A DNA stretch of 64,000 nt from IMG/VR virus record IMGVR_UViG_3300022660_003376; one strand, 5' to 3'. Both the position numbers and the translations under genes were made by a program. Below, in pieces: positions 1 through 64,000 of the stretch; position 1 is the first letter of the stretch; every line of letters starts with the position of its first letter. The notes beneath the pieces were generated by a model that was given only the letters and a program-made list of their open reading frames with translations, made no database searches and was not told where the DNA came from. This stretch comes from an uncultured virus (IMG/VR IMGVR_UViG_3300022660_003376). Taxonomy: Duplodnaviria; Heunggongvirae; Uroviricota; Caudoviricetes.

Positions 1-28
1 TAATGTACAATAATATTTAATTAATTTC

Positions 29-57
29 AGTTTATCATATTATGTTACTATTGTCAA
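29..57 (-). promoter_or_regulatory. Sigma70/SigA-type promoter firing leftwards
   Basis: Minus strand reads TTGACA (57-52), 17 nt, TAAACT (34-29), with a TG extension. Confidence 0.6.
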
Positions 58-125
58 GTGATGAAAATGGCGCAATTCATCCCCCACCTTAGAGGTGGGG
101 GAATTCTTGCTGAAAATAGTTAAAA
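29..125 (-). mobile_element. Subterminal hairpin (probable left end) of an IS200/IS605-family element extending leftwards out of the window
   Basis: GCAATTCAT-CCCCCACCT-TAG-AGGTGGGGG-AATTCTTGC (72-110) resembles IS200/IS605 end hairpins and is followed on the minus strand by a consensus-like promoter. The exact boundary is not determined. Confidence 0.6.
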
Positions 126-718
126 ATTTAGGCAAGCCAATACATACTCAAAAAGGTGCGTATCGTGCTGACTTTCGTAAGGCAATGGGTAATAAGCGAG
201 TTGAGTTAAAGAATAAATGTTTTACATTTGGCTCTGCATTTAGCGAGGATTTTTGTACATATGTAGATGATAACTATCAGAAGGTTTCGGGGTGGCAGTT
301 AAGTACTATAATATTGCACTATGCGATGTATTATGATAGAAAGGCTCTGGAGAGCAGAAACAGATACATTCAGGCACAGAGGGACTCAGACGGATTTATG
401 TCACCACAGGTTTTCTTTATAGAGAGGTCTAGACAGACTAGCGACCCTGTAGGTGTATATGTACTGTACAATAGAACAAAGAACTTGACTTATGTGGGGC
501 AAGCCAAACGTTTATATTTCAGGGTAAATCAGCACTTGACAGGGCATGGCAACGGAGATGTTTATGCAGACTACAAAACAGGTGATGAATTCTCGGTAAA
601 GTTAATCAAGTTAAGTACTAGTGGGTATGATGATTTAAATAAGTTAGAGAAAGACACGATAAAGAATTATGGGGCTTATGAAAGGGGTTATAACAAGACA
701 AGAGGTAATAGGAGTTAG
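95..718 (+). CDS. GIY-YIG endonuclease domain protein (true start uncertain; the listed GTG lies in the IS hairpin)
   Basis: GVYVLYN...TYVGQA..L..R..QH...E...GYN motifs in the C-terminal half. Confidence 0.75.
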   Translation: MGEFLLKIVKNLGKPIHTQKGAYRADFRKAMGNKRVELKNKCFTFGSAFSEDFCTYVDDNYQKVSGWQLSTIILHYAMYYDRKALESRNRYIQAQRDSDGFMSPQVFFIERSRQTSDPVGVYVLYNRTKNLTYVGQAKRLYFRVNQHLTGHGNGDVYADYKTGDEFSVKLIKLSTSGYDDLNKLEKDTIKNYGAYERGYNKTRGNRS

Positions 719-729
719 GAGGTAAGTTT

Positions 730-1122
730 ATGGAAACTCCAGAGTATGTTATAATTGATGACTATGATACTGTACACATAACTACAAACACGAGGGTAGT
801 GCAGGTTAATACAAGGCACAAGACAGATTTAGGCGATATATCTATGTGCAAGTGTTTTGATAATTACACTTATGTATTAATACTTCACAAAGGTTTACTT
901 ATAAGTAAGTCATTATGCAGGAGTCATATTATTTCTGCTGATGCGTTATATAACTGCATTTCTTCGAGTGATATTTTAAATGATTTTACAAGCAAGCATT
1001 ATTCTTTAGATACGGATATATTGCTTGTTTCTCGCCATAATAATTTACGTAGTCGTTTGGTAACAGTAGTCAATGGTTCAACTGGAGGAGATATTTCAGA
1101 TAAGTTTAAGTTTATTTCTTAG
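730..1122 (+). CDS. Hypothetical protein
   Basis: 130-aa ORF with AGGAGG RBS. Confidence 0.7.
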   Translation: METPEYVIIDDYDTVHITTNTRVVQVNTRHKTDLGDISMCKCFDNYTYVLILHKGLLISKSLCRSHIISADALYNCISSSDILNDFTSKHYSLDTDILLVSRHNNLRSRLVTVVNGSTGGDISDKFKFIS

Positions 1123-1189
1123 TTACGCTAAAAATTTTCTTTAGATTGACTACTTTTCATGAGATGTCGCATAAGTTATATTTTATATA

Positions 1190-1810
1190 GTGTTCTTTTA
1201 ATCGTTCCGATTGAAAGAACGGGCTATCTAACTCTTTTCCTTGTTTTTTTATTATTGCTTGGTTCTTAATTGTAAGACGGCATGTTTTTAGATAGCCACT
1301 CCTAAAGTTACATTTTCTTATTTATATTTCTATTATTTGAGTGGCTGTATGTTTAGTACTAACACTGCGAATATACAGCCTATTTTCTTTTTTGGTATTA
1401 GCCTTATATTAAGGTTGATATAAATGCTAGGGATTCTCCTTTTTTGGTCTATTATATAAGTTGCTACTCCAGCAATACTTGTTTTGCTACGCCATCCCTA
1501 GTTAGCACTCGTGCGTAGCAAGACAAGTCCCTCCCATTTGTTCGGTTATGTAATTAAGTGCATAACCGAATTCCCCCGATATTAACTAAGAGTTAATATA
1601 GATATACACCTAAGGTACAATTAATATACTCATTCTTGTTTACCATGTAAATAAGTTTTCCATTGCTATGCTTGTTAGTTTCTTGTGCCTTAGTATTGAC
1701 TAGCAAGCATAGCCTCCTGTTTATGTGCGATGTCAGCTAAGTGCTGACTCAGGCATCATAATAATTAATCTATTATGGTTTCTGAGTCAACATTTAGATA
1801 CGGCATATAG
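1190..1810 (+). ncRNA. Candidate large structured non-coding RNA
   Basis: No credible ORF. At least 9 stems of 9-16 bp whose non-Watson-Crick pairs are G-U on the + strand, plus two pseudoknot pairings (see findings). Confidence 0.65.
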
Positions 1811-1831
1811 AGAATAGTGGGTGATAAACAT

Positions 1832-2335
1832 ATGTCTAATGAAATATTGCATTCAGCGTTAGTTCAGTTACATGAATTAGAAACCTTAATCAAATATGGG
1901 GTATCCTCTCAGGATTTGATAAAGGTAGTTGGCGATGTAAGCTCTAAGTTAGAAGAATATCTAGGGTACGCTTCTAGTGATACTGAGTACGCTGTTGATT
2001 TAGCGAAAATCGACAAGGGTATTACAGAAGAGATAAAGATGTGCAAGACTGTATATTCTAGGGAGTATGGCTTAGGTCTTTGCATACACAAGAATAGAAA
2101 GACACTTGTAATGCTCAAAGGGTATAAGATTGCAGAACCTAGAGAGAGTTTGTCTGAAAAATGGAAGTCTATATACAATTCTATTAGGGATAATGGTTAT
2201 ATAGACGATAATGGAAATTTAACTGCAAATATAGCTTGTTTCGGTTTTTCAGACACTGGTGTACTTTCATTAATGTATGGTTATCCACGTTCTTTGGATA
2301 TAAGACTATTAAATGAGTTATATAGCAATCTGTAG
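1832..2335 (+). CDS. Hypothetical protein
   Basis: ORF; ATG at 1832 follows GGGTG. Confidence 0.7.
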   Translation: MSNEILHSALVQLHELETLIKYGVSSQDLIKVVGDVSSKLEEYLGYASSDTEYAVDLAKIDKGITEEIKMCKTVYSREYGLGLCIHKNRKTLVMLKGYKIAEPRESLSEKWKSIYNSIRDNGYIDDNGNLTANIACFGFSDTGVLSLMYGYPRSLDIRLLNELYSNL

Positions 2336-2389
2336 TACTTTAAATTATAAAGTAGTAGATATAAAGCACAAAGAAGTAGTTATCGATTA

Positions 2390-2419
2390 TTGCTTTAGTT
2401 CTTTAATATGTGCTATAAT
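2390..2419 (+). promoter_or_regulatory. Sigma70/SigA-type promoter
   Basis: TTGCTT, 18 nt, TATAAT with TG extension. Confidence 0.55.
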
Positions 2420-2494
2420 AAGGGTGTCGAAAGGGTAGTGCACACAAACAATCGACTGAGGTAATTTAAAGTAATATGTATGGAGGTTTTTATT

Positions 2495-3202
2495 ATGCTA
2501 TATGTAAAATCAGTAAGCGAAGACAAGAAGACATTTGTGGTATGTAACTCAGAAACAAATGAGTTGACTACATTCAATCGTGAGGATTACAAGAACGATA
2601 ACTGGCAACAGATTAAGGGTGTATTTTTTGATGGTGAGGAAATATATCCTGAGGTGTTACCTTATGATGATATCAATGTATTCACTGAAGACGACAAGGC
2701 TTTACTGTTTAATTTGGCACGTAAGTTTGCGTTAAAGTTTACGAATAGACCGATTCTGTTGGGTATAACCGATTGTGGTTCAAACGATTGTATGTTTCAG
2801 AATAATACAGAGAGTTTAGAACTAAGTACTTATTTCAGAGTTAAGTCCGACTGGGTATCTGAGGCTAAAACTCCTAATGATTGCATACTTGGTGGTGTAA
2901 TCACTATAGGTCTTGAAAGAGACTTCGAAGGTTTTCAGGTTAGTCTTTCAATTGATGCTGAGATACCAAGTTGGGTATGTAATACAGTGCATAGTTATTT
3001 TAACTTTATGTTTGAAGAGAAGTTTTGCTGTGCAGATTTAGCACAGGTTTCTGACAGATTATATGCTATTGTAGATGCAATGAGTAATAAGTCAATTTTG
3101 GATGCTTCTTCGGAATGCACAAATATTGATATTCCTTATTACAGCACACCATTTAAGTCTGTTATTGATAAAGCTTCTAGTGGCTTTTTAGAAATCCGTT
3201 AA
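2495..3202 (+). CDS. Hypothetical protein with an N-terminal module resembling that of the LRR family, but a non-LRR body
   Basis: GGAGG RBS. MLYVKSVSEDKKTFVVCNS...IKGV...VLPYDDINVF resembles the LRR-family N-terminus. Confidence 0.7.
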   Translation: MLYVKSVSEDKKTFVVCNSETNELTTFNREDYKNDNWQQIKGVFFDGEEIYPEVLPYDDINVFTEDDKALLFNLARKFALKFTNRPILLGITDCGSNDCMFQNNTESLELSTYFRVKSDWVSEAKTPNDCILGGVITIGLERDFEGFQVSLSIDAEIPSWVCNTVHSYFNFMFEEKFCCADLAQVSDRLYAIVDAMSNKSILDASSECTNIDIPYYSTPFKSVIDKASSGFLEIR

Positions 3203-3330
3203 AAAATATTTTGAGATATATACAAAATCTTGAGATTTCATCTAAGACGGATTATAATAAGTGTTCTCAATTAATTTTGGGAATAGAAAAAACCAAATAC
3301 GCTGTAAAGTGTGCTTGGTAAGGGTATGTT

Positions 3331-3674
3331 ATTAACTATGTTCGCATAGTTAATATATAAAGTGCCTGCAGACTTTTTCAACCATTTTCATATTCAGTAA
3401 ATTGGTAAAGACAAGTACAAAAATTCAGAAGAATAAATACTGCCATAAAGATTAAACAATCTTACATTCGATTATTCTCAGGATTCAACTTCAAGCAATC
3501 TAAAGAATAGCCCATAAAGATTATACAATCTTACATTTCAGATTATTCTCAGAATTCAGTTCAAGATAACGGTATATTTTACATTCAAAACTCAAATTCA
3601 AAACTCAAAATAACGCAATATGCGTTTCCGAGTTAAGCTAATAAAAGTGATTCTGCAGGCACTTCACTTTTATT
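3331..3674 (+). promoter_or_regulatory. Long structured 5' leader of the SSB gene (pseudoknot plus direct repeats)
   Basis: Hairpin 3640-3650/3664-3674 whose loop region (3652-3664) is the exact reverse complement of 3360-3372; internal repeats. Confidence 0.55.
3443..3565 (+). repeat. Two imperfect ~53-nt direct repeats
   Basis: CCATAAAGATTAAACAATCTTACATTCGATTATTCTCAGGATTCAACTTCAAG (3443-3495) vs CCATAAAGATTATACAATCTTACATTTCAGATTATTCTCAGAATTCAGTTCAAG (3512-3565). Confidence 0.9.
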
Positions 3675-3702
3675 GCAAGACATCGGAGAAAGGAAGATAT
3701 TT

Positions 3703-4812
3703 ATGCTTAAAAGACCATCAGTTAAGAAACTTTCGCCAGAGGCAATTCAGGCTATAACAACTGCTTCAGCATCTCAGACAGCGAAGCGTAGTGTTGTGAA
3801 GTCAATAGACCCAAACTTCCCAGTGTTTGATATTCCAGTCAACGCTAAAGTTTTGGTTTACGTTCCAAATCATACGATTCAGACAGAAGACGGTGTTGCT
3901 ATACTTCGTGAGGATAAGTTCGCCGCACACAACGTATTAGACGGCAAGTTCAATGCAAGGGTACGTTGTACAAATGGTATCGTAAGCGATGAACTGGATT
4001 TAGACGGTTCATGCCCATTCTGTGATGCTTCACATGAAGCGTGGGATTTGTACAATTTTGAGTACAGACAGCTCTGTGCATCAAAGTTACTCGACCCAGA
4101 CGCAGAGGGAACATATGAGCAGGTTAAGAGTGATGCAATTGCACTCCGTGATAAAAAGGCTATAGGCAGTACAGTGGTATATCATACATTCCCTATAGTT
4201 GTTGTTGAATGTCAGAAGAAGCCTGACGGTACAATGACTACAACTCCTGCGGTAGATGGTAACGGCTCACCTATTCATAAGGTGTGTTGGTACACAATTT
4301 CAGATTCGCTCTTTGAAGATAGATGGGTGAAATCTCTTGATTCTATCGATTCAGACGAACCTGTAACCAGTCCAGCAGGACGTTGGTTTGTTCTTAACTA
4401 CGAATATAAGTCTGAGAGTGGCACTCATAACAAGATGATGTCTGCTCAGAAACTTCAGGTATCATGCAAGGCAATGTCAGAAAAGTGGCAGGAAGTAGAA
4501 GCTTACTTTGATAAAATCACAGAAGAGTGGACACCTGCTAAGGCAATTGAAACACTCGTGGATAACGCTTTCCGTAGCGGTGAAGAGCAGATGGAAGCTT
4601 GTAACGAAATAATGAAGGGTACAAGAGAAAGACTTGCTCAGATTAAGGTTGCAAGCCTTACAACAACAGCACCACAGGGTAGTCTTTCTGATACTGAGGA
4701 TGCACTTGCATCTTACAAGGCAACACCTGTAGGAATTGAAACAGCACAGGGTATCGCAAGTGCTGATGCTGTGGGTGTTGAACCCGAAGTACCACAGACA
4801 CCTCTGGTTTAA
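3703..4812 (+). CDS. T4 gp32-like single-stranded DNA-binding protein
   Basis: H...RCT...SCPFC zinc-site pattern followed by DLYN and YHTFPIVVV, comparable to gp32 CPVC..DLYN..YWANILVV; low-complexity acidic tail; sits next to SbcCD-like genes. ATG at 3703 follows AGGAAG. Confidence 0.65.
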   Translation: MLKRPSVKKLSPEAIQAITTASASQTAKRSVVKSIDPNFPVFDIPVNAKVLVYVPNHTIQTEDGVAILREDKFAAHNVLDGKFNARVRCTNGIVSDELDLDGSCPFCDASHEAWDLYNFEYRQLCASKLLDPDAEGTYEQVKSDAIALRDKKAIGSTVVYHTFPIVVVECQKKPDGTMTTTPAVDGNGSPIHKVCWYTISDSLFEDRWVKSLDSIDSDEPVTSPAGRWFVLNYEYKSESGTHNKMMSAQKLQVSCKAMSEKWQEVEAYFDKITEEWTPAKAIETLVDNAFRSGEEQMEACNEIMKGTRERLAQIKVASLTTTAPQGSLSDTEDALASYKATPVGIETAQGIASADAVGVEPEVPQTPLV

Positions 4813-4849
4813 TATATAAGACATTTTCAAAATAATCACTTTATTTAAT

Positions 4850-4888
4850 ATATACAGTCGGCTTTTTATAAGTCGGCTGTATATTTTT
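4850..4888 (+). terminator. Intrinsic terminator
   Basis: ATATACAGTCGGCTT/AAGTCGGCTGTATAT stem plus T-run. Confidence 0.75.
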
Positions 4889-4914
4889 ATACAAAAATAA
4901 CAGGAGGTCTAATA

Positions 4915-5424
4915 ATGGATACTAAGACTTGGTTTAGCAAAACAAGATGTGACAAATGCGGTAAGGACTTATATGGTACTCGACTGAAGTCGTTATACGG
5001 TGACTATTGCATATGTTCTTCTTGCAAAAAGGAAGAAAGAAAACGTGCTGATGCTGAGAGGGCTTCGAAGCAAAAGGGTATGCGATACTTAGACGGAAGT
5101 GGTACAATGACACGAGGTGCTGTATACACTTTACCACAGTCTAGAGTACAAATGTATGCGTTAAGTTTTAATGGAAACATTGTTGGGTATCGTTTCTTTT
5201 TAGCGACAGCACAGGGCAGACGTGTATATGATGTGGATATGACTGTATATATGGCTTGTTTAAACAAATTTGCGTTCCCAGCTCCGTCTGGCATGGTTGA
5301 GTTATACATGAAGGGTAACATGATGCTCAGTAAAGAGGAAATCGCCAAGAAATACAGTGTTACACAATTAAACACTGTTGGTGAGTTTGAGATGGTATTA
5401 AAGAAATTTGGGCTTTTATATTAA
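4915..5424 (+). CDS. Hypothetical protein with N-terminal zinc-ribbon motif
   Basis: CDKC...CICSSC; AGGAGG RBS. Confidence 0.7.
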   Translation: MDTKTWFSKTRCDKCGKDLYGTRLKSLYGDYCICSSCKKEERKRADAERASKQKGMRYLDGSGTMTRGAVYTLPQSRVQMYALSFNGNIVGYRFFLATAQGRRVYDVDMTVYMACLNKFAFPAPSGMVELYMKGNMMLSKEEIAKKYSVTQLNTVGEFEMVLKKFGLLY

Positions 5425-5431
5425 AGTTATG

Positions 5432-5463
5432 ATGCGACTGCTAATGTTTAGTGGTCGCATTTT
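5432..5463 (+). terminator. Intrinsic terminator
   Basis: ATGCGACTGCTAA/TTAGTGGTCGCAT stem plus T-run. Confidence 0.65.
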
Positions 5464-5545
5464 CATGTTAGTTGTAAATAGTATGCTGATATTTTGCGTG
5501 AGTTATATTATATTAAACATAAAAATCATAAAGAAGGTGTGATAA

Positions 5546-6697
5546 ATGGGTTTTAGCAGATTATTGGCATGGGAAGTATACAACTTCATGTCGATTGAGT
5601 ACGCAAAGGTATCCTTTGATGATACTAATATAATAAATATAAAAGGCTATAACGACTCAGGTAAGAGTGCATTAAAGTGTGCTTTAGACGTATTATTCTT
5701 TAATATAAAACCGTCTTTACAGTTACGTTTCATAAAAGACGGCTGTGACTACTTTAGGGTAGTTTGTCACTTTGATGACGGTGTAATTATTCTGAGGGAT
5801 AAATACATAAACGGTCAGGGTTTGTATGAGATGTACAAAGACGGTAGGCTTGTTTATTCAACAAAGAGTGGCACTGAGTTGACAAAGATAAACGATGTTC
5901 CCGAAGTAATAAAGCAGTATTTAGGTTTAATACAGTCAGATGACTGGAATGTAAACAGTAGAAGCTGTTTTGAACAGCAGTTGCTTGTACAAACAAAGGG
6001 TAGTGAAAATTCCAGAGCGTTGAACGAAATTTTACGTTCTGAGGAGATTGCTAAAGCTGGTGAGTTACTCAACACAGACAAGAACAAGCTTAACTCCATG
6101 ATAGCAACGGTATCATCTGAATTGGACGTATATAAACGTCAGATTGCTGAAAGCAATGGCTTATCTGGCGAGATGATATCTGCTTTGAGAGAGCATGATA
6201 AAATATTGTCTGATGCAGAGGAACGTTTAGGCAAGATTGATAGCACTAAGAAGATGCTTGAAAATATCAATGCAATAAAAATTGCTCCAGAGTTAAAGTG
6301 TATTGATACTCAACAACTACAAAGACTTAACAAACTCAGGGGTATTCTCTCTGAAATAAAGTCAGTGGCAATAATGCCGAAGGTTACTTGTAAGGTTGAT
6401 GCAGGTGCGTTGAAGCTATTAAGTTCAATAAGAACGGCTTGTGAAAGCAAGAGGAAAATTGAGGCATCGATAACCCCTATCGTATCCAAGGTAGATGCTA
6501 CTCAGTTGAAGAAGCTTGCTGAGATGCGTGATATGTTAAACAGTGTTAAGCTTATTAATGCTCAAATCGAGGACTGTGATACTAAGCTTATGCAAACTAA
6601 AGCCAGCATAGAGGAATGTCAGGCAAAGCTTGCATCTGCAGGCAAGAAATTTGTTAAGTGTAAAACCTGTGGTTCTTATGTATCAGTTGACGAATAA
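5546..6697 (+). CDS. SbcC/Rad50/gp46-like ATPase, N-terminal half
   Basis: NFMSI..., Walker A GYNDSGKS, Q-loop-like region (FEQQ), coiled coil, terminal CKTC hook-like motif; no Walker B. Confidence 0.8.
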   Translation: MGFSRLLAWEVYNFMSIEYAKVSFDDTNIINIKGYNDSGKSALKCALDVLFFNIKPSLQLRFIKDGCDYFRVVCHFDDGVIILRDKYINGQGLYEMYKDGRLVYSTKSGTELTKINDVPEVIKQYLGLIQSDDWNVNSRSCFEQQLLVQTKGSENSRALNEILRSEEIAKAGELLNTDKNKLNSMIATVSSELDVYKRQIAESNGLSGEMISALREHDKILSDAEERLGKIDSTKKMLENINAIKIAPELKCIDTQQLQRLNKLRGILSEIKSVAIMPKVTCKVDAGALKLLSSIRTACESKRKIEASITPIVSKVDATQLKKLAEMRDMLNSVKLINAQIEDCDTKLMQTKASIEECQAKLASAGKKFVKCKTCGSYVSVDE

Positions 6698-6776
6698 ATA
6701 ATGGAGATTAAGGCTAAAACATAAGGTGCATATCTCGTTTTAGCCTTATTCCGCTTTTTAAACAGGAGGTATATGT

Positions 6777-7703
6777 ATGCTAGCGGACTTTTTCACAAGT
6801 TTTGCTTGTACAGATAAGCTTACAAATAGAAACAGTGTTTGGAATAGCCAAGACAAAGATTATGTACATAAGCATATACTGGATTTTACTAAGGGTGTGT
6901 ATCAACTTAGTTTATTATTCAGGAGTGGTGCTGTTGTACATCTAAGAGGCATGATAAAAACCTTAATAACTGAGGGTACTACTAGTCTTGTGAACAAATA
7001 CAACGATGAGTTACAGATGGCTCATGCTATATTTGGCGATATGGCTAAGTATGGTGATTTGTATCTCGAAGATTGCCTTATGACTTATATAGTATCTACA
7101 ATGATGGTTCAGTTAGTTCATGAAATTAATGAAACTAAGGGTACTAGGGGTAAAGCATTGCAAGATACGCTAGCTAAATTTTGCGATAGAAATCATTATG
7201 AGTTACACGGTTGTATTGCTTTCACAAACTATATTTACTTATACTTACATCAGAACCCTGCTTGTAGTGTAGGTTTTGCGTTTTCAATGTATGAGAAGCT
7301 TTGCGAAGACACATCATCCCTTAAGGTTGCAGATATTGATGTAGACACATTGACATGGTATAATAAAGCGGAAAATACAAGAGTGGGTATTCCTGATTAT
7401 TATGACTATGGTTTAAGTGTTATTGAGCCAAGTACAATATTGTTATTATCAGGTACAATGTCTGCAATAGAGACGGGTATTCGGAATTGCTTAGGTCTAT
7501 TGAATAACTTACTTGCTTTGGAGACTTATGATGAGCAGGAGCAGTTTTTAGCCGATGCTATGGATGATGAGTTACGTTTTGCGATGGCATATTTATGTTA
7601 CTGTTGTTCTAAAGCGGATTTACCAGCTCCAAACACGGCACATAGTACAATGAGACTGGCTCATGAATTATTAAAGAATAGTTTAGACATTTTTGGTCTA
7701 TAG
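6777..7703 (+). CDS. Hypothetical protein
   Basis: 308-aa ORF with AGGAGG RBS. Confidence 0.75.
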   Translation: MLADFFTSFACTDKLTNRNSVWNSQDKDYVHKHILDFTKGVYQLSLLFRSGAVVHLRGMIKTLITEGTTSLVNKYNDELQMAHAIFGDMAKYGDLYLEDCLMTYIVSTMMVQLVHEINETKGTRGKALQDTLAKFCDRNHYELHGCIAFTNYIYLYLHQNPACSVGFAFSMYEKLCEDTSSLKVADIDVDTLTWYNKAENTRVGIPDYYDYGLSVIEPSTILLLSGTMSAIETGIRNCLGLLNNLLALETYDEQEQFLADAMDDELRFAMAYLCYCCSKADLPAPNTAHSTMRLAHELLKNSLDIFGL

Positions 7704-7803
7704 ATGATATAACCACCTTTACAGACAGCAACAAATCTTGAGAAATCATGTAACCTTGTCTGTAATAGGTGGTTATTTTAAATATTGAAACGGAGGTAGT
7801 ATT

Positions 7804-8817
7804 ATGTACGCAAGGGTAGATGGCGGAAGTGTATTGATAATAGGCGATTTACATATTTCTGACCGTGCGTGTGTGGGTAAACACAGAGACTACATAACGA
7901 ATTGTTTCACAGTACTGCGAGACATACTTGATATGGTTAGAGAACAAAAACCGTCAGCTTTAGTATTGCTTGGTGACTTGGTAGGTACAACAGAACGAAA
8001 CATAAAGAGCCGTGAGGTTCTTGCAATGGTATGCAGATTCTTTACTGATATAAAGGCAAATGGTACGAGAATATTCTGTGTTAGAGGTAATCATGATTTT
8101 GGTGATTATCCAGACTTTCAGTTCTTTACTAGTTTGGGTTTAATCGAGACAGCAGAAAGTTGCGGTGGTTACTTTGATTACTACGGAACAAAGGATAAAA
8201 CAGTACCTGAGATACGTTTTCATTTAGTTGATTTTGGTTCTGAAACTAAGCCTTTGTTAATAGCGAGTGATGTTGCAAACGTTGTATTAGCTCATAATAA
8301 TTTCACAATACAGGGTATCACTACATGGTATAATGCTGATGGTGGCTATGAGTTGAGTAACTTAAATAACTTTAAGGATGTATATATGGTAATTGCAGGT
8401 CATATACACTCACCTAGTCCTCAGATTTTCAACACCACGATGATGTGTGGGGGTACATGCAACTTGTTCTATGTAGGCTCACCTACAAGACCAGCTGAGA
8501 CTCACGAGTCTTGTTGGGTAGTTGAGTTTAAGTATAACGAAGAAGAGCAGGATACAGACTATGACGCTAAGGAGTGGAAACTTCGTAAGGCTGAAGACAT
8601 CTTCATATTAGATGAAACTTTCATAGAGGATATGACTGAAGAAGAAATTGAAGATGCAACAAGAAAAGAGCAACTTAAGGAAGTGCTAGAGGAGATAATA
8701 ACTCACCGCATTGGAAGTACTGACTTAAAGGCTCAGATACAGAGTATCCCTAATGCTACTGATGATGCTAAGATATTGGCTTGTCAGTATATAGATTTAG
8801 CAATGAATGCAAAGTAA
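7804..8817 (+). CDS. SbcD/Mre11/gp47-like metallophosphoesterase nuclease
   Basis: GDLH, GDL, GNHD, AH, GHIH and YVGSP motifs in the canonical order. Confidence 0.88.
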   Translation: MYARVDGGSVLIIGDLHISDRACVGKHRDYITNCFTVLRDILDMVREQKPSALVLLGDLVGTTERNIKSREVLAMVCRFFTDIKANGTRIFCVRGNHDFGDYPDFQFFTSLGLIETAESCGGYFDYYGTKDKTVPEIRFHLVDFGSETKPLLIASDVANVVLAHNNFTIQGITTWYNADGGYELSNLNNFKDVYMVIAGHIHSPSPQIFNTTMMCGGTCNLFYVGSPTRPAETHESCWVVEFKYNEEEQDTDYDAKEWKLRKAEDIFILDETFIEDMTEEEIEDATRKEQLKEVLEEIITHRIGSTDLKAQIQSIPNATDDAKILACQYIDLAMNAK

Positions 8818-8833
8818 AGCAAGGAGTTATAAG

Positions 8834-9505
8834 ATGAGAAAACATAAACATAAGTGGAATACAAGAAGAGGTATAAACACAGCGGTAGCGACAGCGTGTA
8901 TGCTTACGATGCTGTCTGCTTGTGGGGATAAGAAGGGTCATGGCGATAACTTTAAGGGGCATATAAACAGTCGTGAAACATATCCTGAAAGCACTGAGAT
9001 AGAGGAAACAGAGGAAGAAGACGAGGAAGAAGTATCGGAAGTATCGAAGCTTAACTTGGGTATCGTGTTGGAAACAACCGATACTCAGGCTATAACTTCT
9101 GAAACCACTATCGTTACTACTATTACCGAGGCAACAACTGTAAGCGAAGAAGCGGAGACAGGGATGAATATGTCTGATATATCATTAGTACAGGTCGAGG
9201 GTGTTAATGATAAATACTTAGACATAACTTCATATGAAATAGCTCGTTCAGGAGACAGTTATATTATTACACTCGAGACAAAGGATATGGGTTTTGGTTA
9301 TGAGGTTATTGGTACGAGTATAAATACTGTAGCGACTGGTTTCGATGCGAAAGCAGATGGAAATACAATCACGATAGAGTTTATACTTGAGGACGGTGCT
9401 GAATACGGTGATGTATACCATAATTTTGGGGTATCTCTCAGGGTATCTGGTGCTGATGAGACTGAGATTGAGAATGAAATTAATTTCGTTGCTCAACTTG
9501 GGTAA
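8834..9505 (+). CDS. Putative lipoprotein
   Basis: Basic N-terminus, hydrophobic stretch, lipobox LSAC, E/T-rich linker; AAGGAG RBS. Confidence 0.7.
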   Translation: MRKHKHKWNTRRGINTAVATACMLTMLSACGDKKGHGDNFKGHINSRETYPESTEIEETEEEDEEEVSEVSKLNLGIVLETTDTQAITSETTIVTTITEATTVSEEAETGMNMSDISLVQVEGVNDKYLDITSYEIARSGDSYIITLETKDMGFGYEVIGTSINTVATGFDAKADGNTITIEFILEDGAEYGDVYHNFGVSLRVSGADETEIENEINFVAQLG

Positions 9506-9568
9506 TCTTGATATTTTGCGTGATATCGTTTATATACTATAGTAAAAAATTTAAATCGGAGGTTAGTC

Positions 9569-10408
9569 ATGGTAGAATTGATGCAGAAAATAGAGCAACT
9601 TAATGCTAGTGCGGAGCAAATAAACGCACAGCGTACAAGAAATCTGGGTAAAAAGGAAACCTTGGAAGCTCAGTGCAAAGAGTTATTCGATAAATACGAA
9701 GAAGTTTATGGTGTAAGACTTACTCCAGAGACATTAAATGCTGAGTATGAAAAGGTACTTGCTGAAAAAGCTAAAGAGACTGCCCTTTTAAATGATGTTG
9801 TTACATCCATTCAGGCAGGCAGATATGAGCATGCAAATGCTTTGATGGGTGTAAAACCCGATGAAACTGTAAATGCAGTATTCAATTCAGACGACTACAT
9901 AAAGCAGAAACAGGCTATAGAACACACAAATTATGTGGTTTCAGGTGCATCACCTGTAACTGAAATGGGTAGACGTGCAGAAGCTGTTGCTAATGCACAG
10001 GCTACTCTCGATTCAGAAGCGGTTGATACTGGTGCAGACTTTACAAAAGTAAATGATGATATATCCACTCCTGTTGCAATGGCTACGCCACATGATGATA
10101 TACCTACTCCTGTTGCACCTGTAGTTCCTGTAGTTACAGAAGAAGAGGTAGTACCGAAAGTACCAACAAATATGGGTATGCCTGTGATGCCGAAAGCACC
10201 TGTAATGCCTATCGAAGACGAAGAAGACGTAATTCCTGCACCTAAGATGACAAAGCAGACAGCTCCAATAGATGCTCTTGAGGGATTCACAATGCCACAG
10301 CAGACAGCCCCACAGCAGACAGCTCCGAGTATGTTTGACTCAGTAGCTTCTGCCAAGCCACAGGCACACTCTTTTGCGGAGATGTTTGGTGCATCATTTA
10401 GTAAATAA
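9569..10408 (+). CDS. Hypothetical protein (coiled-coil N-terminus, Pro-rich low-complexity C-terminus)
   Basis: Heptad-like N-terminus and P/V/M/T-rich tail; GGAGG RBS. Confidence 0.75.
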   Translation: MVELMQKIEQLNASAEQINAQRTRNLGKKETLEAQCKELFDKYEEVYGVRLTPETLNAEYEKVLAEKAKETALLNDVVTSIQAGRYEHANALMGVKPDETVNAVFNSDDYIKQKQAIEHTNYVVSGASPVTEMGRRAEAVANAQATLDSEAVDTGADFTKVNDDISTPVAMATPHDDIPTPVAPVVPVVTEEEVVPKVPTNMGMPVMPKAPVMPIEDEEDVIPAPKMTKQTAPIDALEGFTMPQQTAPQQTAPSMFDSVASAKPQAHSFAEMFGASFSK

Positions 10409-10422
10409 TCACGGAGGTAAAT

Positions 10423-11625
10423 ATGAAACTAAAAATAGGATACGAGGCTCTCACAGCAACAATATCTTCTATGGCAGTTGTCGTAGAAGATACTCTTAAC
10501 AATGACGATATGAAGGCAATTATCGTTAAGGTTTCATCTGATAAGAAAATACAGTTAGTTGGTATGAACCAGATGATAATTTACAAGGCAGACTTGCCTG
10601 AGGATAGCTACGAGGTAGAAGCTATAGAGGAAGACTTCAACACAAATGGGGTATTCTATTTACAGGTTAAGTCAAAGGAACTTACGAGTTTTCTAAATAC
10701 CTTTAAGTCTGTTAGAAGAACAAAGGTATCCAATACTGTATTCGAGTTTGAAAAGAATAAGATAAAGCTTTCGGTAATCGAGGAAAGCTTAGATACTGGT
10801 GACAACTATAAATCAACATGGTGGTTTGACAACATACCAATAAAACAGGCACTTTTGAAGAGTATTGATGTAACGATACCTAAGGAAACGGTTACAATGT
10901 CAACTGAGCCGTTGCAGTTATATACGAGTTGCTTGTTACCTATTCTTCAGAATTCAACCACATTGAATGGTATGATGCAGTTCGGTGCAGACGAACTTGA
11001 CGAAGACGGTAATATGGTTGAGCCTAGTAGAGTAACTGCGTTTACGCCTACATTTAACACATTGATGGCAAATCAATTACCAGACTATTTCAGGGGTATG
11101 TCTATATATTATAGGTCGATACTGTTCTTGAAGAACATAGTATGTGCCTATGATATGGTAAACGTATCACGTACTGACCAATTCCTTTGTTTCTCAGACG
11201 AGGGTAAGTTTGAAGCATTTGTAAGATACACTACAAGGGTAGCTGACTACAGACCGTATTTGCAGATGTTTGATAAGAGTCATGCGTTGGAACTTGATAG
11301 ACAGTACTTTAAAGATGTTTTGAAACGTCTTAGTCTTGTTGATGAACAGGTTGAGATTTCTGTTGATGAAAGTTTGCTTGCTATATCAGTACGTAACTCT
11401 AAGTTTTCACAGGAGATACCTGTTCTTAGAGAAAAGAACATGGCTGAGTTGGGTAAAATCTCATTCAGAATAAAGCCCGAAGTACTTGAGAAAACAATAA
11501 TCGGTGATGACTCATTGTTTTCACCTACAATATTTATGTATATCACACCGCAGGAGCGTGGTGGTTGGACATTGGTATTTAGTGATGACACTGGGGTATG
11601 GTTCTCTGTAGCGAGAATAAGATAA
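10423..11625 (+). CDS. DnaN-like (beta) DNA polymerase sliding clamp
   Basis: 400 aa. N-terminus, ADYRPY...LELDRQYFKDVLKRLSLV and ISFRIKPEVL parallel beta-clamp segments (PDY..vdr..l..al.Rv; i.fNp.yl). Confidence 0.6.
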   Translation: MKLKIGYEALTATISSMAVVVEDTLNNDDMKAIIVKVSSDKKIQLVGMNQMIIYKADLPEDSYEVEAIEEDFNTNGVFYLQVKSKELTSFLNTFKSVRRTKVSNTVFEFEKNKIKLSVIEESLDTGDNYKSTWWFDNIPIKQALLKSIDVTIPKETVTMSTEPLQLYTSCLLPILQNSTTLNGMMQFGADELDEDGNMVEPSRVTAFTPTFNTLMANQLPDYFRGMSIYYRSILFLKNIVCAYDMVNVSRTDQFLCFSDEGKFEAFVRYTTRVADYRPYLQMFDKSHALELDRQYFKDVLKRLSLVDEQVEISVDESLLAISVRNSKFSQEIPVLREKNMAELGKISFRIKPEVLEKTIIGDDSLFSPTIFMYITPQERGGWTLVFSDDTGVWFSVARIR

Positions 11626-11642
11626 TAGACGAGGGTGATTTT

Positions 11643-12284
11643 ATGGCAGACGAAAGATATTTTGATGGTTTTGAAACGGGTATCAAATATCGTGCAACGG
11701 TTTGTGCTGATACTAATAACTGTGCGAATTGTGCAATAAACAAGTATAAGGGCGACAGTTCATGTGCAGGTTTTCTTGCTTCAAAACCGAGTGTGGTGAG
11801 AAAACTTTTTGAGACAGGTTTATCTGATGAAGTAAAGGTTGATGCAGACTTTATGGAGGGTTTTGAAAACGGACTGGGTATCGTTTCAGCCTGTTGTGTA
11901 CTCAACAATTACGACTGTGATATTTGTTTCATACATAATATGATTGAGGATGATACAGTTGGTTGCGTTGAGTTTTGTAGGGATAATGCTTCACTGGTTG
12001 CTAGTGCAATAGCAGACTACATATCAGATGGAGGCATACCTTATGGAATACGCCTTAAGGCTAAAGACGTATTTGAGAGGGCATTACATGGTTATACTAG
12101 TTCTACTCCTCGCACATATTATGACGAGTTTTGTATTCGTTTCCCTGAGTGCATGCATACGGTAGATTCTGTAGCAGTTACTTGCTGTAAGAATGTATGC
12201 TTTGGTTTGGGTGAGTGTGATAAGGAAGACACCAACGATAGTATTTGTACTGCGTGTTGGGAAGAGGCATATGAAGGCAGATAG
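11643..12284 (+). CDS. Cys-rich phage-type hypothetical protein with an internal duplication
   Basis: Two copies of (F/Y)xxGFExG...CxxCxI...C, then a C-terminal CTACW. Confidence 0.7.
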   Translation: MADERYFDGFETGIKYRATVCADTNNCANCAINKYKGDSSCAGFLASKPSVVRKLFETGLSDEVKVDADFMEGFENGLGIVSACCVLNNYDCDICFIHNMIEDDTVGCVEFCRDNASLVASAIADYISDGGIPYGIRLKAKDVFERALHGYTSSTPRTYYDEFCIRFPECMHTVDSVAVTCCKNVCFGLGECDKEDTNDSICTACWEEAYEGR

Positions 12285-12354
12285 TGAGGGTACTGTAAGC
12301 ATACCTGAGTTATGCCAAAAGGGGTATCGAACATAGGCGAAGGGAGGCTTAGAA

Positions 12355-12765
12355 ATGACAGAGGTTAAGGAAACTGTTGATATGCGTACTGAATTTGACG
12401 ATAACTCTTTGGTAGATGAAGCAATTCGTTCTTTAAAAGAGGCTTTACACTTTAAGTCAGAAGTTTGCGAGTTGTATAAAACATTAGCAGACGATTTAAA
12501 GGTATCACTTAATAATATGATAAGGGAACGTAACAGGCTATATCAGATAGCTGAAGAAGCAATACAGGGGTATGGTGCATCAACCTCAGTAGCTAACAGG
12601 GCTACTTCAATTGGTAGGGGTGCTGTAATGAGTCCACAGGTTGAGCAGGAATTGAAATTATCTAACTTAGCTGAGTTGCAGGAATATGCAACTGAGTTAG
12701 AAAATGCTCAGAAAGAGTTACTTACAAAGCTTAATCAGTTACAGGCTACTATAGACGAGATATAA
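12355..12765 (+). CDS. Coiled-coil hypothetical protein
   Basis: Heptad pattern; GGGAGG RBS. Confidence 0.75.
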   Translation: MTEVKETVDMRTEFDDNSLVDEAIRSLKEALHFKSEVCELYKTLADDLKVSLNNMIRERNRLYQIAEEAIQGYGASTSVANRATSIGRGAVMSPQVEQELKLSNLAELQEYATELENAQKELLTKLNQLQATIDEI

Positions 12766-12768
12766 CAC

Positions 12769-12799
12769 AAAGGGTAGTTACTTCGGTAGCTACCCTTTT
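12769..12799 (+). terminator. Intrinsic terminator with UUCG tetraloop
   Basis: AAAGGGTAGTTAC-TTCG-GTAGCTACCCTTTT. Confidence 0.85.
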
Positions 12800-12909
12800 A
12801 CTTTATAAATAATATGATACAGAGGGGTATTTATGAGATACTCACTCAGTGCGTGTGTTATAGATGTAAATAAAATATTTTAAATTTATGCTTACGGAGG
12901 TTAAAGAGT

Positions 12910-13275
12910 ATGGTTATATTCTCAGATAAGATATATAGTAACGGCAAGGATGCTGTCGGTAGAAGTGTAATATTAAACTTTAACAGGTTTGATTATCTTG
13001 AAGTTTATAGAACTAAGAAAAACAGCTTATCTAAGTTTGGTGATTTTGTAGACAGCAAAATTCCAGCGTGTGATGACGTTGCTTTGCTGTTAGCGACACG
13101 TATAACTGATAGTGGTGAAGAAAATTATAAGATTCTTGCTATTGCAGATGTAGAGTCGATGTCTATGATATATGATGGTGTAATGGGCAGAATACAGACA
13201 GCAATCTCGCAGACGAATATAACAGAACCTTGGATATCTATTGAGGCTGAGGTAAGAAGGGTGTGTGGTGGTTAA
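12910..13275 (+). CDS. Hypothetical protein
   Basis: GGAGG RBS; TAATG overlap with the next gene. Confidence 0.7.
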   Translation: MVIFSDKIYSNGKDAVGRSVILNFNRFDYLEVYRTKKNSLSKFGDFVDSKIPACDDVALLLATRITDSGEENYKILAIADVESMSMIYDGVMGRIQTAISQTNITEPWISIEAEVRRVCGG

Positions 13276-13961
13276 TGAGTGAGTTCACTCGTATTATAGA
13301 CAAGATGGATGCGTCTTACAATCAGCGTAAGGCACTGGAAACTAAGATAAACGCTTTAATAAATATGCTTGATGATTACAATAAGCAATATGCGGTAATG
13401 CTTGAGGCACAGCAACTAATATCCTCAGTATCTAACAGTAATACAAATGCTGTTTTGGATTATATCACGGGTATTATAAATAAAGCGTTGGGTGAAATAT
13501 TTCCATATGATACACGTAGGATACATCTTGAGAAGTCGTTGCATAATGGTCAGCGTTCTCACATAACCGTAAAACTCACGACTGAAGATGGCACTATACG
13601 TGATTTGACCTTACAATCGGGTACTGGGTTACGTCAGATAATATCTTTCCTGTTTGTTATTTCGTTGATTGAAATAAGAAAGGGTAGACGCATATTACTG
13701 ATGGACGAATTGCTCAGTGGTTTACATTCTGAGGCAAAGCGTGTCATAGTAGACATCATGCAAATCTTCGCAGGCGAGGGTTTTCAGTTTGTAATGATTG
13801 AATATGGCATCAACACAGTCGGTAAGATATACTTGGTTGAGAAGCCAGATAAAACAGCTATAGTTAATCCACTGGACGATACATATGATAATCAGGTATT
13901 TGTATTCAACAGACCGCCAGAGGAAATAGATAAAAATATAATGGTAGAAACAGAAGATTAA
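13275..13961 (+). CDS. SbcC/Rad50/gp46-like ATPase, C-terminal half
   Basis: Short coiled coil, ABC-signature-like QSGTG, Walker B/D-loop ILLMDELLSGLH; no Walker A. Confidence 0.75.
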   Translation: MSEFTRIIDKMDASYNQRKALETKINALINMLDDYNKQYAVMLEAQQLISSVSNSNTNAVLDYITGIINKALGEIFPYDTRRIHLEKSLHNGQRSHITVKLTTEDGTIRDLTLQSGTGLRQIISFLFVISLIEIRKGRRILLMDELLSGLHSEAKRVIVDIMQIFAGEGFQFVMIEYGINTVGKIYLVEKPDKTAIVNPLDDTYDNQVFVFNRPPEEIDKNIMVETED

Positions 13962-13963
13962 AT

Positions 13964-13993
13964 AAAAGGGTAGTACTTAATGTACTACCTTTT
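13964..13993 (+). terminator. Intrinsic terminator
   Basis: AAAAGGGTAGTAC/GTACTACCTTTT stem. Confidence 0.75.
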
Positions 13994-14102
13994 AGATTAT
14001 ACTTTATATGAGAAATTCTAAAATTTTTGTAGTTTTAGTTGCAGTAACCTTGATATTAAAATAAATATAACAAAGGGCTATGGGTTATGGAGGTTGCTAA
14101 CT

Positions 14103-14951
14103 ATGTATATAATATTATCGGATTCAATTGAAGGTGATACATATGAGGTATATGATTCTTTTGATAAGTCTATAAAATCTATGTCATTACAAACATTATG
14201 CGAGTACAAGAGTCGTGGTAGACTTGTGAGAGGTCTACGACCGCATGGTGTACATTATTATGGTACGGTTGAGAACTATATGTCACAGGGTCTTATGCGT
14301 TTTAAGCTTTCGGGTATGGAGCGTTATTTTGAGTTTAACGGAAATTACATGGGAGTAAGAGCGTATTTAGGTGGGTTATCTAATGTGGTTCTTCCCGATT
14401 TTGTCTGTGCAATACATCAGACAGCATTTCAAGGTGCTTGCAAAACTGAAATTAAAAGTTTACATATACCAGACGGGGTACATTTAATATACAGCATGTT
14501 CAGAAACTTCGTAGAATTACGTAAACTGAGGTTACCAGACGATTTGCGTGAGATAGATATGTCATTATGCGAGGGCTGTACAAACTTAGTTGATGTAAAT
14601 ATCCCTATACTAGTTACAAAAATACATGAGAATGCTTTCAGAGACTGTAGCAGTTTAACAACAGTTGATATGTCAGATAGTGTTATAGAAACAATTGATA
14701 TCAGTGCGTTTTGCAATTGCACTTCCTTAAAGGAAGTTAGATTGCCTAAGACATTGAAAACTATTGATGAGTTTGCATTTGGCAATACTGCTATAGAGAG
14801 TATAGTAATACCTGAGTCAGTGACTAAACTTGATAGATATGCTTTTGGTTCTTGTAAGCAATTGAAGGACATATACATAGAGGGTAGTGGTAAATCTAGA
14901 CCACAGTTGATAGTAAATGATAACTGTAATATACACATGGAGGATGGGTGA
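14103..14951 (+). CDS. BspA/TpLRR leucine-rich-repeat protein with shared N-terminal module
   Basis: LxxIxxxAFxxCxxL repeats; N-terminal TYEVYDS...VRGL...MRFKLSG. Confidence 0.88.
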   Translation: MYIILSDSIEGDTYEVYDSFDKSIKSMSLQTLCEYKSRGRLVRGLRPHGVHYYGTVENYMSQGLMRFKLSGMERYFEFNGNYMGVRAYLGGLSNVVLPDFVCAIHQTAFQGACKTEIKSLHIPDGVHLIYSMFRNFVELRKLRLPDDLREIDMSLCEGCTNLVDVNIPILVTKIHENAFRDCSSLTTVDMSDSVIETIDISAFCNCTSLKEVRLPKTLKTIDEFAFGNTAIESIVIPESVTKLDRYAFGSCKQLKDIYIEGSGKSRPQLIVNDNCNIHMEDG

Positions 14952-15670
14952 TTTCAATCAAAAATTATAAGGTTGTTCTTACACTATTAAGTGTTATTGT
15001 TTTATCTCTTTCATCCTGCAAAAAGGATGAAGAAACGAGCAAGGTAGACAGCGTAGATAAACAAATAATATCTGAGGACATACCACAGGGGTATGTTGTT
15101 AGTGATTGGTTACAAAGTTTTTCTACTGGCGATTTTGATACTTGTGATACTTATACTTCAGACGAAAGTTTTAAGTTTAGTGATTTCAGTAAGTCAGCTG
15201 AAAGTGAAACGAGTTTAATATCAACAGAGGTGTATCAGCATTTATTAAAGCAGTCTATCAAAAGCATAAAGGGTATAACAGTGGATTCTGTTTCTGAGTC
15301 AGGCGAATTAAATTTAAGTATCACCTACTTCCCTTTCAAGACAGTTTCTACAATAACTTTTGACGATACAAAGCTTACTGAGATATCTGATTTATACACA
15401 ATAAAAGACTGCACTGCCACGGAGTATAAAGAAGCTTTAACAGACTGGGTACTAGCTTCATTTGACGATGCTTTTAAGTTGAGTTCAGACGAGAAAGTGT
15501 TATCTGTAACGCTTGAGCAGTGTGTTGAGCAGGATGAAACATTAGTATCCAATGCAGAGGACTTTATATTACCATTACTAGACGCTCAGGGTATTATCGA
15601 AATAGTTGAGACATTTGAGCATGATTTATATTTAAAACTCTCAGGCTTTGTTTCAGAGTATAGCTTATAA
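14948..15670 (+). CDS. Putative lipoprotein
   Basis: Hydrophobic signal and lipobox LSSC. Confidence 0.7.
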   Translation: MISIKNYKVVLTLLSVIVLSLSSCKKDEETSKVDSVDKQIISEDIPQGYVVSDWLQSFSTGDFDTCDTYTSDESFKFSDFSKSAESETSLISTEVYQHLLKQSIKSIKGITVDSVSESGELNLSITYFPFKTVSTITFDDTKLTEISDLYTIKDCTATEYKEALTDWVLASFDDAFKLSSDEKVLSVTLEQCVEQDETLVSNAEDFILPLLDAQGIIEIVETFEHDLYLKLSGFVSEYSL

Positions 15671-15720
15671 TAAAATTTTGATATTTTTTACGAGATTTCG
15701 ATATATTATGCAAGATACTG

Positions 15721-15749
15721 TTGACAAATGCTAAGATTTATGTTATAAT
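15721..15749 (+). promoter_or_regulatory. Consensus sigma70/SigA promoter
   Basis: TTGACA, 17 nt, TATAAT with TG extension. Confidence 0.85.
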
Positions 15750-15804
15750 ATAATTGTAGGTTGAACCTACAGAAAATTTAATATTATAACAGGAGAGCAT
15801 TATC

Positions 15805-16791
15805 ATGCAAAGAAAAGGTAGTTTTTACGGTAGTAACAAGGGTAATGCGATGCATATTTTTGCATCGGTTCTATCGTGCGTAGTACTTCTGTGTAGTTGC
15901 TCTGAAGATGGTTCTAAATCTTCAGTAGCAGTAAAGCAGGAGTTGAAGAAGGAAGTTGTAGTTTTAGATGCAGGGGCAAGAGGTGTTGTGCCGAATATAG
16001 TAAAAGTATCTAATGGGTATTCTGCTTATTTATCAGACGATAGGCGTGTACCATTGGTTACGTGTGGTTGCATTCCATTAGTCACAACAACTACTGAGTT
16101 TACAACTACAGCAAGTGAGACTACAACTACAACAACTGAGGTTACAACTGAGTTTACAGCACCTGAACCTGTAGTTGAGTCTATAGTATCTGAGGTAGCT
16201 ATAACTGAGCCTGTGGTATCTGAGGTAGATGTGATTGAGTCTATGATATCTGAGCCTGTAATAACAGAGCCTACAGTAGTTACATCAGAAACAGGGGTAT
16301 CTATTACAGAAGCTACGGAGACAGCCATTGAAGATACAAGGGTTTGGTTGGATGTACCGAATGATGCTTATGGTTGCAATAGCAACTTCAAGGCATACAT
16401 GAGTTACAGGGCTGTAACTTGTACTTCAAGCCCTCAGTATCAGTTACTCAATGGTGATACTGCTTATACTGATACAAATACAGGTATAAGAATGGTAGAA
16501 GACCGTTATTGTATAGCTGTAGGTAGCTATTATTCAGCTACAGTTGGGCAGAAGTTAGACCTTGAGTTATCAACAGGTGTTGTAATTCCTTGCATCGTTG
16601 GTGATTGCAAGGCTGATTACCATACAAACAGCACAAATCAATTCTGTTTACACAACGGTAGTGTAGCGGAGTTCATAATAGACTATGATATTTTTGATTA
16701 TATAAAGGATGGTTCAGGTACGGTGAATTTTTGCACTGGTACTTGCGGTTCATTCGATGGCTCAATAGTGAGGGTTGGGCTTGTGAGTTAG
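15805..16791 (+). CDS. Secreted/lipo-protein with T/E/P-rich stalk and possible cell-wall-acting (3D/RlpA-like) C-terminal domain
   Basis: Hydrophobic N-segment ending LCSC; TEPVV-type repeats; C-domain RYCIAVGSYY...G.KLDL...G..IPCIVGD. The domain call is tentative. Confidence 0.5.
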   Translation: MQRKGSFYGSNKGNAMHIFASVLSCVVLLCSCSEDGSKSSVAVKQELKKEVVVLDAGARGVVPNIVKVSNGYSAYLSDDRRVPLVTCGCIPLVTTTTEFTTTASETTTTTTEVTTEFTAPEPVVESIVSEVAITEPVVSEVDVIESMISEPVITEPTVVTSETGVSITEATETAIEDTRVWLDVPNDAYGCNSNFKAYMSYRAVTCTSSPQYQLLNGDTAYTDTNTGIRMVEDRYCIAVGSYYSATVGQKLDLELSTGVVIPCIVGDCKADYHTNSTNQFCLHNGSVAEFIIDYDIFDYIKDGSGTVNFCTGTCGSFDGSIVRVGLVS

Positions 16792-16810
16792 GAGGTGTTT
16801 ATGTATAAGT

Positions 16811-18325
16811 ATGTATAATATATTATACATAGATTATTTTAGGGAGTCTGGTAAACAATCAGACTCTCTTATTGCTACGTATTATATGTTACAGTACAGT
16901 GGCAGATACATAACAGCTAGAGAAGAAGAGAAAGAATACGATACTATAAGATGTCAGGAGGAACAACTTATAAGCAAGATTGCTGAATTAATAAATTCGG
17001 TTTATCTTGACTTAGATACTTTATTAATACTTACAAGTCAAAATGATTTGGGAGATATGTTGAATAAGGTCAATGAGAGGTTATACATACCAGCTGATTT
17101 AAACTGGGTACGGATACAAGATTATTTGGGGTATCCTAATTATTCTTTATTTGATTTATATACACACTATTTTAGCGTTAATGAAACGCACACAAGACTG
17201 GAATTAATTGATATGTTATTGACGGGTGTAGTTAGATATAAACATGGTGCTTCTAAGGATGATATCAGTGGTTTTCTAATAATACACCCTTTAGTTCGTG
17301 GTAATTGTGCTATAATGACATTTGCATGGATTAAGTTAAGTGTAGATGGTACTTCAGAAATACTTGGTTCTGAGCAGTGCATATTACCTAACGCAGACGA
17401 TAATTATTGTCGATTAGGTTGTTTTTTCAAGCAGTTAGAGACAAGTATAACTATGTCAGGTATAACATTTGGGAGTTTGTTGCCTACATTTTATTCTGAG
17501 CAGTATTATTGCACGTATAGAAATATCATATTAAACATGGATGTGCCAGAGTTTACATCTCATAGCTATTTGCAGGATTTACTGTTATCTTGTCTGCCGA
17601 GGTATATGAGACAGTGTGTGCATAATTCATTTGCAAAGCTAATAAGGGTATTCTCAAACAAAATATCTGATGAGCATCAATTCTCGGCTATGAGGTTATG
17701 CAACATTATGCAATCGGATATTGGTTTAGCTATAAAAGACGGTGCATTAGTTACTCAGAAGCAATTTTACAAGGATTTTTCATCTGATGTTATAGCTACA
17801 GACTATAACTTACCATTTAAGTATGGTGTTATATTGGATTGTGAGGGTACTTCTACTGGTGGTTGTTCGGAGGTTGGTGGTATTATATACGGTTACAACA
17901 AATCCAAGGGTATGCTACTAAAGATTGAGACATTCTATTTCAAGCAATATGATTTCTTAGAGGGTATGCAGAGTTTAATAGAGCGTTTCGGTATTGTGTC
18001 TGGTAGACACTTTGGAAATATACCAGTTTTAACATACGGTAAAACAGACGAAATAATGCTACAGAATGAATTACATGAAAGTACATCGAGGTCATTAAGA
18101 AAGAAAATACAGAAGTCATTTATATTCTTAGATGCTCAGGATATTATAGGTGAGTATCTGGATAGTATAGATACAAGTGATTTAGGCAATAGAAAATTAT
18201 CGACAGTAGCTAAATTTGTAGGGGTACGTGTAGCCACACCGAAGCATAATGCTTTAAGTGATGCTAAGACCTTATTTAACATATTAGCTTACTTATGTTT
18301 TATTGAAAGGGAGATGAAATTATGA
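16811..18325 (+). CDS. DEDDh 3'-5' exonuclease domain protein
   Basis: C-terminal domain with ILDCEGT, TDE and HNALSDA motifs. Confidence 0.7.
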   Translation: MYNILYIDYFRESGKQSDSLIATYYMLQYSGRYITAREEEKEYDTIRCQEEQLISKIAELINSVYLDLDTLLILTSQNDLGDMLNKVNERLYIPADLNWVRIQDYLGYPNYSLFDLYTHYFSVNETHTRLELIDMLLTGVVRYKHGASKDDISGFLIIHPLVRGNCAIMTFAWIKLSVDGTSEILGSEQCILPNADDNYCRLGCFFKQLETSITMSGITFGSLLPTFYSEQYYCTYRNIILNMDVPEFTSHSYLQDLLLSCLPRYMRQCVHNSFAKLIRVFSNKISDEHQFSAMRLCNIMQSDIGLAIKDGALVTQKQFYKDFSSDVIATDYNLPFKYGVILDCEGTSTGGCSEVGGIIYGYNKSKGMLLKIETFYFKQYDFLEGMQSLIERFGIVSGRHFGNIPVLTYGKTDEIMLQNELHESTSRSLRKKIQKSFIFLDAQDIIGEYLDSIDTSDLGNRKLSTVAKFVGVRVATPKHNALSDAKTLFNILAYLCFIEREMKL

Positions 18326-19593
18326 TATTGCTAAAAACAAAGAGTTTAGTCACGAGGCTAATCACAGGTATGCTTGCGTTAGTTATGGTATTTAGCAACG
18401 TAACACCTGTGTCAGTCTTAGCTTATGATTTAAAGGCTAGTGAGAAGGCAGCATCGGAGGATTGTAGAACATGGCGACAGTCAGACGTGAGATGGGGAGA
18501 CTACCCTATAGGTGCTAGTCCATATACGTTGAGCGATAGTGGTTGTTATATATTTGCATCATTGGTTGCATTAAAGCTTGCTGGTTTTACTAAGCCAACG
18601 GCACAGCCTGTTGAGTTTACAAAATTCCTTTATGAGCATGGTTGCTTTGGCAGTAGTGGTTGTTTGACGTACAATCCTGTCTACGAGTATGTCTATGCTA
18701 GTGTTGGGTCTGATAAGCATATATGTTACAGAGATGAGTCATTCTATTCTGACCTGTTAGTTGGGAAAACAACATGGAAGGATAAGATAAACACATTATC
18801 GAGTGCAGGGTATTACGTAATAATATATTTATCACACAATCATTTCGTGCTTGCATTGGGTCAAGACGAGGATGGTGATGTATTAATATATGACGCAGGC
18901 GGTAGTGCGGATATGTCAGCTGAGGCAGCACCTAGCAGAAAAGTTGCGTATAAGATAACAGACCAATACTCATATGAGGGTATCGGGCATATTACCATAA
19001 TAGACATGGATGGTATACCTTTAAACGAGGTAAAAGAATACTGTGGTGGTAATCCTAGTGAAGATGCAAAGAATAGTCCTTTTAGTGTAAAGGATATCAG
19101 GGCTAAATACGGTGAAGACTATTGGGTATCGACATATGGCTTGGCTGAGGAAGTGCCCTTATCTATGATGAATAGTAGTTCTTTAACTGCAAATGAGCGT
19201 TTGGAGATATCAGACTGGAATAGGAGTTTGGAATATCAGAAAGAAGATAAGATGAATGGCTTACTTAGAGCGATAGTTATGCTTTGTGGTATTGTAGTTG
19301 TGGTATATTCTACGTTGTTATTTCTTGCTTTTCAGGTAGACAGGGTAAACAACTTTATAGATATTTCTTTGGTAAGTACAATGACATTTGGGCTTATGAT
19401 GGTAGCGGATGACGGACAAAGCACTTATGCAAGCAAGACAGCTCGTGGTGAGCCTAAGATGTTGACACTAAAGGATGTTACGATTGCTTCAATATCAGGC
19501 ATCGCTGTTGGGGTACTTTTATTATCGGGTAAGTTGTTTGGAATAATAGATGCTGTAATAACATTTTTCTCTAATCTGTTAGATAAGATTTAG
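18322..19593 (+). CDS. Exported C39-like cysteine peptidase with C-terminal membrane helices
   Basis: Signal peptide; WRQSDVRW...SGCYIFA...HFVL...IYD (Q/C/H/D pattern); hydrophobic helices at the C-terminus. Confidence 0.7.
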   Translation: MILLKTKSLVTRLITGMLALVMVFSNVTPVSVLAYDLKASEKAASEDCRTWRQSDVRWGDYPIGASPYTLSDSGCYIFASLVALKLAGFTKPTAQPVEFTKFLYEHGCFGSSGCLTYNPVYEYVYASVGSDKHICYRDESFYSDLLVGKTTWKDKINTLSSAGYYVIIYLSHNHFVLALGQDEDGDVLIYDAGGSADMSAEAAPSRKVAYKITDQYSYEGIGHITIIDMDGIPLNEVKEYCGGNPSEDAKNSPFSVKDIRAKYGEDYWVSTYGLAEEVPLSMMNSSSLTANERLEISDWNRSLEYQKEDKMNGLLRAIVMLCGIVVVVYSTLLFLAFQVDRVNNFIDISLVSTMTFGLMMVADDGQSTYASKTARGEPKMLTLKDVTIASISGIAVGVLLLSGKLFGIIDAVITFFSNLLDKI

Positions 19594-20080
19594 CAAAAGT
19601 ATTAGTTTATTCTTGTTATATGATTCAATTATCATAAAAATTATTAATATGAAATTTCACGCATAAAATTGTTTTGAGATATAAATTTAATGCGTGATTT
19701 TTTATGTTTAAACCACAAGTATTTTTTACAGAAAATTGAGAAAATTTGATTTAGGAGATGTTCTTTACCCTATTTATTTAATATGTATTTTGATATTAAA
19801 CAGGGTGTTTTTCATAATATTTTTAAATCGAGTATGATATTTTTCTAAATTTTCTGATATTTTAGTGGGCTTGCAAAAACAGCATTTAGTCATATGATTT
19901 TATGGTTAAAATGCGTTAGTTAAAATCCGCATAAAAACATAGTATTTTATGAGTTTCCACGCTGAGTTGGATTATAAACAATATTGAAAACACTTGTAGG
20001 TGTTGTATAAAATTGATGATATTCTGCTAAGTGTTTATAAAAGTAATTAATATGGCAAGTTTTAAATGCAGGAGGTAAAA

Positions 20081-22060
20081 ATGAAGGTAAAAACTGAGGG
20101 TAGATTTAAGCTTAAGAAGCTTAGTAAGAAAACCAAAATAGGCTTAATGGTGGGTACTGCTTTAGTTGTTGGGGTTTCCGCATTAATAGGTATAAACAAA
20201 GTAAAGAACAAGGGTACTTTTTACACTAAGTTGAATGAGTTTTCGAGCATAACTGCTTGTGATTTTCGATACGTATTAAATGTTCGTTCATCCGCCAACA
20301 GTGCTAGTAACAGTCTAGAAGACTTTTTAGATGGTATGCAAGATGAAGTTGTTGGTATGAATAGTGAGTATCAGGCTAACACATCAGACAATTATGTTGT
20401 ACCCGATGGTGATAGCACTGGTTCTTTATACAAAGACCACATACAAACAGACTGGGTATCTCAGGATGGTAGTTATCAAGTAGATTGGGATAAACCTAAT
20501 TACGAGTTAAAGATAACTGGTAGATTGGAGTCTTTAGAGCCGTTCACAGCTCAGGCATCATTAAGTTTAACAACAGACTACATAGATGCACCGTTTTTAA
20601 ATATGACTGCTATAGATGGTAAGTGTTACTTTGATATAAAAACGTTAAGAGCGTGGTTAATAAACTCAGGTGACACTTCCCTTGTTCAGCTTGGTAAAAC
20701 AATCCCAGAGAATGTAGTATACATTTCAGTAGACGAAGGTGATGAACTACATTACGGCACAGGTTTCGCTGAGTTAGATGAACTTGAGGCTTCAGGTGGT
20801 TCTGAATTAAGTGAGTTATATTGGCGTATTAAAAAGGTAGGTCAGTTACTTGCTAGTGGAATACAAAACAGTATGGGTAGTGCAGGCTTGAGTAATGATG
20901 AGACTCGATATAGATTAAATATATCTGGTGAGGATGCACTTAATTTACTTGCAGGCATAAGGGGTATATTAAATAATTCGGGTGCATACTATGATAGTTA
21001 TGTAAACAACTTAAATTCATCTGGTGTAATAAACGGTATAGAAGCAGGTCAGATGGTGAATGAAAAGGATAACTTCTTATATGCAATACATCCTTTATGG
21101 TCTGCATTTAACACGATGTCTACGGAAGACGCTCAGAATACGAACTTAGTAGTTGTAGGTAAGGCAAGAAACTACAATTCGGGCGGTGTTCCTTACTACG
21201 AAATAAACTTGGGTACTAATTTTAAGTTAAACGGAATTGACTATATAGTTTCGTTATACGGTTGTAAATCGGGTCTTGGAAATACGGGTAGTCAGGTAAG
21301 AGTACCAGATAACAGCATAACAGGGGTATCTGCTGTAGATGTAGACTTCTCGTCTATGACTGATTATCTTCTTTCTTATTTCAAGTTAGCTCCTGCATAT
21401 CCTAGTTATCGTCTTGATGCTAACTGGGCTAATTTCAACGAGCGAGGTTTAAGAGAGTTTGCTGAACTTGTAAATGAAGAAAATAAGCGAGAGGGCTTTG
21501 AAGTGCCTTATGTACATAGATATAATGTTCAGGAGTTTATTGACACTTACTCTCAAATGACTGAGTCTGAGTATTCTGCTAGTCCAGCTACAAAGTTCAA
21601 TTACGAATTAGTAAGACGTTTCTTAGGTTCGATAGAACCTGTTCAGAAAGATAAGTCAGAGGAAGCAGTTGAAGTAAAAGTGACAGGAAATGATTTAGAC
21701 GCTTTATATGATGGTATAAGCTTTAAGTTTAGGAATGCGGATATGCCTACTTTAAATCATGTAGTTGTTGACTTGAGTGCATCAGTAGACTTGGGAGATA
21801 TGAATGTTGAGGGTGCAGTTAGCAAAGAGTTAGACTTAACAAAGTTTAATATAACTGATAGTTCGGGCAACAAGTATCCATGTAATCATGAAGACTTTAT
21901 TCGTGAAGCGAACATAGGTATCTCACCAGAGGATATATTAACCAAGTTAGAAGTAACAAAAGACGCTACAGACGCAAAGTTACATTTTATAGTCAAAGGG
22001 TATGGTACGTATACTTTAAATTATGATAAGTTTATAATTGGTGAGTTAATAACAGAATAA
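20081..22060 (+). CDS. Large membrane-anchored hypothetical protein
   Basis: K-rich N-terminus, one TM segment (IGLMVGTALVVGVSALIGI); GGAGG RBS. Confidence 0.75.
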   Translation: MKVKTEGRFKLKKLSKKTKIGLMVGTALVVGVSALIGINKVKNKGTFYTKLNEFSSITACDFRYVLNVRSSANSASNSLEDFLDGMQDEVVGMNSEYQANTSDNYVVPDGDSTGSLYKDHIQTDWVSQDGSYQVDWDKPNYELKITGRLESLEPFTAQASLSLTTDYIDAPFLNMTAIDGKCYFDIKTLRAWLINSGDTSLVQLGKTIPENVVYISVDEGDELHYGTGFAELDELEASGGSELSELYWRIKKVGQLLASGIQNSMGSAGLSNDETRYRLNISGEDALNLLAGIRGILNNSGAYYDSYVNNLNSSGVINGIEAGQMVNEKDNFLYAIHPLWSAFNTMSTEDAQNTNLVVVGKARNYNSGGVPYYEINLGTNFKLNGIDYIVSLYGCKSGLGNTGSQVRVPDNSITGVSAVDVDFSSMTDYLLSYFKLAPAYPSYRLDANWANFNERGLREFAELVNEENKREGFEVPYVHRYNVQEFIDTYSQMTESEYSASPATKFNYELVRRFLGSIEPVQKDKSEEAVEVKVTGNDLDALYDGISFKFRNADMPTLNHVVVDLSASVDLGDMNVEGAVSKELDLTKFNITDSSGNKYPCNHEDFIREANIGISPEDILTKLEVTKDATDAKLHFIVKGYGTYTLNYDKFIIGELITE

Positions 22061-22068
22061 GAAAAAGA

Positions 22069-22096
22069 CCGCTTACTTATGTAGGCGGATTTTTTT
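22069..22096 (+). terminator. Intrinsic terminator
   Basis: CCGCTTAC/GTAGGCGG stem plus T7. Confidence 0.8.
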
Positions 22097-22152
22097 AAGC
22101 ATGATAATAAATTAAATATAGCAAATAGGAAAATAGCGTGGGAGGTATTTTT

Positions 22153-23415
22153 ATGGTTGATGCAGTACAAACACACAAATATTGTTTTAACGAAGCAGAG
22201 TCTGCTGTTAGATACACGGATGTTCAGAGTAAGTGGACACCAAACAATTTGAGGAGATTATTTATTTCTCCTGACTGTGTAGTAGCACAATTTCATGTAG
22301 GCGTTAGACCAAGACAGAAAAGACTTATTCAGGAGAAGTATACTGCCTGTATAACAGACCCTAAATACGTAAGGATGATAACTGTACTTGGTGGTAGAGC
22401 AGGCACGAATGTATGCTCACATATAGAAGAGGTAGTATATTGTTTAAAAGGTGTCAATGGGGTACTTCATGGTGCAGAGGCTGATTGGAGAGCCATAATT
22501 GCGAGTGATAAAATGGTTAGTGACGTTGCTTCTCTCAAGGAGACTATAGGTGCTAGATTTAGAAGACTACGTGGTTTTGTAATGTTTGACGGAAGCATAC
22601 AGGAGTTAATGAATTTAGTCAAAGACGAGTTATCAACACCGTTTTATCAAATATCGGATGATAAAGAAGTAATGGCAAGTGGTAAGTTGTCTGTAGTAGA
22701 CATACACAAGACCGACTGGTATAAGGGTTCGTATTTCAGACCTGCTATTTACCCGTCCGACTCAGAAGAAGGTAGTTTATACAAGCACATAAAGGCTGTG
22801 GAAAAAGCGTTAGTAGCTAAGGAAAACACCGCAAAGAAGCATGTAGAGAAAGAGAATAATCTATCTGGGTATGAGAAGACATATTCTGAAGCGTTTGAGA
22901 GATTTTCGGATGTATATACTAAGTACAAGAAAATATCCTTAAAGCTATTAAATCTTACAAGTAGGTCATATTTATCCTCACAGTTTTATGGAGAGTTTAA
23001 AGTACAGCATTGCAGTGAAGCACAGGGAAAGACTATAGTAGATTACTTCGGTTTAGTAACATCTGCAATAAAAGCAGACTTACAAAGACTGGGTATCACT
23101 GTCACTGGGGATAAGTCTAAGGCAACTGCTGAGACATTAAAGGAAAGTGTGGATTTATTTAATAGCATGTACACATTTTACTATAAGAGTTTAGTTTACA
23201 ATTATCTACGATTTTTCACGAGTCTAAAACGGACGGGAAAGTTTGATATTTTCGTTGAGAAATTTTGTAGGGTTGACATTCTTATTCCGAGTGATAGTCA
23301 AATTGACAATGAAGCAAAACTGTTACAAGGCTTAGACGGTTTTGGTTCGGGTCATAATGTAATGAAATCTATTGGTATTATGGAGGAAGTACTTGAGAAT
23401 GTTGCCTGTAAGTAG
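22153..23415 (+). CDS. Hypothetical protein (first gene before the main LRR array)
   Basis: 420-aa ORF with GGAGG RBS. Confidence 0.75.
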   Translation: MVDAVQTHKYCFNEAESAVRYTDVQSKWTPNNLRRLFISPDCVVAQFHVGVRPRQKRLIQEKYTACITDPKYVRMITVLGGRAGTNVCSHIEEVVYCLKGVNGVLHGAEADWRAIIASDKMVSDVASLKETIGARFRRLRGFVMFDGSIQELMNLVKDELSTPFYQISDDKEVMASGKLSVVDIHKTDWYKGSYFRPAIYPSDSEEGSLYKHIKAVEKALVAKENTAKKHVEKENNLSGYEKTYSEAFERFSDVYTKYKKISLKLLNLTSRSYLSSQFYGEFKVQHCSEAQGKTIVDYFGLVTSAIKADLQRLGITVTGDKSKATAETLKESVDLFNSMYTFYYKSLVYNYLRFFTSLKRTGKFDIFVEKFCRVDILIPSDSQIDNEAKLLQGLDGFGSGHNVMKSIGIMEEVLENVACK

Positions 23416-23442
23416 GTAATATAGTTCGGAGGTATAGTATAA

Positions 23443-24009
23443 ATGTATTTTGTTAAGAAAGACTATAATGGTAGTAATTATGATGTAGTGGATACGACAG
23501 ATTTATCGACAGAGTGGGTATCTAGGTCTACTCTTATGGAGGCTGTAAGAAACGGCATAAACATATATGGTGTTACAAAGACTTTTAGGGTTACAGCGTA
23601 TAAGAATGCTCATGATATTATTAGACAGTGTGAATTTCAGCATAGCTTAAACGGTTTACCACAGCCAGATATAAAGCTTGAGAAATGTGGTACAGGTGTA
23701 AAGTTTGTACTTCGTGGTTACGTGGGTAGATTTAAGAATGGTGCTGTTAGAATACCAGACTTTGTCGATATAATTGATTCGAGGTGTTTTGCGGAGTGTG
23801 CTGATTTGGAGGCAGTACATATCCCTGCAAGTGTATCTGAGATAAGGTCATCTGCGTTTTCATCGTGCATAAACCTTAGGGTAGTAACAGGTTGTGAGGG
23901 TATTGAGACAATGAGTGCTGACTGCTTTTGTTCTTGTTATTCATTAACTAATTTCCCCAACACGCCTAAGTTACAGGCAAGTGCTAGTTATGCACCGTCT
24001 TATTGTTAA
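23443..24009 (+). CDS. Short BspA-type LRR protein with shared N-terminal module
   Basis: MYFV..YDVVDT..IYGV; IPDFV followed by about 3 LRRs. Confidence 0.85.
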   Translation: MYFVKKDYNGSNYDVVDTTDLSTEWVSRSTLMEAVRNGINIYGVTKTFRVTAYKNAHDIIRQCEFQHSLNGLPQPDIKLEKCGTGVKFVLRGYVGRFKNGAVRIPDFVDIIDSRCFAECADLEAVHIPASVSEIRSSAFSSCINLRVVTGCEGIETMSADCFCSCYSLTNFPNTPKLQASASYAPSYC

Positions 24010-24058
24010 GTGCAAGAGGCTATTGGTGTGTAGACTAAAATAGTTATAAGGAGTTAGC

Positions 24059-26832
24059 ATGAAATTTGTAAGAGAAATTCGGGAAGATAAATATGTTATC
24101 GGGAATACTGAAGGCGAGGATTCTTTACTCACAAGAGATGAGATACTCTACAGACTTGAATTAGGTTGCACAATAGTAGGTGCAAGTGCAAACGGTAAGA
24201 TATGTGCATACCCAAGTATAGACTCTTTTATTAGCCAGTATAAGATGCGTGCTAAGTTGACAGGGTCAGCTTACTTTGATTTAGAACTTTCAGAAACTGA
24301 GGGTTTTGGGGGTACTCTTGCAGAGGAGTTTAAAGATAGCATTACTGAAATAAGGATACCAGATTTTATAACAGAACTAGGTGCAAATGCTTTTAAGGGT
24401 TGTAGTAAGCTTGTTTCGGTATATATGCATGATAATGTAACTAAAATAGGTGAGTCAGCGTTTAGTAATTGTTCTGCATTGGAAAATATAAACGTACCTA
24501 AGAATTTAGAAACTATAGAAGAGAGTGCTTTTGTGCGATGTGATGACTTGATTTCAGTATCATTAAACGGAGGTATTGGGGAAATTGGCAAGGGGGCTTT
24601 TAGTAATTGCAAGAACTTAGCTAAGTTTGCTGTATCTAATACAGTATATACTATAGGTTGTGAGGCTTTTAAGGAGTGCACTTCTTTAAAGACAATATCG
24701 TTGGATGGTGTGGTTAGTATTGGTAAGATGGCTTTTACGTCTTGTTCTAAGTTAGAGAGTATAAGTATACGGGGTCATTTTCAGGAACTACCTGAGGGGT
24801 ATTTTCTGAGTGTTTTGCTTTACGAGATGTGGTACTTTCTTCTAAGCATACATTAATTATTGAGTCTGGTGCGTTCTTTCGCTGTATTAGTTTGGAGAAG
24901 TTTCCTTCAGTTTCTTATGGTGTCAAGCAGATAAAAAGGCGTGCATTTGCATGTTGCGTTGGGTTAATTAGTTTGGCTTTACCACGGTGCTTAGAAAGAA
25001 TAGAGGAAGAGGCATTCAGGGGTTGTATTAGCTTAGTCACTATATGTTTTTCTCAGGATATAGAGTATATTGGTGAGTATGCTTTTACGCATTGTGTAGG
25101 TGTATCTTTTTTAAACTTACCACGAAATTTAAAATTTATAGCTAACGGGGCGTTCAAGGGTTGTTTGGGTTTAACTGACTTAGATGAACTTAGTGGACTT
25201 CTGATGTTGAAGAAGATAGGTAAGGAAGCGTTTGCATGCTGTAGGAATTTATTGAGTGTTAAATTACCTAATATTGATGGGTTAGAGTTGGAGGATGGTA
25301 TCTTTCGTGATTGTCCAGCTTTAATGACAGCACATTTAGATGGGGTAGTTACTATACCAGAGGGTTGTTTTGACAACTGTGGTAGTCTTATGACTGTGGA
25401 GTTAAGTGCTTGTACAAAGCAGATAGGCAAGTGTGCTTTTAGAGGTTGTAGTAGCTTAAAAGAGATTGATTTAAACAAGGTCAGCAGATTGGGTACTGGT
25501 TGCTTTCAGGGTTGCACTTCTCTAGAGACATTAGTTATACCACCGAGTGTACATAAATTTATGTCTGACTTTTTAGGCGAGTCACAACACAAATTAAAAT
25601 TTTTATATATTGCAGAGACTACAAATTTTGTAAACAGAGACAAGAGAGTCATAGCTGACCATACAGTAAGATATAAGACATTAAATAAGCTCTCAGCGAG
25701 ATTAAAGTATGTATGTGATGGCAGAGATGGAGAGTACGTATTTGTAGATAGTGCTATAGGTGTTGCTTGCACCCTTAGTGACTCTGAGTTAATGAGTTTG
25801 AGTAAAGACACGTACATAGAGGGGGTATGCAACAATAAGGTAATACCGTATCCAAGCGTAGATGCATTTCTTGCAAGGCATGCAATGCGTGAGAAGTTGA
25901 CAGCTTCTGATTATTTCACATATTATGTAGACGAGAGTTTTGGTATAGCTGTAAAGCCGACTGATAAAGCATACGATTTAGAGCATATAATTATACCTAA
26001 CTTTGTAAATTACATACCTGAGTATGCATTTTCGAACTACAAGCATTTTAGGTACGTGACATTACCTAAAAACTTAAGATGCCTTGATACTGGTGCTTTT
26101 TTGGGTTGTACTTGTTTGGAGTCAGTTGATATTCCACCAAGTTTAGATATAATCGGGGTATCAGCATTTGAGGGGTGTTCCAGTTTGCAGTCTGTTACTT
26201 TATCTGAGGGGTTAAAAGCAATATCTGCTTGTGCATTTAAAGAGTGTGCATTAACAGCGATACGGATACCTAGTTCGGTTTCGGTAATAGGTGCAAGGGC
26301 ATTTAGTATGGACAAGCAGTTAAGTTCAGTAACTATAGACGGCTCGGAGAAGGATGATTCTAAACTACAGTTCATGGGTGATTCTGCTTTTAGTTATTGC
26401 TCTTGTTTAACTAAGATAGAAATTCCAAACAGTGTTACTTACATTGGTAGTTATGCTTTTGCTTATAGTGGTTTAGAGTATGTGAGTTTACCACATAAAA
26501 CGGGCGTATTTTACGTATGCTACTTAGGCACATATGTTTTTAGGTCTAGTAAGATAAAGAAACTAGCTTTAGCATCAGAGGAATTTGATTATAAAGTACC
26601 TGATGGTTTGTGTTATGACTGTAAGTTACTACAAAGTGTGGAATTTAACATACAACATAGGGGTACTCTTACGCTAGGAGATAAGGCTTTCGCCAAATGT
26701 CCTAGTCTAACAAGTATCGAGGGCAAACCTGCCTTATTAATTGCAAAACCAGAGCAATTTGAGGGTAGTGGTATAACAGTACGCACAAGACAAGGTAGGT
26801 CATATTTTGTGCGAAAAGGAGATGCAAGATAA
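24059..26832 (+). pseudogene. Two-module BspA-type LRR gene split by a 1-nt frameshift (ORFs 24059-24856 and 24829-26832)
   Basis: One extra G in the G4 run (24796-24799) restores LPEGVFSECFALRDVVL and joins the ORFs. Could be an assembly error. Confidence 0.75.
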
Positions 26833-26834
26833 CC

Positions 26835-29612
26835 ATGTTTTATGTAAACAGTATTTTAGATACGGATACATATGTTGTAGTAGACACATTCACTAAGACT
26901 AAAATAAATATGCATAAGCAGGACTTATTGGAGTTTACTAAGAAAAATCACGTTGAAGGTGTATCTAAGAACGGCAATATAACTTTTTATAAGAGTGCAG
27001 AGGATATTATAGCGAGATACACTATGCGTTGCAAGATGAGTAACACCCTTTGTCTTGATTTAAAGCATATCACATCAGACAGTGATATATTGGAGTATGG
27101 TAAGCTTAATAAAAATTCAGAACTTATAAAAATTGGTGATATAATAGCAGTTCTATCTGAGGAGTTGCGGTCAGAGGTAAAAACAGTTACAATCCCTAAT
27201 TTCGTAACTGTAATAGGGGTTTCTGCTTTTGAGAGGTGTAGGGGGTTGACTACTATAACTATACCATCTGCTGTAAGAGTTATAGACAAGAATGCTTTCT
27301 ATGGTTGTAGTTCATTGAAGACGATAAAATACGCAGGGGTATCTCAGTTAGAGTATATTGCTAAGAGTGCTTTTTGTAGTTGTGGTATTGAGGCTCTTAC
27401 TTTACCAGTAAGTTTAAGGGTCATATCTGATACTGCGTTTAGTCATTGTGAGTTATTGCGTACTCTTACTATACCTATAGGAAGTGCTTTGGAAAGGTTA
27501 GGTCAGAGTGCTTTTTGCGATTGCACTAGTTTGATGGGTTTGGATTTAAGTTATGTAGACTCGTTGCGTACAATTTCTAGTTATGCGTTTTATAATTGTT
27601 GTAAGCTTAGTGGAAAGGTTATAATACCAAGAAGCGTAACATCCTTGGGTGTTGGGGTATTTGCAAATTGTGTTTCAATAACGAGTGCTGATATTCTCGT
27701 TGATAAGTTGGATTCAATACCTGATGAGTTGTTTAAAGGTTGTAACCGATTATCTAGAGTTCACTGTGATAATGAAATAAAGACAATCGGTAAACAAGCA
27801 TTTATGTCTTGTGATTTGAGTGCATCATTTAGTTTACTTAAATCAAAGAGTCTTGTATCTATATCGGAAGAAGCGTTTAAGTATGCAACTTTGGACAAAT
27901 ATTCTGTGGTTTTTGGTTCAAACCTGAAACACATCTCGGATGAGGCGTTTGCATATAGTTCTGTGAGGTATGTAGCTTTACCAGACAGCTTAGAGAGTAT
28001 GGGTGTTTCTGTATTTAAGGGTTGCACTGACTTAATTTCAGTTACAATGCCTTGTGCTATAGACATACCAGATTATTGTTTCTCAGGCTGTTCTAGGTTG
28101 TCGGATGTGGTGTTTAACGAAAACACTAAGGTGTTAGGTGATTCAGCATTTGAAGAATGTTCTAGTTTACATAGTCTTATCTTACCAAACAGTGTGCAGA
28201 AGATTGGCTCAAGTTGTTTTGATTATTGTGAGTGCTTAGAATGTGTAGTAATACCATCTGGTGTAACTAAGGTATCGTGGTCATTATTTTATGGGTGTGA
28301 GAATTTAAAATATGTAATACAGCATAAGGATACCGTATTTGATGCTCCACCCAATATAGAATTATCTTATGAGGTAATTTATCTTGAAGGTGAGTATAAA
28401 GGTATTTCAAGTAGGCTAAAATTTATATTGTGTAAAAACGGTAATAATTACATACTGTATACTGCACTTACTGGTCTTGAGACAGAGGTAGATAAGAAAT
28501 ATCTTATAAGGAATGCTTCAGAAATACAGGGTGTAACTGTAAGAGATGGGGAGATAAGTAGTTTGGCTTTTTATTCTAGTGTAGAAGATTTTCTGGCAAG
28601 ATACAAGATGCGAGCGAAGTTATGTGGTTTAGACCATTTCAACTATAGAATTTCCAAAACAAAGGGTATTATTGCAAATGCATGGACTAATTTGACTGAG
28701 GACAGTTTGAGTGTACCTGATTTTGTTGACTCTCTTGATGGAGGTGGTTTTAAAAATCTCAGTTCTACTCTTAAGCATATAACTTTATCTAAGTCTTTAA
28801 GACGTATAGAACCTCATACATTTAGTGGTTGCTATATGCTTGAGTCTATAGAGATACCAGAAGGTGTTACATCTATAGGTAGCGGTGCTTTCCTTGATTG
28901 TGCAAATTTAAGGTCTGTAAGTTTACCTAGCAGTTTGTTAGATATAGGTTCTTCCGCTTTCTATATATGTAGAAATTTAAAGAGCGTAGTTATACCTGAC
29001 AGTGTTAAAACATTAGGTATAGACGTATTTCAGGGTTGTACTAACTTAGAGAGTGTTCATTTGGGTAGTTCTATTGAGGAAATACCTGATAGTGCCTTTA
29101 AATATTGTTCTAGCTTAAGTGATATTGACTCTTTAAGTCATATTAGGTGGATACAGCAGGAGGCGTTTTATGGCTGTATTTCATTAAAATCTGTTGAGTT
29201 TTCGGATTCATTGCTTGTTTTACAAGATGAAGCGTTCGGACGTAGTGGCTTACTGAGCGTAGACGTACCTGCATCTTTACACACCTTTGGGAAGGCAGTA
29301 TTTAGGGATAGTGATTTAACAACGGCGATTGTTGGTGTGGGAGAGGGTTTGGATTACATACCTGAGAGTGCATTTAGTGATTGTAAATGCTTAACTCAGG
29401 TGACTTTAGGAGACTCTATACGTGAAATTTTTCCTAATGCATTTGGTGGCTGTGTAAATTTAGTACAGATAGTTGGTAGTCAGAATACAATGCTGACTGA
29501 TGTTGACGATTATGCTTTTAATGGTTGTGCTAAATTGCAGGATTCTGCACTCTTTAAGGCATTAGACCGTGTAGGTAAAGGAGCATTCGAGGGTACTAAT
29601 GTAAGTCTTTAA
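26835..29612 (+). CDS. Two-module BspA-type LRR protein (925 aa)
   Basis: N-module, LRRs, a second internal module (LKFILCK...IQGV...YKMRAKLCG), then more LRRs. Confidence 0.9.
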   Translation: MFYVNSILDTDTYVVVDTFTKTKINMHKQDLLEFTKKNHVEGVSKNGNITFYKSAEDIIARYTMRCKMSNTLCLDLKHITSDSDILEYGKLNKNSELIKIGDIIAVLSEELRSEVKTVTIPNFVTVIGVSAFERCRGLTTITIPSAVRVIDKNAFYGCSSLKTIKYAGVSQLEYIAKSAFCSCGIEALTLPVSLRVISDTAFSHCELLRTLTIPIGSALERLGQSAFCDCTSLMGLDLSYVDSLRTISSYAFYNCCKLSGKVIIPRSVTSLGVGVFANCVSITSADILVDKLDSIPDELFKGCNRLSRVHCDNEIKTIGKQAFMSCDLSASFSLLKSKSLVSISEEAFKYATLDKYSVVFGSNLKHISDEAFAYSSVRYVALPDSLESMGVSVFKGCTDLISVTMPCAIDIPDYCFSGCSRLSDVVFNENTKVLGDSAFEECSSLHSLILPNSVQKIGSSCFDYCECLECVVIPSGVTKVSWSLFYGCENLKYVIQHKDTVFDAPPNIELSYEVIYLEGEYKGISSRLKFILCKNGNNYILYTALTGLETEVDKKYLIRNASEIQGVTVRDGEISSLAFYSSVEDFLARYKMRAKLCGLDHFNYRISKTKGIIANAWTNLTEDSLSVPDFVDSLDGGGFKNLSSTLKHITLSKSLRRIEPHTFSGCYMLESIEIPEGVTSIGSGAFLDCANLRSVSLPSSLLDIGSSAFYICRNLKSVVIPDSVKTLGIDVFQGCTNLESVHLGSSIEEIPDSAFKYCSSLSDIDSLSHIRWIQQEAFYGCISLKSVEFSDSLLVLQDEAFGRSGLLSVDVPASLHTFGKAVFRDSDLTTAIVGVGEGLDYIPESAFSDCKCLTQVTLGDSIREIFPNAFGGCVNLVQIVGSQNTMLTDVDDYAFNGCAKLQDSALFKALDRVGKGAFEGTNVSL

Positions 29613-29655
29613 TAAGCAATTGTATAGGAGATAAGAGTAAAGAGGTGTATAAATA

Positions 29656-30753
29656 ATGCGATACGTATGTGGTAAATATTCGGATGATACTTATGAGTAT
29701 ATAGACCTAGATACAGGAAAGAAAACAGAAGTATCTTTAGAGGAGTTACTAAAAGCATCTTCAGAGACATACATCTACGGGGTATCTGAAAATGGCAAAG
29801 TAACTGCTTACAGTTCCCCTGAGAGTATATTAGCACAGTACAAAATGCGTGAGAAACTATCTAATAGTGATTCAGTTTTAGATATCGGATTTATAAATGG
29901 AACAGATTTTGTTATTAAGTCGGTGAGTGGTACATCTAGGGATAATGTAGTTATGCCTGATTTCATAACTGGTATAGTTGGTCATATGATGCCTGTTAGT
30001 TTTAGCAATATATCCAAAAGCCTTAAAAGCTTGGATAATTTAAGTATGTCTGAACAGGTAAGACATATTCATGTTCCAGATGGTATAACACAGATTAGGG
30101 CATTTTATAATCGTACTAAATTGACTAGTGTTAGACTTCCAAGTAGTTTACAGAAGATAGACTATCGTTGTTTTTATAACTGCACTAGTTTACAGAAAAT
30201 AATGTTACCTGATGCGTTGGAGGTGTTAGGTGATGATTCATTTAGGGATTGCACCTCTTTAGAGAGTATTATAATACCTGATACCGTTGAGTATGTAGGT
30301 TATAGTGCTTTCAGAGGTTGCACAAGCTTAAGATTTGCACGGTTATCTAGCAAAATTAATATGACTTGTAGTAGCATGTTTAAGAATTGCACAAGTCTTA
30401 CGGAAGTGGTTATACCAAACGGTATTGAGGTTTTAAATGGTACGTTCCCTAACTGTACAAGTTTACGTGAGATAACAATACCACCTAGCGTAACAAAGAT
30501 AGGTAATGGGGCATTCAGGGGTTGTACAAGCTTAGAAACGGTGCGAATACAGGGTATGTCTGGACGAGTGACTACGGGTGCATTTGATGGTTGCCCTAAT
30601 TTAAAGAGAGTAATATTCAAGAAGGGTTCAATGTATATGTATAAGGGCAGGCACTACGGTAGTTATGATTCGGAAACATTTAGTAAAGTAGGCAGATACG
30701 CTAGGTACTTATCGGAGTTTCCAAGTGATTGTGAAGTAATATTTGAGGAGTGA
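29656..30753 (+). CDS. BspA-type LRR protein with shared N-terminal module
   Basis: MRYV...IYGV...YKMREKL; FxxCTSL repeats. Confidence 0.9.
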   Translation: MRYVCGKYSDDTYEYIDLDTGKKTEVSLEELLKASSETYIYGVSENGKVTAYSSPESILAQYKMREKLSNSDSVLDIGFINGTDFVIKSVSGTSRDNVVMPDFITGIVGHMMPVSFSNISKSLKSLDNLSMSEQVRHIHVPDGITQIRAFYNRTKLTSVRLPSSLQKIDYRCFYNCTSLQKIMLPDALEVLGDDSFRDCTSLESIIIPDTVEYVGYSAFRGCTSLRFARLSSKINMTCSSMFKNCTSLTEVVIPNGIEVLNGTFPNCTSLREITIPPSVTKIGNGAFRGCTSLETVRIQGMSGRVTTGAFDGCPNLKRVIFKKGSMYMYKGRHYGSYDSETFSKVGRYARYLSEFPSDCEVIFEE

Positions 30754-30759
30754 TTATTT

Positions 30760-31361
30760 ATGCTATACTTATGCAAAGCTCATGGCGGTGATAAGTATAC
30801 TCTATTAGACACATCTAACGGACATAAGGAAGTTGTAACAAAATTAAGATTAAAACAATTAAGAGAAGTTGGCATCAAGGTTTATGGTGTTTCCAAGAAT
30901 TTCGAGGTAACAGTCTTTGAGACACCAGAGAAAATAATATCAAGTTACAAAATGCGGTGTATGTTGTGTAATATTTTTTGTCCTGAGATTAAAATAAAGT
31001 ATCTAGATAATGGAGGTTTTGATTTTACACTAAGTATAAACGGCACTGATAATGTGATATCCTCTGTTAGAATACCTGAGTTTGTAACCATGTTAAATAA
31101 AACACATTTGAGGGTATCACTGGGGTTGATACAGTTGTTATCCCAGACGGTGTAACTAAGATAGGTACAATGACATTCAATCGTTGTAGGGACTTACGCA
31201 CGGTGGTAGTTCCTAATAGTGTTACGTTAATTGAGAGTTATGCATTTAATGACTGTGATTCGTTGCGTGATATTTATATAATGAACAAGTTATCTGTTGT
31301 AGGGGTACTGAATAATGCATTTCCAAGTGGTGTACGCATAACACAGGGAGTTCCACACTAA
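30760..31361 (+). pseudogene. BspA-type LRR gene split by a 1-nt frameshift (ORFs 30760-31155 and 31170-31361)
   Basis: One extra A in the A4 run (31099-31102) restores MLNKNTFEGITGVDTVVIPDGVTKIGTMTFNRC. Confidence 0.75.
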
Positions 31362-31841
31362 AGTCTTACAAGATAGCATTTAATGCTGAGAAAAACACAG
31401 AGAAGAGACTTATCAAGTATATATTAATTTTATGTACATTTCCGTAACTATGGTTTATGTAAGTTTGAGTATAAGCCTAAGAGTTAGCTTTGATGAAACA
31501 ATATAAATAATCGGGTACTGGTTATAAATCAGCACTCCTTTTTATTTAACTAAAACAAATAATATTAGTTTATTTTATACAAATAAAGTTGTCATCATAA
31601 ACATCGATTAAACGAGTATTTAGAGGCATTTTTCGTGAGTTGAAAAAGTCGTATGCCTTAGAAAAGGCGATTTTTAAACAAGTTAAAATTTGTACCTATT
31701 TAAGAAAAGTGTTAAAAATACGCTAGATTTTCACATAAGTTTTTATATAAATTTCGGAGATTTTTTCTTTCAGTAAGTAGTATTTGTATAACTTTTAGTT
31801 GGGATTAAATAGATAAAAGGAAATGTTGAGGTGTATTAATT

Positions 31842-32861
31842 TTGCTGTATTTGAGTGGTGCTAAAGGAGATAAGTTACTACTAAACGATACAAGTTTGGT
31901 TGATTGTGCGAAGCGTTGGGTAACAACTGATATACTAGACACAGAGTATGCTAATAGAGTAGTCTACGGGTACTCTAACGGGTGTGTGACACAGTTTTTC
32001 AATTCACATATGGACGTTATAGCACAGTTTCAAATGAGAAACAGATTAATGAATTTGCCTGAGATAAAGCTAGATATACAAAGAAACTTTATTGGTGCGT
32101 TGGATATTATTGCGACTAGCGTAACAGGGGTATCTGGTTTAACTAGTTATAAATTTCCTGATTTCATTTCACATATTGGTTCGCAAGATAATCCTCTTTC
32201 TAAGTCAGGTCTTGGTCAGTGTGTTTTTGATGATGCTTCACAGCTAAGGACGGTAATACTACCCTCTGAGTTGCAATTTTTAGGAGACGATGTTTTTGCA
32301 AACTGTAGTTCTTTGACAACGGTTAAGTTGCCTGAAGCTTTGAAAGCAATAGGTATAGGTACATTTAAGAATTGCACAAGTTTAAGGGATATAAATATTC
32401 CGAGTTCTATTCACAGTATAGGTGCGTTGGCATTTGCGAGTTGCAAATCTATTGAGCATCTTGATTTACCTGCTAGTTTAGAGTTTATTGAGAGTCATGC
32501 TTTTACTGGCTGTGATGGTTTGACTTCTGTAAGCTTACCAGATAGTTTATATACTGTGAGCAATAGTCTACTTGAGTTTTGTTCTAACCTAAGGTCAGTC
32601 AGATTGCCACGTTTCCCTATCAAAGCAAAAGATAGAGCACAAGCAACATCTACGATTAAGGCACACGGTTATAAGTCTAGTTTAAATAAGGGTGTCTTTA
32701 GAGCGTGTACATCTTTAGAAGAGGTAGAAGTACCGATGGGGTATGACTATATAATGCAAGATGCTTTTTATGGGTGTGCTAATCTCAAACGTGTGCGAAT
32801 ACACGGCAAGCCTAAGGTGTTATGTAATTTTCCGAAACATACTATAGTGGAGGAGGTTTAA
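31842..32861 (+). CDS. BspA-type LRR protein with shared N-terminal module (TTG start)
   Basis: MLYL...VYGY...FQMRNRL; LRR repeats. Confidence 0.88.
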   Translation: MLYLSGAKGDKLLLNDTSLVDCAKRWVTTDILDTEYANRVVYGYSNGCVTQFFNSHMDVIAQFQMRNRLMNLPEIKLDIQRNFIGALDIIATSVTGVSGLTSYKFPDFISHIGSQDNPLSKSGLGQCVFDDASQLRTVILPSELQFLGDDVFANCSSLTTVKLPEALKAIGIGTFKNCTSLRDINIPSSIHSIGALAFASCKSIEHLDLPASLEFIESHAFTGCDGLTSVSLPDSLYTVSNSLLEFCSNLRSVRLPRFPIKAKDRAQATSTIKAHGYKSSLNKGVFRACTSLEEVEVPMGYDYIMQDAFYGCANLKRVRIHGKPKVLCNFPKHTIVEEV

Positions 32862-32863
32862 GT

Positions 32864-34015
32864 TTGTTTTACGTTAAGGATTTATCAGAAGACGGGTATA
32901 TTGTAGTTGATACTGAGGACTTATCTGAAGATGTAGTGACATTAGAAGAACTAAAGTTTGCTAAGGATAAGGGTATACATATTTATGGTGCTGAAGATTG
33001 TTCAAGGGTTGTAACATACACCTCACTAGATACTTTTTTCGACAGGTATAATTTTAGACGTAAGTTACTAGGGTTACCTGCTTATAGGTTATTTGCCGTA
33101 CCGAGACATGGTACAGCTTATTCTTCTGAGACAAAGGGCTTAGATATATTATTACTTGATGGTGATTACAGTGGTCTTGTTGTTGCGGATATACCTGATT
33201 TTGTGACGGTAATCAGTGAGTATGCGTTTTTTAACACGTCTATTGAAAAGGTGTATATACCTAGTAGCGTATACTTTATATGTACAAATGCCTTTTGTGG
33301 CTGTAATGGCTTGACTGAAGTATACATACTAGATACTGTTCGGAAGTTGAAAGAGAAGGTGTTTAGTGATTGCAAAAATCTACAGAGAGTACGTTTACCT
33401 AAGTCAGTAACGGAAATAACCGAGGGTATGTTTTCGGGTTGTACTAATTTAAAATGTGTGATAGCTGAGTCAGGGATACATACTATTGCGGAAGATGCTT
33501 TTAAGGACTGTGCTTCATTGACTTCAGTTTCTTCTAAGAGTATGTCTAGTGGTAGTGAAGGTGAGTTAGTTGTAGCCGATGAAGTAGTAATTGAGGATTT
33601 TGCATTTGGTAATTGTTCATCTTTAAAGAGTGTATCCTTAAGCCGAGTTGATTTTATGCTTAATTCTGCAACGGGTGTGTTTGTGTTTTTCAATTGCAAA
33701 TCTTTAGAGAGTTTTACGGCATTGAATTTCAATCTACAAGGTGAAGGTTTGTTCTTTGAGTGCCGTGCCCTCAAGGTATTTGATGTGCGAGATTATATGG
33801 ATGAAAGCGTTATAGCAAAGACTGTGTCTGATTGTCACAATTTAACGGAATTAAGACTACCTAGTAATTTGGCATACCTTAATACACAGCCTTTGAGATA
33901 TTTACCCAATTTAAGAAAAGTAGTAATCCCAGACCAATGTGTAGCAGAAGAAAGGTATTTACCTAGGTACTGTAAGCTTGAGAGATATTTTATTATAGAC
34001 TGCAATGGTTTTTGA
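32864..34015 (+). CDS. BspA-type LRR protein with shared N-terminal module (TTG start)
   Basis: MFYVKD..YIVVDT..IYGA...YNFRRKLLG; LRR repeats. Confidence 0.88.
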   Translation: MFYVKDLSEDGYIVVDTEDLSEDVVTLEELKFAKDKGIHIYGAEDCSRVVTYTSLDTFFDRYNFRRKLLGLPAYRLFAVPRHGTAYSSETKGLDILLLDGDYSGLVVADIPDFVTVISEYAFFNTSIEKVYIPSSVYFICTNAFCGCNGLTEVYILDTVRKLKEKVFSDCKNLQRVRLPKSVTEITEGMFSGCTNLKCVIAESGIHTIAEDAFKDCASLTSVSSKSMSSGSEGELVVADEVVIEDFAFGNCSSLKSVSLSRVDFMLNSATGVFVFFNCKSLESFTALNFNLQGEGLFFECRALKVFDVRDYMDESVIAKTVSDCHNLTELRLPSNLAYLNTQPLRYLPNLRKVVIPDQCVAEERYLPRYCKLERYFIIDCNGF

Positions 34016-34109
34016 GAGTTTGCATTAGTTCTTTTGTATAGAATGTTTTCTTTTATTGAGTTTTCGATAAGGGCTGAGGGAGGTATTAGAATACAATTAT
34101 GGATGTACT

Positions 34110-35500
34110 TATATAGTAGCAAATAATATTTAAAATAATAAAATATATATTGAAATTTTTATAAAAGAGGTGATCTGTAAAAAATGAGTGAATTAATAAC
34201 AGCTACAAGAGTAGAAAAACATGTAATCAAATCATCATGCAGTTATTTTTCTATGCTGATGGATTTCTGCCATAAGTCTAAAAATCTGTATAATCATGCA
34301 AACTATATCATTCGTAACAAGTTTACCAAAGAAAATATTTTAGTCAGTTACGGAGAACTTGATAAAATCCTGAAAAAAGACTACGACTATCCTGATTATC
34401 AAAGCATGCCCACCGCACAGACAGCACAACAAACGTTAAGACTGCTCTGCAAGAACTGGAAATCGTTTTTTATGAGTATAAAAGACTGGAAAAAACACAA
34501 AGATAAATATCTCGGCAGACCCAAACTACCGAAATATCTTAAAAAAGACGGTCAATATATCCTTATACTTACCAATCAGAACTGCAAACTACAGAACGGA
34601 AAAATCAAGTTTCCGAAAACATTCTGCGGTTTTGAAATAACTCCTGAATTTATTAAAAACGATAATGCAGTATCATTTCAACAGGTTCGTTTTTTGCCAA
34701 GAAGAAACAGAATAGTCGTGGAAGTGGTGTACACAGTAGCTGTTTTGGAAGAAAAGCCCGATAACAACAGATATATAGGAATTGATATAGGTGTGGATAA
34801 CCTTGCTACTGTTTGCAACAACATATCAGACAATGCTTTTATTATTAACGGTAAACCATTAAAGTCAATAAACAAATACTATAACAAAAAAATCAGTCAT
34901 TATCGAGAAGTTGCAAAAAGAATGAACAATAACGATTACTCTTTAAGAATGCATAAACTAACGGTAAAACGCAATTCAAAAATAGAAGATTATCTGCACA
35001 AAGCAAGCAGATATATCGTTGATTATTGCAGAGAAAACAACATCAATACCATTGTTGTAGGCAACAACAAAGAATGGAAACAACACGCTGATATTGGTCG
35101 GAAAAATAATCAGACTTTCGTGCAGATTCCTTTTACAAGATTTATAGATATGATTCGTTACAAAGCAGAAGAATATGGTGTAGCCGTCATAGAGACCGAA
35201 GAGAGCTATACAAGCGGAACGAGTTTTATAGATAATGAAGAACCGGTAAAAGAGAATTACAATAAATCCAGAAGAGTACACAGGGGTTTATTCAGATCAA
35301 ACGAAAATAAGCTGATAAATGCAGACTTAAACGGTGCATATCAGATATTAAAGAAAGTATTCCCAATAAAATGGGATATAGGGTGTGTGTTACACCCGGT
35401 TGTAGTAAACTTGGGTTAGTCCTGGGTTGAACAATAAATAAAATATGTTTTAATAAAATTTTATATTATTTTTATTAAGTTTAATATTTTTAATAACATA
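34110..35500 (+). mobile_element. IS200/IS605-family tnpB-only (IS1341-like) element; boundaries approximate
   Basis: Solo tnpB, A/C-rich composition unlike the G/T-rich backbone, AT-rich flanks, small hairpins at the 3' end. Confidence 0.7.
34184..35419 (+). CDS. tnpB: TnpB RNA-guided endonuclease
   Basis: SKNLYN, P.LPKY, RuvC-I IGIDIGVDNL, YLHKASR, EESYTS and RuvC-III NADLNGA. Confidence 0.9.
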   Translation: MSELITATRVEKHVIKSSCSYFSMLMDFCHKSKNLYNHANYIIRNKFTKENILVSYGELDKILKKDYDYPDYQSMPTAQTAQQTLRLLCKNWKSFFMSIKDWKKHKDKYLGRPKLPKYLKKDGQYILILTNQNCKLQNGKIKFPKTFCGFEITPEFIKNDNAVSFQQVRFLPRRNRIVVEVVYTVAVLEEKPDNNRYIGIDIGVDNLATVCNNISDNAFIINGKPLKSINKYYNKKISHYREVAKRMNNNDYSLRMHKLTVKRNSKIEDYLHKASRYIVDYCRENNINTIVVGNNKEWKQHADIGRKNNQTFVQIPFTRFIDMIRYKAEEYGVAVIETEESYTSGTSFIDNEEPVKENYNKSRRVHRGLFRSNENKLINADLNGAYQILKKVFPIKWDIGCVLHPVVVNLG

Positions 35501-35576
35501 GCTTAATAGTATTAAGGAGGTAAGTATATTATGTATTTTGTTCAGGAAAAGATTAGACGACTAGTGAGGTGAGGGT

Positions 35577-36416
35577 ATGTCTACAGTTACAAGTTTTATT
35601 AAGACTATAAAGCAACCATACGGCGGTTATTTACCTATAAAAGAGTTCGAGGTAACTGCATTAGGTGGTGGTATGATAGATACTATCGATGAGAACATAG
35701 CACCACAGCAAGTAGGTGTAGTTGTAGACTACCTAACACGTTTTGTTACTGGTAGCTCGGCTTTAGATGCTTTTAAAACTGCTTTAAATGGTGCTATTGC
35801 ATATTATATGTTTAGTATGAGTGAGTCTGAGGCACAGGGGCTTCTAAACTGTTCAGAAGAGAAAATAGCTCTGAAAGCGTTTAAATCGACTAACGTCTGG
35901 GATATGATACAGGGCTTAGATGGTTTAAGTGATAGCACTATAATAACTGCTTGTACGTTAGCTGAGTATGATGCTATTTACAGGTCATGTTGGGGGTGTA
36001 TCCACAATTATGAGGGTGTTGGTAAAATTATACCTAATACAACAACCATATCTCATATAAGGGAAATGGTATCGAGAATGGAGTCATTTTTTAATAAGAA
36101 TGGCTCTGTTGTAAGTAGTGGTTTTGACTTTGAGGGGGCGTATACACTAAATGTATCTAGAGGTGACGGTGATTTTCTAACTAAGGATACATTATGGGAT
36201 TGCAAGGTGTTTAAGTCAGAACCTAGAAGTTTGCATACTCTGCAGTTGCTTGTATATTATGTATTAGGTCAGCATACTAGAAGACCAGAGTTTAAGTCGA
36301 TAAAACGCTTGGGTATCTATAATCCACGAAAAGATAAGTCATATACTTTAGAAGTGTCTAAAATCAGTGATGCAACAATAAAGACGATAGAAAAATGTAT
36401 TGGTTATCGGGTATAA
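35577..36416 (+). CDS. Putative PD-(D/E)XK-family nuclease
   Basis: GDGDFL...LWDCK...HTLQLLVY (D...DxK...QxxxY pattern), then GIYNPR. Confidence 0.6.
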   Translation: MSTVTSFIKTIKQPYGGYLPIKEFEVTALGGGMIDTIDENIAPQQVGVVVDYLTRFVTGSSALDAFKTALNGAIAYYMFSMSESEAQGLLNCSEEKIALKAFKSTNVWDMIQGLDGLSDSTIITACTLAEYDAIYRSCWGCIHNYEGVGKIIPNTTTISHIREMVSRMESFFNKNGSVVSSGFDFEGAYTLNVSRGDGDFLTKDTLWDCKVFKSEPRSLHTLQLLVYYVLGQHTRRPEFKSIKRLGIYNPRKDKSYTLEVSKISDATIKTIEKCIGYRV

Positions 36417-36439
36417 AATAGTGAGAGGAGGTTTGGTTA

Positions 36440-37657
36440 TTGTATTATATCAAGAGTTTTTATGAAGATGAGTATGTAATAGTTAATACAAAAGATATGG
36501 CAACAAGGGTATTGTCCAAGCAGGATATACAAGATTGGATATCTAGGGGCAAGTACATCTATGGTATGTCTAACAACAAGAAAGTAGTAAACTGTTACTC
36601 GAACCCAGAGCAGATACTTAGTCAATATGAGATGCGTTGCAAGTTGGCAGGATTAGATGTTTTAAATATAACAATAGAACCGAACAATCTTGGTACGGGT
36701 GTAGAGTTTGTATTGCATAAAACAAGTGCAGACTTAGGTATCTCGGTTAGAATACCAGACTTTGTAACTGTAATAGATAACAGAACATTTGAGTCTAAGC
36801 ACAATTTAGCGGAAGTGCATATGTCTAAGTCAATATATGAGATAAAGGAGTTTGCATTCTATGATTGTAACTCCTTAAAGTCTATTCAGTTATATAATCT
36901 ACATAAGTTAGGCAAGTATGCTTTCTGTGGTTGTACAGGCTTAGAACACATAGATTTACCTGAAACTATGACAAAGTTAGGTTCATATGCTTTCTATAGG
37001 TGTTCAGCTTTAAAAGATATACAAATACCGAGGTTAGTACGCAAATTAGACCTTGGGGTATTTAGCGGTTGCAAACAACTGACTGACGTAGTTATGTATG
37101 AGGGTATCGAGTCTATTGGAGATAGTGCCTTTAGCGAATGCAAATCTCTAAGACAAATAAAATTACCTACTACATTACAAAGCATAGGTGCTGAAGCGTT
37201 TTCTTTATGCAAGCAGTTGGAGACAGTTACAATTCCAGATGGGGTTAAAATGATTGATGATGAGACTTTTTCTGGGTGTTTGAACTTAGGAAGCGTAACA
37301 TTGGGTTTAGGTGTTACACAGATAGGTTTTAAGGCTTTTACTGACTGTGAAAGCATAAAGACTGTTGAAATAAGGGGTACTTTGGAGAAGATTTTTATGC
37401 AGGCATTTGAAAATTGTTCTTCATTAGAGGGTATCTCTTTTAAGAATGGTTTAAAAATTATAGGTAAGGGTTGCTTTTGCGGATGTTCAAGATTATCTGA
37501 TGTTACCTTACCAGATAGTCTTTTAACTATTGGTAGTAATGCCTTTCACAAGTGCAGGGCATTAAAGAGTGTTGAAGTATCGGATGCTCTTTATAAAAAT
37601 GGTGTTGCTAATGCATTTGGTGCAGACGTTGAAATAATTGTTAAGGAGGGTAAATAA
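36440..37657 (+). CDS. BspA-type LRR protein with shared N-terminal module (TTG start)
   Basis: MYYIKS..YVIVNT..IYGM...YEMRCKLAG; about 12 LRRs. Confidence 0.9.
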   Translation: MYYIKSFYEDEYVIVNTKDMATRVLSKQDIQDWISRGKYIYGMSNNKKVVNCYSNPEQILSQYEMRCKLAGLDVLNITIEPNNLGTGVEFVLHKTSADLGISVRIPDFVTVIDNRTFESKHNLAEVHMSKSIYEIKEFAFYDCNSLKSIQLYNLHKLGKYAFCGCTGLEHIDLPETMTKLGSYAFYRCSALKDIQIPRLVRKLDLGVFSGCKQLTDVVMYEGIESIGDSAFSECKSLRQIKLPTTLQSIGAEAFSLCKQLETVTIPDGVKMIDDETFSGCLNLGSVTLGLGVTQIGFKAFTDCESIKTVEIRGTLEKIFMQAFENCSSLEGISFKNGLKIIGKGCFCGCSRLSDVTLPDSLLTIGSNAFHKCRALKSVEVSDALYKNGVANAFGADVEIIVKEGK

Positions 37658-38641
37658 ATGGCTGGTTCGGGGAATAAAAGTTTGAGTAAGGCTAGAGTCA
37701 CTAAGGATGATGAGTTTTACACACAAATCAGGGATATTGAGAATGAATTAAGACACTATAAAGACAGTCTTAAGGATGCAGTTATATTTTGTAATTGTGA
37801 TGACCCAGAGTACTCAAATTTCTGGAAGTACTTTCATTTAAATTTTGAGTTCTTAGGTCTTAAGAAGTTAATTACAACACATTTTGATGCGAAAGAGCCT
37901 ACATACAAGATGGAGTATGAGGGTGGAGATGACTCAAATGTTTCTGCAGGAGTAGTTACTCCCTTACGTCAGAACGGTGACTTTAGGAGTGAGGAGTGTA
38001 TTGAACTTCTTAAAGAAGCGACTATTGTTGTAACAAATCCGCCTTTTTCATTATTCCGAGAGTACGTTGCTCAGTTAATAGAGTATGATAAGCAGTTTAT
38101 AATCATAGGTAATCAGAACGCTATGACAGGTAAGGAAATATTCTCTTTAATACGCTCAAATCGTATGTGGCTTGGGTATCATTCGGGCGACATGGCGTTC
38201 CGTGTTCCTGCAGACAGCGAACCTAGGGAAACACGTTTTTGGGTAGACGAGACAGGTCAGAAATGGCGTTCTTTAGGCAATGCTTGTTGGTATACAAATA
38301 TTGATATATCCAAAAGACATGAACCTCTTGATTTAATAGAGAGATATGATGCGGAGAAGTATCCTAAGTTTGATAACTATGATGCAATCAACGTAAACAA
38401 GACTTTATCAATACCATGTGATTACTATGGTGTTATGGGAGTACCCGTTACGATGTTGCAATATCACTGTCCAGAGCAGTTTGAGATTATAGGTCATACG
38501 CATTCTGGAGATGATGATGAACGTGTTGAAGCTTTAAGGACAGATGAGAAAAATCGTCACAGGGGCTTGGTAAATGGAAAGCAGATTTATGATAGAATTT
38601 TAATAAGACGAAAGGATGGTAGTCAGGATGCAAATAGTTAA
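37658..38641 (+). CDS. Adenine-specific DNA methyltransferase, EcoRI-like family
   Basis: DDEFYT, CNCDDP..SNF, GDFRS.EC and catalytic VVTNPPFSLFR. Confidence 0.88.
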   Translation: MAGSGNKSLSKARVTKDDEFYTQIRDIENELRHYKDSLKDAVIFCNCDDPEYSNFWKYFHLNFEFLGLKKLITTHFDAKEPTYKMEYEGGDDSNVSAGVVTPLRQNGDFRSEECIELLKEATIVVTNPPFSLFREYVAQLIEYDKQFIIIGNQNAMTGKEIFSLIRSNRMWLGYHSGDMAFRVPADSEPRETRFWVDETGQKWRSLGNACWYTNIDISKRHEPLDLIERYDAEKYPKFDNYDAINVNKTLSIPCDYYGVMGVPVTMLQYHCPEQFEIIGHTHSGDDDERVEALRTDEKNRHRGLVNGKQIYDRILIRRKDGSQDANS

Positions 38642-39737
38642 AACACAGATTAAAATACGTGACCTTATAAAAGGATATGTAGATGATAAGCAAACAGGCA
38701 GGGTATCTGGTTATGACGGAAAACTCGATATAAGACCAGCGTATCAGCGTGAGTTTGTATACAAGGATAAACAGCGTGATGCAGTAATAGATACAATTGC
38801 AAAAGGTTTTCCATTAAACATAATATATTGGGCTAAAACAGGTGAGGATACTTTTGAGGTATTGGATGGTCAGCAGAGAACAATATCTATATGTCAATAC
38901 TGTAATGGTGAATTTAGTATAAACTTTAGGTATTTTCATAACTTAACGCAAGGCGAGAAAGATGCGATATTAGATTATCAGTTGGATGTATATCAATGTG
39001 AGGGTACTGATATAGAGAAGCTTGAGTGGTTTAAGATAATAAATATTGCAGGAGAGCGTTTATACGACCAAGAGTTAAGGAATGCTGTATATTCAGGCAA
39101 GTGGTTATCAGATGCAAAACGCAAATTCTCTGCAAGAAACTGTGCAGCGGAGCGTTTAGCTAAGAATTATATGAGAGGTACATCTATAAGACAGGACTAT
39201 TTAGAGTCGGTACTATACTGGATATCCTCAAAAGAGGGTACTACTATTGAAGACTATATGGCGAAGCATCAATTAGACGATAATTCAGGTGCGTTGTGGA
39301 CATATTTCACACAGGTTATTGCGTGGTTGCAGTCGATTTTCACTGAGTATCGCAGTGAAATGAAAGGCGTTGAGTGGGGCTTGCTATTCAATGAGTTTGG
39401 GGATAAATACCCTGATACTGCCGAGACTGAGGAAAAGATAAAGAAGTTAATGATGGATGACGATGTAACTGCAAAGAAAGGTATCTATGAGTATATACTT
39501 TCTGGCAGGGAGAAAGTTTTATCGATAAGGGCATTTACTGCTGGTATGAAACGTGAAGCATACGAGAGGCAGGGACATAAATGCCCTTATTGTACTAATG
39601 ACGGTATAGACAAGGAATGGCTCTTAGAGGAGATGGAGGGCGACCATATAACTCCGTGGCATGAAGGCGGTAAGACTATAGCAAGCAATTGTATGATGTT
39701 ATGTAAGGCACATAATAGACAAAAGGGTGGTCGTTGA
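38628..39737 (+). CDS. DUF262 (GmrSD N-terminal-like) plus HNH endonuclease
   Basis: IRPAYQREFVY, EVLDGQQR, F..IN; C-terminal CPYC...DHITPW..GG.T...N...LC..HN. Alternative start at 38616. Confidence 0.85.
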   Translation: MQIVKTQIKIRDLIKGYVDDKQTGRVSGYDGKLDIRPAYQREFVYKDKQRDAVIDTIAKGFPLNIIYWAKTGEDTFEVLDGQQRTISICQYCNGEFSINFRYFHNLTQGEKDAILDYQLDVYQCEGTDIEKLEWFKIINIAGERLYDQELRNAVYSGKWLSDAKRKFSARNCAAERLAKNYMRGTSIRQDYLESVLYWISSKEGTTIEDYMAKHQLDDNSGALWTYFTQVIAWLQSIFTEYRSEMKGVEWGLLFNEFGDKYPDTAETEEKIKKLMMDDDVTAKKGIYEYILSGREKVLSIRAFTAGMKREAYERQGHKCPYCTNDGIDKEWLLEEMEGDHITPWHEGGKTIASNCMMLCKAHNRQKGGR

Positions 39738-39797
39738 CATAAGTATATGCTTTAGTTGCCTTGTATAGAATATAAATCGAAAGTGACGGTGATTGCA

Positions 39798-40469
39798 ATG
39801 AATATTTTAATAAGAAATTATGAAAATACCTGTAGGTCTAAGGGTATTGTTCCTCATGTTATTAGAAAACGTGGTAAGGATTATGTATTAATAGCGTGTG
39901 GTGTTGGTTGTGATGATATACCTGATTTTGTAACTAAAATAGGTGACGGTGCTTTTAGACGCTCACAGATGAAGTCAATTCATATACCAAGGGCAGTACG
40001 TAGCATAGGAAAAGAAGCATTTTACAGTTGCAGATTTTTAACCGAGGTGCATATAGAGGATAACAGCACGCTAAGGACAATTAAGTCTAAAGCTTTTGAA
40101 GCATGTTTTTCTTTACGGAGTATCACACTTCCAGACGGAGTAGTAAACATGGGTAGTTCGATATTTAGAGACTGCCTAAAGTTAGAACATATACAGTTGC
40201 CAAGTAAGTTACATACAATACCGAGTTATATGTTTTACAACTGTAAGGCATTATCAGATTGTATTATACCCGATACAGTACATACAATATGTAAAGGTGC
40301 TTTTGGAGGTACTGGTTTTGATGCTGTGGTTATTCCAGATTCAGTACGAAGTATTGCTTCTAAGGCATTTGTTGGTTGTGCTAAGTTACGTAGCGTGAGA
40401 TTACCTGAGCAAGTAAAGCATATTGATGCTTCGGCATTTATGTTTTGCAGTGCACTGCAGGGTATATAA
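39798..40469 (+). CDS. BspA-type LRR protein retaining at most the last helix of the N-module
   Basis: IPDFVTKIGDGAF followed by about 8 LRRs. Confidence 0.8.
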   Translation: MNILIRNYENTCRSKGIVPHVIRKRGKDYVLIACGVGCDDIPDFVTKIGDGAFRRSQMKSIHIPRAVRSIGKEAFYSCRFLTEVHIEDNSTLRTIKSKAFEACFSLRSITLPDGVVNMGSSIFRDCLKLEHIQLPSKLHTIPSYMFYNCKALSDCIIPDTVHTICKGAFGGTGFDAVVIPDSVRSIASKAFVGCAKLRSVRLPEQVKHIDASAFMFCSALQGI

Positions 40470-40585
40470 ATATTATTAGTTTACAAATAACCTAGGTAGA
40501 ATGTTAAGTTATTCGATGAGTACAAAGCTTATTGATATGCATGACAATTTAGCCTAGGTTTTTCTATATAAACAGGGGGTATCTT

Positions 40586-41446
40586 ATGTTATTTTTGAGG
40601 TATTGTTTGTCGGAAGATGAGTTTGTTATTGAGGATACACGAGATAATTCTACTAAAACATTGTCTTTAAGTGAAATACGTGATAACAGGCTTAGTATTT
40701 ATGGTTTCGAGGAGAACCATTCGGGGCATGTTTCTTATAGAAGTTTATTTGATATTTATAGTCGATATGTAATGCGACAGCGATTAGTGCAAGATAATAC
40801 TTTCGAATTGAAGTTCATTAGGAGCAAAATAACTAAGAGGGAATTTATAATACTGGAACGTGTTAGAACCGATGCAGAATTTATAAGTATTCCTGAATTC
40901 GTAGAAATTATAGGAAAAGGGGCATTTCAGGATTGCAAAAATTTAGCACGAGTTCGTCTTTCTAGTTACACTTATAGAATTGGTGACTCTTGTTTCAGGG
41001 GTTGTGAGAAATTAGAGGAAGTAGACATACCTGAGGGGGTAATTAGGCTAAACGATAAGACGTTTTACAATTGTGTTTCTTTAAGGCGTGTAGGTTTACC
41101 TAAGGATTTACGCTTTATAGGCAAATCATGTTTTCGGTATGCGACTGAACTAACGAGCATAGACTTACCTGATAGTGTGGTATCAATATGTGATGATGCA
41201 TTTGCAGACACAAGCATAACGGGTATCTCATTGCCAAAAGGTCTTGAAGTACTGGGTAAACACGCATTTAGTGACACAAAGCTAACAAGAGTAGAGATAC
41301 CAGACAGTACAGTCTTAATTGATTTCTGTGGTTTTGATGAATGTAAGACCTTAAAAGAGATAGTTGTATCGGAGCATTCGAAGGCGTATTCAAGGGTAGC
41401 ATTATTGGGTAGGTTAAACGGGATAAGGGTAATCAAACGGAGGTAA
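40586..41446 (+). CDS. BspA-type LRR protein with shared N-terminal module
   Basis: MLFL..FVIEDT..IYGF...YVMRQRL; LRRs. Confidence 0.88.
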   Translation: MLFLRYCLSEDEFVIEDTRDNSTKTLSLSEIRDNRLSIYGFEENHSGHVSYRSLFDIYSRYVMRQRLVQDNTFELKFIRSKITKREFIILERVRTDAEFISIPEFVEIIGKGAFQDCKNLARVRLSSYTYRIGDSCFRGCEKLEEVDIPEGVIRLNDKTFYNCVSLRRVGLPKDLRFIGKSCFRYATELTSIDLPDSVVSICDDAFADTSITGISLPKGLEVLGKHAFSDTKLTRVEIPDSTVLIDFCGFDECKTLKEIVVSEHSKAYSRVALLGRLNGIRVIKRR

Positions 41447-41447
41447 T

Positions 41448-42227
41448 ATGTTATACTTAAAAGAAAGGATTTCAGATAACGAATATTTAGTCGTAGACAC
41501 ACTAAACGAGGTGGAATTACATCTCACTAGGGACGAGATAAAAGAGCAGGGTTTGTATGTTGAGGGTTTAGGTAGAAGCATAACAACATATAAAAGCTTA
41601 GAAGACATTGTTTGTAGGTATATGATGCGACAAAGGTTAATGGGTGACTCTATAAATATATTTGATTTAAAGGTTCGTTCAGCTAGGTGTACTTACGGTG
41701 TTCGACCTATGATAGTTCTCGAAAGGGTATGCATAAACAACCCTAGTACACCACTAGTGTTACCGAAAATAGTAGAGGGTATCGGTAGAAAGGCTTTTTC
41801 TAATATAGGTAATATTCAAAAAGTAATATTTACGAGAAACATAGAGTGTATGGTTAGTAAGTGTTTAGCTAACACGCAAGTGCAAGTGTTAGAATTCTCA
41901 GAGGGTGTAACTTCTATACCTAGGGAGGCATTTAGGCTTTCAAAGCAGTTATGTTGTGTTAAGTTTCCTAATAGTTTAGAGTACATATCAGACTATGCTT
42001 TTTATGATACTAGTTTAAAGAGTGTGAGTTTTCCAAAGTCATTGAAGGTAATTGGGGATTATGCGTTTGCAAATTCTAGGGATTTAGAGAGTATAAGGTT
42101 TAATTCCTCTGAGACGAGGGTATCTTCTACAGCATTTGATGAATGTGTTGGGCTTAAGAGTGTAACAGCACCAGATGAGTTAATTAATAAACATGATTGT
42201 TTAAGAATACCTATCAGTTTAAGTTAA
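41448..42227 (+). CDS. BspA-type LRR protein with shared N-terminal module
   Basis: MLYL..YLVVDT..VEGL...YMMRQRLMG; LRRs. Confidence 0.88.
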   Translation: MLYLKERISDNEYLVVDTLNEVELHLTRDEIKEQGLYVEGLGRSITTYKSLEDIVCRYMMRQRLMGDSINIFDLKVRSARCTYGVRPMIVLERVCINNPSTPLVLPKIVEGIGRKAFSNIGNIQKVIFTRNIECMVSKCLANTQVQVLEFSEGVTSIPREAFRLSKQLCCVKFPNSLEYISDYAFYDTSLKSVSFPKSLKVIGDYAFANSRDLESIRFNSSETRVSSTAFDECVGLKSVTAPDELINKHDCLRIPISLS

Positions 42228-42240
42228 GGAGTATAAAATT

Positions 42241-43581
42241 ATGTATTACGTAAAGGATAAATACGAAGACGATACTATATTGGTCGCAAGTTCATTGAGT
42301 GATGAAACTTTTAAAATGAGTATTGACGAAGCAAGGAATTCAGATAAAGAGATAGCAGGGGTAGGTGCTAAAAGTATAACTGTATACTCTGATATAGAAA
42401 AGTTTGTAGCAATGATGAATATGAGAATACGTCTAGCAGGGGTAAGTACATCTAGTTTCATGTTGGAATACGGTAGACTTGCTTTTCGGGAAGATGAGGA
42501 ACAGTGTTATGTAAAGGCTACAAATTTCATACATAATAGGGGTAATGTAGTCGAAGTTCCACGCTATGTAGACGCTTTAGAGGCTAAGTTGTTTGGATGT
42601 GCGTTGGGTATAGATAGGGTAATTCTTCATGATAACATAGTAGCTCTTGGGTATGGTTGTTTTGAGGGTAGTAGTATTCAGGAGATAGATATTCCAAGTA
42701 AGGTTACACAGATTTCGAATGCTGTCTTTAGTCTATGCAGTAATCTTAAGAGGGTATCTTTACCTAGTTCAGTAAAGGTTATAGGTTATAGTGCATTTGA
42801 TGCTTGTAATGCATTAATTGAAATAAACTTGCCAGATGGGTTGACGGAAATAGCAAATTTTGCATTTACAAGATGTTCATCTTTGGTTTTTACTTCATTA
42901 CCTAAGAGTTTGGTATCCTTAGGTACAGCGAGTTTACCTCAGGTATGTGGTGAATTTGATTTACCGAGTATACAGGATATTGGAGCACGTGCTTTTAGGA
43001 ATAGTCAACAACTAAGGGGTGTCACAACTGGTGAAAAGCTCGTTAGTTTAGGTTCAGGTGCATTTTGGTTGAGTGGTGTTGAACATGTAGATATGTCTAG
43101 GTCTGAGTGTTTATTGGAGATACGTGAGGATACATTTACGTCTTGTACTAAATTAAAGCAGATAAATCTCCCCGACTCAGTACAGAAGATTGGTGATAAG
43201 GCGTTTAGTTTATGCACTAAGCTGAGTGAGTTTAAGTTCCCATCCTCATTAATTAAGATTGGGGTAGAAGCTTTTAAGGGGTGTCCGTTAACGAGGATAG
43301 AGTTTGGAAATGCGGTGACTACAATAGGCTCTGATGCTTTTGCACAGTGTACTAAGGTAGAGGAAATAATATTTCCAGACAGCTTAGAGACTATTGGTGC
43401 TTGTGCATTTATGAATTGTTATAATTTATCCTCTATTAGTTTGCCTGCAAGTATTAAGAAAATAAGTGAGCTTGCCTTTTCATACACTAATTTAAAGAAA
43501 GTTTATCTTAGAGGAGGCGGTTGGTCTGGGGTCGAGATGACTGATGCTTTTGATGAAGGTGTAGAGTTTATAAGGGTATAG
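42241..43581 (+). CDS. BspA-type LRR protein (tandem paralog A1)
   Basis: N-module plus LRRs; 5' and 3' ends near-identical to 43681-45018. Confidence 0.9.
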   Translation: MYYVKDKYEDDTILVASSLSDETFKMSIDEARNSDKEIAGVGAKSITVYSDIEKFVAMMNMRIRLAGVSTSSFMLEYGRLAFREDEEQCYVKATNFIHNRGNVVEVPRYVDALEAKLFGCALGIDRVILHDNIVALGYGCFEGSSIQEIDIPSKVTQISNAVFSLCSNLKRVSLPSSVKVIGYSAFDACNALIEINLPDGLTEIANFAFTRCSSLVFTSLPKSLVSLGTASLPQVCGEFDLPSIQDIGARAFRNSQQLRGVTTGEKLVSLGSGAFWLSGVEHVDMSRSECLLEIREDTFTSCTKLKQINLPDSVQKIGDKAFSLCTKLSEFKFPSSLIKIGVEAFKGCPLTRIEFGNAVTTIGSDAFAQCTKVEEIIFPDSLETIGACAFMNCYNLSSISLPASIKKISELAFSYTNLKKVYLRGGGWSGVEMTDAFDEGVEFIRV

Positions 43582-43680
43582 GAAGGGTTGTTATATGCAA
43601 TTTGAAAGTGAGACAATTAAATTCAATAAGGGGTATCAAGAAAAACAATAGTGAGGTATTTAAGTTAAGGAGTATAAATT

Positions 43681-45018
43681 ATGTATTACGTAAAGGATAA
43701 ATACGAAGACGATACAATATTGGTCGCAAGTTCACTGAGCGATGAAACATTTAGAATAAGTATTGACGAAGCAAGGAGTTCAGATAAAAAGATAGCAGGG
43801 GTAGGTGCTAAAAGTATAATTGTATACTCTGATGTAGAAAAGTTTGTAGCTATGATGAATATGAGAATGCTTTTAGCAGGGGCAAGTACATATAGTTTCA
43901 GGTTGGAATATGGCAGACTTATTTATCCGACTTACGACAAACAGTGCTATGTAAAAGCCGTAGATTTTTCTTATACTCAGGGTAAAGTAGTTGAAGTTCC
44001 ATACTATGTGGATGTACTAGAAACGGATTTATTTGCAGGGGTACAGGGTTTAGATAAAGTAATCTTACACAATGACATAGTAGAAATATGTTCAAACTGT
44101 TTCTCAGAAAGTAGCATTCAGGAGATAGATATTCCGAATAAGATTGAGAAAATTCCGTATAGTGCTTTTAGTGATTGTGTAAAACTCAAGAAGGTATCTT
44201 TACCTAGTTCAGTAGAGGTTATAGGTGATAGTGCATTTGAGGGTTGTTATGCGTTATCTGAGATAAATTTACCAGAGGGTTTGACTGAAATAGCGAGTTT
44301 CGCATTTGCAAATTGCTCGTCTTTGGTTTTGACCTTATTACCTGAGAGTTTGGTATCTATATGTCCATCAGGGTTACCTCAGTTACAGGGGGAGTTCAAT
44401 TTACCAAACATAGAATATTTAGGGACTAATGTTTTTACTGTTCAGTATGGCTTAAAAGGTGTTACAACTGGTGAAGTGTTTGATAGTTTGGATAAGATGG
44501 CATTTAGTCATAGTTCTGTTGAATATGTAGATATGTCTAAGTCCATAAAATTAAGGGGTATACTTGACAGAACATTTGAGGAATGCATTAACTTAAAGCA
44601 AGTACTTCTTCCTGATTCAGTAGAGTATATCAGTGCTGGAGCATTTTGTAAGTGCATGGCATTGAGTGATATAAAATTTCCGTCAGCATTGAACAGAATA
44701 GGGGTAGAAGCTTTTATGGAATGTCCATTAACAAGAATAGAGTTTGGAGATGCAGTAGCTACAATAGGTCGCATGGCTTTTGCACAGTGTACTGAAGTAG
44801 AAGCGGTGGTATTCCCAGACAGCTTAACAAGGATAGAGTCGTATGCGTTTACGGGTTGTTCTAGGTTATCTTCTATTAGTTTACCTGCTAGTATTAAGAA
44901 AATAGGTGAGCATGCTTTTTCGCATACAAACTTAAAGAAGGTATATTTTAGAGGAGATTGGTCTAAAATCGAGATGACTAATGCTTTTGATGAAGGTGTG
45001 GAATTTATAAGAGTGTAG
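43681..45018 (+). CDS. BspA-type LRR protein (tandem paralog A2)
   Basis: N-module plus LRRs; duplicate of 42241-43581. Confidence 0.9.
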   Translation: MYYVKDKYEDDTILVASSLSDETFRISIDEARSSDKKIAGVGAKSIIVYSDVEKFVAMMNMRMLLAGASTYSFRLEYGRLIYPTYDKQCYVKAVDFSYTQGKVVEVPYYVDVLETDLFAGVQGLDKVILHNDIVEICSNCFSESSIQEIDIPNKIEKIPYSAFSDCVKLKKVSLPSSVEVIGDSAFEGCYALSEINLPEGLTEIASFAFANCSSLVLTLLPESLVSICPSGLPQLQGEFNLPNIEYLGTNVFTVQYGLKGVTTGEVFDSLDKMAFSHSSVEYVDMSKSIKLRGILDRTFEECINLKQVLLPDSVEYISAGAFCKCMALSDIKFPSALNRIGVEAFMECPLTRIEFGDAVATIGRMAFAQCTEVEAVVFPDSLTRIESYAFTGCSRLSSISLPASIKKIGEHAFSHTNLKKVYFRGDWSKIEMTNAFDEGVEFIRV

Positions 45019-45029
45019 GAGGGGTTTGG

Positions 45030-46025
45030 TTGTTATATGCAACTTGCAAGCGAGATGCTAATATAATATCTGTAATGGATTCTATAACTGGCAAGACTCA
45101 CGATTATAGTTTAGGGGAAATAAAGTCAAATGGTTTAAGAGTCTATGGTGTACTTTCAAACAGTGTTAGATATTATAGTAGTATGAGTCAAATTGTAGAT
45201 ATGTATATGATGCGTCAGAAGTTAGTTGGTTCTTGTAAATTCAATATAGAGTTTGTAAAGGATGCTGAGAAATACAGTGGCGAGGGTATTTCCACATTAA
45301 AAGTATATACAGGGTGTGATTCTTGTGTTGTAGTACCCGATATAGTGGAAAAGCTAGGGGCGTTTTTATTTAGTGAGAATACTATTGTGAAAGTTATTAA
45401 GCTACATGAGGGTATCATTGAGATTGGTGTTTGTTGCTTTGAGAGGTGTACTGCATTAGAGTCTGTACATATTCCTGATAGTGTTAAGTTTATCGGTAGT
45501 TATGCGTTTAGTTACGCTCATATATCTGAGGTACGTTTACCAAGTAGTTTAGCGGTAATAGCAAAGGGTAGTTTTAGGGGTTGCTCATTATTACGGCATG
45601 TCAATATACCAGATAGTGTAACGAAGATTGCAGTTAGAGCATTTCAGAAGTCTGGTTTAGAGTCTATAAACTTCCCAAGTAGCTTAGTTACAATAGAAAT
45701 GGAAGCGTTTTTAGGGTGTGAAAAGTTAAGAAGCATAAGGCTACCAGACGGTATAAAATACTTACATAAGGGTTGTTTTTCGCAGTGTACTAGTCTAACT
45801 AAGGTTGAGTTACCTAATTCTTTATTGATTATAGAGAGTGAAGCATTTTGTTACTGTAATATTATGTCTATAAGACTGCCGAAGAACGTTAAGTTGATAG
45901 ACCTAGGTGGTTTAGAAAACTGCTATGGTTTAATGGAGATAAGGGTATCTCACAATGCTGTCTGTGCAAATGATTTAAGAAATAGTGATGTTTTATCTGA
46001 GTATATAATATGGGAGGATGAATAG
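45030..46025 (+). CDS. BspA-type LRR protein with shared N-terminal module (TTG start)
   Basis: MLYA...VYGV...YMMRQKLVG; LRRs. Confidence 0.88.
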   Translation: MLYATCKRDANIISVMDSITGKTHDYSLGEIKSNGLRVYGVLSNSVRYYSSMSQIVDMYMMRQKLVGSCKFNIEFVKDAEKYSGEGISTLKVYTGCDSCVVVPDIVEKLGAFLFSENTIVKVIKLHEGIIEIGVCCFERCTALESVHIPDSVKFIGSYAFSYAHISEVRLPSSLAVIAKGSFRGCSLLRHVNIPDSVTKIAVRAFQKSGLESINFPSSLVTIEMEAFLGCEKLRSIRLPDGIKYLHKGCFSQCTSLTKVELPNSLLIIESEAFCYCNIMSIRLPKNVKLIDLGGLENCYGLMEIRVSHNAVCANDLRNSDVLSEYIIWEDE

Positions 46026-46027
46026 TT

Positions 46028-47566
46028 TTGAGATACGTTAAAGATATAAATGAAGATGGTACTGTTGTAGTGTGTGAAACAAACTTTGCTAAGTATGAAA
46101 CATGGCGTGTAGAGAATATACTTGCTGATGAGTCAATAAAAGTTTGGGGTATTCATAAATCTGGTGCTGTAACACCGTACAAGAGTCGTGAGGATATTGT
46201 TGCTCGCTACATGATGAGACACAAACTTGCTGGGTTAGATATATTTGATATAAAATATATTCCACTCAGGACAGATGATGAATGCTTCTATTATAATTTA
46301 GACTGTTTAAGTAAGATTGAGTTAAGAAAATGTAAGGATACATCATCTGAAATTATAGAAGTGCCAGAGTTTGTGGATGTGATAGGTGAGGCTTCGTTTA
46401 ACGACTGTATGCTTGAGGAAATAGTTTTACCTACAACTTTAAGGGAGATAGGTGTTGGTGCTTTCTCTGAGTGTATTTGTCTAAAGAGTATCGAGATAAA
46501 TGCATTAGATGTTGTAACTGTGGAGGATGTGCCATTCAAATTAGGTGCATCAGCGTTTTCTGATTGTTATTCTTTACAGAGTGTAGACTTACCTGAGGGT
46601 ATAACGGAAATTGCGGAATATACTTTTTATCGGTGTAGAAGTTTAGTTGATGTATATTTACCGAACTCTATAAAGTTTATAGGTGATGGTGCTTTTGAAG
46701 AATGCAAGGCTCTTGAGAGTATAGACTTACCAGAAAGGCTTGTAGGGCTAGGTAAGACCGCATTTGCTTCTTGTTCTGCATTACGGAGTGTGGTGATACC
46801 TGAGAGTATAACTGTAATTGAGGATGGTACTTTTGCGTACTGTTCAGCTCTTGAGAGTATAAAGCTTCCAGACAGTATAATAACTTTTGGTGAATATGTA
46901 TTTACTCACTGTCCATCATTACAGAGTATAGCGATTCCAGAGGGTATGGGTACGCTTAAGGCAGGTACTTTCTCGCACTGTGATAACTTAACTGATGTAT
47001 GCTTACCGAATTCTATAGAGACTATAGGTGCAGATGTTTTTAGGCACTGTACATCTCTTGAGAGTATAAAGCTTCCAGACAGCTTAACAACTTTGGGTGT
47101 TAATGCATTTTACGAGTGTAGCTGTTTAAAACATATTGAGTTACCAGATACTCTGGGTATTATACAGGATAATACATTCAGTTATTGTTCTTCACTGGAG
47201 CATATAAAACTTCCTGCAAATTTAAAAGAGATATGTAGTGAGGCGTTTAGGGAGTGCTACAAGCTGACAAGTATTGACTTACCAGAGGGTCTTGAGGAAA
47301 TAGAGGAGTTTGCTTTTTTGCTTTGTGAGTCCTTAAAGGAATTAAAACTTCCTGAGTCTTTGAAATTATTTGATAGTAGTGCTATACACGGTACGTCAAT
47401 AGAGGTAATCAGAATACCAGACGGGGTTTTATCAGTGACAGGTGTTGAAGATTTTGGTGATGCGAAGAAGTTAAAGAGGATAGAAATATCAAAGAACGCT
47501 GAGTGTTACGATGGTTTTATTAATTCAGCACCAGAGAGTGTAAAGCGATTGATAAAGGTTATTTGA
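46028..47566 (+). CDS. BspA-type LRR protein with shared N-terminal module (TTG start)
   Basis: MRYVKD...VWGI...YMMRHKLAG; about 16 LRRs. Confidence 0.9.
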   Translation: MRYVKDINEDGTVVVCETNFAKYETWRVENILADESIKVWGIHKSGAVTPYKSREDIVARYMMRHKLAGLDIFDIKYIPLRTDDECFYYNLDCLSKIELRKCKDTSSEIIEVPEFVDVIGEASFNDCMLEEIVLPTTLREIGVGAFSECICLKSIEINALDVVTVEDVPFKLGASAFSDCYSLQSVDLPEGITEIAEYTFYRCRSLVDVYLPNSIKFIGDGAFEECKALESIDLPERLVGLGKTAFASCSALRSVVIPESITVIEDGTFAYCSALESIKLPDSIITFGEYVFTHCPSLQSIAIPEGMGTLKAGTFSHCDNLTDVCLPNSIETIGADVFRHCTSLESIKLPDSLTTLGVNAFYECSCLKHIELPDTLGIIQDNTFSYCSSLEHIKLPANLKEICSEAFRECYKLTSIDLPEGLEEIEEFAFLLCESLKELKLPESLKLFDSSAIHGTSIEVIRIPDGVLSVTGVEDFGDAKKLKRIEISKNAECYDGFINSAPESVKRLIKVI

Positions 47567-48026
47567 GTACAAATTGGGGTACTAATTAACTGAAATTGCT
47601 TAACTAGAGACAGACTGTCAAAAAGCAGACATAGTTTTGCTATGCTAGTCGTGACTTTTTCAATCAATTAGTTTTATGGGTTTTGACTATTAAACAGAGT
47701 AAAAAAGCATGATATTGAGCAAATTTTACGAGATAACCTGCACTTGTAGGTTCTTATGTGCAGGTTTTTAAATTGTATTTTTCAAATTTAAATTTTATAA
47801 TACTGCATTAAACTACATTAGTTTATGTAAACTTTAAATATAAATATTTATAAGATATTATTAAAGTATTATATGCTTCTGTTATCCAAGAGGACAGTAA
47901 AATAGACGTAAGCAACTCAAGGGGTAGCTCAACATCATATACAACTGTTGTTGAGGCAGAAGCAATCAGTAGACCTGTTTTTTGGTTTATGTGGAAACGA
48001 TAATATATTTATGTAGGAGGTCTAAT

Positions 48027-48782
48027 ATGTTGTATGTGAGTGGTAAAACAGATGATGATTTATTGGAAGTGACTGACTCTTATGATAGGACGACAAGACT
48101 CATAGGTATAGAGGATGCACTTGCTCTAGGCACTAGGGTGCATGGCTTACATTCTAATGGCACTGTTACGGTATATTCTAGTGTACAAAAGTTTCTCGAT
48201 ATGTATCGTATGAGACAGGCATTATGCAACAATTCTGTATCTTACGAGATAGATTACGATATATCATTAGGTTTAATTACAATGCGTTCGTGCTCGTTAT
48301 CGGATAGTGCAGTACATGATTTAGTTATACCAGATTTTGTAGACTATATAAAAGAGTATGTTTTTGAGAAGAAATTAAATTTGAGAAGCATAGTAGTACC
48401 TGAGTCGGTAGAACTTATCGGGTATGCTTGTTTTCGTGGATGTGAAAACTTAGAAAGTGTCATAATAGAGGGTACTTCTGGCTCTGAGTTAGATATAGGC
48501 GAATATGCTTTTGAAAACTGTAGGAAGTTAAGGCATGTACATTTAAGAGAGGGTATGCGTAGCATCTCTAGGCATTGTTTTAATAATTGTACTGGTTTAC
48601 ATGAGTTACAATTACCAAATTCATTAGTACAGATAAATGCTTTTGCATTTGAGGGTAGTGGTTTGAAGACAATAAGAATACCTGATTCTGTCAAGGTTTT
48701 AGATGATACTGCGTTTGCGTGGTGTGCAAATTTGAAATTTGTATATACTTCTGGTGCAGTACAGAGCATGAAAAGGGGCTGA
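48027..48782 (+). CDS. BspA-type LRR protein (six-copy subfamily, B1, short)
   Basis: MLYVSGK..LLEVTDS...YRMRQALCN; AGGAGG RBS. Confidence 0.88.
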   Translation: MLYVSGKTDDDLLEVTDSYDRTTRLIGIEDALALGTRVHGLHSNGTVTVYSSVQKFLDMYRMRQALCNNSVSYEIDYDISLGLITMRSCSLSDSAVHDLVIPDFVDYIKEYVFEKKLNLRSIVVPESVELIGYACFRGCENLESVIIEGTSGSELDIGEYAFENCRKLRHVHLREGMRSISRHCFNNCTGLHELQLPNSLVQINAFAFEGSGLKTIRIPDSVKVLDDTAFAWCANLKFVYTSGAVQSMKRG

Positions 48783-48855
48783 TTTATGCATTAACTAATG
48801 AGAGGTACGTTAGTTTATGCAATTTTAATATAAATATTTATATAGGGTGTTTAGT

Positions 48856-50100
48856 ATGTTATACGTGAGTGATAAAATAAGTGATGATTTAATAGAAGTG
48901 ACTGATTCTTACGAGGATAAGGGAAAACTTATAAGTGTAAAGGATGCTCTTGCTCTAGGCACTAAGGTATATGGTTTACATTCTAACGATACTATTACAG
49001 TGTATTCTAGTGTACAAAAGTTTCTTGATATGTATCGTATGAGACAGGCGTTATGCAATAGTCCAGTATCTTATGGTATAGATTATGACATATATTTAGG
49101 TTTAGGTTTGATTACGATGTATTCCTGCACGTTATCGGACAGTGTAATACATGATTTGGTTATACCAGATTTCATAGACTTTATAGACGGTCACGTTTTC
49201 GAGAAGAAATTAAATTTGAGAAGTGTAGTAATACCTTCGTCAGTAAGAAGTGTGGGGTATGGTTGCTTTCGAGGGTGTAAAAACTTAGAAAGTGTTGTAA
49301 TAGATGGTATTTCTGATTTAGACATAGGTAACTCTGTTTTTGAGAGTTGCGAGAGGTTAAGAGATATACATTTAAGAGAGGGTATACGTATTATTTCTAA
49401 GAGTTGTTTTGAAGGGTGCACTTGTTTACACGAGTTACAATTACCAGACTCATTAGTACAGATAGGTGATTCTGCGTTTCAGTTTAGTGGTTTAGAGACA
49501 ATAAAAATACCTGATTCTGTTAAGGTTGTAGGGGGTAGTGCGTTTACGCGGTGTGCTCGTTTGAGATATGCATACATTTCTGATGCAGTACAGACAATAC
49601 AAAGTTACTGTTTTAGTGGTTGCATTAATTTAGAAGAGGTGCATTTACCTAAGGGTTTAAAGAAAATAGCCGAGTATGCTTTTAAGAGGACTAATTTGAA
49701 AGAACTTTGGTTACCAGACACTGTAGAATTTGTAGGTTTAAGTGATTTTACTTCTCCTGAGAAATTATTATCACGTTTAAGAATATCTAAGGCATTGCTT
49801 TTGAAAAAACAATATGCTGTGTTCAACCATTGGTATGTTGATACTGTATACTTACCTGAGGGTTTAGAGGAGTTAGATTTAAATTATATTTTAGGTTGGC
49901 ATTTTAAAGTGATACGGTTTTCAAAGTCAGTTAAGTTAAGGAATGCGTCTGTTTTATGTTCACGTAGGATAAATCAAAATGTATATTTATATGGAATATC
50001 AGATTCTATAGATAGAGTAGAGGTTTATGATGGCTCAGACGCACACATTAAGTTAAGTATGTTAGAGGAGTTGCGAGATAAGCTAAAAATAATAAAGTAA
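48856..50100 (+). CDS. BspA-type LRR protein (B2, full length)
   Basis: Paralog of B1 with C-terminal cap EVYDGSDAH. Confidence 0.9.
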   Translation: MLYVSDKISDDLIEVTDSYEDKGKLISVKDALALGTKVYGLHSNDTITVYSSVQKFLDMYRMRQALCNSPVSYGIDYDIYLGLGLITMYSCTLSDSVIHDLVIPDFIDFIDGHVFEKKLNLRSVVIPSSVRSVGYGCFRGCKNLESVVIDGISDLDIGNSVFESCERLRDIHLREGIRIISKSCFEGCTCLHELQLPDSLVQIGDSAFQFSGLETIKIPDSVKVVGGSAFTRCARLRYAYISDAVQTIQSYCFSGCINLEEVHLPKGLKKIAEYAFKRTNLKELWLPDTVEFVGLSDFTSPEKLLSRLRISKALLLKKQYAVFNHWYVDTVYLPEGLEELDLNYILGWHFKVIRFSKSVKLRNASVLCSRRINQNVYLYGISDSIDRVEVYDGSDAHIKLSMLEELRDKLKIIK

Positions 50101-50132
50101 TGTAGTTATTAGGAGCAAGGAGGATGTTTGAT

Positions 50133-51374
50133 ATGCTATACGTGAGTGATAAAATAAGTGATGATTTATTAGAAGTGACTGATTCTCATGAGAATGAGGG
50201 GAGACTTGTAAGTGTAAAGGATGCCTTTGCTCTAGGCACTAAGGTATATGGCTTACACTCTAACGGTACTGTTACAGTATACTCTAGCGTGCAAAAATTT
50301 CTTGATATGTACTGTATGAGACAAGCATTGTGTAACAATCTTGTATCTTATAAGCTAGATTATAGTGTACAAACAGGTTTAATTAGGATGCGTTCATGTT
50401 CGTTATCGGACAGTGCAGTACATGATTTGATTATACCAGACTTTGTAGATTATATATGTGGTCTTATTTTCGAGAATAAATTGAATTTGAGAAGTGTAGT
50501 AATACCTGAGTCAGTAAGTAGTATTGATTATGGTTGCTTTCGTGGATGCAGAAATTTAGAAAACGTTATAATAGAGGGTACTTCTGGTTCTGAGTTGGAT
50601 ATAGGTGAACATGCTTTTATGTGTTGTGAAAGGTTAAGAAATGTACGCTTACGAGAGGGTATACGTATCATCCCTACGAGTTGTTTTCATGGTTGTTCTA
50701 GTTTACGTGAGTTACAATTACCAGATTCATTAGTGCAGATAAATGATTCTGCATTTAGGAGTAGTGGTTTAGAAACAATAAGAATACCTGATTCTGTTAA
50801 GGCTGTGAGGGAAAGTGCTTTTATGTGGTGCGAGAATTTGAGATATGCCTACATTTCTGATGCAGTACAAGTCATAGATAGTTACTGTTTTGATGGGTGT
50901 ATTAGTTTAGAAGAGGTACACCTACCTAAGAATTTAAGAAAGCTTTATAGTTATGCTCTCGATAAGACTAGATTAAAGGAACTTTGGTTACCAGACACTG
51001 TAGAATTTGTATGTTCAAGTGATTTTACTTCTCCTGAGAGGTTATTATCACGTTTAAGATTATCTAAGGCATTGCTTGTAAAACAGGAACAATATGCTTT
51101 ATTCAATAATTGGTATGTTGATACTATATATTTACCTGAGGGCTTAGAGGAGTTAGATTTAAACTATATCTCTAATTGGCATTTTAAAGTGATACGATTT
51201 CCAAAGTCAGTTAAGTTAAAGAATGAGTCTGTTTTATGTTCAAGTGAGATAAATTATAATTTATATAGAAAATCAGATTTTATAGATAGAGTAGAGGTTT
51301 ATGAGGGTTCAGACGCACATATTAAGTTAAGTGCATTAGAGGAATTAAAAGATAAGCTAGAAATAATAAAGTAA
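50133..51374 (+). CDS. BspA-type LRR protein (B3, full length)
   Basis: Paralog with C-terminal cap EVYEGSDAH. Confidence 0.9.
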   Translation: MLYVSDKISDDLLEVTDSHENEGRLVSVKDAFALGTKVYGLHSNGTVTVYSSVQKFLDMYCMRQALCNNLVSYKLDYSVQTGLIRMRSCSLSDSAVHDLIIPDFVDYICGLIFENKLNLRSVVIPESVSSIDYGCFRGCRNLENVIIEGTSGSELDIGEHAFMCCERLRNVRLREGIRIIPTSCFHGCSSLRELQLPDSLVQINDSAFRSSGLETIRIPDSVKAVRESAFMWCENLRYAYISDAVQVIDSYCFDGCISLEEVHLPKNLRKLYSYALDKTRLKELWLPDTVEFVCSSDFTSPERLLSRLRLSKALLVKQEQYALFNNWYVDTIYLPEGLEELDLNYISNWHFKVIRFPKSVKLKNESVLCSSEINYNLYRKSDFIDRVEVYEGSDAHIKLSALEELKDKLEIIK

Positions 51375-51402
51375 TATATTTATTAACAGGAGGTTTAATA
51401 AT

Positions 51403-52257
51403 ATGCTATACGTGAGTGGTAAAATGAATGATGATTTAATAGAAGTGACTGATTCTTATGAGAAGAAGAAAAGATTTATAAATGTAGGGGACGCTCTTGC
51501 CAAAGGCACTAGGATATACGGTTTACATTCTAATGGCACTGTTAGGATATATTCTAGTATACAAAAGTTTCTTGATATGTACTGCATGAGACTGGCGTTA
51601 TGCAATAGTCCTGTATCTTATGAGTTAGGTTATGACACACAATCGGGCTTGATTATACTGCGTTCATGTTCGTTATCAGATAGTGCAATGCATGATTTGG
51701 TTATACCAGACTTTGTAGACTTTATATGTGGTTATGCTTTCGAGGAGAAATTAAATTTGAGAAGCGTAGTAATACCTAAGTCAGTAAGGAAAATTGGGCG
51801 TTCTTGTTTTCTTAGATGTGAAAACTTAGAAAGTGTTGTAATAGAGGGTACTTCTGACTCTGAGTTAGATATGGACTCTTACGTTTTTATGAGTTGCAGG
51901 AAGTTAAGAAACGTACATTTAGGGGATAGTGTACACACCATCCCTGTGAGTTGTTTTGATGAGTGTACCAGTTTACACGAGTTACAATTACCAGATTCAT
52001 TAGTATGTATAAAGGATTATGCATTTAGGTCTAGTGGTTTGGAGACAATAAGAATACCTGATTCCGTCAAGGTTGTGGGAGATGCATTTAGGGGTTGCAA
52101 GAATTTGAGATACGCATATATTCCTGATGCAATACAGAGCATAGAACAGAGTTGTTTTGATGGGTGTGATAACTTAGAATTAGAAGAGGAACACTCACCT
52201 AAGGGTTTAAGAAAGCTGGCTAGTCATGTTTTCAATAAGATTAGATTTAAAAATTAG
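51403..52257 (+). CDS. BspA-type LRR protein (B4, C-terminally truncated)
   Basis: Paralog; degraded LPDTVEFVG-coding DNA continues after the stop (52258-52288). Confidence 0.85.
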   Translation: MLYVSGKMNDDLIEVTDSYEKKKRFINVGDALAKGTRIYGLHSNGTVRIYSSIQKFLDMYCMRLALCNSPVSYELGYDTQSGLIILRSCSLSDSAMHDLVIPDFVDFICGYAFEEKLNLRSVVIPKSVRKIGRSCFLRCENLESVVIEGTSDSELDMDSYVFMSCRKLRNVHLGDSVHTIPVSCFDECTSLHELQLPDSLVCIKDYAFRSSGLETIRIPDSVKVVGDAFRGCKNLRYAYIPDAIQSIEQSCFDGCDNLELEEEHSPKGLRKLASHVFNKIRFKN

Positions 52258-52331
52258 GTTATCTGACACTGTAAACTTTGTGGGGTCAGTAGTTGTATTA
52301 GTTTATGCAAAAATTACATAAGGGGTTTAGT

Positions 52332-53552
52332 ATGTTATATGTGAGCGATAAAATAAGTGATGATTTATTGGAAGTGACTGATTCTTATGAGAAGACGACA
52401 AGACTTATAAGTGTAGGGGACGCTCTTAACCTAGGCACTAGGATATACGGTTTACATTCTAATGGTACTGTTACGATATATTCTAGTGTACAAAAGTTTC
52501 TCGATATGTATCATATGAGACAGGCATTGTGTAACAGTCTTGTATCCTATAAGCTAGACTACGACACGGAGTTAGGGTTAATTATAATGCGTTCATGTTC
52601 GTTATCAGATAGTGTGGTACACGATTTAACTATACCTGACTTTGTAGACAGTATAGATGATTACGTTTTCAGAATGAAGTCGACTTTGAGAAGTGTAGTA
52701 ATACCTGAGTCAGTAAAAATCATAGGGTATGTTTGTTTTCGTGAGTGTAGAAACTTAGAAAGTGTTGTAATGGAGGGTACTTCGGGTTCTGAGTTAGATA
52801 TAGGCGACCGTGCTTTTGCAGATTGTGAGAAGTTAAGAAATGTACATTTAAGAGAGGGTATACGCATCATCTCTGCATTTTGTTTTGATACCTGTACTAG
52901 TTTACATGAGTTACAGTTACCAGACTCATTAGTACAGATAAATGCTTATGCTTTTTGTAGGAGTGGCTTGGAGACGATAAGAATACACGATTCTGTCAAG
53001 ATTGTGAAGGATAGTGCATTTAATGCGTGCAAAAATTTGAGATACGCATACATTTCTGATGCAATACAGAGTATAGAACAAAGTTGTTTTAATGGGTGTG
53101 GCAACTTAGAAGAGGTGCATTTACCTAAGGATTTAAAAGAGATAGGTTATTTTGCTTTTAGGGGGACTAAATTGAAAGAGCTTTGGTTGCCAGATACTGT
53201 AGAATTTGTAGGGTCAAACAATTTCACTTCTCCTGAGATGTTATTGTCACGTTTAAGGTTATCTAAGGCATTGCCTGTAGAGCAAAGCCAATACTCTGTA
53301 TTTAATAGTTGGTATATTGATACTATATATTTACCTGAGGGTTTAGATGGGTTGGATTTAAACTACATCTCTGATTGGCATTTTAAAGCGATACGGTTTC
53401 CAAGCTCAGTTAAGTTGAGGAATGAGTCTGTTTTATGCTCAAGTAAGATATATCATAATTTATGTAGAATAGAAGTTTACGAAGGTTCGGATGCACATAT
53501 TAAGTTAAGTGCGTTAGAGGAGTTGCGAGATAAGTTAGAAATAATAAAGTAA
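52332..53552 (+). CDS. BspA-type LRR protein (B5, full length)
   Basis: Paralog with C-terminal cap EVYEGSDAH. Confidence 0.9.
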   Translation: MLYVSDKISDDLLEVTDSYEKTTRLISVGDALNLGTRIYGLHSNGTVTIYSSVQKFLDMYHMRQALCNSLVSYKLDYDTELGLIIMRSCSLSDSVVHDLTIPDFVDSIDDYVFRMKSTLRSVVIPESVKIIGYVCFRECRNLESVVMEGTSGSELDIGDRAFADCEKLRNVHLREGIRIISAFCFDTCTSLHELQLPDSLVQINAYAFCRSGLETIRIHDSVKIVKDSAFNACKNLRYAYISDAIQSIEQSCFNGCGNLEEVHLPKDLKEIGYFAFRGTKLKELWLPDTVEFVGSNNFTSPEMLLSRLRLSKALPVEQSQYSVFNSWYIDTIYLPEGLDGLDLNYISDWHFKAIRFPSSVKLRNESVLCSSKIYHNLCRIEVYEGSDAHIKLSALEELRDKLEIIK

Positions 53553-53584
53553 TTATTTATGTTATTTGAGGAGGGATGTTTGAT

Positions 53585-54451
53585 ATGTTGTTTGTGAGTG
53601 GTAAAATAAATGATGATTTATTAGAAGTGACTGATTCTTATGAGAAGACAACAAGACTTATAAGTATAAAGGATGCACTTACTCTAGGTACTAGGGTATA
53701 TGGTTTATATTCTAACGGTACTGTCATAATGTATTCTAGTGTACAGAAGTTTCTTAATATGTTTCACATGAGACAGGCATTATGTAACAGTCTTGCATCT
53801 TATGAGATAGATTATGACACACAATCAGGCTTAATTACAATGCGTTCATGTTTGTTATCAGATAGTATAACTCATGATTTGGCTATACCTGATTTTGTAG
53901 ATGTTATAGATGATTATGTTTTCAAGATGTGTTTGATTTTGAGAAGTGTAGTAATACCTGAGTCAGTAAGACGTATCGGGTGTGATTGCTTTGATGGTTG
54001 TAAAAACTTAGAAAGTGTTGTAATGGAGGGTACTTCGGGTTTTGAGTTAGATATAGGCGAATGTGCTTTTAGGGGTTGTGAGGCACTTGAACACGTGGGT
54101 ATTTCTAATGCTATAACACACTTAGGTAGTGGTTGTTTTAACTTTTGTTCATCTTTAGACAAAATACAATTACCTGATTCTGTGAAGACTATAGGAGAGT
54201 TTTGTTTTGGGGGTTGTTCGTCTTTACAGAGTGTAGTTTTGCCAAGTTTTATAGATTCCCTGCCGACTAAATGCTTTTACGGATGTGTATCGCTTGGAAG
54301 TATAGTCATACCTGATTCGGTTAAGGTTATAGGTGTTGAGTGCTTTAAGGGTTGTGTGAGTTTATCGAGTGTGCGATTATCAGATAATTTGAGAGAGATA
54401 GGTAGTAATGCTTTTAAGGGTTGCATTGTACGCATAAGGTCATTTGCTTAG
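53585..54451 (+). CDS. BspA-type LRR protein (B6, different C-terminal repeats)
   Basis: B-type up to ELDIGECAF, then LRRs that do not match B1-B5. Confidence 0.88.
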   Translation: MLFVSGKINDDLLEVTDSYEKTTRLISIKDALTLGTRVYGLYSNGTVIMYSSVQKFLNMFHMRQALCNSLASYEIDYDTQSGLITMRSCLLSDSITHDLAIPDFVDVIDDYVFKMCLILRSVVIPESVRRIGCDCFDGCKNLESVVMEGTSGFELDIGECAFRGCEALEHVGISNAITHLGSGCFNFCSSLDKIQLPDSVKTIGEFCFGGCSSLQSVVLPSFIDSLPTKCFYGCVSLGSIVIPDSVKVIGVECFKGCVSLSSVRLSDNLREIGSNAFKGCIVRIRSFA

Positions 54452-54595
54452 TCAATCAAGCAAATGTGGGTACTTGGATATACACAATACGGTAGAGAAT
54501 GAATTTCAAGACACAAACAAAAATAACAATGAATGTATGAAAACAATATATTAGACTTCAATAAAACGCATTACATTAAAATGAATATGGGTGGC

Positions 54596-54633
54596 ATGCC
54601 GAATATACGAGTTGATGTATATTCGGTGTTTTT
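54596..54633 (+). terminator. Intrinsic terminator after the LRR array
   Basis: ATGCCGAATATAC/GTATATTCGGTGT stem plus T-run. Confidence 0.75.
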
Positions 54634-54709
54634 ATGATATGTTGTGCGAACATGCTTAGATTTTGGTAAAGAGAGTAGTAAGAAACGAAAAACAATGGAG
54701 GTGTAAGAC

Positions 54710-55669
54710 ATGGGTAGTGAAGAATATAATAAATTACCTGAACTTCTGAGTGCATTTGAGAGTTACACTGAGAAGCATGATTACAAGGCTTGGGAGAGGG
54801 TAACTGATTTCATGTGTACTTTGTGTCAGTATGATAAAACATCTGGCAGTAATAGACTGTCAATGAGTGTTGAGAAATTGGTGACAGCTGATGATGCATT
54901 CTGGTCTGACTTTATACAGAGCAAATTAAAGCTAGAATTGGGTAGTTACGAGCCATTACCGAGAGTGCAGAAGGAGAGGCTCTTATTAGACTACATAATG
55001 TGGGTAGTTTACGTGGAAATACGAAATAAGGAGATGCCATATTATTGTTGTGAGATGACTCCGAAAATATTTAGAAACGCAAAGATAGGGTATTATCGCA
55101 GTGAAGAGGAACTTATAGAAGTATATAATCATTTATACGAAGAACTGGGTATTGCTGAGAAAAGCGATGATTTATTGGGTAGTCTATTAGAATTCCTAAA
55201 CAGGAACGCAGAATACTTACCTAAGTCACTCAGCTCCGATATAAGACACATGTATTTGAAGAGAACAGACCATCCTCTGTTAGTTAGGTACACTCAAAGC
55301 AATGACGCTAATTTTACGAGGGGTGATTTAGCGACAATTTTGGAAGATATATTAAAAGAATTGAGTCTTTATATTGTGAATGGGCTTACTGAGGATTTTA
55401 TAACGTATGTACTTATGAGTTGCAGGGCTGACAGCTTTAGTCCGATACTTATAACGGATTATTGTCTATCTAAGGTATATGCTTGGTTGGGTACTCAGCG
55501 TGATACCACAAAGAGACTGGCTGACATACTGATAGAAAGGGTATTTAGAAAGTCTACGCAAGAGAAAGACTATATAATGCTATCAGAGAGTATAGTAAAA
55601 CTGGGTAAGTTAGTGTTCAAAGGAAAGAAAGACTGGTGGAGGTGCTACGATAGTGAGCGTATCGAGTAA
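54710..55669 (+). CDS. Hypothetical protein
   Basis: GGAGG RBS; overlaps the next gene. Confidence 0.75.
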   Translation: MGSEEYNKLPELLSAFESYTEKHDYKAWERVTDFMCTLCQYDKTSGSNRLSMSVEKLVTADDAFWSDFIQSKLKLELGSYEPLPRVQKERLLLDYIMWVVYVEIRNKEMPYYCCEMTPKIFRNAKIGYYRSEEELIEVYNHLYEELGIAEKSDDLLGSLLEFLNRNAEYLPKSLSSDIRHMYLKRTDHPLLVRYTQSNDANFTRGDLATILEDILKELSLYIVNGLTEDFITYVLMSCRADSFSPILITDYCLSKVYAWLGTQRDTTKRLADILIERVFRKSTQEKDYIMLSESIVKLGKLVFKGKKDWWRCYDSERIE

Positions 55670-58600
55670 ATTTTTAGAGTCGTATGATTCTAAGGTGAGG
55701 GAAACATTATACACAAACTTTACGAGAGTGGTAGTTAGCAAGGGTTTTACGTTAGGCAAGGACTTGGACACATATGCTTTTTCGTTATATCAAATGATGT
55801 ATCCTGTTGATGTTTCAGACGGTGACACGGCAACGGCATTGAAAATAGCGAAAGAAACCGCTAGACAGCAGGACGAATTTAAAGTTTGCGAGTTTTTAGC
55901 GTTGGTTTACGTAAACAGTTATTATGGCTTGTCCAACTTAGACAGCATAACACAATTTGACGAAGGTAATCCGAATAAGTTTGGTTTTGCTGATGCTGTT
56001 AGTTCACTGTCGACACACTTAACACTATCGGGTATCCCACATTCAGCGACAAATGGTGCTGAGAAGAGTGCGTTACAGCGTTTGGCATCAATAGAGAGAC
56101 GTAGCGTATCTCCGAGTGACTACATAGAGAAGGTCTTAGATGACGGCTCACACTATTATGAGATAGACTTACAATTCGTATATAAGCTTTTCAACGAGAG
56201 AAGAGACGTAGAAGTAGATGATGAGTACGGCGGGGTTTACGAGGAAGTTTTCCTTGATACTGCTACACGACAGCTTAAGGGTATAAGAGAAGTATATGAA
56301 GCTCTGTTATCGGCAGCATTCGGTATCACACCATATGTAGGGATAGTTACATTCGATAAGACTGCACCTGTTGTAGGCTTAAAGGGTAGTGCATGCTACT
56401 CAAGAATAGAGCCGACTGCTGAGTTTACGAAAGTATACATTCCAGTGTTAAAGCAGGCGATGCTGAATTCGGTGTTACCTTGTGATGGTTTAAATGGAAA
56501 GCGTTATTCAACGAGGCAATTTGATAAGACAACAATCTATGAGGGGTATAACATTAACAGTGAGAAGCCTATATATTTTCCACACAAGATACTTGATTTG
56601 GCGATGTTAGCTGATGTAAACAACAGGACGCAGGCGTATGCATACAAGAAATGTTCGGGTGATGAAGCTAAGTCTTTGTCTAGGTATATGGACTATATAA
56701 TGAAGTTTTTCACTGATGACTTGAAGGAATACACAGTATACTGCTTTAAGAGATACATGCTTGCAAACTGCCCAGACGACAGTATAAAGGAGTTGGCTGA
56801 TAGTGGGCATCCTTTATATTCTGCGTTCTTCGATGAGATAAGGGCGAGAATGCATTACTATGCCACATGTGTAACAACAGTGTGTATTTTAACGCAGTTG
56901 GAGACAGAAAAGAAGAAGTTAGAATACATAACTAAGGAGAGCATATTGCTATTTAGATTTAAGGTAACATCCACAGGTGCTTTAATGTCAAACAAAGATT
57001 TCTGTAATGGGGTATCTCAGTTGAAATTCGGTTCTATATATGAAATGGGCAATCCGCCAATAACCGAATCTGGTTATATACCAGACTTTATGGGTTATAC
57101 GGATTATGCTTACACATTAGACGAGGAAAAAGTAAACTGTAGACCGCAATATGCATATAAGGTACTTGCAAAATTACAGGAGCAGGGTAATACAGTTGAC
57201 TGGTCGAATATACTTTTGGGTAAGTATGAAGACGGTAGTATATGCACTTCTGGGATGACAAGCAAGGTTAAGCTACAAGATGCTAAAACTACGTGGATAT
57301 TAGCAGGTTCACGTGCAGGTAAGGGTGTAATGAGTTATAACATATTTAGTACAGCCTTAGCGAGTGGAATACCGTTATTCTACATGGATAGAAAGCCAGA
57401 TACTTCTGTAGTATTGCGAGGTTTGGCGAGAAAACGTGGTGGTGGCGACTTATACTCAATAAACGGAGCACAGCGTGAGTTTTCTGTATATGACTTTGAG
57501 CATGTTTATGAACCGTCAGTACCTGTAAAAATGCCTAAGTATTTTGCAACAAAATTTAGTGAGAACGCAGAGTATGATATGGCATATCTCAGGGGTATCT
57601 TACTTGTTTACGCACTTGCTTCATTTATGGATGCATATAAGGCAGATGAAGCGGTAACGATAACTCCAGCGTATAAAAAGCTTGAGAGTCTATTAGAAGG
57701 CAAAACTTTAATGGTGGTATTGGATGAGTTTTCGAACTTCATGTCAGGGTTTGGTAACAAGCTAACGACAAGGGGTTTATTCGGGAGTGACGCACTCTCT
57801 AAGACAGGAATAAGTAAGACATATTCTAATATATGCTTGGATTTAACGAGTGTTAAGAAGGCATACGCTAGTGAATTACGTAAGTCGGAGGATAAACGTT
57901 CTCAAACAATGATACAGCAACTTGAGGAACAGGCGACAACTGCTATATCTATGATATCTGTCGATGATAAGACCAAGCTATTATTAGGTTTATACTTACG
58001 CCAGCTAGGTGAAGACTTGTTAAATGTATGTAATGAGAACGCAAACTTTGTACGTTCTTCGGGAAAGTACTCTATAAATTTCAAGTACTTCATTATAGGT
58101 CAAACAAATCCTGTAGCGTATGTACCTGTTAAGAAGAAGACGGATATAAAATTTGCGAATGGTTCTGGTGAGAAGGCTTGGAATATAACAAAAGACGAAG
58201 ATAAGAATACTGATATAAACCCATTATTAGAACTGATAGTACAGGGTAGGCAAGCATTTCTGATGGGGTACAATGACAGGGAGGGAAATTCTTTAGCTAG
58301 GTCAAAGTCCAGCAGTAAGGCGAGTTCATGGTTGACTGAGGCAAGAAGAGGGTTTGCGTATTATTCCTTGGAAGACGACAACATAAAGGAAACTTTCGCA
58401 AAAATAAAAGACTCAGACCCGTCTTGGGTAAATAAGAACTGGACATTTTTCAAGCCATTCTGCATATTAAACAATGCTGAGGAGCCAGATGATGAATTAA
58501 AGGTTTGGTCGGAAGACATAGCTAATAATTCTACGGCAGTAGAGGCGTTATGGGAGAAGAGACGATTCGCTAATAAGGGTAAGTTTGTAGCTCAGAGTTT

Positions 58601-59579
58601 ACATGTTGCCAATTTAGGTGGCATGACATGGGATGAGTTAGTTGCTGAGAATGATGATGGTACGGGTCATTTACATCAGGGTATCGGCTTCGAGGGGTAT
58701 TGTGCACAGATGGGTAGTGATACCTTATACAAGACACTCTCGTTGTCGGGTGAAATAATGGATGTTTTCGTAAAAGAGGTATTACAGTATCCAGACGGTT
58801 GGGAGAAATTTATACATGACTTTACGCCAGAAGCGATGTTCGACCATGAGATGGCGAAGGTTTGTTTATTAAATGGTAGGGAAGCAGGCGTTAGACATCA
58901 TTTAGCCAATACTTTCTTATCCCCACAGTTTACTATGTCAAAGACGGAGATAGGTTCAAAAGTGTTTACATTTGCGGATATAATGGGTGATACTCTTGAA
59001 ACGTTAATGCCGTACTATACTGACACTCATGATTCAACGGGTACTGGGGATATATCAGAAGATAACTTATTTAGCAGTAGTTATTCTAATGAAGACGTAT
59101 TCTCCAGTAGTAACAACGATGAAGACACATTCTCTAATAGTAACACTGATGCAGACATGTTTAGTCGTAGCAATTCCAACGAAGACGTATTCAAAAACAG
59201 TGATATAAGTGATGAAGAATTAAGTTCTGATTTTGATGATATGGAAATAGACGATTTCGAGGATGTTGACGATGAGGCTGTTCCAGAAACAACGCAATCC
59301 GAGCCTACAAAACAGCAAGACGGTACAATCATACCAATTTCAAAATCAAATACAACGGAAACACGTGAGGGTACTACATCAAACGCTGAGAAGTCAACGG
59401 GTAGGACACTAAGCGAGGGCGAGTTAAAGGCGATACGCCACGCATATACTCAGCAGGCATACATAATATACGATAGACTATGCATGCTTGATGAAGATTT
59501 AAAGGAACTTGACAGAGAGTTTTGTGTTCAAAGCTTAGTTGACATAGCTATACAGGAGGTGCTTGAAAATGGCATATAA
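55653..59579 (+). CDS. Large P-loop ATPase, FtsK/HerA/VirD4-like superfamily
   Basis: ILLGKYEDG, Walker A WILAGSRAGKG, FYMDRK, Walker B VVLDEF and IIGQ; long acidic tail. Confidence 0.65.
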   Translation: MSVSSKFLESYDSKVRETLYTNFTRVVVSKGFTLGKDLDTYAFSLYQMMYPVDVSDGDTATALKIAKETARQQDEFKVCEFLALVYVNSYYGLSNLDSITQFDEGNPNKFGFADAVSSLSTHLTLSGIPHSATNGAEKSALQRLASIERRSVSPSDYIEKVLDDGSHYYEIDLQFVYKLFNERRDVEVDDEYGGVYEEVFLDTATRQLKGIREVYEALLSAAFGITPYVGIVTFDKTAPVVGLKGSACYSRIEPTAEFTKVYIPVLKQAMLNSVLPCDGLNGKRYSTRQFDKTTIYEGYNINSEKPIYFPHKILDLAMLADVNNRTQAYAYKKCSGDEAKSLSRYMDYIMKFFTDDLKEYTVYCFKRYMLANCPDDSIKELADSGHPLYSAFFDEIRARMHYYATCVTTVCILTQLETEKKKLEYITKESILLFRFKVTSTGALMSNKDFCNGVSQLKFGSIYEMGNPPITESGYIPDFMGYTDYAYTLDEEKVNCRPQYAYKVLAKLQEQGNTVDWSNILLGKYEDGSICTSGMTSKVKLQDAKTTWILAGSRAGKGVMSYNIFSTALASGIPLFYMDRKPDTSVVLRGLARKRGGGDLYSINGAQREFSVYDFEHVYEPSVPVKMPKYFATKFSENAEYDMAYLRGILLVYALASFMDAYKADEAVTITPAYKKLESLLEGKTLMVVLDEFSNFMSGFGNKLTTRGLFGSDALSKTGISKTYSNICLDLTSVKKAYASELRKSEDKRSQTMIQQLEEQATTAISMISVDDKTKLLLGLYLRQLGEDLLNVCNENANFVRSSGKYSINFKYFIIGQTNPVAYVPVKKKTDIKFANGSGEKAWNITKDEDKNTDINPLLELIVQGRQAFLMGYNDREGNSLARSKSSSKASSWLTEARRGFAYYSLEDDNIKETFAKIKDSDPSWVNKNWTFFKPFCILNNAEEPDDELKVWSEDIANNSTAVEALWEKRRFANKGKFVAQSLHVANLGGMTWDELVAENDDGTGHLHQGIGFEGYCAQMGSDTLYKTLSLSGEIMDVFVKEVLQYPDGWEKFIHDFTPEAMFDHEMAKVCLLNGREAGVRHHLANTFLSPQFTMSKTEIGSKVFTFADIMGDTLETLMPYYTDTHDSTGTGDISEDNLFSSSYSNEDVFSSSNNDEDTFSNSNTDADMFSRSNSNEDVFKNSDISDEELSSDFDDMEIDDFEDVDDEAVPETTQSEPTKQQDGTIIPISKSNTTETREGTTSNAEKSTGRTLSEGELKAIRHAYTQQAYIIYDRLCMLDEDLKELDREFCVQSLVDIAIQEVLENGI
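59062..59200 (+). repeat. Degenerate 30-bp (10-aa) tandem repeat in the ATPase tail
   Basis: SSSYSNEDVF / SSSNNDEDTF / SNSNTDADMF / SRSNSNEDVF. Confidence 0.8.
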
Positions 59580-61092
59580 CATAAGTCAAACTGCCATAGC
59601 TGAGTGGCGAAAGCGTATGGCTGAGGAAGTTGCTCGTAAGAAAGCGATGGAAAAGGGTGCTGAGAAAGCGGAGACAGCGGAGACAAGTAATACTGGGGAG
59701 CAGGAACGTTATACTGACGTTCCTATTCCCGATATTGAGAATTTATTCAATACTGCGGTAGAAGCATTCGGTATTGATAAGTCGAAAATCACTGAGGACT
59801 TTATAAATGACATGAGGTCGGAGTATGAAGCCACGAAGACATCAGCAGATGATTTAAATATTGAATTTGACGATATAGATGCATTTAATCCTGTAACACC
59901 TACATCTCAGGAAATAAAGCCAAGTGATGTAGATAAAACGGAGGGTACAAGTACTACCACAGCAGGATATGAGACTAACAGCTCAAAGGGTATGGGTATT
60001 CAGCGAGATAACTCAAGCCCAATGGGTATGGGTCAGCAGGCGAGTGGTAGAGAGTTTAGTTCGAGTCCAAGTTCTACTCCAAGTCCTGTGACATCGCAGG
60101 ATAACTTTAGAGACTTAGAGGCGGACATAGAGTTCTTAAAGAAACAAAATAGGGAACTTATGAAATTAATCCTCAATCGCAACAAACAAATTCAGGATAC
60201 ACAGAAGTTTACTGATGAGATACAGAAGTCACACCCAGAAGTAAGACAGAAAGTACAAGAAACAACTCAGGGCTTTGAGGATTTGCCATTTGAGCCTTGT
60301 GTATCAAGTTTTTGTGGTAAGCCATTCAAGTATAGTCGTTATGATACTCCTGTTACATTTAATAAGAAGTTTGAGCAGGGTTTAACAGTCGAGGGTACAG
60401 CTACGAATTACGCAAGTATTTGCAATGAGGTGTGTGATGACATTACTAAGAAATACGGTGGTTGGGAGAGAATAACTGATTTTGCGGTAGTATCTGATAT
60501 ACTTATAATAAACAGTATATCTTATGAGCCTAAGCTACCACAGGGGTATGCTGATGCGATGCCATTTGACTTGAGGTTAGGGGTACAGCACGGGCATCTT
60601 GCTTGGCTGTTTGATTTCAAGCATTTACGTAAGATGAAGAACTTAGTAAATCTCAAATTTGACTCAGCAGATTTTGTATATTCTAAAGTTAGACAGGATT
60701 TATCAGTAGTATTTGATTTTTCCTGTGCTACATTATTTAAAGTTTGCAAGAATTTAATGACTTTACAAATAGGGCAGACTGTAATAACAAGAGCGGACTT
60801 AAACCACCCTAATTATAATGATATATTTGCGAGATGCAATAAAGCAGAACAACTCAGACAGAAGCTTGGTGCTAGTGGTTGGAGTTTCACGGGCTTTTGT
60901 TGGAATAGTATTCGTAAGGCATATAACGACCCACATAAGAGTGGTTTAGGTAAGGTATTAAGTGTTACAGCAGGCTCAGTTGGTATGGTTGGCGGAGGAG
61001 CGTTCACACTGGGTACTAAGGGTGTAGGTTTAGTAGGTAAGTTGGGAAAGAAAATTGGTAATATAGCGAGTGCTATAAAGGATAATTTATAA
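59569..61092 (+). CDS. Hypothetical protein with low-complexity N-half, coiled coil and Gly-rich C-terminus
   Basis: AGGAGG RBS; GxxxG-rich tail. Confidence 0.75.
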   Translation: MAYNISQTAIAEWRKRMAEEVARKKAMEKGAEKAETAETSNTGEQERYTDVPIPDIENLFNTAVEAFGIDKSKITEDFINDMRSEYEATKTSADDLNIEFDDIDAFNPVTPTSQEIKPSDVDKTEGTSTTTAGYETNSSKGMGIQRDNSSPMGMGQQASGREFSSSPSSTPSPVTSQDNFRDLEADIEFLKKQNRELMKLILNRNKQIQDTQKFTDEIQKSHPEVRQKVQETTQGFEDLPFEPCVSSFCGKPFKYSRYDTPVTFNKKFEQGLTVEGTATNYASICNEVCDDITKKYGGWERITDFAVVSDILIINSISYEPKLPQGYADAMPFDLRLGVQHGHLAWLFDFKHLRKMKNLVNLKFDSADFVYSKVRQDLSVVFDFSCATLFKVCKNLMTLQIGQTVITRADLNHPNYNDIFARCNKAEQLRQKLGASGWSFTGFCWNSIRKAYNDPHKSGLGKVLSVTAGSVGMVGGGAFTLGTKGVGLVGKLGKKIGNIASAIKDNL

Positions 61093-61096
61093 AAGA

Positions 61097-61128
61097 GGGT
61101 GCAGGAGTGATTCTGCACCTTTAGTTTT
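61097..61128 (+). terminator. Intrinsic terminator
   Basis: GGGTGCAGGA/TTCTGCACCT stem plus T-rich tail. Confidence 0.65.
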
Positions 61129-61200
61129 ATAGAGAAACAGGAGATGTTGCGTGATATGCGTTGTATTGGGTAGTAATATTTTTAAAATGGAGGTATTATT

Positions 61201-61896
61201 ATGACTACGATATGTGTAGACTTTGATGGTGTTTTATATGAGACACAGAAAGTATTGAAGAGCAGATTAAAGTCTATGGGTTATAAATTCAACTTAAACA
61301 ACATACTTGTTTATGATTTCAACAAATCTTTGAATGATATAGGTAGGGCAATACTCAGGGGTAGGGGTGTTCACAATGATACTGACGAGTATCTATGTGA
61401 TGCACCGAGGAAGAAAATCTTTGAGATATTAGCAGACCCTACAATATACAGTGATTCTGTACACTTGACTGCTGACGAATTGAATGAGTCACAGAAGGGT
61501 ATATCCTTATTAAAGGAAATGATGGCTAATCCGAAGGTTAAGGTTATCATCTCTACTATTTGTTACACGGATGAAATCGCTAAGGCTAAGGAAGAGTATC
61601 TCAAAAGGGTATTTCCAGACTGTGATTATGAGTTTCAGGTAGTCAAGGAAGAAACAGAGGAAGGTAAACCAATACCGAAGGGTACTACATATATTATTGA
61701 GGATAATGTGCGAGTTGCGAAGCAGTGTTCTACGAGTATAACTGCTAGCGATAATAAGCCGTTATTACTATTAGTAAGAAAGCCGTGGAACAATCCTCAT
61801 TTCGATAGTACTTTGGAGGGCGATGGTATAAACAAGTTTAACGTATTAATTAACTCGTTATATGATGGGTTAAAATACATTGAGTCAAGGAGGTAA
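61201..61896 (+). CDS. HAD-superfamily 5'(3')-deoxyribonucleotidase-like protein
   Basis: CVDFDGVL, IIST, IIEDN and KPWN motifs. Confidence 0.8.
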   Translation: MTTICVDFDGVLYETQKVLKSRLKSMGYKFNLNNILVYDFNKSLNDIGRAILRGRGVHNDTDEYLCDAPRKKIFEILADPTIYSDSVHLTADELNESQKGISLLKEMMANPKVKVIISTICYTDEIAKAKEEYLKRVFPDCDYEFQVVKEETEEGKPIPKGTTYIIEDNVRVAKQCSTSITASDNKPLLLLVRKPWNNPHFDSTLEGDGINKFNVLINSLYDGLKYIESRR

Positions 61897-61902
61897 CATA
61901 TT

Positions 61903-62202
61903 ATGTCGGTACGTAGTTATATCAAGAGAGCAGATGAATATTATCAAGAAATAAACTATAATGCTTTAGATTTTGAGGCGTTAATAGGCACATCAAAGGA
62001 TAAAAGTTTAAGAATACAGACTCCAGATGGTTTCTGTATATATGCAAACCCAGACGCTAACGGTGAGTCAATGGGGCATACTGTTGATATAACTGGCGTA
62101 TTGAGGTTTTGGTATGGTACTTTCATAATAACGAAGGAGACTGGCGAGGTTTTGCAGGATATGTCGGAGACAGACCTACATAATTTTGCGATGGCTTCGT
62201 AG
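61903..62202 (+). CDS. Hypothetical protein (possibly DUF3846-like)
   Basis: AGGAGG RBS; IYAN.D...YGTFIITK pattern. The family call is weak. Confidence 0.6.
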   Translation: MSVRSYIKRADEYYQEINYNALDFEALIGTSKDKSLRIQTPDGFCIYANPDANGESMGHTVDITGVLRFWYGTFIITKETGEVLQDMSETDLHNFAMAS

Positions 62203-62218
62203 TGTTGGAGGTGGTATA

Positions 62219-62479
62219 ATGCAGTCACAAAACCCTTATAGGATACTTGGGGTATCTGAGGGTGCTAGTTTGGCGGAGTGCAAGAGTGCATATAAGAAGA
62301 GGATGCGAGAGCGTCATCCAGACTTCGGTAAGTCTGAGGATGATATAAAACAACGTGAGATTGACTCAAAGCTTTTGAATGAGGCTATGAGTATAATAGC
62401 ACAAAGGTTTAAGTCAGGGGTAAAACCTGTTTCTCGTCAAACTACATTTACACACAAGGATTTGTTCACGTTTATGTAA
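62219..62479 (+). CDS. Small J-domain (DnaJ-like) protein
   Basis: NPYRILGV..GAS..ECKSAYKK....HPD...KLLNEA. Confidence 0.85.
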   Translation: MQSQNPYRILGVSEGASLAECKSAYKKRMRERHPDFGKSEDDIKQREIDSKLLNEAMSIIAQRFKSGVKPVSRQTTFTHKDLFTFM

Positions 62480-62558
62480 TAACTATCTCGTGAGATTTCA
62501 CGTTAGTTAATATATAATAAATATAAAATATATTTTTAAAATTAAAGGAGAAGATATT

Positions 62559-62984
62559 ATGGCTTCAGAATTTATAGTAAATAAGATAGTAAGTAAAGAA
62601 TGGGTGAAGAAAGGTTTCTATGTAAAAGGCGGTAGATTCTACTTCGCTACACAGGAATATGATGTGAATGACAGCAAGGTAGCTGTTTTCTTTACAACAG
62701 ACATGGCTTTTCTGTTCCACGATGATAATGGTAACTTTAGCATGAAAGATATGATGTCCTTTGCATCAGGTGCTGGAAATGTAGGTACAAGATTCCCTTG
62801 TGACTATGATGACAATTACGATGTCCTTGTAAGACCTTACGCAGGCGAGTCAGGTTTCATAAATACTGCTAAACTCGAAGCACTTGGTCTTACAGAGTAT
62901 ACAGAAGACATGATTGCGAGAGTTAAAGACCTTGCAGATTATGATAAAGGGTATGATAAAGCAACTGGGGAAGACTTAGATTAA
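62559..62984 (+). CDS. Hypothetical protein
   Basis: AAGGAG RBS; has its own promoter-like site and terminator. Confidence 0.75.
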   Translation: MASEFIVNKIVSKEWVKKGFYVKGGRFYFATQEYDVNDSKVAVFFTTDMAFLFHDDNGNFSMKDMMSFASGAGNVGTRFPCDYDDNYDVLVRPYAGESGFINTAKLEALGLTEYTEDMIARVKDLADYDKGYDKATGEDLD

Positions 62985-63000
62985 TTTCAGGCAGTTAAAA

Positions 63001-63031
63001 AGGGTGTAGGTTTAGGCTTACACCCTATTTT
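63001..63031 (+). terminator. Intrinsic terminator
   Basis: AGGGTGTAGGT/GCTTACACCCT stem plus T-run. Confidence 0.75.
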
Positions 63032-63092
63032 GTTATAAAAATAAAAAGTGTAGATATTTCGTTAGATTTATAAAAAATATGTAAGTTACCTA

Positions 63093-63121
63093 TTGACAAT
63101 GTATAAGTTATATGGTATAAT
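63093..63121 (+). promoter_or_regulatory. Consensus sigma70/SigA promoter
   Basis: TTGACA, 17 nt, TATAAT with TG extension. Confidence 0.85.
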
Positions 63122-63165
63122 AGTATCATAATAAAAATTAAATAAAAAACTTTGGAGGTTAAAAA

Positions 63166-64000
63166 ATGAAAACATCACTAACATTGGCTCAGAAAGCTAT
63201 ATTGGAGGCAATTCCAGAAGAATTTGACCTTATAGATGACGTTTGCTTTATTGAAAACAAATCAGATGTTGTAAGGTACGTTTGCGAAAAAGCGAATTTA
63301 GATTCTGAGGATGTGCCTAATGTCATTAAAACCATTAATCAAAGGGGTAGAGAAGAAAAACATTATACCTATTTTGCCGTTGATGGCTACGAAGTGGATA
63401 GTGACGATGAGTCATCCCACTATAAGCTATTAAACACAGGTTACACCTGTGGGGGTAAACCTATATACTTATCTTTGTACCGTTTCGGTTCAGATTGGAA
63501 AGGTGCATACGTTGTGACTTTGGCTGAATTTATTGAGATGTCAAATAAATATTATAGTCAGCAGGTAATGAAATCCGACAATTCAAAATATATGTCGGAG
63601 CGTGAGGAAACGCCTTTTGAACAGAAAATAAACAAATCTAAGAAAGCGGTAGTAACACAGGAGTCACTTGAAATCGCACCTAAAAATAAGGAGTGGCAGG
63701 AAGTCACTAATTATATCAGACTTATGTGTAACTCTCCGTCGTGGGTATTTGATACAGTTGATAAATTGGTATCATATTTGTACGCTTTAGAGTTGAGAAT
63801 ACTCGGTAGAGTAAGAAAATCATACGAGACGGGCATTGAAAGTGATTCTTTCCGCTTAAGTGCTGATAAGTCGAATATTTACTTCAATTTGGGTATCACA
63901 AATAAGTTTGGTAAATCAATATATGCGATTGCTACAACTGATTATGATAGTAATACAGATACATACAAGTTCACAAATGTTCATGTCGTAAGATGCAGGG
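63166..64000 (+). CDS. Hypothetical protein, runs off the window end (possibly DUF3825-like)
   Basis: GGAGG RBS; open frame MKTSLTLAQKAILEAIP... to the window end; YFNLGITNKFGKSIYA-type motif. Absent from the ORF track because no stop is reached. Confidence 0.7.
   Translation, partial: MKTSLTLAQKAILEAIPEEFDLIDDVCFIENKSDVVRYVCEKANLDSEDVPNVIKTINQRGREEKHYTYFAVDGYEVDSDDESSHYKLLNTGYTCGGKPIYLSLYRFGSDWKGAYVVTLAEFIEMSNKYYSQQVMKSDNSKYMSEREETPFEQKINKSKKAVVTQESLEIAPKNKEWQEVTNYIRLMCNSPSWVFDTVDKLVSYLYALELRILGRVRKSYETGIESDSFRLSADKSNIYFNLGITNKFGKSIYAIATTDYDSNTDTYKFTNVHVVRCR

Follow-up and report, generated by a model that had tools for sequence, protein, structure and literature searches.

A strongly folded non-coding region with two pseudoknot modules in an uncultured phage-like element: a possible composite leader RNA

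What does a gene-free stretch of about 700 bases specify when it stands at the head of a gene block and folds into one stable hairpin after another? Such a stretch occurs near one end of the 64,000-nucleotide piece of DNA analyzed here (hereafter the window), in the form of a non-coding region at positions 1123–1831 (709 nt, 1.1% of the window). We tentatively favor, with not quite even confidence, a reading in which the region would be expressed as a modular, untranslated, structured RNA of the + strand, derived in part from tandem duplication and serving the gene block downstream of it in cis, as a composite leader.

Setting, coding status and folding strand

The region is flanked by an ORF at 730–1122 and by the ATG at 1832, and the largest ORF in between is shorter than 40 aa under genetic code 11; no convincing frame was found in it with alternative codes (TAG read as Q, and table 4). 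A 36-aa ORF at 1159 was rejected, its ATG being removed by the substitution 1161 G>A in all three diverged contigs that cover the site. Minus-strand mini-ORFs behind Shine–Dalgarno (SD)-like words, of five to seven codons each plus one of 37 aa, were likewise rejected: the stems are broken on the minus strand, and all genes of the window are encoded on the + strand. The upstream cassette, consisting of a GIY-YIG ORF and the ORF at 730–1122, is co-oriented with the downstream gene group; the region sits at the head of that group, which includes SbcC/SbcD-like genes and a lead for a DnaQ-like exonuclease. The first downstream ORF encodes 167 aa, has a weak DUF4357-like lead, and its start is backed by alignment with a 52%-identical relative, P0002. 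A TnpB gene is present elsewhere in the window, and ARAGORN detects no tRNA or tmRNA gene in the 64 kb. The genes of the element use strong GGAGG ribosome-binding sites, which suggest a host of the Bacillota type. The stretch occurs in 24 sequencing runs, including bovine, sheep and other animal gut (none is listed as an RNA run), and the carrier is plausibly an uncultured phage-like element of the animal gut; "phage" itself is plausible yet unproven for the window, since no capsid or terminase gene is recognized.

The original prediction described the region as non-coding and strongly folded, and both properties are found. The RNA fold of the + strand has an energy of −212.9 kcal/mol (z = −10.3), better than in all 20 shuffled controls. 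Across the window, 150-nt segments fold most stably at 1426 and 1651, and of the 15 strongest hairpins that the window contains (at least 12 bp, at most two G·U), five fall within the region. All ten stems proposed earlier are present, some of them 1 nt longer per arm, and modeling places about a dozen very stable hairpins in the region (Table 1), four of which have 3-nt loops. It should be noted that z-scores alone prove little, because a coding stretch (61897–62558) likewise reaches z = −6 to −10, and that the better folding of the + than of the − strand is a window-wide trait of composition. Other gaps (3203–3672, 19594–20065, 31156–31841 and 47567–47981) show modest + strand folding, with z = −1.8 to −4.4.

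Table 1. Features predicted in and around the region; coordinates are positions in the window
Feature	Position	Strand	Description
Promoter-like site	1154–1182	+	sigma-70-type, weak; TTTTCA, 17 nt, TATATT; 9/12 consensus matches
H1 hairpin	1191–1204/1208–1221	+	14 bp, 2 G·U, 3-nt loop
S2 closing stem	1222–1231/1288–1297	+	10 Watson–Crick bp round a 56-nt U-rich interior; abuts H1, no linker
Exposed ACUCCU	1298–1303	+	directly 3′ of S2
Alternative pairing	1294–1301/1339–1346	+	8 Watson–Crick bp; overlaps S2 3′ strand and first 4 nt of H3
H3 hairpin and U-rich tail	1343–1354/1369–1380, unit to 1395	+	12 bp, 14-nt loop, GC-rich base
H4 hairpin	1395–1406/1410–1421	+	12 bp, 3 G·U, 3-nt loop
Module A	1426–1535	+	pseudoknot 5′ strand 1426–1434; H5; CCCUCCC tail 1529–1535
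Module A small hairpin	1460–1476	+	loop ACUCC
H5 hairpin	1477–1492/1513–1528	+	16 bp; loop 1494–1502 pairs with 1426–1434
H6 rod hairpin	1540–1552/1559–1571	+	13 bp
Exposed UUCCCCC	1571–1577	+	between H6 and H7
H7 rod hairpin	1579–1587/1591–1599	+	9 bp
Module B	1610–1718	+	pseudoknot 5′ strand 1610–1620; H8; H9; CCUCCU tail 1713–1718
H8 small hairpin of module B	1635–1643/1647–1655	+	
H9 hairpin	1665–1680/1698–1713	+	16 bp; loop 1683–1693 pairs with 1610–1620
H10 hairpin	arms 1737–1763/1771–1797	+	long, irregular; 27-nt arms, 81% complementary, 7-nt loop
SD-like GGGUGAU and ATG 1832	1819–1834	+	

The mismatches inside the stems also bear on the strand. It had been claimed that they are G·U on the + strand, and this holds in a strand-neutral test, in which the internal mismatches comprise seven G·T, one A·C and no others, compared with 183 G·T among 882 in background hairpins; H10, which closely precedes the ribosome-binding site of the downstream ORF, has one G·T and one A·C. 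From this pattern, a + strand RNA rather than DNA cruciforms had been proposed. The folding strand is borne out by the mismatch types and by the natural variants described below, while the choice of RNA over single-stranded DNA is an interpretation.

Under DNA energy parameters, the + strand (−88.3 kcal/mol, z = −10.5) is just as exceptional, leaving room for a single-stranded DNA element, whose hairpins would form on the parental + strand while it is unwound as the lagging-strand template and would signal priming or primosome assembly, or belong to an origin. The neighboring SbcC/SbcD-like and DnaQ-like genes, the + strand that is G-rich and leading-type throughout the window, the status of G·T as the best tolerated mismatch in DNA, and the 3-nt loops of four hairpins, a favorable size in DNA, are all in keeping with it. 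Nevertheless, we regard it as rather improbable, given that the − strand DNA folds nearly as well (−84.7 kcal/mol), so that the asymmetry of mismatches and variants would need a strand-specific reader. Moreover, no iterons or direct repeats were found in the region, cumulative GC skew rises across the sampled window without a turn, and neither pseudoknots between loops and upstream strands nor exposed anti-SD-like words are known to play a role in DNA. Known single-strand initiation signals consist of one to three hairpins, compared with about 12 over 640 nt here.

Two pseudoknot modules and natural variants

Both pseudoknot pairings that had been proposed are found, with 9 bp in module A and 11 bp in module B; a score as good is reached by 9 of 1000 loop shuffles for the former and by none of 1000 for the latter. 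A third pseudoknot, at H3, is not significant, as 717 of 1000 shuffles are as good. The architecture thus occurs twice in the region, as anticipated, with spacings of 42 and 44 nt between the pseudoknot strand and the stem. The accompanying statement that the two modules are unrelated in sequence, however, is refuted by a common 7-bp core, by the pseudoknot strands, by the CCUCC-like tail and by a local alignment of 1433–1561 with 1626–1744 (p about 0.02, 200 shuffles). When H5 and H9 are compared pair by pair (counts made by script), 7 of the 16 pairs are identical, 6 are changed on both sides, 3 are exchanged between Watson–Crick and G·U, and none is broken. Covariation extends to the pseudoknot strands, CTAGGG/CCCTAG in module A corresponding to CTAAGG/CCTTAG in module B, with the common pattern CTA(G/A)GG / CC(C/T)TAG. 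The modules lie about 185 nt apart and are strongly diverged, and MAFFT does not align them in structural register. Taken together, modules A and B look like diverged tandem duplicates. An array of the ToxI-like type III antitoxin kind, which consists of nearly identical short tandem repeats beside a toxin gene, was considered and rejected: Tandem Repeats Finder reports no array in 1000–2000, and the distance between the modules and their divergence do not fit.

A second source of comparison is a set of contigs from three runs of three studies, about 4% diverged and mostly of one common lineage. The site-by-site test covers 1123–1622. Within this interval there are 26 substitutions, 11 of them at paired bases; in 8 of these the pair is kept, and the other 3 each break a pair at a helix end. 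No internal pair is broken, against a null mean of 6.1 (P = 0.0008, a permutation test in which the distinction of terminal pairs was set after the data had been seen), and 3 pairs of any kind are disrupted, against a null mean of 7.2 (P = 0.033). In H1, pairing on the + strand survives 1203 C>T, 1213 G>A and 1220 C>T, and the loop-closing pair is opened by the variants at 1204/1208. The pair that closes the loop of H6 is likewise opened by 1559 T>C, and in that hairpin 1560 G>A exchanges U·G for U-A. The variant 1231 A>G makes a G·U in S2; in H3, 1351 G>A replaces G·U by A-U, and the double change 1355 A>G plus 1368 C>T replaces A·C by G·U. In the pseudoknot of module B, 1616 T>C converts U·G into C-G, and its 5′ strand also carries 1620 A>T, for which a change at 1683 would be compensatory.

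In contig X11, the divergence of the non-coding stretch (27/680, 4.0%) is no higher than that of the flanking ORFs (13/223 and 18/476). The substitutions are unevenly placed: blocks of 119 nt (1232–1350, three covering contigs) and 64 nt (1384–1447, in the covering contigs) are free of them, the 180-nt block 1623–1802 has one in X11, and 1623–1773 has two in X16. Selection for pairing on the + strand is supported by the mismatch types, the compensatory changes between modules A and B, and the contig variants, a base of covariation that comprises two internal copies and one or two diverged lineages.

These observations also bear on explanations that involve no functional RNA at all, namely a self-splicing intron, a decayed mobile element, or palindromes of double-stranded DNA that either bind proteins or arose by template switching. 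The perfect stems and many short loops, as well as the TnpB gene of the window, may recall such elements, and the GIY-YIG ORF upstream together with the weak DUF4357-like lead downstream recalls fused GIY-YIG-DUF4357 proteins. Mismatches and variants, however, are strand-specific and pairing is kept, no other copy of the region exists in the window, and tandem repeats were not found, which makes this the least probable of the readings considered. Among its specific forms, an IS200/IS605-derived element (PATE), a TnpB guide RNA or a MITE was rejected because a blastn comparison of the region with the remaining window yields only chance matches of 12–20 nt. An intron or a split GIY-YIG/DUF4357 gene was rejected as well: no group I or II intron matches at E ≤ 10, and a profile search of 1.84 billion representatives with the downstream ORF yields three relatives (P0002, P0003 and P0004), all stand-alone proteins of 164–167 aa that match over their full length; longer fused forms and signs of a split gene are absent.

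Transcript ends, a candidate switch and C-rich sites

If the region is expressed as a composite leader, transcription would cover about 1189–1831 on the + strand, as for all genes of the window, without translation, and the leader would serve the ORF at 1832 and the replication and recombination genes that follow it. The promoter-like site is a consensus match only, because 15 such sites occur in 600–4000 against 16.7 expected, and no phage-type promoter motif was found in the region. A start near 1189 would make H1 a 5′-terminal hairpin, which, stacked on S2, may guard the 5′ end.

Downstream of S2, H3 has the makings of an intrinsic terminator, that is, a 12-bp stem with G-C, G-C and C-G at its base, followed by 11 U in 13 nt; its absence from the terminator scan is explained by its 14-nt loop, as the scan is limited to 8 nt. 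H3 and its U tract are therefore described as a putative intrinsic-terminator-like unit. The competing pairing that had been noticed between the S2 and H3 strands does exist and is a candidate antiterminator; when it is forced, the predicted energy is −42.9 kcal/mol, versus −48.9 for S2 plus H3. S2, this alternative helix and H3 may thus work as anti-antiterminator, antiterminator and terminator, respectively, with termination by default and a factor needed for read-through. The three elements stand in the classical order of attenuators controlled by riboswitches or proteins, in which the stem that closes a 5′ domain is followed by an alternative helix overlapping with it and then by a U-tract terminator hairpin. 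Unlike those, the region matches no known aptamer, and the interior of S2 is U-rich and weakly structured.

The remaining helices (H4, H6, H7, H8 and H10) and modules A and B would form a nuclease-resistant scaffold that locks nearly all G and exposes U- and C-rich strands with six or seven CUCC, UCCC or CCUCC motifs. The unpaired bases are G-poor (12 G in 190), and the C-rich motifs lie mostly in linkers directly 3′ of large hairpins, or in loops; there are seven C-rich sites, in five of which the mean unpaired probability is at least 0.74. The density of CTCC is 7.05 per kb in the region versus 0.55 in the rest of the window, and that of TCCC is 5.6 versus 0.55, whereas GGAG, GAGG and AGGA do not occur in the 709 nt. 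Composition alone is estimated to predict three to four C-rich sites, so the enrichment is about two-fold and not the ten-fold seen relative to G-rich coding sequence. With a GGAGG-type site, duplexes are predicted at −4.4 to −12.7 kcal/mol. Given the strong GGAGG sites of the element's own genes, the exposed motifs have plausible partners, and they may offer contacts to mRNA, ribosome or protein; pairing with GGAGG is common to any C-rich word and is thus no sign of target specificity.

The same sites invite the thought that the RNA acts in trans, as a regulatory or sponge RNA, the whole + strand RNA or pieces of it (for instance an RNA of about 200 nt from 1189 to the H3 terminator) pairing with GGAGG sites of host or phage mRNAs. 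The mostly unpaired C-rich motifs, their predicted duplexes, the lack of SD-like words in the 709 nt and the ability of H3 to end a discrete small RNA would all suit it, and RNAIII offers a precedent (described in PMC2837412). We consider it unlikely, albeit less so than any other alternative, in view of the indiscriminate pairing of C-rich words, the two-fold enrichment left after composition, the missing terminator after modules A and B, and the Rfam models of RNAIII and RsaE, which do not match. An extended version seems doubtful to a much greater degree, in which the region is a new phage RNA, a chain of about 640 nt of nuclease-proof hairpin and pseudoknot rods with CCUCC-like tails that mimic the 3′ end of 16S rRNA. 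If true, it would soak up host or phage SD sequences, or factors that bind the anti-SD tail, and reprogram translation during infection.

No strong promoter was found between the upstream cassette and the downstream genes, so that the helices between these two co-oriented gene groups may simply be an RNase III-type processing or stability array, cutting or protecting the polycistronic transcript and setting half-lives. Hairpins processed by RNase III occur in early transcripts of phage T7 and of Bacillus phage SP82, and the region shares with them strong helices that stand between phage genes of the same orientation and within a single transcript (predicted here). The two conserved 16-bp helices with their common core and the 27-bp irregular helix H10 would serve such a purpose. 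However, about 12 helices and two pseudoknots far exceed the needs of processing, C-rich tails and a terminator-like H3 are left unexplained, and the region departs from the T7 and SP82 hairpins in its far larger number of helices, its pseudoknots and its 16-bp stems, which are perfectly paired where internal loops would be usual; a stem of 16 bp is also short by the standard of classical RNase III sites. This explanation is thus improbable, slightly more so than a single-stranded DNA element.

Relation to known RNAs and biological meaning

A search with cmscan, which had been suggested as a check, gives no Rfam match at the gathering score in the whole window, and at E ≤ 10 only noise of the microRNA and snoRNA type on 1000–2000 and 600–2400. 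Since no Rfam family matches, the region is not ROOL, GOLLD or an intron, and the candidate stays novel. Stems of 12–16 perfect pairs with 3-nt loops are unusual in globular functional RNAs, a point that counts against the favored reading of the region. The element resides in ruminant and other animal gut; ROOL is described as first found in rumen samples, hence its name. According to one account of ROOL and GOLLD, they are phage or prophage RNAs with multiple pseudoknots, often near tRNA islands (typical but not strictly defining), and Rfam holds profiles of both and of OLE (PMC12286853). The region resembles them in its several hundred nucleotides, its phage-like carrier and its pseudoknots, and differs in having no match at any threshold to the covariance model of ROOL, with its conserved multi-pseudoknot consensus, or to that of GOLLD, with its conserved 3′ region, no tRNA genes nearby, an internal terminator-like unit and only close strains as relatives. 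Furthermore, ROOL and GOLLD have multi-way junctions, whereas the region is a chain of long near-perfect hairpins.

The original prediction of one "ornate" RNA of about 620 nt is not backed by this arrangement of hairpins in series, with the terminator-like H3 in mid-region and none at the 3′ end, where the interval between H10 and the ORF at 1832 yielded no terminator. A stand-alone RNA of the ROOL/GOLLD kind, a single globular or self-assembling molecule of about 620 nt, would agree with the size, the carrier, the gut origin and the two pseudoknots. It is highly improbable, though, considering that there is no Rfam match even at E ≤ 10, that the 64 kb contain no tRNA gene, that the helices are beads on a string and that the distribution is narrow. 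A composite leader fits better than a globular RNA because of the string of hairpins, the terminator-like unit in its middle and the lack of a 3′ terminator.

RsaE and RoxS are C-rich small RNAs of Bacillota with anti-SD seeds. In Staphylococcus aureus RNAIII, C-rich loops are described as pairing with SD sequences (PMC2837412). Compared with these RNAs, the region shares a series of hairpins, unpaired C-rich anti-SD motifs and a host with GGAGG sites, a resemblance that is functional only. It shows no similarity to them in sequence or to their Rfam models, places its motifs mostly in linkers rather than in apical loops, and encodes no peptide.

Homologs that can be aligned at the DNA level are close strains only. 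Among 50,697 GenBank phages, no relative was found by blastn of 1100–1900 or by tblastn of two window proteins. In IMG/VR, neither four neighboring proteins (L001 being a weak match of 33 residues) nor the exact arms of H9 led to a usable homolog, and a degenerate module pattern hit 39 loci, none with a module-type extended stem and all judged to be chance. Protein alignment against JGI metagenomes gave nothing usable, and a 20-mer of module B had one match there (L041), which is limited to those 20 bases; GTDB genome contigs contained no usable homolog of the region. Comparative screens that need many homologs would miss the region, because the lineage has no relatives in the GenBank phages, IMG/VR and JGI metagenomes searched.

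Few RNAs are as poorly understood as the large phage RNAs of the ROOL/GOLLD type, and long modular leaders in early phage operons are barely catalogued. If the region is only a processing or stability spacer, it would be an ordinary example, though an unusually elaborate one. Its internal duplication amounts to a natural covariation experiment, which supports a defined fold including two pseudoknots. The region therefore offers a testable object for how phages of Gram-positive hosts protect and gate long leaders, for whether repeated anti-SD-like sites steer translation, and for how structured RNAs grow by module duplication.

Fold, strand and family of the non-coding region

Positions 1123-1831, between the ORF at 730-1122 and the ATG at 1832, hold no ORF of at least 40 aa under code 11, and the TAG=Q and table 4 codes opened nothing convincing there; none of the three diverged contigs covering position 1159 retains the ATG of a 36-aa ORF that starts there. 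Every stem listed in the original prediction is present in the sequence, and so are the two pairings between loops and upstream segments and the competing helix of 8 bp, 1294-1301/1339-1346. Folded as RNA, the + strand reaches -212.9 kcal/mol and outperforms shuffled controls (z -10.3, 20 shuffles); the - strand comes to -165.5 (z -6.8). Across the 64 kb, no 150-nt segment folds more stably than those at the two 16-bp modules, and 5 of the window's 15 strong + strand hairpins (at least 12 uninterrupted pairs, at most two G·U) fall in this 1.1% of the sequence. Fold energy alone is weak evidence, because the + strand out-folds the - strand window-wide (mean -29.7 vs -21.0 per 150 nt) and the + strand of a coding stretch, 61897-62558, also attains z -6 to -10.

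The strand was read with a hairpin finder that treats all mismatch types equally. Within the main stems it found seven G·T and one A·C single internal mismatch (the latter in H10) and no others, against a background of 183 G·T among 882 mismatches in 532 hairpins. It is thus the + strand on which the stems are read, either in RNA or in single-stranded DNA; the earlier argument from G-U pairs holds for the strand and leaves RNA and single-stranded DNA undivided. A single-stranded DNA replication signal, quite unlikely in our estimate, keeps its place among the rivals because the + strand stands out just as much when folded with DNA parameters (z -10.5; - strand z -5.2) and the region heads a replication/recombination block; non-RNA explanations of other kinds are hardly probable at all. 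Read in reverse complement, the C-rich tails within 1593-1720 resemble GGAGG sites; behind them lie mini-ORFs of 5-7 codons and, from 1706 to 1593, a 37-aa ORF whose TTG start stands 6 nt past AGGAGG. All this is judged incidental, since on the minus strand the stems have A·C mismatches.

Rfam 15 gives no match at gathering score anywhere in the window, and at E up to 10 only microRNA/snoRNA-type noise appears, mainly on the long hairpin H10. Rfam includes ROOL, GOLLD and OLE profiles (PMC12286853); the suggested comparison with ROOL, GOLLD and introns found no match, and a ROOL-like stand-alone RNA is very improbable. The region is a member of no catalogued family, and has no further copy in the window and no tandem array within itself. 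A split gene or intron, prompted by the GIY-YIG ORF on the upstream side and by a weak DUF4357-like lead in the downstream ORF (1832-2335), the two domains being often fused in bacterial nucleases, was discarded because Pfam leaves the lead unconfirmed and all three relatives of the downstream ORF, among 1.84 billion representatives, stand alone at about 165 aa. A large IMG/VR screen for structured phage RNAs has been published (PMC10690425); since the lineage was not found in IMG/VR scans, the region is unlikely to be listed there. A description of such an element was not found in the literature searched, which is weak evidence of absence.

Features of the region and its element
Feature	Coordinates	Strand	Remark
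H1	1191-1221		stem
S2	1222-1231/1288-1297		domain
H3	1343-1380		stem
H5	1477-1528	+	16-bp hairpin, module A
H9	1665-1713	+	16-bp hairpin, module B
H10	1737-1797		stem
5' strand	1426-1434	+	module A
5' strand	1610-1620	+	module B
Small hairpin	1460-1476	+	module A
Small hairpin	1635-1655	+	module B
CU-rich site	1298	+	ACUCCU
CU-rich site	1436	+	CUCCUUU
CU-rich site	1466	+	ACUCC
CU-rich site	1495	+	UCCCU
CU-rich site	1529	+	CCCUCCC
CU-rich site	1572	+	UCCCCC
CU-rich site	1713	+	CCUCCU
Variant, pair kept in haplotype	1203		C-G to U·G
Variant, pair kept in haplotype	1213 and 1560		U·G to U-A
Variant, pair kept in haplotype	1220		G-C to G·U
Variant, pair kept in haplotype	1231		A-U to G·U
Variant, pair kept in haplotype	1351		G·U to A-U
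Variant, pair kept in haplotype	1616		pseudoknot U·G to C-G
GIY-YIG ORF	95-718	+	recognised gene upstream of the region; domain C-terminal
SbcC-like gene	5546-6697	+	
SbcD-like gene	7804-8817	+	
BspA-type leucine-rich-repeat paralogues	14094-54451	+	~30 consecutive ORFs; Pfam LRR_5; PHROGs 35892 and 18805
504-aa ORF	16811-18325	+	DnaQ-like 3'-5' exonuclease lead at its C-terminus (Atlas score 0.91; structural TM by target 0.6-0.7)
TnpB gene	34184-35419	+	OrfB_IS605 plus Cas12f1-like TNB domain
EcoRI-type adenine methyltransferase gene, then directly GmrSD_N/HNH nuclease gene	37658-39737		

Modules A and B and natural variants

Modules A (1426-1535) and B (1610-1718) both run in the order 5' strand, small hairpin, 16-bp hairpin, back-pairing loop and CCUCC-like tail, the loop pairing back to the 5' strand from 2-3 nt inside. 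One pseudoknot architecture does occur twice, as had been proposed, with the five parts in equal order and the 16-bp hairpin 42 or 44 nt past the 5' strand. The accompanying claim of unrelated sequence fails: H5 and H9 have a 7-bp core in common, in register, and local alignment of 1433-1561 with 1626-1744 gives p about 0.02 (200 shuffles). Their other nine pairs show six double changes, three Watson-Crick/G·U changes and none broken, and the pseudoknot strands (CTAGGG/CCCTAG in A, CTAAGG/CCTTAG in B) differ by a compensated change. Judged by sequence comparison, the modules are diverged duplicates that covary. Shuffled loops matched the pseudoknot score in 9/1000 cases for module A and 0/1000 for module B; among 61 other window hairpins, a score of 18 was reached by seven, module A's 21 by two (one, at 1353, being the H3 stem refound) and module B's 25 by none. 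In addition, 1382-1420 resembles 1433-1466 (local alignment, p about 0.025), and S2 and H3 open, by eye, with GGCT(A/G)T...A(T/C)AGCC words as H9 does, which suggests further, older module copies; local alignment of S2/H3 as such copies falls short of significance.

Contigs of four runs were compared over 900-2400. Those of three sequencing runs (X8, X10 and X11; three studies, depth 5.8-10.7) have most differences in common and thus represent one or two lineages ~4% away. The site-by-site count covers 1123-1622, to which the differences are listed, and holds 26 substitutions, 11 at paired bases. Taken each against its reference partner, 8 of the 11 still pair on the + strand; within the haplotype seven do, because 1208 C>T accompanies 1204 G>C and the loop-closing pair opens. 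Positions 1355 and 1368 co-change from A·C to G·U, giving H3 an extra pair. All three pair-breaking substitutions (1204, 1559, 1620) lie at helix ends. When the same substitutions were re-dealt across bases of like kind, the mean was 7.2 disruptions, 6.1 of them internal, with P 0.033 for three or fewer and P 0.0008 for no internal disruption, the internal/terminal split having been set after the data were seen. If the - strand is taken instead, 6 of the 11 paired-base substitutions break a pair. Divergence in X11 is 27/680 in the non-coding sequence and 13/223 and 18/476 in the flanking ORF pieces. Blocks 1232-1350 and 1384-1447 are free of substitutions, 1623-1802 carries a single one in X11, and indels are few and all single-base.

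Element and host

All 55 ORFs of at least 100 aa taken from the window ORF list are + strand ORFs, and that strand is G-rich along its whole length. Stretch 61897-62558, a gap in that list, is coding: two small ORFs start near 61904 and 62219, both with GGAGG sites, and by eye the second is J-domain-like. A GC-rich 8-bp hairpin (CCCCCACC / GGTGGGGG) at 81-101 overlaps the called GTG start of the GIY-YIG ORF, whose real start may lie further downstream. The BspA-type array is unusually big for a phage-like element, and the TnpB gene sits within it; neither that gene nor its flanks (34016-34183, 35420-35576) showed similarity to 1123-1831. The methyltransferase and nuclease may pair self-protection with action against modified DNA, and the DnaQ-like lead backs a replication/recombination module within the first 20 kb. 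Neither a capsid nor a terminase gene was recognised in the window, so that 'phage' is plausible and no firmer; it also holds no tRNA genes. GGAGG sites are strong at gene starts (ORF 730-1122 has its own) and consensus TTGACA/TATAAT promoters occur in some gaps, which points to a Bacillota-type host.

The 15-nt motif TGATATTTTGCGTGA stands at 5487-5501 and 9509-9523, with looser copies at 31256, 54635 and 61140, in gaps upstream of genes; it has 10 matches at up to three mismatches vs 3.2 expected, is probably the -35 and spacer portion of a promoter specific to the element, and is absent from 1123-1831. The stretch is present in 24 DNA runs of animal gut and faecal samples, and the cluster of the downstream ORF on contigs up to 168 kb; searches of GenBank phages, IMG/VR, JGI metagenomes and GTDB genomes returned no relatives of the lineage.

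A candidate leader and its rivals

Structure at this single locus is well supported. For its function we tentatively favour, with somewhat less than even confidence, a composite cis-acting leader, a gate plus a protective, site-presenting scaffold, on the grounds of a switch layout, exposed sites and the lack of a terminator between H10 and the Shine-Dalgarno-like GGGUGAU/ATG 1832. An RNA starting at ~1189 from a weak promoter-like site (1154-1182) would carry H1 at its 5' terminus as a hairpin stacked on S2. The base of H3 is GC-rich and the 13 nt behind the hairpin contain 11 U; H3 resembles terminators behind other genes of the element. The 1294-1301/1339-1346 helix is mutually exclusive with S2 and the foot of H3, and S2 plus H3 form the ground state (-48.9 vs -42.9 kcal/mol for the alternative). 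This would amount to a default-on terminator layout, with a factor required for read-through.

Among 190 confidently unpaired bases there are 94 U, 39 C and only 12 G; nearly all G downstream would be taken up by the pseudoknot modules and rod hairpins. Four of the seven CU-rich sites lie immediately 3' of a large hairpin; five have a predicted mean unpaired probability of at least 0.74. GGAG, GAGG and AGGA have 0 occurrences in the 709 nt. The sites are complementary to the GGAGG ribosome-binding sites of the element, as those of a trans-acting anti-Shine-Dalgarno regulator would be, and their enrichment over base composition alone is ~two-fold only; that regulator is unlikely, if worth weighing. 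An array for processing or stability is improbable.

RNAIII-type RNAs of Gram-positive bacteria act through exposed C-rich sites. The favoured leader resembles them in such sites (PMC2837412), and its closest likeness in mode of working is to the modular structured leaders of other phages. The region is rated a candidate addition to the structured non-coding RNA regions of phages.
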